32,000 nt of DNA, taken from positions 2,580,001-2,612,000 of the forward strand of contig NZ_CP195536.1 in NCBI RefSeq assembly GCF_051307035.1, in the 5' to 3' direction. Under the pieces are notes generated by a model. That model was not told the origin of the DNA. It ran no database searches and saw only the letters and a list, made by a program, of their open reading frames with translations. Every line of letters begins with the position of its first letter. The stretch's first letter is position 1. Of this stretch, positions 1-32,000 are shown piece after piece. The DNA is from Psychrobacter sp. DM4. GTDB taxonomy: Bacteria > Pseudomonadota > Gammaproteobacteria > Pseudomonadales > Moraxellaceae. Position numbers and translations under genes: made by a program.

Positions 1-293
1 AACCAAGGAGCGGCATTCCTTTCTTCTTCTGATAGGATATTTAAGTAATAATCTGCTAATGGTTCCTCTTGATATTTTTGGTCAGCTACCGCCTCTATTT
101 TTTGCCAGTCTATAGTCGTGGTTATTGCAGGTTCAGCCACTGGCTTATCGGACATCACTGAATCTGAAGCCACCTTTGTAGGCATAGTTTGCATCGTATT
201 CGCCTTAGTTTTAGCCACAGACGAGGTATTGGAGCAGGCGCTCAGTAACACAATACTTAGCATCAAACTTCCTGTTAAATAGCTTTTATTCAT
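1..293 (-). CDS. Lipoprotein of unknown function, 5' part only (gene runs off the left window edge)
   Basis: My own reverse-strand translation from the ATG at 293-291 gives MNKSYLTGSLMLSIVLLSACSNTSSVAKTKANTMQ... and stays open to position 1. It has a signal peptide plus lipobox LLSAC, and an AAGGA Shine-Dalgarno 6 nt upstream. It is absent from the ORF track because no stop codon lies in the window. Confidence 0.55.
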   Translation of the reverse strand, partial: MNKSYLTGSLMLSIVLLSACSNTSSVAKTKANTMQTMPTKVASDSVMSDKPVAEPAITTTIDWQKIEAVADQKYQEEPLADYYLNILSEEERNAAPW

Positions 294-425
294 ATCTAAT
301 CCTTAGGTTATGAATTTTTACAAAATGAGATAAATAACAAATACACAATTATAAAATGCTGGGCTAAAAGCGCCAGCCTACAACAAAAAGCTAAATCATT
401 GAAAATGAAGTGAGTTTAATAGCAA

Positions 426-968
426 CTAAGGCGTCACCCAAGTTACCACGCGATCCTCCATCTCATCATCAGTGATACCCGTTTCGGACACGCAGCGCCC
501 TGCTATGCCCACGTTAGCCGCACGCATTTGCTGCTGAGTTGCGACCGCATCGTTAGTCAGAAGTAGATGCCATTCTGGTAGCGCTTGCCCTTTATATAGC
601 CTTTTATACGCGCAGTGCTCAGGTAGCCACATCATCGTCGGCACCTTATCGGGCGTCAATTGAATACAGTCAGGCACGTAATGCTGGCGTGTTGCGTAGT
701 GCTGGCAGTAGCCCGTCGCGCAGTCCATAAGCTTACAAGCGACATCGGTATACTCAACCAGCTCCTCATCTACATCGCCATTCTCGTCTTCATCGATAAA
801 CTTAATCAAACAGCAACTACCGCAGCCATCACATAGGGCTTCCCACTCGCTATGATTTAGCTCATCAAGCGTATACGTTGACCAAAACTGCGCACGCAAG
901 GTGTCAGCCTTTGGCTGCGTAGAAGTATGTAAGTCGACAGCGTGTTGATTGAGTAAATTAATAGTCAT
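426..968 (-). CDS. ycgN: UPF0260 family Cys-cluster protein YcgN
   Basis: The 180-aa ORF contains the FWSTYTLDELNHSEWEALCDGCGSCCLIKFIDEDE block and downstream Cys and PDCI.LTP..V..M.WLP..CAY motifs. These match my memory of E. coli YcgN. Confidence 0.85.
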   Translation of the reverse strand: MTINLLNQHAVDLHTSTQPKADTLRAQFWSTYTLDELNHSEWEALCDGCGSCCLIKFIDEDENGDVDEELVEYTDVACKLMDCATGYCQHYATRQHYVPDCIQLTPDKVPTMMWLPEHCAYKRLYKGQALPEWHLLLTNDAVATQQQMRAANVGIAGRCVSETGITDDEMEDRVVTWVTP

Positions 969-1114
969 AAAATTGCCGTAGCATTCTGATAAAGAGCGTT
1001 ACAGTATTATAGCTGTTTTTGACTGGGATGGGCGTTAAGGTAGTACGGGTCAATCAAATGATGTGTTCCCCAAATAGACAACTATAAATTTATAACATAA
1101 AAAAGGATAACAAA

Positions 1115-1852
1115 ATGTCAATTAAGACCTTTGAGTTAATCAGTACCACAGAGAACAACGTCGAGCTTATTAGCTATGTTGCACTACCTGAAAACGCGGC
1201 GGACGATCATCCAGTCCCAGGTATCATGGTCGCGCCAGAATGGTGGGGCGTGGTCGATCACCCAAAAGATACCGCTGAAAAACTTGCCAAAGCCGGTTAC
1301 GCGGCTGTTGTTATGGATGTATACGGCGAAGGTAAATTGACAGGCGATGCGGCACAAGCGAATATGTGGATGGAGCAAGTGCTCGCCGATCAAGACATGC
1401 TCATGTCACGCTGCCGCCTAATCTTAAATGACTTTAGCGATCAGTTGGCTGTCGATGGTGACAATCTAGGCGCGATTGGCTTTTGTTTCGGTGGTAAAGT
1501 CGTCCTCGATATGGCCCGCGAAGGAATGCCACTAAAAGCTGTTGCCAGCTTCCATGGTAACTTAGCACCTAAGCAGCCTGCGGACAATAACTTTAGCGCA
1601 AAAGTGCTCGTCGCTCACGGCGCAGATGACTCTATGGTCTCTATGGATGCGGTCGCGGACTTCAAAAAAGAGATGGACAACGCAGGCGCTGACTATACCG
1701 TCGACGTCTATGACAACGCTAAGCACGGGTTTACCAACCCGCATGCGGATGAGCGCGCTGCCAAAAACGATATCGATTTGGGCTACAACGAAAAAGCGGC
1801 TAATGAGAGCTGGGATAAAATGATGGACTTTATGAAAGCTAATTTGTCATAA
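1115..1852 (+). CDS. Dienelactone hydrolase family protein
   Basis: 245-aa alpha/beta-hydrolase-like ORF with the nucleophile motif GFCFGG (G-x-C-x-G-G, typical of dienelactone hydrolases) and a C-terminal HGF histidine. AAGGA Shine-Dalgarno 7 nt upstream of the ATG. Confidence 0.85.
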   Translation: MSIKTFELISTTENNVELISYVALPENAADDHPVPGIMVAPEWWGVVDHPKDTAEKLAKAGYAAVVMDVYGEGKLTGDAAQANMWMEQVLADQDMLMSRCRLILNDFSDQLAVDGDNLGAIGFCFGGKVVLDMAREGMPLKAVASFHGNLAPKQPADNNFSAKVLVAHGADDSMVSMDAVADFKKEMDNAGADYTVDVYDNAKHGFTNPHADERAAKNDIDLGYNEKAANESWDKMMDFMKANLS

Positions 1853-1880
1853 ACAAATAAACTAATCTCTCATCTTCTCA

Positions 1881-1914
1881 AAACAGAGCACGGTTATCCT
1901 GCTCTGTTTTTTTG
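1881..1914 (+). terminator. Rho-independent terminator downstream of the dienelactone hydrolase gene
   Basis: Stem AACAGAGCA (1882-1890) pairs with TGCTCTGTT (1900-1908) and is followed by a T-run to about 1913. Confidence 0.75.
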
Positions 1915-2019
1915 TGCGTCACATTATTTTGTAGATAAACGGGTTCAAGGAAATTTACCAAGTTGTGTTTATCGTAAAATAGCGTCATCATCAGTTTATT
2001 ATCAAAAAAGGCAATCGCA

Positions 2020-5000
2020 ATGCTAGGTTGGTTTGGCTTTACTATTTTGCTGCTTGTCATCGTTGTGCTACATAATAAGGTAAATAAGCAACTGCTTGAT
2101 TTACGCAGTGAAGTCTCGCGCTTACAAATAGAGCTCAATAAGCAAAAGAACGCTGATGTCAATTTATCGACCAGTGCTACTTCTGATAATAACCTTAGTA
2201 CTCCTCCTAGCGTATCGCCACCGCCGTTACCGCAATCTGCTCTATCTTCTACGCAATCAACCAATGACCTTGATCATTTAGATGATGAATTTACGACTGA
2301 TGAATTATTTGAGCAAGTAGCGCTGTTATCTAATTCTGATGCTCAATACGATCACACCGACCCTACTCTCATCAAAACTCCAAAGGCTATAGACCCAGAC
2401 GAGCAATCGTTGCCTATTGTCACCTCTTTATTTCATTCGATTAAAAACTGGTTCTTTGGCGGTAATTTGGTCGTACGTGTTGGGGTCTTAGTGCTACTAG
2501 TCGGCGTTGTACTACTACTGCGCTTGCTTAGTGACTATATCGAAATCTCTATCGAGTCCAAACTCCTAGCGATCGGCGCGATAGGATTGGGGCTGGCAGG
2601 ACTAGGGCTTAAACTGGCAAAAAATCGCTTTGCCTACGGCATTACCTTGCAAGGCGCAGGTTTGGCTATTGCTTATTTGACGACCTTTTTTGCCTATAGT
2701 GTTTATCTAGTGCTCCCAAGTCTACCCAGCTTTGTCGGACTTGGCGTATTATCCGCTATTACTATCATATTAGCTGTACGTCAAAACGCTTTTCCGTTGG
2801 CGCTACTCGCCTTATCTGGTGGGTTTTTTGCGCCTATTTTGACCAGTAACGATACGGGTAGTTTGACCACTCTATTTAGCTATTATCTGCTACTCAATGT
2901 GACTATTGCCATCATCGCCCATTACCGCACGTGGAAAGTGCTTAACTTATTTGGCGTCATGGTAACCTTTGGGCTGGCCTATTATTCGGGTACTAGCTAT
3001 TGGGGTATCAGCGAGAACCTAAGCGCGACTATAGAGGCGCAGCGCTGGTCGCTTGTGCTACTAGTTGCTCTGCATGTAGTGCTCTACTTGTTTGTCGTTA
3101 TCCGCTACGCGCAGCAAATCATCAGCTACAACGCTCATAATGAGCAAGCGTTATTTGAGGACGATAGCCGCAGCACTGATCCTAGCCGTAGCGATATCAC
3201 CAACATTAATAATAGCCACGTTAACGGCAACTATTTATTTCCAATTGATACCGGTTTATTGTTTTCCGTACCGTTGTTAGCCTTTGGACTTCTGGCCGCG
3301 TTACTCGGCGATATTGAACATGCTTTGACGATTACTAGTGCCATCCTTGCGGCGGTTTATCTCACATTAGGTTGGCTGTTTATTCAGCGCAGTCAACGTT
3401 ATGCGCTTATTACCGAAGGTATGCTGGCACTAGGTTTTGGCTTTTTGGCATTAGTAATCCCGCTAGCATTAGATGCGCAGTGGATTGCGTTTGGCTGGTC
3501 AGTACAGGGACTGGCTCTCGTGTGGTTTGGACGGCGCTCCCTGCGAGCATGGTCAGTATTGTTTGGTCTATTACTACAGCTAGTCAGTATCAGCATGCTG
3601 GCTGACACGCTGGTGTTCTCGTCTCAAGACTATCCTACTTTAGCGCTGAGCATCTCGGCTATGAGTTATCTAGCCAGCCTATTTATCTTACGCGCCAGCA
3701 ACTCGCCTGCAGTTATAGATAATTCTATAACGCCTGCTGCCGATAGTACGACTAACGATAGTACGACTGACGACACTGATTTTGATCTGGCGTCGACATA
3801 CGCGCAGCGGCTAGGCATCAGCACTCAAGCCGCTAGTCAATGGCTGAGCACTATCAATAGCCAAAGCACCGCCTTTAGTCTGGTGTGGCGTAGTCCACTT
3901 CTGATACGGTTTTTGACGCTAACCGCAGTTACCTGGGCGCTCTATGTGCTGATGCTCGATAGTGATCATTGGCTTGCTGACTGGTCATTGTCAACGACGA
4001 CTATCATTGCGCTCTCAGCACTATTTAGCCTGAGCATTTATTGGCTCATCAACCGTTATCGCATGTGGCAGGAGATTAGGCAGCTAAGTTACGGACTGCT
4101 AATCGTGTTTTATACCATGCTTATTTTGCAACTGCCGCAAAAGTTTGAATTTAACCATACTTGGACGACAGCGCATTGGCTCATTTTCGCCATACTGCTT
4201 ATCGGCTGGCTGGTTATTGGGCAGCTATGGTTAAAGGTATGGCACGATAATGTAATTGATGACCGTCAGAGCAAAGCTATCGCTCAACGTTCGCCCTATC
4301 ATGATGCCAGTTGGCTAGGTACAGGTATTTTGGTACTAAGCGCTGCCATTCATTACTATCTACCAAGCTCGCAAGGTGTTATCACTTTACTAGTGCCGAT
4401 TGGACTTATGACCGCTCTAATGATAGTCGCCTTACGGGGCAGCAAAACCCATAATGATAAAACAGTTGCGCCTATTTATTGGTTTCATTGGCATGATGCC
4501 TTGATCGGCTGCGCGGTGATGTTTGCACCGCTAACCTTACTTTGGGTCGTCATCACCAACTTCTCTTACGACGGAGTAATTTGGAATCTGCCTTATTTGC
4601 CCTTGTTTAATTTATACGATGTAACGTTATGGCTTATCTTGGGCTACAGCGGACTGGCTTATTATTTAAGTCAAAACGATTATCCACAAAACGCACTAAG
4701 CGCTGACAACACTTCTACCAAGCCTCTTATTAGTAGACCGCTACTCGTCATTTTAGGACTTATTGGCTTTTGGGTCATATCAAGTATGCTTATCAGAACG
4801 CTACACGCCTTTATTGGCACGCCGCTTTGGGATTATCAGCCTATGGGCGCTTGGCAGAGCGAGCAAGTACAGACGGGCTTGACCATTCTATGGACGCTCC
4901 TCGCCCTACTAGCAACTATCATTGCCAGTCGCGGCTGGCACCGCACGCTTTGGTTTATGGGTATCGGCTTGTTGGGCGTTGTGGTGCTCAAACTCGTACT

Positions 5001-5130
5001 CGTCGATCTATCACAGACCGAGGCGATTTGGCGCGTCATCTCCTTTATCGGCGCAGGCAGTTTGATTCTGCTTATCGGTTATCTTGCGCCGCTGCCGCCT
5101 GATGAGAGTGAGAATACTCTAGCGCCTTGA
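2020..5130 (+). CDS. Large polytopic membrane protein, DUF2339-like
   Basis: 1036-aa ORF with an N-terminal TM helix, a coiled-coil/Pro-rich segment (PPSVSPPPLPQ), then several dozen hydrophobic helices. This overall organisation is typical of the DUF2339 family. The family assignment is from memory of the architecture, not a search. Confidence 0.75.
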   Translation: MLGWFGFTILLLVIVVLHNKVNKQLLDLRSEVSRLQIELNKQKNADVNLSTSATSDNNLSTPPSVSPPPLPQSALSSTQSTNDLDHLDDEFTTDELFEQVALLSNSDAQYDHTDPTLIKTPKAIDPDEQSLPIVTSLFHSIKNWFFGGNLVVRVGVLVLLVGVVLLLRLLSDYIEISIESKLLAIGAIGLGLAGLGLKLAKNRFAYGITLQGAGLAIAYLTTFFAYSVYLVLPSLPSFVGLGVLSAITIILAVRQNAFPLALLALSGGFFAPILTSNDTGSLTTLFSYYLLLNVTIAIIAHYRTWKVLNLFGVMVTFGLAYYSGTSYWGISENLSATIEAQRWSLVLLVALHVVLYLFVVIRYAQQIISYNAHNEQALFEDDSRSTDPSRSDITNINNSHVNGNYLFPIDTGLLFSVPLLAFGLLAALLGDIEHALTITSAILAAVYLTLGWLFIQRSQRYALITEGMLALGFGFLALVIPLALDAQWIAFGWSVQGLALVWFGRRSLRAWSVLFGLLLQLVSISMLADTLVFSSQDYPTLALSISAMSYLASLFILRASNSPAVIDNSITPAADSTTNDSTTDDTDFDLASTYAQRLGISTQAASQWLSTINSQSTAFSLVWRSPLLIRFLTLTAVTWALYVLMLDSDHWLADWSLSTTTIIALSALFSLSIYWLINRYRMWQEIRQLSYGLLIVFYTMLILQLPQKFEFNHTWTTAHWLIFAILLIGWLVIGQLWLKVWHDNVIDDRQSKAIAQRSPYHDASWLGTGILVLSAAIHYYLPSSQGVITLLVPIGLMTALMIVALRGSKTHNDKTVAPIYWFHWHDALIGCAVMFAPLTLLWVVITNFSYDGVIWNLPYLPLFNLYDVTLWLILGYSGLAYYLSQNDYPQNALSADNTSTKPLISRPLLVILGLIGFWVISSMLIRTLHAFIGTPLWDYQPMGAWQSEQVQTGLTILWTLLALLATIIASRGWHRTLWFMGIGLLGVVVLKLVLVDLSQTEAIWRVISFIGAGSLILLIGYLAPLPPDESENTLAP
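3742..3771 (+). repeat. 15-bp tandem duplication inside the DUF2339-like gene
   Basis: GATAGTACGACTAAC (3742-3756) is immediately followed by GATAGTACGACTGAC (3757-3771), with 1 mismatch. The repeat encodes DSTTN-DSTTD in a hydrophilic loop. Confidence 0.9.
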
Positions 5131-5205
5131 TTTAGAGCAACATGATGCGCGTGATGTAGTAAACTAAGCGTCTTTAAAAATATTAAATACAAGGCTGTTG
5201 TCTCG

Positions 5206-6159
5206 ATGAATAACCCAAGCATTCAGTGGTTCCCAGGACACATGAACAAAGCCCGTAACGAGATCAAAGAGATCATGCCAGAGATGGATGTGGTCATCGA
5301 AGTCATCGATGCGCGCATTCCCTACAGTAGCGAAAACCCAATGGTAGCAGCGCTGCGCGGACAAAAACCCGTCATCAAAATCCTAAATAAAGCTGACCTC
5401 GCCGACCCCAACCAAACGCAGGCGTGGATTGAGTATTTAGAGAGTCAAGATAAGGTCAAAGCTATCTCTTGTGATGACAACAAATCTAGCGAAGTTAAAC
5501 GTATCGTACAGCTATGTAAGCAATTGATGCCCAATAAAGCAGGCACAGGCAGACAAATTAAAGTGCTGATCATGGGCATACCCAACGTGGGTAAATCAAC
5601 GTTGATTAACAGTCTAGCAGGACGCAGTATCGCCAAAACGGGCGATGAACCTGCCGTCACCAAGTCGCAGCAGCTGATCAAAATCGATGATGACATCATG
5701 CTCTATGATACGCCCGGCATGCTCTGGCCAAAAATTGAAAACCCAAATTCGGGCTATCGCTTGGCGGCTACAGGCGGCATCAAAGACACCGCGTTTGACT
5801 TCGCTGATGTGGCAGGTTACACCGCTGAGTATTTGATTCAGGCCTATCCCGAACTGCTCAAAGAGCGCTATAAAATTGAAGATTTGCCACAAACGGATTG
5901 GGAGTTTTTTGAGGTTGCGGGACATAACCGAGGTCTGCTAAAAAAAGGCGGCATCGTTGACACTTACCGTATGTCTGAGATTTTGGTCAATGAGCTGCGC
6001 AGTGGCACGCTGGGTCGCATTACGCTTGAGACGCCAAAAATGCGCGAAACGGAGCTATTATTGGTAGAGGAGTTACGCGCACAAGCGGAAGCCAAAAAAG
6101 AAGCGAAGTTAGAGGAAAAGCGCTTACGTAAGAAGCGTGCAAGGAAGAATCGGAAGTAG
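5206..6159 (+). CDS. rbgA: Ribosome biogenesis GTPase A (YlqF/RbgA), circularly permuted GTPase
   Basis: The N-terminus IQWFPGHMNKARNEIKE is the YlqF signature. The GTPase motifs are in permuted order: G4 NKADL, then G1 GIPNVGKST, then G3 DTPG. The C-terminal tail is basic. Confidence 0.9.
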   Translation: MNNPSIQWFPGHMNKARNEIKEIMPEMDVVIEVIDARIPYSSENPMVAALRGQKPVIKILNKADLADPNQTQAWIEYLESQDKVKAISCDDNKSSEVKRIVQLCKQLMPNKAGTGRQIKVLIMGIPNVGKSTLINSLAGRSIAKTGDEPAVTKSQQLIKIDDDIMLYDTPGMLWPKIENPNSGYRLAATGGIKDTAFDFADVAGYTAEYLIQAYPELLKERYKIEDLPQTDWEFFEVAGHNRGLLKKGGIVDTYRMSEILVNELRSGTLGRITLETPKMRETELLLVEELRAQAEAKKEAKLEEKRLRKKRARKNRK

Positions 6160-6192
6160 AATTTCAATGCAGCTTAATAAAATAAGTATTCA

Positions 6193-6201
6193 TTTGCTTT
6201 A
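6193..6201. repeat. Left copy of a 9-bp direct repeat (TTTGCTTTA) bordering the low-GC cassette
   Basis: An identical 9-mer recurs at 7806-7814. In both copies an AAGG(T/A)AT Shine-Dalgarno-like string follows within a few to about 10 nt. Confidence 0.4.
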
Positions 6202-6227
6202 AAAAAATTTAAGGTATTTCTTGAGCT

Positions 6228-6638
6228 ATGAGAAGCAATAAAACTAAATGGATAATTTATACAGTGTTAGTGGGTTTAATCCCAATTCTTGCAAGATTCA
6301 TTGTTTGGCTTGTTACTAAAGAAGGTAGTGTAGATCCACTATCAGCTTCTGATTTCGTTGCTTTCGGTCTAGTCTTGCATATTTCTAACATCAATGAAGT
6401 AGAACATTACTCTGGGCGAGAACAGCAATGGAAGACTGTTCAAAATGGCATTTCGATTACATTCATAGCCTTTTATAGTATTTTGTTAGCTCTAAATTTA
6501 ATAGGGGATAATATTGTTGATATTAGAGCTATAACATTTTGTGCTATTGGCTTATCAGTAGTTTCATTTTTAATCAGCTACTCAGTGTATGATAAGGTCT
6601 CAAGAACACCTACTTCTTCTATCGAGAATACGATATGA
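6228..6638 (+). CDS. Hypothetical 4-helix integral membrane protein (cassette gene 1)
   Basis: 136-aa ORF with four hydrophobic segments: WIIYTVLVGLIPILARFIVWLV, FVAFGLVLHISNI, ISITFIAFYSILLALNLIG and ITFCAIGLSVVSFLISYSVY. It has low GC and AGA/ATA-rich codon usage unlike the flanking genes. I recognise no family. Confidence 0.7.
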   Translation: MRSNKTKWIIYTVLVGLIPILARFIVWLVTKEGSVDPLSASDFVAFGLVLHISNINEVEHYSGREQQWKTVQNGISITFIAFYSILLALNLIGDNIVDIRAITFCAIGLSVVSFLISYSVYDKVSRTPTSSIENTI

Positions 6639-6763
6639 CTACTATAATTATAGTTTTATCTGTTATTTTAGCTTTTATAGGTATAGTTATAGCTATTTGG
6701 TCAATAATAGATACTCGAAGAAAACACTACGACGAATACATCAAAAGGAAGAGAAGTGATTAA
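6635..6763 (+). CDS. Hypothetical 42-aa single-pass membrane micro-protein (cassette gene 2; not in the ORF track)
   Basis: My own translation is MTTIIIVLSVILAFIGIVIAIWSIIDTRRKHYDEYIKRKRSD*. Its ATG overlaps the stop of gene 1 (ATGA at 6635-6638), and its last 8 nt overlap the GTG start of gene 3. It has one hydrophobic helix plus a basic tail. It fills an otherwise unexplained 117-nt gap in a tight operon. Confidence 0.5.
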   Translation: MTTIIIVLSVILAFIGIVIAIWSIIDTRRKHYDEYIKRKRSD

Positions 6764-7685
6764 GAATATTATATACCTAGATGAGGATAAGATGTATTCA
6801 TTGTCTTCACAGCTCTTTGAAGGTGTGACTGAATATGTTTTGAATGAGAAAAACTTGGAGAAGTCTGAATCAGAAGAGCAGAAAGGCTATATTTCAAGTG
6901 GCAAGATAGTAGGAGACATCTTGAAGAATAGCGAAAGAAATACTGAAAAGAAGTTTCTAAATGATTATTCATACACACTTTTCGAAAAGAAACTTATAGA
7001 AGAAGACAAAGTAATTATAGCTTCATACCAAAGTTCTAATCTAGAAAAACTGATGGCAGAAAAATCATTTATAAAAGTTACAGCAAAAGCAACATTTAAC
7101 GATATAGACTCAATAAGGAATACTCTCGATAATTTTAACCGGATGGGCAAAGCTTTAACTTATGTAACTAATTATGAGAATATTAAATCAGCTAAAGAAG
7201 AGCTTTCAAGAGTCCAAAAAAGTAAGAATGAAAGGTCTAGAATCAGTGAAGTAAGCACTAGGCTCAAAGACATTAGCAATATAGACAAACAAGCTTCGGA
7301 AACTGGTTTACAGTACGATGAGGAGTTTCTTAATGATCTAAGCTTTCTTCTAGAATACGGATTTCAAAGTCAATTAGAAGTACAAATGAAATTATCAAAT
7401 AACATAGCTTCAGCCAATCTCAATCGTGATTTTTTTAGAGAATCCGAAGACTTAATCATTCGCAGGTATTCAAGACAAACGGAGGTGGAGTTCACTTTGT
7501 TTGGTATTATTACACAGTATAAAAAAGATCAAGTCGCTCCTTCTAAATCAGAAGTTGATCCTCAGACTATCAAAGAAGCTATTATGAATATGGTTGCTCA
7601 TGTAACTAATTTAGAAGCAGCATTTACTGGCCGACTTATTAACGAAATAATCATTGATCCAATTGCATTATATACCGAATTATAG
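6756..7685 (+). CDS. Hypothetical soluble Lys/Glu-rich protein, 309 aa (cassette gene 3)
   Basis: GTG start with an AAGGA Shine-Dalgarno 6 nt upstream. There are no TM segments, no Walker A and no Cys. A probable coiled-coil lies around ENIKSAKEELSRVQKSKNERSRISEVSTRLKD. The N-terminus is IIYLDEDKMYSLSSQLFEG and the C-terminus is IIIDPIALYTEL. Codon usage is low-GC. Confidence 0.75.
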   Translation: MIKNIIYLDEDKMYSLSSQLFEGVTEYVLNEKNLEKSESEEQKGYISSGKIVGDILKNSERNTEKKFLNDYSYTLFEKKLIEEDKVIIASYQSSNLEKLMAEKSFIKVTAKATFNDIDSIRNTLDNFNRMGKALTYVTNYENIKSAKEELSRVQKSKNERSRISEVSTRLKDISNIDKQASETGLQYDEEFLNDLSFLLEYGFQSQLEVQMKLSNNIASANLNRDFFRESEDLIIRRYSRQTEVEFTLFGIITQYKKDQVAPSKSEVDPQTIKEAIMNMVAHVTNLEAAFTGRLINEIIIDPIALYTEL

Positions 7686-7708
7686 ACAAAACTACTTAGC
7701 TTACGTAA

Positions 7709-7725
7709 GGTGCGCACAGCGCACC
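7709..7725 (+). other. GC-rich stem-loop just after the cassette (possible terminator or RNA-stabilising hairpin, no U-tract)
   Basis: GGTGCGC (7709-7715), loop ACA, GCGCACC (7719-7725). It is preceded by the perfect palindrome CTTACGTAAG (7700-7709). No T-run follows, so it is not a canonical intrinsic terminator. Confidence 0.35.
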
Positions 7726-7805
7726 AATAAAGACTTACTACCTTCTTGTAGCAATCCTCATTACACCCCATAAACTACCTTATTTATCAACTACAAAACA
7801 CTATC

Positions 7806-7814
7806 TTTGCTTTA
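7806..7814. repeat. Right copy of the 9-bp direct repeat (TTTGCTTTA) bordering the low-GC cassette
   Basis: Identical to 6193-6201. It lies immediately upstream of the mutY Shine-Dalgarno (AAGGA) and TTG start. Confidence 0.4.
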
Positions 7815-7826
7815 CAAGGAATACGT

Positions 7827-9047
7827 TTGCCTACTCCCTTCTCTCAGCCTGATTTAGCTCTAAATTCTTTCGCGCCGCGCCTCCTTAACTGGTTCGAAAC
7901 GGACGGACGCCATGATCTACCTTGGCAACAGCATCAGACCGACACGCCCAACCCTTATATCGTCTGGCTATCAGAAGTCATGCTCCAGCAAACGCAAGTG
8001 AAGACAGTGCTGCCCTACTTTGCGCGTTTTATGACCTCATTCCCAACGGTGCAAGATTTAGCCGCAGCCGACTGGGATACCATCGCTGAGCATTGGGCAG
8101 GTATGGGCTATTATGCGCGCGCACGTAATTTACATAAAGGCGCGAAGCAATTAGTAGAAATTATTAATGAGACAGGTGACTATCCGCAAACCCTAGCCGG
8201 TTGGGAGGCAATCTCTGGCGTTGGCCCATCGACGGCAGGCGCGATTATGGCGATGGGACTCCATAAATATGGCGTGATCTGTGATGGTAACGTCAAACGT
8301 GTGCTGACGCGCTGGGCAGGAATTGACGGTGATATTACCAAGTCCGCTACCACCAAAGAGCTGTGGTCACTAGCGACACGTTTAACGCCTAAAGAGAACT
8401 CAGGGCTATTTGCACAAGCGATGATGGATATGGGCGCGACTTTATGCATTCGCCGTAGTCCTGCTTGTACGTTATGCCCGTTAAAAGACGATTGTATCGC
8501 TCATGCGCAAAGGCGCGAAACGGATTATCCAGTCAAAGCCAAAAAACAGCCGAAGCCGAGCAAGTTTAGTAATGCACTTGTTATCGAAAATGAGAGTGGC
8601 GAGATACTTTGGCTACAGCGTCCTGACAATGGTATTTGGGGCGGGCTGTGGAGTTTGCCTTTACAGTTTGTTGAAAAGGTTAGCGGAGAAATTGGTAAAG
8701 CTAATAAGACTGTTAATAGTGTATTATTAGCAGTCGCTAGTAACGAAAAAGTGTACGAAACAGAATTTACTACTGCTGAGCAAGTCATCTTTGAATGGCT
8801 GGCAGAACATAATCTGCAAGCGACGTCAGTCAGTCATACCTTACTCGATGATGCCCCGATCAAGCATTCATTAACCCACTTTCATTGGTACTTACAGCCG
8901 CAGAAGCTGATTATTGATAACTTACAAATCAGGACGCTTAATGACAAACTCGCAGCGGCTAACATAAACTTTAAATGGTTAAGCCAACAAAAAGCGCGCG
9001 ATAGTCTAGGACTACCGCGCGCTATGGTTAAGATTATCGAGATCTAG
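7827..9047 (+). CDS. mutY: A/G-specific adenine DNA glycosylase MutY
   Basis: Contains HDLPWQ and YIVWLSEVMLQQTQVKTVLPYFARFM, the HhH-GPD region, and the 4Fe-4S ligand pattern C-x6-C-x2-C-x5-C (CIRRSPACTLCPLKDDC). The C-terminal MutT-like domain is longer than in E. coli. TTG is the only plausible start, with AAGGA 6 nt upstream. Confidence 0.9.
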   Translation: MPTPFSQPDLALNSFAPRLLNWFETDGRHDLPWQQHQTDTPNPYIVWLSEVMLQQTQVKTVLPYFARFMTSFPTVQDLAAADWDTIAEHWAGMGYYARARNLHKGAKQLVEIINETGDYPQTLAGWEAISGVGPSTAGAIMAMGLHKYGVICDGNVKRVLTRWAGIDGDITKSATTKELWSLATRLTPKENSGLFAQAMMDMGATLCIRRSPACTLCPLKDDCIAHAQRRETDYPVKAKKQPKPSKFSNALVIENESGEILWLQRPDNGIWGGLWSLPLQFVEKVSGEIGKANKTVNSVLLAVASNEKVYETEFTTAEQVIFEWLAEHNLQATSVSHTLLDDAPIKHSLTHFHWYLQPQKLIIDNLQIRTLNDKLAAANINFKWLSQQKARDSLGLPRAMVKIIEI

Positions 9048-9095
9048 AAATCTAGAACTTTTATCACCTATAATAATTTAAGGCTTATGATTGCT

Positions 9096-9998
9096 TTAAG
9101 ACTTCGGTGGACGCAGACGCATCAGACCTTCTTGCTGTACCGTCGCGACCAACTTACCGTCCTGCCAGAACTGACCATGATTGAGCCCCATGCCATTAGA
9201 TGTTGTATCGCTCCACATGTCATAAAGTAACCAATCGTTGAGATCAAACGGACGATGAAAATGCATCGAGTGATCGATACTCGCCGCTTGTAGACCTTTG
9301 GTCACAAAGCTCACCCCGTGCGACATCAGCCCCGTACCGACCAGATAAAAATCTGACGAAAAGGCCAGTAGCGCTTGCTGAATAGCAAGGGGCTGCTTAC
9401 CAAGCTCATAGATGCGTATCCAGTGTGCCTGCTTGGGTTTGCTTGGTTCAGGGTTGATAGGGTCACGCGGTTTGACGGGCTTGAGCTCCACATGACGCCG
9501 ACGCATAAATCGCGCCCTCAATGCCTCTGGCACTTTTTCAACGTAGTCCTCTTTTAGCTCTTGTTCAGTAACCAAGTCCTCAGGTGGCGGATAGATAGGC
9601 ATGTCTTCTTGGTACTCAAGTCCCTCCTCCGTCGGTGAGAAGGAAGCGATCATCGAAAAGATTACCTGCTCAACAGGCGGGCGACCCTTGACCTCTTTGT
9701 ACTGAATCGCGGTGACTTCACGTGCAGATAGACTACGACCATCACGCAAACGGCGCACCTGATAAATCACAGATTGGTTGATATCACCGCCCCGTAAAAA
9801 ATACCCATGCAGCGAGTGACAAGGTTTATCTTCGCCAAGAGTGTGGGCTGCGGCCATAATGGCCTGTGCGAGCACTTGTCCGCCAAAGATACGAGAGCCT
9901 ACATAATCATGGCTCTTGCCTTCAAAAACATCAGGACTGACTTCGGTAAGTGCTACCGTCTCCAGCAACTCATCTATAAGCTTTGCATAATCAGGCAT
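9096..9998 (-). CDS. tesB: Acyl-CoA thioesterase II
   Basis: The 300-aa ORF is collinear with E. coli TesB as I remember it: FGGQVLAQA, HSLHGYFLRGGD, RDGRSLSAREV, IDHSMHFHRPF, QEGLMR. Confidence 0.9.
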   Translation of the reverse strand: MPDYAKLIDELLETVALTEVSPDVFEGKSHDYVGSRIFGGQVLAQAIMAAAHTLGEDKPCHSLHGYFLRGGDINQSVIYQVRRLRDGRSLSAREVTAIQYKEVKGRPPVEQVIFSMIASFSPTEEGLEYQEDMPIYPPPEDLVTEQELKEDYVEKVPEALRARFMRRRHVELKPVKPRDPINPEPSKPKQAHWIRIYELGKQPLAIQQALLAFSSDFYLVGTGLMSHGVSFVTKGLQAASIDHSMHFHRPFDLNDWLLYDMWSDTTSNGMGLNHGQFWQDGKLVATVQQEGLMRLRPPKS

Positions 9999-10261
9999 GA
10001 CGATAAGTTTCCTTTTTATTCAGTGACAATCATCGGCACTTGAGAGTACTACGATATCAGTGGCGTTGCTAACTACTAACATGCCAAAACCGGACATCTT
10101 AACCAATATTAATCGTTTTGACCACCGACTAAAAGACTATTACTCAGCATTGGCCTGACTAGGGCGTATCCTTAGCAATAGTGCACTGATCCAAAGTCCA
10201 AATATGTGAAGTAAATTTAAAGTTTAGTTGCAAAATATCAGTAGGATTTTATAGTCAAAAT

Positions 10262-10292
10262 AAAAAAAGGCGCTATCAAGCACCTTTTTGAG
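10262..10292 (-). terminator. Rho-independent terminator downstream of rapA
   Basis: On the minus strand, AAAGGUGC-UUGAUA-GCGCCUUU (one G-U pair) is followed by UUUUUUAUUUU. It lies about 15 nt after the rapA stop codon. Confidence 0.6.
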
Positions 10293-10306
10293 CTGTCTAT
10301 ATTTAA

Positions 10307-13207
10307 CTAAGGTTTTACAGCGACCAATACGCGTATAGAGTCAGGCACCAAAGATAGATGTGAGAGTGCTTGCTCACCTTGTGCTTTGAGTAGCTCTAAG
10401 CGCTCAATCTCCGCAGGTCTTACATTTGGGTTAATCGTTTGCAGATGTTTGAGACGTTTGATCTCGCGTGACCACTGCTGGCTAAATCGGTCGCTTGCCT
10501 GCGCGCCTATCTCACTGAGCTGATTACGCGCAATCGCTTCGGCCTCGTAATAACGCTGCTCAATAATATCACCGCGTACTTTTATCACTTGACGCGCGCG
10601 ATTCTTATCCAGACGCTCTATGTGCGGCATAATCATATCGCTACTGATACGCGCAGATAAGTCGCTGCCTTGTTCACTGATAAAAACGCGAATGTTTTGT
10701 GTACTCAAAGTGGCTGGCAAGTTCAATAATTTAGGGGCAATAGCTTCGACACGGAAGTTAACCTCTAGCATAACCATACCTTGCGGCATAGCAGCACTTT
10801 TTAGCATTGCAACCGTGGTGTTACCAAAGGTGCTCGTGCTCGCCAGCTCATAGATGGCCTGCATGAGAGGGTGCTCATGCGTGATAAATTCGATATCTTC
10901 ACGTACAAGCGCCTGCTCACGCTCAAAAGTTAAGCTCATACCGTCTTCGTCACCAAGCGGTAACCCATCGATATAATCACTAATCTCAGTACTATCGATA
11001 GGTGCAATCACCCACGAGCCATCGCGTTGAATATTATGGTCGATATTCGCTGATGCAAAGAAGCGCTCAATGAACTGCGGTAACAGATTATTCCCATCAA
11101 ACTCATGCATGGCGCTTGCGATACGACCTGCGACCCGTGGACGGCACGAATTGTACTCAAGCAGACGATCGCGCCCTGCCTGCAATTGCGCCTCTAGTCC
11201 TAAACGCAATTGCTTGGCATCTGTAACGAGCGTCTGCAGTGCTGTGCGGTTATCTGCGGTATCTACGCCTTCTAGTAGCGGTTTTAAGGTGGCAATGTAT
11301 TGCTCTTGCACGCTTTGCGCCGTTGGCGAGATTTGATTGAACATATTGAGCGCATTGTTATACCACTGATATAGACGCTCTTGCGCCGTACTCTGTACAT
11401 AAGGGATATGTAGCATGATTTGCTGCGTCTGACCGATACGATCTAGGCGGCCGATGCGCTGCTCCAAAGTATCTGGATTGGCAGGTAAGTCCCACAGTAT
11501 CAGCTGGCTTGCAAACTGAAAGTTACGCCCTTCAGAGCCAATCTCTGAACACAGTAATATCTGCGCGCCCTCGCTATCAGCGAAGAAGGCAGCGGCCTGA
11601 TCACGTTCAAGCAAAGTCATTTGCTCAGTAAAAATAGCGGTCTTGATGCCTGCATGCAGGCGCAATACTGCCTCTAGGCTCTCGACGGTCGCACCACTAC
11701 GAGCAATAAGTAGTACTTTTTGTTGTTTGAGTACCCCTTTTAAGATATCGATCAGCCAAGGGACACGCGGATCATCCTCAAGCCAGCCACCATCAGGCTG
11801 ATTCTCCTCGCCCCATAGCTGCTCACGCAATTTGCCTGTCGTCTGATAGCTATCCACCCAAGCTTCAGGCAGTGGTAGCGGATGCGCCTGACTACTACGA
11901 CCATGAAAGCCCTTGACACTCTCACGCGTATTACGAAAGAGAATACGCCCTGTACCGTGACGATCTAAGAGCTCATTCAGCGCGTGCGTACGCAGCTTAT
12001 CATCCTCATTGACAGATGCCAGCTCATCACTACTAATGTCTAATAACTGACTAAGCGCTTTGATCTGATTATCGCTAAGGGGTTTATCTTCTATTAACAC
12101 TCCAGCGACGGCAGCCGTTTCAGCAAAAGCGTCTTGGCTTGCGATAAATTCATCTAGATCATCAAAACGATCAGGATCCAGCAGACGCAGACGAGCAAAA
12201 TGACTTTGCGCCCCCAATTGCTCGGGCGTTGCCGTCAGTAGCATGACTCCGGGCGTCTCTTCAGCGAAATCCGCTATCAAGTCGTATTTGTCATTGCCGC
12301 CTTGCCCCTCATCCCAATGCAAATGATGCGCTTCATCAACGACCAGTAAATCAAACCCAGCTTCCATCGCTTGATCGTAGAGATCAGGATGGTCAAGAAG
12401 CAGATCCATACCAGCGATGATGCATTGCTCAGTAGCAAAGACATTTTGCTCAGGGTCATGCTCTTTGATCGCAGCCGTACGTACCAAATCAAACAGCGCA
12501 AAGTTTAAATTAAAGCGGCGACGCAGCTCGATCATCCACTGATATTGCAAGCTATCAGGCATAAGGATTAACACCCGCTCAGCTTTACCTGTGAGTAGCT
12601 GCTGATGAATAATTAAACCCGCTTCTATCGTTTTACCTAGACCTACCTCATCTGCGAGCAACACACGCGGCGCGATACGCTTGCCAACCTCGTGCGCGAT
12701 ATAGAGCTGATGCTCAATGATGTCAACGCGTGCGCCCATCAGTCCTTTGAGCGGGTGACCGGCCAGCGCCGATTGCATACGCAAGATATCTTGGCGCAGC
12801 TCATACCAATCTCCGCGCTCAATACGACCAGCCAATAGGCGCTCAAGCGGCTTTGCAAGGGTGATATTGGCAGCAAGGCGCGTCTCCATAATAGGTTTAA
12901 CAGCGCCCTCATCGTTATCTTCAACGCTGTATTTGAGCACGCCCATCACCTCATTGACGCCATTGACCATATAGGTTTTGCCATCTTGGTCGTAGATACT
13001 GTCACCAATCTTGAAAATTACGCGCGATAGTGGCGCAGAACTCTTGGCATAGACGCGCGTCTCTTCGCTCTGCGGAAATAAAATATGCACGCAGCGATCA
13101 TCAACATCGATAACCACACCTAAGCCAAGCTCGGACTCAGTATCGGATAAGTAACGTTGGCCAACGGCGAATTCAGTACTGTGTAATGTAGCGGTCGTAA
13201 TAGTCAT
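10307..13207 (-). CDS. rapA: RNA polymerase-associated SNF2/SWI2 ATPase RapA (HepA)
   Basis: Contains GQRYLSDTESELGLGVV, helicase motif I LLADEVGLGKTIEAG, motif II DEAHH and a C-terminal helicase domain, collinear with E. coli RapA. The track start (TTG at 13231) was replaced by the ATG at 13207 (MTITTATLH...). The exact start is uncertain. Confidence 0.93.
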   Translation of the reverse strand: MTITTATLHSTEFAVGQRYLSDTESELGLGVVIDVDDRCVHILFPQSEETRVYAKSSAPLSRVIFKIGDSIYDQDGKTYMVNGVNEVMGVLKYSVEDNDEGAVKPIMETRLAANITLAKPLERLLAGRIERGDWYELRQDILRMQSALAGHPLKGLMGARVDIIEHQLYIAHEVGKRIAPRVLLADEVGLGKTIEAGLIIHQQLLTGKAERVLILMPDSLQYQWMIELRRRFNLNFALFDLVRTAAIKEHDPEQNVFATEQCIIAGMDLLLDHPDLYDQAMEAGFDLLVVDEAHHLHWDEGQGGNDKYDLIADFAEETPGVMLLTATPEQLGAQSHFARLRLLDPDRFDDLDEFIASQDAFAETAAVAGVLIEDKPLSDNQIKALSQLLDISSDELASVNEDDKLRTHALNELLDRHGTGRILFRNTRESVKGFHGRSSQAHPLPLPEAWVDSYQTTGKLREQLWGEENQPDGGWLEDDPRVPWLIDILKGVLKQQKVLLIARSGATVESLEAVLRLHAGIKTAIFTEQMTLLERDQAAAFFADSEGAQILLCSEIGSEGRNFQFASQLILWDLPANPDTLEQRIGRLDRIGQTQQIMLHIPYVQSTAQERLYQWYNNALNMFNQISPTAQSVQEQYIATLKPLLEGVDTADNRTALQTLVTDAKQLRLGLEAQLQAGRDRLLEYNSCRPRVAGRIASAMHEFDGNNLLPQFIERFFASANIDHNIQRDGSWVIAPIDSTEISDYIDGLPLGDEDGMSLTFEREQALVREDIEFITHEHPLMQAIYELASTSTFGNTTVAMLKSAAMPQGMVMLEVNFRVEAIAPKLLNLPATLSTQNIRVFISEQGSDLSARISSDMIMPHIERLDKNRARQVIKVRGDIIEQRYYEAEAIARNQLSEIGAQASDRFSQQWSREIKRLKHLQTINPNVRPAEIERLELLKAQGEQALSHLSLVPDSIRVLVAVKP

Positions 13208-13843
13208 AGGACGATGTCTTTTTGTACTCAAGTGATGAATTAAAAGCGGTATAGGCGTTGTCGATACATTTGACCAAAACTAAGCGATTAGGCTTAAGGA
13301 AATGAGCTTTGAGTCTTATAGCAAAAAACGCACCATTATACAGGGTTGGCAGTTAGATGCGCTCTTAGTAGTCAATTTTCAAGACCTTTACCATAGCTTT
13401 AGCTCTATTCAAGATAAGGCACCTAACAGAGGATAGAAAAATAAACAATCTAGTCTCGGGAAACCGTTATATCTGAACCTTAACAGTTAGTGTGTTACCA
13501 ATTAGATACTAATATTTACGGTATGAAATAATAAATAACTAAAAATTATATTTAGACATTTAGCAAACATAATGTTAATGTTTGTGAAATAACCACAAAT
13601 ATAATATGGTTTTAAATGAATATAACTCTCTATTTAGAGCTGAACAATACATCAAATAGTGCTTAATAATCTTATGTATTGCACATTTGAACATATAAAT
13701 TCTAACCGTTCATAAGTTTTTGATTGACTTTATACATCGTTTAAATGTTTACAGGATTTTTTTATTAGAAGTAAATCCGTTGATACGGATATTCAATAAT
13801 CAACATTAGTTGATAATAATATAGTTTAAGGACAAACCCTATT

Positions 13844-16162
13844 ATGAGCACCGCCAAAAAAGTTGGTTTTTTTAACCAAGTTAGTACTCAAGTCACCCTT
13901 GTTCTATTTCTCGCCCTTGCAGCAGTACTAGCGGTGGTTTTCTATGTTGTAGATAAGCAAGGTTATGAGAAAATCCGCTTAGAGTCTGAAAAACTTATCG
14001 TTCAAACGGGTAATGCCACCGTAGATAGCATCTCAACAGATATTGAGCGTGTTTCGCGTAGCGCTTTGAGCTTACAAAAAAGTGTACAGACGCTACCTGT
14101 TGAAGAAGATATTCTACAGGCCAGTCTAAACAATGCCTTTAACAAAGATGACTTTGGCATATTGGGCAGTGGTGGTATTTGGCCTGAGGTAGGCGCTCTT
14201 GGCAATGATGTAGCAACGCACCCGTTCTTGATGGTACGCCAAGATGGTAATTATCAGCCTGTGCTTACCGATCCAAACCCTAGTAATCCTTATTTTCAAG
14301 AAGGCTGGTTTGGCGCGGTAAAAATGATTAAGCCGGACGAATGTTTGTGGCAGCACGTACGTCCTTCGCAGGCTAAAGGTGAGCTTGCTATGAGCTGCGG
14401 ACTCTCAATCGAACGTGACGACGCGTTTTGGGGTGCAAGTACCGTTAACTTTACGCTCACGCAGTTACAAGATAACATTGTTAAGCTAAATGAACGCATT
14501 GGCTCAGGCTATATGCTCTTGATTGATAACAGTGATAAAGTGATCTCCTCGTCTAATCCTGAGCGTTTAAGTTATATTGATGAGGCCACAGGCGTACCCT
14601 TGACTATACAGCAGGTCGTCAACTCAGACGCCGCTTGGCAACCTATTTTTGACTTCTTAGACAACAAAAGAGCTGAAACCGTTCAAAATGTTGCGCCGCG
14701 CATCTCACCTACTGTCCAACAAGTTCTAGGCGGTCTTGATCAAGCTTATGGCAATGATCCAGAAAATGGTTACTTTATGGTCAGTTATGCCGCTTATCTG
14801 GATAATAAAGAAAATCAAAAAAATAATTTAGGGAATCGCTTACTTCAGAGCTTTGATCTGGTTAATGATCAATACTACGAAGGTAGTCAAGCCTATGTGT
14901 TTGAGATTCCTGAGACCTACTGGAAGCTGATTATTGTACAGCCCAACCTTGAGATCGACTCTATTGCTGATAACTTAAGTAAAAACTTGATCAGCTGGAT
15001 TGCTCTAGCGCTCTTGATAACCGCTGCTGTGATTTATTTCATGTTGAACTTCTTAGCCTTTAACCCTTTGAAGAAAACCACTGATAAGATCTCCAGAGCT
15101 GAAAATCTCATCGACAACAAGCAATACAATCAGCTAAGCGACGTTAAATTTGCTAAAGGTCGCAACGAGATTGGCCTGGTTAATGGCTCTATTAATGATC
15201 TACTAGGGCGAATTCAATCGAACGAAGGTAAGCTTGCCAACATCAACCAACAGTTAGAAATCAAAGTCGAAGAACGTACCGCTGAGTTGCAAGACACGCT
15301 AAAAGAGCTAAAAAACTCACAACTACAGCTCATACGCTCAGAGAAAATGGCAACTTTAGGACAGATGGTGGCAGGCGTTGCACATGAGGTTAATACGCCC
15401 CTATCTTATGTACAGAACAATCTTGAGATCATAGGTCAGTTGACTGAGCAATACGAAGAATTGATTGAGCTGGTCAAGGGTCTAAAAGAAGTTAAGACGG
15501 ATACCGCTGGTTCAGAAGAGAAGATTGATCAGTTGATGGCTAGTATTATTAGTGCGTCTGATGAAATTGAAGAGGACGATCTCTCAGATGAGCTCAAAGA
15601 GCTGATTAAGGACTCCTTGTTCGGTGTTGAGCAAATTACTGAGATGGTTCTCAATCTACGTAACTTTGCCCGCCTTGATGAGTCTAAAGTCAAAACTATC
15701 GATGTGCGCGAGTGTATCGAGGCCTCGCTCAAAATCGCTGGTAATTCGCTCAAGCATCAAGAGATCGTTACTGACTTTGCAACGACGCCTGAGATCAAGT
15801 GCTCACCGTCACAGATTAATCAAGTACTGGTCAACCTGCTAAACAACGCCTCACAAGCTATGGACAACGACTCAGGCGGTAAGATTGAGCTGCGTACGCG
15901 TGCGGATGATACTAACGTCTATATCGATGTGATCGATAATGGTAAGGGCATGAGTCCTGAGACACTCGCTCAGATATTCGAGCCTTTCTTTACAACCAAA
16001 GGCGCAGGTGAAGGCACAGGACTTGGTATGGCGATTAGTCAGCAGATCATGGAGCAGCATAACGGCGATATTAAAGTTGTATCAACTGAAGGAGTTGGCA
16101 CTACCTTTACCTTAATGCTCCCTATTAACAATAACTTAACCGAACAAAATATCGTAGCTTAA
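13844..16162 (+). CDS. Sensor histidine kinase with a large periplasmic Cache-like domain and HAMP/coiled-coil linker
   Basis: Two TM helices (VTLVLFLALAAVLAVVFYVV and LISWIALALLITAAVIYFMLNFLAF) flank about 345 aa of periplasmic sequence. H-box MVAGVAHEVNTPLSY, N-box LVNLLNNASQAM, G1 DNGKGM, G2 GTGLGMAIS. Confidence 0.9.
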   Translation: MSTAKKVGFFNQVSTQVTLVLFLALAAVLAVVFYVVDKQGYEKIRLESEKLIVQTGNATVDSISTDIERVSRSALSLQKSVQTLPVEEDILQASLNNAFNKDDFGILGSGGIWPEVGALGNDVATHPFLMVRQDGNYQPVLTDPNPSNPYFQEGWFGAVKMIKPDECLWQHVRPSQAKGELAMSCGLSIERDDAFWGASTVNFTLTQLQDNIVKLNERIGSGYMLLIDNSDKVISSSNPERLSYIDEATGVPLTIQQVVNSDAAWQPIFDFLDNKRAETVQNVAPRISPTVQQVLGGLDQAYGNDPENGYFMVSYAAYLDNKENQKNNLGNRLLQSFDLVNDQYYEGSQAYVFEIPETYWKLIIVQPNLEIDSIADNLSKNLISWIALALLITAAVIYFMLNFLAFNPLKKTTDKISRAENLIDNKQYNQLSDVKFAKGRNEIGLVNGSINDLLGRIQSNEGKLANINQQLEIKVEERTAELQDTLKELKNSQLQLIRSEKMATLGQMVAGVAHEVNTPLSYVQNNLEIIGQLTEQYEELIELVKGLKEVKTDTAGSEEKIDQLMASIISASDEIEEDDLSDELKELIKDSLFGVEQITEMVLNLRNFARLDESKVKTIDVRECIEASLKIAGNSLKHQEIVTDFATTPEIKCSPSQINQVLVNLLNNASQAMDNDSGGKIELRTRADDTNVYIDVIDNGKGMSPETLAQIFEPFFTTKGAGEGTGLGMAISQQIMEQHNGDIKVVSTEGVGTTFTLMLPINNNLTEQNIVA

Positions 16163-16225
16163 TTAGGCTACGATATTTTGCTCAGCTCATATTTCATCGT
16201 TATTATTCATTATAAGGATATTGTC

Positions 16226-17179
16226 ATGAATGAAGTTAAAAATGAATTGGAAACTCCCGTCAATACAGGGCCAAAGCCAAAACTGGCATTTATCGATGAT
16301 GAACAACGTATTTTGCGCTCCATGAAGCTTATGTTCCGCAAAAGCCATGACGTGTTCATTACTACTGATCCTGACGAGTACATCGACTACATTAAGAACA
16401 ATAATGTACATGTAGCGGTTAGTGACCAACGTATGCCTGATCGTGTTGGCGTTGATGTTCTAAGAGAAGTTAAAGACGTCTCACCGTCTACTATGCGTAT
16501 CCTATTGACAGGTTATGCCGATCTTAACGCAATTATTGGTTCTATTAATGAGGGCGAGATTTATCGTTATTTGACCAAACCTTGTAAGTCTGAGGAGTTA
16601 CAGTCTGTCGTCGGACGCGCGACAGAAATTGCGTTGAACTATAATCCAGAGGAAGACGTCGATGCGGTTTACCATGTGGACAATAAGCAAACCTTATTAG
16701 TTATCGATGAGACCAGTGAGCTGATTGAACAGATAACTAAGCAGTTCTCAAACAACTATATCGTGCTGCATGCAACAGGGTTAGAAGAGGCTTATGATTA
16801 TCTTGCCAACTACGATATTGGGGTTTGTATCACCGATATTAACGTCAGCGGCGAGAATATCGCACCGATTATCTTTACTCTCAAACAAGATGCCCCGCAT
16901 TTGGTCGTCTTGGTTCAAACTGAGTTCCAAGATGCAGGCTTGTTGATTGATCTCATTAATAAAGGTCAAGTCTATCGCTGCCTGCCTAAACCTATGCGCG
17001 CCAGTTTGCTTGAGATAAGTGTCAACCGTGCTTTTCGACATCATAGTAAGCTCAAAGAAAGCCCTGAGATGGTTAAGCGCTATGAAGTCGAACACGATCC
17101 TGACAACGATGTCCGCATCGACTTGAGCAGTCGCGTACGTGGCTTTATTGGTAAATTGCGTAAGCGCTTTGCCTTATAA
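16226..17179 (+). CDS. Response regulator with two receiver (REC) domains and no recognisable output domain
   Basis: REC1 has FIDDEQ, the phospho-acceptor context VAVSDQRMP, LLTGY and YLTKP. REC2 has LVIDETS, CITDINV, VLVQTE and CLPKP. The start was moved from the track TTG (16178) to the ATG at 16226, which has AAGGA 7 nt upstream. The gene lies 63 nt after the kinase gene. Confidence 0.85.
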   Translation: MNEVKNELETPVNTGPKPKLAFIDDEQRILRSMKLMFRKSHDVFITTDPDEYIDYIKNNNVHVAVSDQRMPDRVGVDVLREVKDVSPSTMRILLTGYADLNAIIGSINEGEIYRYLTKPCKSEELQSVVGRATEIALNYNPEEDVDAVYHVDNKQTLLVIDETSELIEQITKQFSNNYIVLHATGLEEAYDYLANYDIGVCITDINVSGENIAPIIFTLKQDAPHLVVLVQTEFQDAGLLIDLINKGQVYRCLPKPMRASLLEISVNRAFRHHSKLKESPEMVKRYEVEHDPDNDVRIDLSSRVRGFIGKLRKRFAL

Positions 17180-17221
17180 ATAAGGACAACTGTCCCTTAA
17201 CTGATAACACCCTTAGCTACT

Positions 17222-17270
17222 AACAAACGGCCTCTAATTCATCTTTGAATTAGAGGCCGTTTGTTATTTG
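17222..17270 (+). terminator. Strong rho-independent terminator after the response regulator gene
   Basis: Perfect 19-bp stem AACAAACGGCCTCTAATTC (17222-17240) pairing with GAATTAGAGGCCGTTTGTT (17247-17265), with a 6-nt loop and a T-rich tail. Confidence 0.85.
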
Positions 17271-17359
17271 ATCGACTGTATATATAATATGAATAACGCA
17301 TTAAACAAATCACTAATCGACCGCTAAAAAACCTTAAAAAAATAATCTAAGGAACATCT

Positions 17360-18301
17360 ATGCACGCTGTATTTTTGGATAAAGGCACTTTCTCTGAGGG
17401 CATCGACTTGCCAGCGCCAGCTGGTATTACAGACTATATCACCTATGATGAGACGCCAAATGATACCAAGACCATCGCCCAGCGCTGTAGTGATGCTGAT
17501 ATTATCATCGCTAATAAAGTTAAGATCTCAGCTAAAGTCATCGCGCAATTGCCCAAGCTTAAGCTGATTCAATTGACGGCTACGGGTATGAATAATGTCG
17601 ATCAACAGGCTTGCATGGCTCATGATGTTACTTTATATAACGTTGCAGGTTATGCGGTCAAAAGCGTCCCTGAGCATACCTTTATGCTGATGCTCAATGC
17701 GATGCGCGGTGGTATTTATTATCATCAAAAAGCTGCGGATGGTACTTGGCGTGACAATGGTAATTTTTGTTTATTAGATACTGCGCTTATAGACTTAGAA
17801 GATAAAACGCTCGGTATCATCGGGGTAGGCACTATTGGCAAACGCGTCACTGAGATTGCGCGTGCTTTTGGTATGAGAGTATTGTGGGCCGAGCATCAAG
17901 GACGTACGCCGCGTAACGCCGAGTACATGGCGTTCGATGACGTCTTGGCTACAGCAGATGTTATTAGCCTACATTGTCCGCTAAACGAAGATACCCAGCA
18001 TCTGATTAATGTAAATACACTAGCAAAGATGACTAAGCGGCCTCTACTAGTAAACGTGGCGCGCGGCGGTATCGTTGATACTCGAGCCTTGGCGGATGCG
18101 CTAAGCGGCGAGCAAATTATCGGCTACGCAAGCGATGTCTTTGAACAAGAGCCTATCGCCGCCGATGATCCCTTGCTGGATTTTAGCACTCATCCACGCG
18201 TTATCTTTAGTCCGCACAATGCTTGGGGCAGTAAAAGTGCTCAAGAGACACTATGGCAAATATTGAGCACACAAGTCGCTGAGTTTATTAAAAAATCTTA
18301 A
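17360..18301 (+). CDS. D-isomer-specific 2-hydroxyacid dehydrogenase (glycerate/hydroxypyruvate reductase-like)
   Basis: NAD-binding motif GIIGVGTIGKRV. Conserved VNVARGG and the C-terminal His context SPHNAWGS. AAGGA Shine-Dalgarno 6 nt upstream. Confidence 0.85.
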   Translation: MHAVFLDKGTFSEGIDLPAPAGITDYITYDETPNDTKTIAQRCSDADIIIANKVKISAKVIAQLPKLKLIQLTATGMNNVDQQACMAHDVTLYNVAGYAVKSVPEHTFMLMLNAMRGGIYYHQKAADGTWRDNGNFCLLDTALIDLEDKTLGIIGVGTIGKRVTEIARAFGMRVLWAEHQGRTPRNAEYMAFDDVLATADVISLHCPLNEDTQHLINVNTLAKMTKRPLLVNVARGGIVDTRALADALSGEQIIGYASDVFEQEPIAADDPLLDFSTHPRVIFSPHNAWGSKSAQETLWQILSTQVAEFIKKS

Positions 18302-19908
18302 CGAGTGAAGTGTAACCAGTCATCTTTGATGCGGCGGTATTTGAGCATAATACGATCGCTTAGATAGTTGCTAGTCACCTGCCAAGGATAGCGATCGCCT
18401 TGTTTGGGCAACTCATCTTTGCCGCGGCGAATGTAGCCCGCTGACAGTGAGCCCATGATTGTATCCTCTTGTACTTGTACATGTTTGCCATCACCATTAG
18501 CGATTGGTAGTGCCGTACGGTAATCATGTTTTTTCATATACTTGAATAAACGCAGCAAATACTGACAAGCTAGATCTACTTTTAGCGTCCACGAGGCATT
18601 GGTATAACCAAAGATGACAGCCATATTGGGGATGTTCTCAATCATTACGGCTTTGTAAGTCATACGCGCGCCAATATCGATAGGCTCACCATCAATGAAT
18701 ACACGTGCGCCGCCGAGCATCTGTAACTTAAGCCCTGTCGCTGAGATAATAATATCGGCGTCAATGTGCTGACCTGATTTAAGCAAGATGCCCTGCTTGG
18801 TAAAATGATCGATATGATCAGTGACAATATCAGCGCGCGACCCTTGTAGCGCTAAAAACAGATCGCTATCGGGTACCGCGCATAGGCGCTCCTCCCACGG
18901 ATTATAATCAGGCAAAAAGTGATCAACACTTACCTGACTGCCTTTGAGTTCTTGCTGAGCCCAATGTTTGAGCAAAGCACGCATAACGCTTGGCGCACGT
19001 ATCGCAAGCTGGTAGACGCCTTGCTGACGTAGAACGTTACGCACGCGCAGCAGCGTGTAGGCTTGCTGTTGCGATAATGGTGAGTACTTAGCAGATAGCC
19101 AATCGATCGCATAGTCGTCTCCTGCTACGCTTGCTACATATGTAGGCGTACGCTGAATCATAGTGACATAACGCGCGCACTGCTCGCTGTCTTCGTCGAC
19201 AAGCGCGGGCATTAGCGTCATCGCTGTCGCGCCGCTGCCTATGATAGCGACATTTTTATCATTATAATTAATATCACTCCAATGCTGCGGATGGACAATC
19301 TGCCCCTCAAAATCCTCTTCTTTGTCAAAGTGGGGCCGATACCCTTGCTCGTAGTCGTAATAACCTGTTGCTCCAATGACAAAATGTGCGGTTAGCGAAA
19401 GCACTTCACCGCTGGCATTATTCTTTATCGCCGCGGTCCACAACTGCGTGTCACTTGACCATGATAGCTGCTCAACCTCGTGCTGATAGCGTATGTGTTC
19501 GATGACGCCGTACTCGCGCGCCGTCTCTTTGATATAGTGTTTGATATCGCCCCCTTCTGCCAGCATACGATGATCCAGCCACGGGCGAAAGCTATAACCG
19601 AAGGTGAGCGCATCAGAATCAGAACGTACGCCGGGGTAAGTGAACAAATCCCAAGTACCACCTAGATCTTCACGTTTTTCTACTACCAAAAAAGACGCTG
19701 TCGACTTTTTATTACCTGCCTTACGATGTTTTTTGGCAGCTTTGCAAGTTTTTTTATTATCGAATAATGACGCTTTGTTTTGTTGCAAATAGCAAGCCGT
19801 ACCAATACCAGCGACGCCTGCTCCAACAATCAATACCTCATAATCTGCTACTGGTGCCTTTTTATTCTCAAAGCGGTTTTTAATTCTCTGTAATATCGCT
19901 GTCATCAT
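18298..19908 (-). CDS. FAD/NAD(P)-dependent flavin monooxygenase, Baeyer-Villiger type
   Basis: FAD motif VGAGVAGIG, GGTWDLFTYPGVRSDS, second dinucleotide motif IIGSGATA, and FEGQIVHPQHW, which fits the BVMO fingerprint F-x-G-x3-H-x3-W. Confidence 0.8.
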   Translation of the reverse strand: MMTAILQRIKNRFENKKAPVADYEVLIVGAGVAGIGTACYLQQNKASLFDNKKTCKAAKKHRKAGNKKSTASFLVVEKREDLGGTWDLFTYPGVRSDSDALTFGYSFRPWLDHRMLAEGGDIKHYIKETAREYGVIEHIRYQHEVEQLSWSSDTQLWTAAIKNNASGEVLSLTAHFVIGATGYYDYEQGYRPHFDKEEDFEGQIVHPQHWSDINYNDKNVAIIGSGATAMTLMPALVDEDSEQCARYVTMIQRTPTYVASVAGDDYAIDWLSAKYSPLSQQQAYTLLRVRNVLRQQGVYQLAIRAPSVMRALLKHWAQQELKGSQVSVDHFLPDYNPWEERLCAVPDSDLFLALQGSRADIVTDHIDHFTKQGILLKSGQHIDADIIISATGLKLQMLGGARVFIDGEPIDIGARMTYKAVMIENIPNMAVIFGYTNASWTLKVDLACQYLLRLFKYMKKHDYRTALPIANGDGKHVQVQEDTIMGSLSAGYIRRGKDELPKQGDRYPWQVTSNYLSDRIMLKYRRIKDDWLHFTR

Positions 19909-20005
19909 TTTAAACCTTATTGTTTTAAGTGTATCTTTTTAAGGGGGACTTTCGCCTCTATTTATAACAAGTATTTAGATATAAAAAATATCTGCATGTA
20001 TAGCT

Positions 20006-20764
20006 TTAAAAGGGACTAGGACTTTCCCAATCCATCCAAGCACCTAGTATAGGATGTTTCAGACGCAGCTGCTCGGCATGCAGATTGAGTCTTGGCGCGA
20101 TAGTCAAGGCGGCGTCTTCAGCATAAATAGGATCACCGATGATAACGTGACCGACGTGCACCATATGTACACGCAACTGATGACTGCGACCCGTTACAGG
20201 CTTTAATTCAACTCGAGTAACGACTTGACCGTCGCACTCCTCAAACGCTACAACCCTGTACAAAGTTAATGCGTGTTTTGACCAGTTAGGATCGACGATA
20301 TGACGCGGCTTGATCGTTGGCTCATAGCGAACAGGTGCTGATATCTCGCCTGTCGCGCCAACCTCTTGCCACTTCCCAAATACTCTTGCTTGATACTTTT
20401 TTTGCGGTAAGCGATCAATGAACTGCTTACTGATGTGAGTTTGTGCTGCTGCATTTTTGGCAAATATCAACAGACCTGAGGTATCCATATCTAAACGATG
20501 GATCAGCTTGACCGCTGGATTTGCGCGCTCAAGCCTTGCCAGCAAGCTTACCTTTAACGTTTTGCCATCGACACTTAACAAACCTGCCGGCTTATCTACT
20601 ACCCAAATATCATCGTCCTCATAAATGGTAATGTCTTTAGCAAACTGTTCAAAAAACTCAAGCGAATAAGCTGCTTCTTGCGCATTAAGAGCTGCAATAT
20701 CGTTATCAGTAAAAAACATAAAAAAGGGTACTTGTATTGGCGTGCATTGAGGTAAGACAGTCAA
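20006..20764 (-). CDS. rluA: RluA-family pseudouridine synthase
   Basis: VVDKPAGLLSV, the catalytic-Asp motif HRLDMDTSGLLIFAKN, and KPVTGRSHQLRVHM...GDPIY, collinear with E. coli RluA. The start is uncertain: TTG at 20764 (track) or ATG at 20719. Neither has a clear Shine-Dalgarno. Confidence 0.82.
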   Translation of the reverse strand: MTVLPQCTPIQVPFFMFFTDNDIAALNAQEAAYSLEFFEQFAKDITIYEDDDIWVVDKPAGLLSVDGKTLKVSLLARLERANPAVKLIHRLDMDTSGLLIFAKNAAAQTHISKQFIDRLPQKKYQARVFGKWQEVGATGEISAPVRYEPTIKPRHIVDPNWSKHALTLYRVVAFEECDGQVVTRVELKPVTGRSHQLRVHMVHVGHVIIGDPIYAEDAALTIAPRLNLHAEQLRLKHPILGAWMDWESPSPF

Positions 20765-21158
20765 AGTTTGATCAAGCTCATGTAGTTTTGAAGTGAACGG
20801 ACGTTAAAGAAAATAAAACAATGTTAAAGAGTAGGACTATAAATAATGCTCTAAAGTACAATGGGCTAGAACTAGAATTAGGAATAAAGCTAGATAGAGT
20901 AGCAAAATATTCATACTCAAGCCTAAACTCATTATGGACAATAGAGAAGACGCAACCTGTGCGCTTATGTTTCAATTTATTGTATCAATAGTAATTGTTG
21001 AATAATTTAACCCGCTTGTGTCTACCAAGAGCGAACAAACATGCTAGTATAACGGCACTATTAAGCAAAATACTTAAGTACTCACATAGCAAAAGATTAA
21101 ATTATGCATTGTATGTACTACAACTGATTTTATAGATTATAAAATAAGAGAGAACCTT

Positions 21159-21485
21159 ATGTCAGACCTAATTGTTAATACAACCGATGCCAATTTTGAC
21201 CAAGATGTACTACAAGCTGACATGCCTGTACTTGTGGATTTTTGGGCCACATGGTGCGGTCCTTGCAAAGCTATTGCCCCTATCTTAGAAGATTTGGCGG
21301 GTGAATATGAAGGCAAGGTCAAAATTGTCAAAGTCGATGTTGACAACAACCCACAAGCTGCAAGTCGCTTCGGTATTCGCAATATCCCAACTTTGTTCGT
21401 CTTTAAAGATGGTGAAAAAGTAGATTCAGTTATGGGTTTACAACCTAAAGGCGAACTAGCTAAAGTATTGGATAAGCATTTGTAA
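21159..21485 (+). CDS. trxA: Thioredoxin 1
   Basis: 108 aa with the active site WCGPCK and a typical TrxA length and sequence (VLVDFWATWCGPCKAIAPILE). Confidence 0.95.
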   Translation: MSDLIVNTTDANFDQDVLQADMPVLVDFWATWCGPCKAIAPILEDLAGEYEGKVKIVKVDVDNNPQAASRFGIRNIPTLFVFKDGEKVDSVMGLQPKGELAKVLDKHL

Positions 21486-21514
21486 GCTTAACTATAAAAG
21501 CGCCATCAAGTCAT

Positions 21515-21552
21515 AAAAAAGCCATTATTTGTCATAAATAATGGCTTTTTTG
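21515..21552 (+). terminator. Rho-independent terminator after trxA
   Basis: Stem GCCATTATTT (21521-21530) pairs with AAATAATGGC (21536-21545), extended by A/T pairs and followed by TTTTTT. Confidence 0.85.
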
Positions 21553-21603
21553 CTTATCTTTTATACAAAATATTCGATTCTATAGATTTTTTAACAAAAA
21601 TAA

Positions 21604-21633
21604 TTGACAATACCCTGCCAATAACCGTATAGT
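21604..21633 (+). promoter_or_regulatory. Candidate sigma-70 promoter for rho
   Basis: TTGACA (21604-21609), an 18-nt spacer, then TATAGT (21628-21633). This implies a leader of about 320 nt before the rho ATG. Confidence 0.55.
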
Positions 21634-21961
21634 CTGCTGACAAGAGAAACGCAGCCGTTTTTCTAGGCTCCTTATCGCTATTCTCTTCGTGTTGTTATAA
21701 AAAGACACAGCTGCCCTCAAGGCAGACAATCACTAAAAAACGATAACTTACGATAACTAGCAAACTCTGCTTTAAGCTATTTTTATTGCCTTGCTTTTTA
21801 TGTTGCCATTGACTGTCATCTGATATAAATCACAAACTATACAAAGCATAATGCTTATTTTGTGCATGCATCCTATTGCTACACTATCCTCGTATTAATC
21901 AACGTTGCGAACTGCGCCGTTACTGGCCCTTTCTGCCCGATAATCTGCTAATGACCTCTCT

Positions 21962-23230
21962 ATGAATTTAACTGAATTAAAGAAAAAATCAATCGCCGAG
22001 CTGTTGGCTATCGCCAAAGAGATGGGTCTTGACAATATGGCGCGTAGCCGTAAACAAGACATCATTTTTGCTATTTTGAAGACTCATGCTCGTAATGGTG
22101 AGGCCATTTATGGTGATGGTGTTTTAGAAGTACTACCAGATGGTTTTGGCTTTTTGCGCTCCTCTGAAGGCTCATATCTAGCAGGACCTGACGACATTTA
22201 TGTCAGCCCAAGCCAGATTCGTAGATTTAGCTTAAAGACGGGTGATAGTATCGCTGGGACTATACGTCCGCCAAAAGATTCTGAACGTTATTTTGCTCTT
22301 CTAAAAGTTGGCGAGATCAACTTTGACACTCCAGATCGTTCACGTCACAAGCTTATATTTGAGAACTTAACGCCTCTGTTTCCAACCGAACAGCTCAAGC
22401 TTGAGCTAGGTAATGGCACTACCGAAGATTTGACTGGCCGCATGATTGATCTGATTGCCCCTATCGGTAAAGGTCAGCGCTCAATCATTGTCGCACCGCC
22501 AAAAGCAGGTAAAACGGTATTACTACAAACTATTGCACAGTCCATTACCCGTAATAACCCTGAATGTTATCTGATTGTACTCTTGATTGATGAGCGGCCA
22601 GAGGAGGTGACTGAAATGGTACGTACGGTACGTGGTGAAGTGGTTGCTTCGACCTTTGATGAGCCGCCCCAGCGCCACGTTCAAGTTGCTGATATGGTTA
22701 TTGAAAAAGCTAAACGCTTGGTTGAGCACAAACAAGACGTTGTTATTCTGCTCGACTCTATCACCCGCCTTGCCCGCGCTTACAATACGGTTATTCCCTC
22801 ATCAGGCAAAGTCTTGACTGGTGGTCTTGACTCCAATGCCTTGGAGCGTCCAAAACGCTTTTTTGGTGCTGCCCGTAACATCGAGGAGGGAGGTAGTTTA
22901 ACGATCATCTCAACTGCCCTTATTGACACAGGCAGTAAAATGGACAGCGTTATCTTTGAGGAGTTCAAAGGTACAGGTAACCAAGAGATTACCCTTGAGC
23001 GTGACTTGGCCGAAAAGCGTGTATTTCCAGCGATTAACATCAAAAAATCAGGAACTCGCCGTGAAGAGCGTTTGATGGATGGGGACACTTTGCGTAAAGT
23101 TTGGATACTACGCAAACTGCTTCAGCCTATGGATGGCGTGCAAGCGACAGAATTCTTGCTGGATCGCTTAAAAGAGGTTAAAACCAATGATGAGTTCTTT
23201 GAAAAGATGAAGCGCAAACCGCAGAGCTAA
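21962..23230 (+). CDS. rho: Transcription termination factor Rho
   Basis: 422 aa with an N-terminal [18 protein letters not shown]-binding domain GFGFLR, Walker A PPKAGKT, and the conserved C-terminal KSGTRREE. Confidence 0.97.
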
Positions 23231-23261
23231 GGTATTGTTTTTTACTTTGAACAACAAATAA

Positions 23262-23291
23262 AAAAGGACTGTTGATGACAGTCCTTTTTTG
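23262..23291 (+). terminator. Rho-independent terminator after rho
   Basis: AAGGACTGT (23264-23272) pairs with ACAGTCCTT (23278-23286) and is followed by a T-run. Confidence 0.85.
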
Positions 23292-23483
23292 TGTTCACTA
23301 TAAGCCCCTAACTCATTTTGCTGCGACACATGCTGGAAACAACACTTACAGCCTACTATCAAAGATTAGCGTTTTTACTACGACTAGTATAGTCGTAAAA
23401 AGCTACTATTGGCTATAGTAAGTACAAGCTTGGTATTACTATAAGTTCTGTATTCTAATTTTGACACTTTGAGAGGTAACACT

Positions 23484-23717
23484 ATGAAATTCGCAAAATC
23501 TATGGCAATGACCGCAGTAGTAAGCTCGGCTTTAGTTATGACTGGTTGTAACTCAGGTCTATACGGCAACGCTAGTAATACCGCAAAAGGTGCTACTGCT
23601 GGCGCAGCGGCTGGTGCTTTGATTAGAAGTAAAGGCGATAGCAAAGACATTGCTCGCGGCGCACTAGCTGGCGCAGCTATTGGCGGTGCTGGTGGTTATA
23701 TTCTTGACAATAACTAA
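23484..23717 (+). CDS. Small glycine-zipper lipoprotein (YMGG/OsmB-like)
   Basis: Signal peptide plus lipobox VMTGC. Gly/Ala zipper GATAGAAAGAL...GALAGAAIGGAGGY. The start was moved to the ATG at 23484, which has a GAGAGG Shine-Dalgarno 7 nt upstream (track start 23469). Confidence 0.8.
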   Translation: MKFAKSMAMTAVVSSALVMTGCNSGLYGNASNTAKGATAGAAAGALIRSKGDSKDIARGALAGAAIGGAGGYILDNN

Positions 23718-23735
23718 AATTTAGTTATTTATACC

Positions 23736-23767
23736 AAAAAGCCTGCAAATATATTGCAGGCTTTTTT
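23736..23767. terminator. Bidirectional rho-independent terminator between convergent genes
   Basis: GCCTGCAA (23741-23748) pairs with TTGCAGGC (23754-23761). It is flanked by an A-run upstream and a T-run downstream, so it can terminate both the lipoprotein (+) and ypfJ (-) transcripts. Confidence 0.8.
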
Positions 23768-23806
23768 GTGCCAGTTATTACCCTCTTCTATTGAGAGCAA
23801 CTAATG

Positions 23807-24694
23807 TTATAAGCCACCGCTAAAAGTATCGCAGGATTGTAGGTTGCCAGACTCAAGTCCACGGGTGAACCAGTTAACACGCTGTTGACTGCTACCGTGA
23901 GTGAAGTTATCAGGAACCACCGCCCCGCCACTCGCTTGTGCTAGACGATCATCCCCGATTTGACTGGCGGCATTCATCGCCTCATCGATATCTCCAGCCT
24001 CCAAGAACTGTACGCGTTGCTGATTACGATTGGCCCAAACACCCGCAAAGCAGTCAGCTTGTAACTCTTGCAATACAGATAGCTGATTGCCTTGAGTCGC
24101 CGTAACTTGCCGGCGAGCCTCATTCACTTGTTGTGAGATACCGAGTAAAGTTTGAACATGATGACCGACCTCATGTGAGATGACATAAGCCTGCGCAAAG
24201 TCGCCTGCTTTGCCTTGGTTCTCTGTATCCCCTGAGCCTTGCTGGTCGCCACTAATACCTAGATTGCGACGCATCTCAACAAAAAATGAGGTATCTAAAT
24301 AAATGGTTTGATCTCCTGGGCAATAAAAAGGGCCTGTAGCTGAGGTTGCACTGCCGCAAGCAGAGCTAACTTGACCATCGAATAAAGTCAACGACGGCTC
24401 TTTATACGTACTGCCTGCCTCCTCAAATATTTGATGCCATACCTCTTCAGTGTCTGCTAGCACAACTTTGACAAACCGTGTATCACGATCATCTTCAGTA
24501 GCAGGTTGCGTAGAACCTTGAGAACCGCCACCTGTAACTACCTGACCTGTCTGTAACGCGGTCATAGGATTCACACCAAATACAAGCCATAATATACCAG
24601 CGATAATGATACCTCCTATACCGCCCCCTATCATCTTACCGCCGCTGCGACTAGTACGAACATTTGAGCTGCCACGCCTGTTCTGCCATTTCAT
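23807..24694 (-). CDS. ypfJ: YpfJ-family zinc metalloprotease (membrane-anchored)
   Basis: MKWQNRRGSSNV N-terminus, a Gly-rich TM segment, HEVGHHVQ zinc motif, ELQADCFAGVW and FTHGSSQQR, collinear with E. coli YpfJ. The start was moved to the ATG at 24694 (track TTG at 24715). Confidence 0.88.
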   Translation of the reverse strand: MKWQNRRGSSNVRTSRSGGKMIGGGIGGIIIAGILWLVFGVNPMTALQTGQVVTGGGSQGSTQPATEDDRDTRFVKVVLADTEEVWHQIFEEAGSTYKEPSLTLFDGQVSSACGSATSATGPFYCPGDQTIYLDTSFFVEMRRNLGISGDQQGSGDTENQGKAGDFAQAYVISHEVGHHVQTLLGISQQVNEARRQVTATQGNQLSVLQELQADCFAGVWANRNQQRVQFLEAGDIDEAMNAASQIGDDRLAQASGGAVVPDNFTHGSSQQRVNWFTRGLESGNLQSCDTFSGGL

Positions 24695-25154
24695 AATATT
24701 ATTCCCTAAAAACAAGTTGTCAATAATAGGAGAAACTATCTAGTACAGATAAACCACTATATCTGATAGGATAGCCCACATTATTTTTAGTGTCTTTCAG
24801 ACTTGTGTGTTATTTAATCACACTTTATAGGTTGAAAGATTAAATTTGGTAGGTAGAGCTGTCTACAATTACAATAAAAGCTAATTAATAAGCTGTCTTC
24901 TTGTGAGTAAACCCTTATTTATGAATCGTATCTTTTTAACTTAATAAATGATCTTTGATCTACTGTATCTCATGAAATAATTACGCAAAACTATATTGTT
25001 ATTTAATTGTAAATACTATTTCTATTTATATAGAAAAGATATAGAATGCGTGAAAGCTGAGTAGCTGCAACTAAGAGTGGTTGATATTCGACATTACGGG
25101 TATTCAACTTTTTATTGTTGCTATTAAACATTTCATTTTTTTGGAGAATACACT

Positions 25155-25508
25155 ATGAACCTTAAATTACTTGCACTTGCTGGTGTTATGACTGCTGCTA
25201 TGGGCTTAACTGCTTGTGATAGCAATACTGAAAACGCTGCTGAAGATTTATCTGACGCACAAGAAGAAGTACAAGACGCTCAAGAAGAGCTAGCTGAAGG
25301 CATGGCTGACGGTGAAGTTATACCTGCTGATGCTACTGCTGCTGTTGTTGCTGCTGAAGCTGACATTGCTGAAGCGCAAGCTGCTACTGCTACTGATGAG
25401 ATGGATGCCGAAGTACCTATGGACGGCACTACTACTAGCATGGACATCGCTAGCGAAACTGATCCAGCTGTTGCCGCTTCTGACGAAGTTGTTATTGTTG
25501 CCGAATAA
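25155..25508 (+). CDS. Hyper-acidic Ala/Asp/Glu-rich lipoprotein of unknown function
   Basis: Signal peptide with lipobox LTAC (Cys21). The 97-aa mature part has no Lys, Arg or His and, by my count, 28 Asp+Glu. GGAG Shine-Dalgarno 8 nt upstream, and a terminator follows. Confidence 0.7.
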   Translation: MNLKLLALAGVMTAAMGLTACDSNTENAAEDLSDAQEEVQDAQEELAEGMADGEVIPADATAAVVAAEADIAEAQAATATDEMDAEVPMDGTTTSMDIASETDPAVAASDEVVIVAE

Positions 25509-25553
25509 TAGTCGTCATCTTTATTGCTAATTATTGCAATAATGACTACGATA

Positions 25554-25584
25554 CAAAAAAGAGAGCGTAAGCTCTCTTTTTTTG
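25554..25584. terminator. Bidirectional rho-independent terminator
   Basis: AGAGAGC (25560-25566), loop GTAA, GCTCTCT (25571-25577), with an A-run before and a T-run after. It lies between the convergent acidic-lipoprotein (+) and BLUF (-) genes. Confidence 0.8.
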
Positions 25585-25596
25585 CGTCTAAATTTT

Positions 25597-26034
25597 TTAT
25601 TCTTTTTGTGCATTGAGATCGCGCATCAAATCACTTGCTGCCTCAGCACTTAGCAAATACGGGTTAAAATCTATAGTCGTAGAATACTTAAGATAGATGG
25701 CTGCATTATCTTGGGTAGGTGATGCGTAATTCATCGACCATTTTGCCCATTCTCTATGCTTGAGCTCATGAGTCTCGATAACTTGTAAGTCATGATGACG
25801 TTGATCTGCCATCAAACTGTAGAGCAAGCGATTGATTTGTGCTCTTGGCCCTTCGATAGTCTGTAAAAAGTAGTTTTTGTTAAAAATAAGCATACCTGTT
25901 ATGCCATTAGCTGCATTGTTCTCTTGAGCCTGCTGAAGTATTTCATTAAAATCTTTTGCTGACACGTCAGGGTTTGCGCGACTAGCATAAGTCATACTCA
26001 CTAGAATGTGGGCATCTGAAGTTGATTGAACCAT
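25597..26034 (-). CDS. Short BLUF-domain blue-light photoreceptor (paralog 1)
   Basis: 145 aa with the BLUF hallmarks TYASR (Tyr), NGITGMLIF, YFLQTIEG (Gln), DQRH and WAKWSM (Trp/Met). AAGGA Shine-Dalgarno 6 nt upstream. Confidence 0.9.
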   Translation of the reverse strand: MVQSTSDAHILVSMTYASRANPDVSAKDFNEILQQAQENNAANGITGMLIFNKNYFLQTIEGPRAQINRLLYSLMADQRHHDLQVIETHELKHREWAKWSMNYASPTQDNAAIYLKYSTTIDFNPYLLSAEAASDLMRDLNAQKE

Positions 26035-26065
26035 GAGTTGTCCTTTTATATGTTATAAAGTCTAA

Positions 26066-26590
26066 TTAGCTAATTGAGAACCAAGATTTTTTCTTTTTAG
26101 GCGCAGCAAGTGCTTGTTGCTCTTGCTCATCTAACATCGATAATGTATCAATCAATAACATGATTTGGTTGGTGCTCATAAGGTAAGGATTAAACTGTAT
26201 TCCTGTTGAATATTTGAGCGCCAAGCTTTTATTATCGTCGCTTGGAATCAAGTATTTCATCGACCACTTATTCCAGCGTCTTTGTTCAACTTCAGCGCAT
26301 TCAATAATTTGCAATGAGAAATGACGATCATCTTTGACCAGTTTTCGCAATAGCTCATTAATGACAGGTCTAGACCCTTCTATACTTTGCAAAAAATAGT
26401 TATGATTGAATACTAAAGCGCCAGTAATGCCATTACGCTCGTTGTTCTGCTGCGCTTGCGCTAGAATACGAGTGACCTCACCGTTTTCGTTATGGTTGTT
26501 ATAACGACTAATATAAGTGAGGCGTAAGATAATATGTTCGCCATGTAGCCTTTGTGAGTTTTGTGCTTGTGAGAGCTCAGCTAATTCCAT
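26066..26590 (-). CDS. Short BLUF-domain blue-light photoreceptor (paralog 2, longer C-terminal extension)
   Basis: 174 aa with TYISR, NGITGALVF, YFLQSIEG, DDRH and WNKWSM. By eye it is roughly half identical to paralog 1 over the domain. GGAG Shine-Dalgarno 6 nt upstream. Confidence 0.9.
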   Translation of the reverse strand: MELAELSQAQNSQRLHGEHIILRLTYISRYNNHNENGEVTRILAQAQQNNERNGITGALVFNHNYFLQSIEGSRPVINELLRKLVKDDRHFSLQIIECAEVEQRRWNKWSMKYLIPSDDNKSLALKYSTGIQFNPYLMSTNQIMLLIDTLSMLDEQEQQALAAPKKKKSWFSIS

Positions 26591-26677
26591 TAAGTACTCC
26601 AGTTCATTCGATAATACGTGATTGTTGGTTATAGCTAGATGATGCTGTGCTATAAAAGTGCAATTAAGATGCCAGAA

Positions 26678-27280
26678 CTACTGTCTCATCTTTTTGATAA
26701 AGCTATCCATGCCGCCAGATAACTTATCACTACTCGACTCTTGGATACTTTGCGCCAACGCCAATAATTGTGCGGTGTTGTCACATTGCTCTAAGTTTAA
26801 AAGATAGCCCCAAGCCTCTTGCGGCGGTGCGTTTTTTTCGATGTAAGTGGCAAGTTCTGACTTCAATATCTCGTAATTGGCATCTGGCAGCTTAGACTTT
26901 GGTGGATTTCCGATAGAGGCTACTTCATCTAGCTTTTGACTGTTAAAAGTTCGCTCAAATTCAGCTTCACTATTTTGTATAGTCGGTTTTGTTATTGACG
27001 ATGGTCTAGATACCCTTGGCGTAGAAGAAGATGGACTTTTTGAAGAACCAATAACTTCAATACAATCGAACTCTAACAATAGCTCAAACAATGGCGTGAC
27101 GCCGCCAAAACTTGCAAACATTTTGCTTTGGTTCAAAGTATCTAAATAGTTTTGATAGGTCCTTTTACCATCAATCATAATGAGCAATGTTCTTGCCTCT
27201 CGCGGCAAAACTCCTATGCTATGATTTTTGATCTCATCGCGACCTATTTCGCTTTTTTGAAAAACATCACCATATTTCAT
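26678..27280 (-). CDS. Hypothetical protein, 200 aa, first gene of the BLUF cluster
   Basis: Clean ORF co-oriented with both BLUF genes, 87 nt upstream of paralog 2. It has an N-terminal globular region (LPREARTLLIMIDGKRTYQNYLDTL...), a Ser/Pro-rich linker (SSKSPSSSTPRVSRPSSITKPT) and a helical C-terminal region. I recognise no family. Confidence 0.7.
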   Translation of the reverse strand: MKYGDVFQKSEIGRDEIKNHSIGVLPREARTLLIMIDGKRTYQNYLDTLNQSKMFASFGGVTPLFELLLEFDCIEVIGSSKSPSSSTPRVSRPSSITKPTIQNSEAEFERTFNSQKLDEVASIGNPPKSKLPDANYEILKSELATYIEKNAPPQEAWGYLLNLEQCDNTAQLLALAQSIQESSSDKLSGGMDSFIKKMRQ

Positions 27281-27542
27281 TTTTTATTTCCAATACTATT
27301 ATAAAGATTACAGTCATCACATTAGGATGCTGTTTGAACCAAGATACAGGGTAATAAGCATAAAACATGCCAACTGCTACTGTAGTAGTACTTGTTTTTT
27401 TGATTGGTCAGTAATGATACTTACTATTTTTTGTATAATATCAATATTTATGAATGAAGGACAGCCATAAAACTAAACCTTAGTTTTATAGAATATAATC
27501 TATTATTTTTTAATACCTTTCATTATTTAAAGAAGCTGATTT

Positions 27543-27579
27543 AAAAAACAAAAAACCTACACCAGAAATTCAGTGTAGG
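27543..27579 (-). terminator. Rho-independent terminator downstream of ihfA
   Basis: On the minus strand, CCUACAC-loop-GUGUAGG (plus-strand coordinates 27556-27579) is followed by UUUUUUGUUUUUU. Confidence 0.7.
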
Positions 27580-27758
27580 CTAGTTTTAAGAGAACAGACG
27601 GTACTATTAGAGGGCTAGTTGGTAACCCGAAATAGCAAATATCCTAATATAAAGACATAAAATTATTATAGGATTGGCATATTACCAGTAATAAATATAT
27701 TTATTTTTATATTATGCAAACATTATTTGGTACTTGTACTATTGAGTACAAAAAACAA

Positions 27759-28058
27759 TTACGCTTCAATTAAATGCTCATCTACTTTTTGGCGAAATTT
27801 TTGACCCGTTTTAAAAGTGACTACTCGGCGTGCTGAGACAGCGACCGGCTCCCCTGTCTTAGGATTACGACCTGGGCGACTATTTTTGTCTTTTAGCTCA
27901 AAATTGCCAAAGCCTGAGAGCTTGACTTCTCGTCCCTCAATCAAGTTATCAGCGAGTTCATCAAAGAAATTCTCTACTAAGCAGCGACCTTCTTGACGCG
28001 TTAGGTCCAAATGACTCATTAAATGCTCAATCATGTCAGATTTTGTCAGGGTACTCAC
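27759..28058 (-). CDS. ihfA: Integration host factor subunit alpha
   Basis: 99 aa with LTKSDMIEHL, KLSGFGNFELKDKNSRPGRNPKTGE and VVTFKTGQK. GTG start with an AGGAG Shine-Dalgarno 7 nt upstream. Shows the conserved pheS-pheT-ihfA synteny. Confidence 0.95.
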   Translation of the reverse strand: MSTLTKSDMIEHLMSHLDLTRQEGRCLVENFFDELADNLIEGREVKLSGFGNFELKDKNSRPGRNPKTGEPVAVSARRVVTFKTGQKFRQKVDEHLIEA

Positions 28059-28206
28059 AATACGGCTCCTACATTAGCTCTAAATGGGTTGTCAGAATTT
28101 TATGCTATCGCCTACTATTATATAGGATTTTTGTTACCTTTTTAATAAAATCGTTTATTAATAAATAGTTAGCTATTTCCATGGTTCAAAAACGTATAGA
28201 TTTTCT

Positions 28207-30621
28207 CTAACTGTCACGAAGTTGTACTGAATACTGATCCATAAGCACTTGTACCACTTTGTCAGTCGCAGTCTTGATTACCTCATCTGATAAGGTCTGC
28301 GTACTATCTTGCCATATCAAAGCAAAGGCAAGAGAGCGCTGGTTATCTGGGACTTTATCGCCTTGATAAACATCAAACAACCAAAGATCAGTAAGTAGCT
28401 CGCCTGCGGCAACATGTATTGAAGACTCTAGTGTCTGCAAACTAATATCACTATTTACTAGTATAGCGATGTCACGGCGTACTTGTGGAAACTTACTTGG
28501 AGTCGTGATGATACGCGGCTCGCGAGCAAGGGTTAGCATAGGCGACAACGATAACTGAGCGACCCAAGTCGTTGGCATGTCCAACTGTTTGGCGGTATTA
28601 GGATGTAACTGACCCAGCCAACCGACATATTCATCGTCGATATATAGCTTGGCGCTTTGTCCTGGATGCAAAAATGCGAGCTGACTACGCTCATAACGAA
28701 TGCGAGCTCTATCGATCTGCGCAGGTAGTAATTGCTCAATATCATGCTTGAGATCATAAAAGTCTAACGCGCGGTTTTGGTAAGCTTGCTCATCCCAGAT
28801 ATCACCGACTGCAACCAAAGCAATACTTGGCGTTTGTACCAAATCACTAATGCTTTGGCCGACAAAGCTAAGACCTGTCTCAAAGAAACGCACGCGTGGC
28901 TGCTGACGATTAAGATTATATTGCACACAAGGCAATAAGCTGGATAGCAAGGTACGGCGCATCACAGCTAAATCACTAGAGATCGGATTGGCTAGTGCGA
29001 GTACCTCTCCTAACGCAGCATCATCTAATAATGCTTCTAGCTTTGCATTACTAAAACTAAAGCTAATCGCCTCCATATAACCGTTATCGACCAGCGATAG
29101 CTTCATCTCATGCGTCAAATCCGCTGTGTCATCGTAGTTCATACTAACTTGCAAATGCGGTAGTACGCTTGGGATATTCTCATAGCCATAGATACGCGCA
29201 ATCTCTTCTATTAGATCCTCGCGGATACTCATATCGAAGCGATACGATGGCGGCGTACAAATCAAGCTATCTGTTTGTAGCTCTACCTCAAACCCTAATT
29301 GAGTCAAAATACGTACCATGATGGCAGGTTCAATCTCAATGCCGATGACATCACGTACTTTAGCAATGGGCAGAGTAATGGGCGCACGTGCTGGTAGATG
29401 CTTGGTACTCTCCACTTTTACGGTTTGACCTATTTGAGCGCCTGTGACCTTGACTATCAAATCACAAGCGCGTGCTAATGCCAGCTCAGGTAATTCAAAG
29501 TCCACGCCGCGCTCAAAACGCTGTGAGGCATCAGTATGTAAGCCAAAACGGCGTGCACGCGCCGCAATAGCTAACGGGCTAAAAAACGCACTCTCTAATA
29601 CAATATTGGTTGTGCTATCGGTCACGCAACTCCGCTTGCCCCCCATAATACCTGCTAGAGCAAGTACGCCTTTATCATCAGCGATGACCAACTCATCGCC
29701 CGTTAAGGTAATGGTTTGGTCATTGAGTAAAGTAATGGTCTCGGCAGGATTTGCCAAACGTACCACGATATCACCTACAAGGGTATCGGCGTCAAACGCA
29801 TGTAGCGGCTGACCCAATTCCATCAATATATAATTCGTCAGATCAACTAAAAAGTTGTGTGAACGTAATCCTGATTGGACTAAGGCATCTTGCATCCATT
29901 TTGGCGTAGCAATACTACGATCAAAAGTGCTAATTGATTGTAGTAAATAGCGGGGACAAGCTTCAACAGCTTCTACCGCTACGGCTGGCATCGTAGCGTT
30001 AGTAGCATTGTTGGTCGTTATCACGTTGTGAGCGATCTGCGGCGGCTGTAGGGGCAAATCGTTAATGACTGATATTTCGCGCGCGATACCACGAACACTA
30101 AAGCAATCACCGCGATTTGGGGTAATTGAGATATCCAATATTTGATTGTCTAAACCCAAATACTCACGAATATCTATGCCGACTGGTGCATCAGCCGGCA
30201 GCTCAAGCAGACCATCAATATTATCAGTCAAATCAATCTCTGATGCACCGCAAAGCATACCGTTAGAGTCAACGCCGCGTAGGTTGCCGTTTTTGATTTT
30301 AAAGCCAGTACCATCATCAGAAGGTAGGACCGCACCAACGGTAGCAACGGGTGCTTTCATACCCACATAGACATTAGGCGCACCGCAAACAATTTGTAGC
30401 AGCTCAGCTGTACCAATATTGACCTGAGTGACGCGTAGTTTATCGGCATCAGGGTGTGGCTCCATACTGACGACTTCACCGACGACGACACCACTAAAGC
30501 TGCGAGCGACTGCAAAGCGATCATCAATCTCAAGCCCTGCCATGGTCAGCTGTTCTGCTAATTGCTCACTAGTATTGTTTGGGTTTACCCATTGACGTAA
30601 CCACTGTTCGCTAATTTTCAT
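28207..30621 (-). CDS. pheT: Phenylalanine--tRNA ligase beta subunit
   Basis: 804 aa starting MKISEQWLRQWVNP, with tRNA-binding, B3/4, B5 and FDX-ACB domain order typical of PheT. It lies directly downstream of pheS. Confidence 0.97.
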   Translation of the reverse strand: MKISEQWLRQWVNPNNTSEQLAEQLTMAGLEIDDRFAVARSFSGVVVGEVVSMEPHPDADKLRVTQVNIGTAELLQIVCGAPNVYVGMKAPVATVGAVLPSDDGTGFKIKNGNLRGVDSNGMLCGASEIDLTDNIDGLLELPADAPVGIDIREYLGLDNQILDISITPNRGDCFSVRGIAREISVINDLPLQPPQIAHNVITTNNATNATMPAVAVEAVEACPRYLLQSISTFDRSIATPKWMQDALVQSGLRSHNFLVDLTNYILMELGQPLHAFDADTLVGDIVVRLANPAETITLLNDQTITLTGDELVIADDKGVLALAGIMGGKRSCVTDSTTNIVLESAFFSPLAIAARARRFGLHTDASQRFERGVDFELPELALARACDLIVKVTGAQIGQTVKVESTKHLPARAPITLPIAKVRDVIGIEIEPAIMVRILTQLGFEVELQTDSLICTPPSYRFDMSIREDLIEEIARIYGYENIPSVLPHLQVSMNYDDTADLTHEMKLSLVDNGYMEAISFSFSNAKLEALLDDAALGEVLALANPISSDLAVMRRTLLSSLLPCVQYNLNRQQPRVRFFETGLSFVGQSISDLVQTPSIALVAVGDIWDEQAYQNRALDFYDLKHDIEQLLPAQIDRARIRYERSQLAFLHPGQSAKLYIDDEYVGWLGQLHPNTAKQLDMPTTWVAQLSLSPMLTLAREPRIITTPSKFPQVRRDIAILVNSDISLQTLESSIHVAAGELLTDLWLFDVYQGDKVPDNQRSLAFALIWQDSTQTLSDEVIKTATDKVVQVLMDQYSVQLRDS

Positions 30622-30688
30622 AAATATCTCGGATCAGAATTTTATAATAAAGATTTTGGATTAAAGGTTGGCGTATAAGTAGTAAAAT

Positions 30689-31789
<1,101 letters not shown>

Positions 31790-31896
31790 TTAAGTAAAAT
31801 TTGCAAACTATCTACTTGATAGACTATCTCTTTTCGTATTATAGAAATAAAAGCGAGTCATCAAAAACGGCTCAAACCCTTTAAATGATTTGATAT

Positions 31897-31926
31897 AAAA
31901 AAAGCCACCGACCAGCGGTAGCTTTT
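31897..31926 (-). terminator. Rho-independent terminator of the gene upstream of pheS (probably the end of the rplT operon, not visible in the window)
   Basis: On the minus strand, GCUACCG-CUGGU-CGGUGGC (one G-U pair; plus-strand coordinates 31904-31922) is followed by seven U (A-run 31897-31903 on the plus strand). Confidence 0.65.
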
Positions 31927-32000
31927 ATTAATATTAACCTATTAATGCATATCACTCTTATCTGTTAGACGCTTAGAATTCAAAAATCTAAAGACAGACC

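Follow-up and report, generated by a model that had tools for sequence, protein, structure and literature searches.

The window analysed here is a stretch of 32,000 nucleotides from Psychrobacter sp. DM4, in which a cassette of three forward-strand ORFs lies between rbgA, encoding a ribosome-biogenesis GTPase (5206–6159, forward strand; Pfam MMR_HSR1/RsgA_GTPase), and mutY (7827–9047, forward strand; Pfam HhH-GPD and NUDIX_4). Both flanking genes lie outside the cassette and served as the left and right anchors of the junction. The first ORF, here called memA (6228–6638, ATG start), encodes a four-helix inner-membrane protein of 136 aa and 15 kDa. The second, the small gene (6635–6763, ATG start), encodes a single-pass membrane protein of 42 aa and 5 kDa, and the third (6756–7685, GTG start) encodes a soluble protein of 309 aa and 35.7 kDa which matches Pfam DUF6414 (PF19952) over its full length. 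The sequence revealed a 4-nt overlap between memA and the small gene (ATGA, 6635–6638) and an 8-nt overlap between the small gene and the DUF6414 gene (6756–6763). Purifying selection acts on all three genes, as observed from dN/dS values of 0.09–0.26 for memA, 0.18–0.5 for the small gene and 0.07–0.17 for the DUF6414 gene, the last being under the strongest constraint. The first-pass annotation of this DNA had proposed three real, co-directional ORFs with these overlaps; this could be confirmed from the sequence, and the ORFs are real genes that are conserved together at each locus examined.

The variable inserted segment is approximately 1.58 kb long (6160–7740, forward strand) and extends from the rbgA stop codon to the native upstream region of mutY. 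The cassette leader (6160–6227, forward strand) contains approximately 50 nt that, based on alignment, are common only to other cassette-bearing Psychrobacter, and a promoter and terminator scan of the leader gave nothing exceeding shuffled expectation. The cassette and rbgA share one orientation, and a terminator is absent between the two. A hairpin of the form GGTGCGC-ACA-GCGCACC, without a T-run, could be read from the sequence 3' of the cassette (7709–7725, forward strand) and represents a putative terminator. Since a similar hairpin, GGTGCGCCCGCCTAGCGCACC, directly follows rbgA in an empty-site genome (L016), the hairpin at 7709–7725 is probably the native post-rbgA hairpin that was pushed downstream by the insertion. 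A repeat search also revealed a 16-nt direct repeat bracketing the cassette, with a left copy, GCTTACGTAAGAAGCG, at 6122–6137 (forward strand) and a right copy, GCTTACGTAAGGTGCG, at 7699–7714. The copies are 88% identical and spaced 1577 nt apart, and they may represent a recombination footprint or have arisen by chance. No tRNA or Rfam family was found in the whole window, and no integrase or transposase was found near the DM4 cassette.

Comparison of the rbgA–mutY junction across Psychrobacter revealed that homology with other members of the genus stops at the rbgA stop codon, while similarity to strain DM8, the closest relative, and to the empty-site genomes restarts at approximately 7741, which marks the right boundary. 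The rbgA–mutY gap was 156–265 nt in the empty-site genomes. Four Psychrobacter species had an empty junction, and in at least 11 further ones it was occupied by other cargo. Such cargo included VapBC, YafQ/DinJ, PDC-S14, and an AriA/PtuA-like ATPase with a type I methylase, and the junctions of other Psychrobacter could be classified as empty or as carrying toxin-antitoxin (TA), restriction-modification (RM), or defence-candidate cargo. Apart from DM4, P. urativorans and a single one of the two P. sanguinis strains were the only carriers of the same cassette at this junction, and the difference between the two strains represents a presence/absence polymorphism within P. sanguinis. The cassette was missing from most Psychrobacter, including DM8. 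It is therefore not a core gene set of native composition shared by all relatives, the outcome that the first-pass annotation had named as contrary to its proposal. These observations support the cassette as an accessory, horizontally mobile unit at a variable hotspot.

The G+C content was 32.4% for the cassette, whereas the 5-kb segments on either side had 46.4% and 47.6%; over the first 60 nt, it was 28.3% for the cassette and 46.7% for rbgA. AGR codons accounted for 73% of arginine codons in the cassette against 7% in the comparison, ATA for 38% of isoleucine codons against 12%, and GC3 was 27% against 49%. The foreign-looking composition described earlier from spot counts was thereby borne out. 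Across its hosts, the cassette had a G+C content of 30–43% and was AT-richer than the host each time. Synonymous divergence (pS) among the three Psychrobacter carriers was 0.45–0.77 for the cassette and 0.68–0.83 for the flanking genes. Because AT-richness is seen in all hosts and the pS values of cassette and flanking genes differ little, the low G+C content is no proof of recent acquisition, and the cassette appears, from this divergence, to have been kept long term at the same Psychrobacter site. The earlier proposal of horizontal acquisition thus stands with respect to an accessory and mobile unit at a variable site, but not with respect to low G+C content as a sign of recent arrival.

The AF2 model of memA (pLDDT 88) contained helices at residues 2–29, 40–60, 66–92, and 99–126, in agreement with the four hydrophobic helices predicted previously, and had no periplasmic domains able to contact a phage injection apparatus. 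Helix 1 carries the conserved motif KW..YTV.VG..P...R, and a second conserved motif, LHISNINE.EH, lies where helix 2 ends. None of 515 memA homologs carried a Pfam domain. A SLATT pore-forming domain in memA was considered and rejected, as the match to NCBIfam SLATT_5 spanned 47 residues and reached only 11.5 bits (E 0.15), whereas the cut-off is 60. The small protein (pI 9.8) carries the motif W-S-I-I-D-T-R-R-K, and its cytoplasmic tail is basic; searches of PADLOC, NCBIfam, and PHROGs returned only sub-threshold noise from its TM segment. A small ORF of 41–63 aa with a TM segment and a charged tail was present at 25 of 25 non-redundant viral loci and at all chromosomal loci tested. Routine annotation lacks the 42-aa gene and sometimes the four-TM gene as well.

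The first-pass annotation had found no nameable family for the 309-aa protein; this did not hold, as residues 2–306 aligned to positions 1–283 of the 283-position Pfam DUF6414 model with 86.4 bits (cut-off 25; E 3.7e-24). Precomputed PF19952 annotation was present on all homologs of the protein. The protein is acidic (pI 5.0), and its GTG start, located upstream of the ATG used by NCBI, is backed by the invariant residues Y7, L8, D9, and K12. Assessment of its architecture revealed a conserved N-terminus, a flexible, acidic loop (residues 22–61) with a conserved QKG..SG..G motif, a variable helical region (approximately 141–180), and a conserved C-terminal PIA.Y.EL. The acidic or polar residues D9, S15, Q19, D70, E77, D116, and E297 are near-invariant. 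A profile search among 1.84 billion proteins gave 733 clusters at 50% identity, and in PHROGs the protein matched phrog_9699 (unknown function) at 6e-7. The AF2 model had a pLDDT of 75. In Foldseek, neither the DUF6414 model (searched against PDB and BFVD) nor the memA model (searched against PDB) had a match with E below 0.09; the matches were generic helical ones with TM-scores of approximately 0.2–0.5. Profile searches against PDB sequences, DUF6414 included, gave no match either. Because DUF6414 and memA have no structural neighbour, sensor and effector roles are not assignable from structure. Using Pfam, Foldseek, and the PDB profile search, the DUF6414 protein could not be linked by family or by fold to any nuclease, NTPase, protease, or DNA-binding protein. 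For the three proteins together, no catalytic or pore-forming family was recognised in Pfam, PADLOC, NCBIfam, or PHROGs, which agrees with the earlier statement that no catalytic motif could be seen. Pfam and NCBIfam likewise gave no housekeeping family, the other contrary outcome named at first reading.

All three genes, in the same order and with the same overlaps, occurred at each of approximately 40 distinct loci examined. These included loci in Psychrobacter, Pseudoalteromonas, Stenotrophomonas, Nitrosomonas, Methylobacter, and metagenomic chromosomes, and on the viral side a Vibrio P2/186-like phage, an E. coli lambdoid prophage, and 25 non-redundant IMG/VR contigs. The three-gene linkage holds down to 27% DUF6414 identity. 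The memA gene was located directly 5' of the DUF6414 gene at 45 of 45 viral loci and, by tblastn, at 10 of 10 chromosomal or phage loci. Carriers are distributed across Proteobacteria and beyond, including prophages or chromosomes of E. coli, Klebsiella, Enterobacter, Vibrio, and Stenotrophomonas, and a tblastn search against plasmids gave no match.

An association of homologs with known defence genes, which the first-pass annotation had suggested as a check, could be observed in part. One chromosomal copy adjoins Gabija, a KAP NTPase, and VspR; another adjoins GmrSD, a methyltransferase, and transposases; a third, HicAB, an integrase, IS110, and Mrr; and a fourth, a type III RM system, an OLD-family ATPase, and DUF4238. 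However, solitary copies located amid housekeeping genes and without defence neighbours were found in the DM4 window, at loci L030 and L084, and in Stenotrophomonas, and the copies of DM4, L030, and L084 have no phage genes nearby. Hotspot cargo was defined operationally by patchy presence at the junction, alternative cargo, and repeated adjacency to defence genes, and the cassette falls within this definition, with the adjacency known from individual loci and several copies having housekeeping neighbours only.

In prophages, the same-strand upstream gene was a CI-type repressor in all 10 copies tested, and the Vibrio phage copy is also downstream of, and co-oriented with, the repressor. The 129 prophage neighbours belonged mostly to the CI, CII/CP76, Cro, S24, and integrase families. 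The gene order in E. coli NADC1036 was ren-P-O-cII-like-cro / cI-(cassette)-kil-gam-bet-exo...int, which places the cassette in the rexAB slot. The slot downstream of cI is a known hotspot, occupied by rexAB or bstA, and its transcription in lysogens is high (PMC8585504).

The lambda RexB protein is a 16-kDa four-TM protein, RexA is a 31-kDa soluble protein, and the two interact (PMC11077077). The cassette resembles this pair in combining a four-TM protein of approximately 15–16 kDa with a soluble protein of approximately 31–36 kDa; memA (136 aa) corresponds, in architecture only, to the four-TM inner-membrane partner of approximately 140–150 aa that is expected of a RexAB-type system. Cassette relatives in lambdoid prophages also lie downstream of cI and before kil/gam/bet/exo, while the DM4 copy is chromosomal and prophage-free. 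The cassette differs from rexAB in its reversed order, with the membrane genes first, in its obligatory third component, the single-TM protein, and in being widespread outside prophages as well. Homology of DUF6414 to RexA was rejected (hhalign probability 0.25%; no Pfam RexA match; RexA not among the 50 Foldseek PDB matches listed), as was homology of memA to RexB (hhalign probability 0.09%). Because no homology to RexA or RexB was found, the Rex parallel is one of position and architecture only; on these two grounds, lambda RexAB is a closer analogue than Kiwa. The analogy with Kiwa had been drawn in the first-pass annotation, and both systems do combine a small multi-TM protein with a soluble protein of approximately 300 aa and unknown chemistry. 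However, the cassette has three genes instead of two, its soluble protein belongs to another Pfam family than KwaB (DUF4868), and the three proteins had no KwaA or KwaB match in PADLOC or Pfam, so the analogy is without homology.

Dodola is an experimentally validated anti-phage system which, according to a review statement, consists of DolA (DUF6414) and DolB (ClpB-like) (Millman et al. 2022, via bioRxiv 10.1101/2024.10.26.620412, PMC11514479). The soluble cassette protein would accordingly belong to the Pfam family of DolA, a link given by that statement together with the shared Pfam membership; its partners, in contrast, are two membrane proteins and not a ClpB-like protein. No ClpB-like or AAA+ partner was found at the approximately 40 distinct loci, the families listed for the 129 prophage neighbours included no Clp or AAA+ family, and the DM4 cassette is flanked by rbgA and mutY only. 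PADLOC-DB 2.0.0, whose models are expected to include DolA, gave no match at E ≤ 1 for the DUF6414 protein of the window and no DolA match for 65 divergent and 10 prophage members (0/75). In the profile search of 1.84 billion representatives, the best 150 matches listed all fell in the clade of the cassette protein and included no true DolA, and a homolog search seeded by the most divergent member returned 19 enterobacterial copies only, again without a true DolA. The identity of the cassette with Dodola was therefore rejected, as the ClpB-like partner is lacking, none of the 75 members matched in PADLOC, and the partner is always the same membrane pair. PADLOC models of any system gave no match for the three cassette proteins. 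A further likeness concerns Rst_2TM_1TM_TIR, one of the P2-like prophage hotspot systems reportedly described by Rousset and colleagues in 2022, with two membrane proteins and a soluble partner. There too, a multi-TM protein, a single-TM protein, and a soluble protein are co-encoded at an accessory locus of temperate phages, but the soluble protein of the cassette is DUF6414 and not TIR.

The cassette is a strong candidate for an unnamed anti-phage system. We consider it an even prospect that it acts as a mobile phage-exclusion module of the abortive-infection type, either expressed in lysogeny or borne on islands, with DUF6414 as the sensor and the membrane pair as the effector. Translational coupling would lead to the three products being made together. 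The memA protein and the single-pass protein with its basic cytoplasmic tail may form a membrane complex whose cytoplasmic face would be the docking site of DUF6414, an acidic and soluble protein. Its variable helical region and loops could recognise a phage product or state, which would represent the sensing of infection. Once activated, DUF6414 would render the membrane pair permeabilising, so that phage growth is stopped and the infected cell is lost; a similar action has been proposed for lambda RexA/RexB. During lysogeny, temperate phages would transcribe the cassette with the repressor. In chromosomes such as that of DM4, it is a stand-alone insert at a variable hotspot. A broader version of this phage-exclusion reading has a likelihood somewhat short of even. 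It holds that the 4-TM/1-TM/DUF6414 arrangement is a widespread and unnamed anti-phage system, uncalled by current tools, which substitutes functionally for rexAB, without homology to it, in lambdoid and P2/186-like prophages and also occurs as a free-standing chromosomal cassette, and that DUF6414 is a portable sensor wired either to a membrane effector or, in Dodola, to a ClpB-like partner.

Kiwa and Zorya are systems of membrane-sensor and soluble-effector design, and the cassette could serve the same defence role with such an opposite wiring. The membrane pair would then sense phage attachment, DNA entry, or membrane perturbation and would release or activate DUF6414, which as the effector could bind, for instance, phage DNA or some other target. 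With hardly any soluble mass, the membrane proteins could act as little else than a sensor or a pore, the near-invariant residues of DUF6414 could form an active or binding site, and this family is, by the review statement, common to Dodola, where the partner is a ClpB-like protein instead. The cytosolic partner is also the effector in the Butters RexAB-type system (PMC12894663). This wiring is nevertheless rather unlikely, considering that neither the family nor the fold searches identified DUF6414 as a nuclease, NTPase, protease, or DNA-binding protein, that PADLOC gave no KwaA/KwaB or Zor matches, and that abortive-infection effectors are more often small multi-TM proteins. The memA and DUF6414 proteins diverge at similar rates, and therefore relative conservation does not separate sensor from effector. 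In a Sie/Imm-like alternative, superinfecting phages would be excluded at the inner membrane by a block of DNA injection, with DUF6414 as a stabiliser or cytoplasmic accessory and without death of the cell. This would suit the two small inner-membrane products. It would also suit the prophage copies located in the lysogeny operon, beside the repressor or between repressor and integrase, the same location as that of the sie-type genes of several temperate phages. However, known Sie systems usually consist of one small membrane protein or lipoprotein, whereas the 36-kDa cytoplasmic protein is obligatory here and, of the three products, the one most strongly constrained by purifying selection. 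No periplasmic domains are present to meet an injection apparatus, and the DUF6414 family is, as far as the review states, present in Dodola, a non-membrane system; a Sie-like role is thus improbable.

A selfish addiction cassette of TA-like type without a dedicated anti-phage role, in which the membrane pair would be the toxin and DUF6414 the antidote, or the reverse, also has a low probability. Genuine TA pairs (VapBC, YafQ/DinJ, HicAB) occur at the Psychrobacter junction and at other loci, the cassette is compact and tightly coupled, solitary copies persist between housekeeping genes, and retention at the same Psychrobacter site is apparently long-term. Set against these points, Pfam, PADLOC, and NCBIfam gave no TA family match, a strict three-component design with a 309-aa "antitoxin" is atypical, and the placement in the repressor operon recurs in unrelated prophage types, which points to a function useful to the lysogen. 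The TA and abortive-infection readings are compatible and not mutually exclusive. It is very improbable that the cassette acts outside conflict, as a modulator of prophage lysis-lysogeny or as a host membrane-stress or housekeeping module. Lambda RexA does also bias the lysis-lysogeny switch (PMC11077077), and the co-orientation with rbgA in the absence of a terminator would agree with such a reading. Against it, stand-alone chromosomal copies occur without phage genes nearby, as in DM4, and the cassette is missing from most Psychrobacter, including DM8 and a conspecific P. sanguinis strain, deviates in composition in every host, and matches no housekeeping family.

If protective, the cassette would constitute a compact 1.5-kb three-gene system distributed across Proteobacteria and beyond which is missed by PADLOC. 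Because it lies in the rexAB slot without homology to rexAB, it may serve as a natural convergent counterpart for studying the Rex mechanism, in which a soluble sensor would act on a small effector in the membrane. Since its soluble protein shares the family of a Dodola component, a comparison of the cassette and Dodola could reveal the sensing and the killing part in both. If DUF6414 is a portable sensor, this would provide a first handle on the detection of infection by Dodola. The Psychrobacter rbgA–mutY junction is marked by the cassette as a hotspot for defence and TA cargo that is open to further mining.

Three co-directional genes were found exactly where the first-pass annotation had placed them, between rbgA, which codes for an RbgA-type GTPase (5206–6159), and mutY (7827–9047). 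These are memA (6228–6638, + strand, 136 amino acids), a small gene (6635–6763, + strand, 42 amino acids), and a DUF6414 gene (6756–7685, + strand, 309 amino acids) with a GTG start. The overlaps reported between them, ATGA at 6635–6638 and 8 nt at 6756–6763, are visible directly in the sequence. The low GC content and unusual codon choice were also borne out. The cassette had 32.4% GC compared to 46–48% in the 5-kb flanks, and its GC3 was 27% compared to 49% in five neighbouring genes. AGA/AGG accounted for 73% of its arginine codons and ATA for 38% of its isoleucine codons (7% and 12% in the same neighbours). The dN/dS values were 0.09–0.26 for memA, 0.07–0.17 for the DUF6414 gene, and 0.18–0.5 for the small gene, the last indicating that the 42-amino-acid ORF, which is left out of most metagenome gene calls, is a real gene. 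Residues 1–12 of DUF6414 are conserved family-wide, so the GTG at 6756 is the true start and the deposited DM4 protein (297 amino acids, starting at Met13) is N-terminally truncated, which leaves an annotation gap at 6756–6794. No terminator-like structure lies between rbgA and the cassette (5206–7685), the sole hairpin being located after it; thus, the insert may be read through from the ribosome-biogenesis gene.

None of the three proteins had been assigned to a nameable family; this did not hold for the 309-amino-acid protein, which is a full-length Pfam DUF6414 member (PF19952; 86 bits against a cut-off of 25). It is acidic (pI 5.0), and its AF2 model, of moderate quality (pLDDT 75, pTM 0.65), predicts an alpha/beta core with long helices at about residues 127–203. 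Residues 22–61 (6819–6938) form an acidic loop with pLDDT below 50, yet contain the invariant residues Q42 K43 G44, S48 G49, and G53 (QKG..SG..G). The motif is thus conserved although its segment is probably flexible, and it is a candidate site for interaction or regulation. Variable segments were located at residues 85–100, 141–180, and 261–270. The model had no significant structural neighbour in PDB and BFVD, and the profile had no match among PDB sequences. The family is moderately large: at 50% identity, its relatives among 1.84 billion representatives fall into 733 clusters; among the matches listed, all were single-domain proteins of about 300 amino acids. The memA protein had no Pfam family. 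Its model is confident (pLDDT 88) and shows a membrane bundle of four helices, in agreement with the four hydrophobic helices described earlier, and the structure search returned no informative neighbour. The 42-amino-acid protein was likewise as described, with a basic tail (pI 9.8) after its one TM helix. PADLOC, NCBIfam, and PHROGs gave nothing informative for the three proteins.

The DUF6414 family itself is known and uncharacterised, and Dodola, a validated defence system, is one architecture containing it. According to a 2024 survey, Dodola pairs a DUF6414 protein with a ClpB-related one. The homology of the cassette protein to DolA is indirect, by way of the shared Pfam family. No ClpB-like neighbour was present in the cassette clade loci examined, and PADLOC models matched none of 75 DUF6414 members of this clade. 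Judged by the partners of DUF6414, which are two membrane proteins and never a ClpB-like protein, the cassette is not Dodola. The architecture of a 4-TM protein, a 1-TM protein, and DUF6414 was not detected by PADLOC, and no description of it was found in the searchable literature on DUF6414 or PF19952.

The three genes, their order, and the 4-nt and 8-nt overlaps are all kept in Pseudoalteromonas and Stenotrophomonas; the unit also occurs with like order and overlaps in P. urativorans, P. sanguinis, and several metagenomic chromosomes. A scan of IMG/VR revealed 45 viral contigs with DUF6414 relatives (27–51% identity), and in all 45 the memA HMM matched the ORF directly upstream of the DUF6414 gene. 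The gap between the two was filled by an ORF of 41–63 amino acids, which combines a TM helix with a charged tail, in 25 of 25 non-redundant viral loci. What emerges is an obligatory unit of three proteins, two of them in the inner membrane and one soluble and acidic.

The single match in the GenBank phage collection was a P2/186-like Vibrio phage, in which the trio, with identities of 39%, about 30%, and 33% to the window's copies, is flanked by the CI repressor gene and the integrase gene. HTH_3, CII/CP76, Phage_CI_repr/CI_C, Peptidase_S24, integrase, and replication protein O were the most frequent Pfam families in a set of 129 genes neighbouring 18 non-redundant viral loci; the same-strand upstream gene was a repressor in all 10 viral loci tested. 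A lambdoid prophage of E. coli NADC1036 has the layout ren-P-O-YdaT-cro-like, then S24 repressor-[memA]-small protein-DUF6414-kil-gam-bet-exo ... int, the cassette holding the position of rexA-rexB in lambda. The 4-TM gene of this locus (L079, 7001–7417) lacks a RefSeq annotation. The slot downstream of the repressor is a known mosaic hotspot, occupied by rexAB or bstA, and its transcription in lysogens is strong (PMC8585504). Lambda RexB is a 16 kDa four-TM protein that interacts with RexA, a soluble protein of 31 kDa (PMC11077077). Homology was rejected for both pairs, with hhalign probabilities of 0.25% for DUF6414 against RexA and 0.09% for memA against RexB. The resemblance to RexAB is one of position and architecture, not homology, and the cassette is a non-homologous occupant of the rexAB slot.

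Chromosomal copies were found adjoining Gabija, a KAP NTPase, and VspR; GmrSD, a methyltransferase, and transposases; or HicAB, an integrase, IS110, and Mrr. In a metagenomic chromosome (L082, 9001–14066), a type III RM pair (N6_N4_Mtase and ResIII) follows within 30 nt downstream; a trypsin-like protease, DUF4238, and an OLD-family ATPase are encoded close by, making this a dense defence island. In Stenotrophomonas maltophilia (L003–L006, 7236–7310), a tRNA-Val gene stands about 160 nt upstream of the cassette; tRNA genes are typical integration sites of islands, yet no integrase was found near this one. It also occurs as a solitary insert among housekeeping genes such as alaS and lysC. The data show one conserved, mobile unit, present in defence and TA hotspots, with predicted co-translation.

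The rbgA–mutY gap was measured at the rbgA locus of 20 Psychrobacter species or MAGs (L007–L027). The junction was empty (156–265 nt) in 4 of the 20, and only P. urativorans carried the cassette there. DM8, the closest relative (RbgA 97% identical), had a Sel1-repeat gene. Other cargo comprised VapBC in two genomes, the PDC-S14 defence candidate (GIY-YIG and DUF4357) in three, one of them also with YafQ/DinJ, and elsewhere an AAA_21 AriA/PtuA-like ATPase with a type I methylase-specificity (methylase-S) fusion, uncharacterised membrane proteins, and an IS3 fragment. One P. sanguinis assembly carried the cassette at the exact rbgA–mutY site, while the type strain was empty. The comparison proposed in the first-pass annotation thus revealed presence/absence polymorphism, and the junction is a cargo hotspot in Psychrobacter. 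Several family-less junction proteins of 206–225 amino acids (L008 6000–6677, L010 6092–6712, L023 6755–7393, and L015 6194–6859) could represent more uncharacterised systems.

The insert extends from the rbgA stop codon to near 7741, and the hairpin at 7709–7725 resembles one directly after rbgA in an empty-site genome. Two copies of an imperfect 16-nt direct repeat flank the cassette, one at 6122–6137 (GCTTACGTAAGAAGCG), within the rbgA 3' end, and the other at 7699–7714 (GCTTACGTAAGGTGCG), abutting the hairpin; they may be the footprint of a recombination event or have arisen by chance. The cassette was more AT-rich than its surroundings in every host, for example with 43% GC in a 65–68% Stenotrophomonas genome and 35% in a 57–59% genome. 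Low GC is an intrinsic property of the cassette and does not point to recent arrival. Among three Psychrobacter carriers, pS was 0.45–0.77 for the cassette compared to 0.68–0.83 for rbgA and mutY; given this closeness, it may be an old hotspot resident, repeatedly lost or replaced.

The cassette is a well-supported candidate anti-phage system. A phage-exclusion function with Rex-like wiring has, as a whole, about an even chance of being correct, and the direction of signalling a lower one. The proteins are predicted to be expressed from the repressor operon in lysogens. By the positive-inside rule, both memA termini, its highly conserved HISNINE.EH...WKT face, and the small-protein basic tail would all be cytoplasmic, where this face and tail could bind the acidic conserved DUF6414 loop. 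DUF6414 would sense infection via its variable segments and, once activated, would open the membrane complex or disrupt it. In the main rival model, which resembles Kiwa or Zorya, the wiring runs the other way, with the membrane pair as sensor and DUF6414 as effector; the similar divergence rates of memA and DUF6414 and the lack of recognisable effector chemistry do not separate the two wirings. Less probable are Sie-like blocking of injection, addiction of a TA-like kind, and a part in the lysogeny switch or in housekeeping. New defence systems are often found, so the cassette is no conceptual surprise. As a candidate it is clean and compact, has a wide distribution, lends itself to experiment, and could inform both Rex-type signalling and Dodola.

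Elsewhere in the window, the deepest GC trough (28% at 13501–14000) is intergenic, between rapA (10307–13231, minus strand) and a dCache/HisKA sensor kinase gene (13844–16162), and neither a tRNA nor an Rfam family was found there. The minus strand at 25597–27280 carries two BLUF (blue-light FAD sensor) genes in tandem, coding for 145 and 174 amino acids, and after them a 200-amino-acid ORF without a Pfam family; GC in this stretch is 33–40%, below the window average of 43%.
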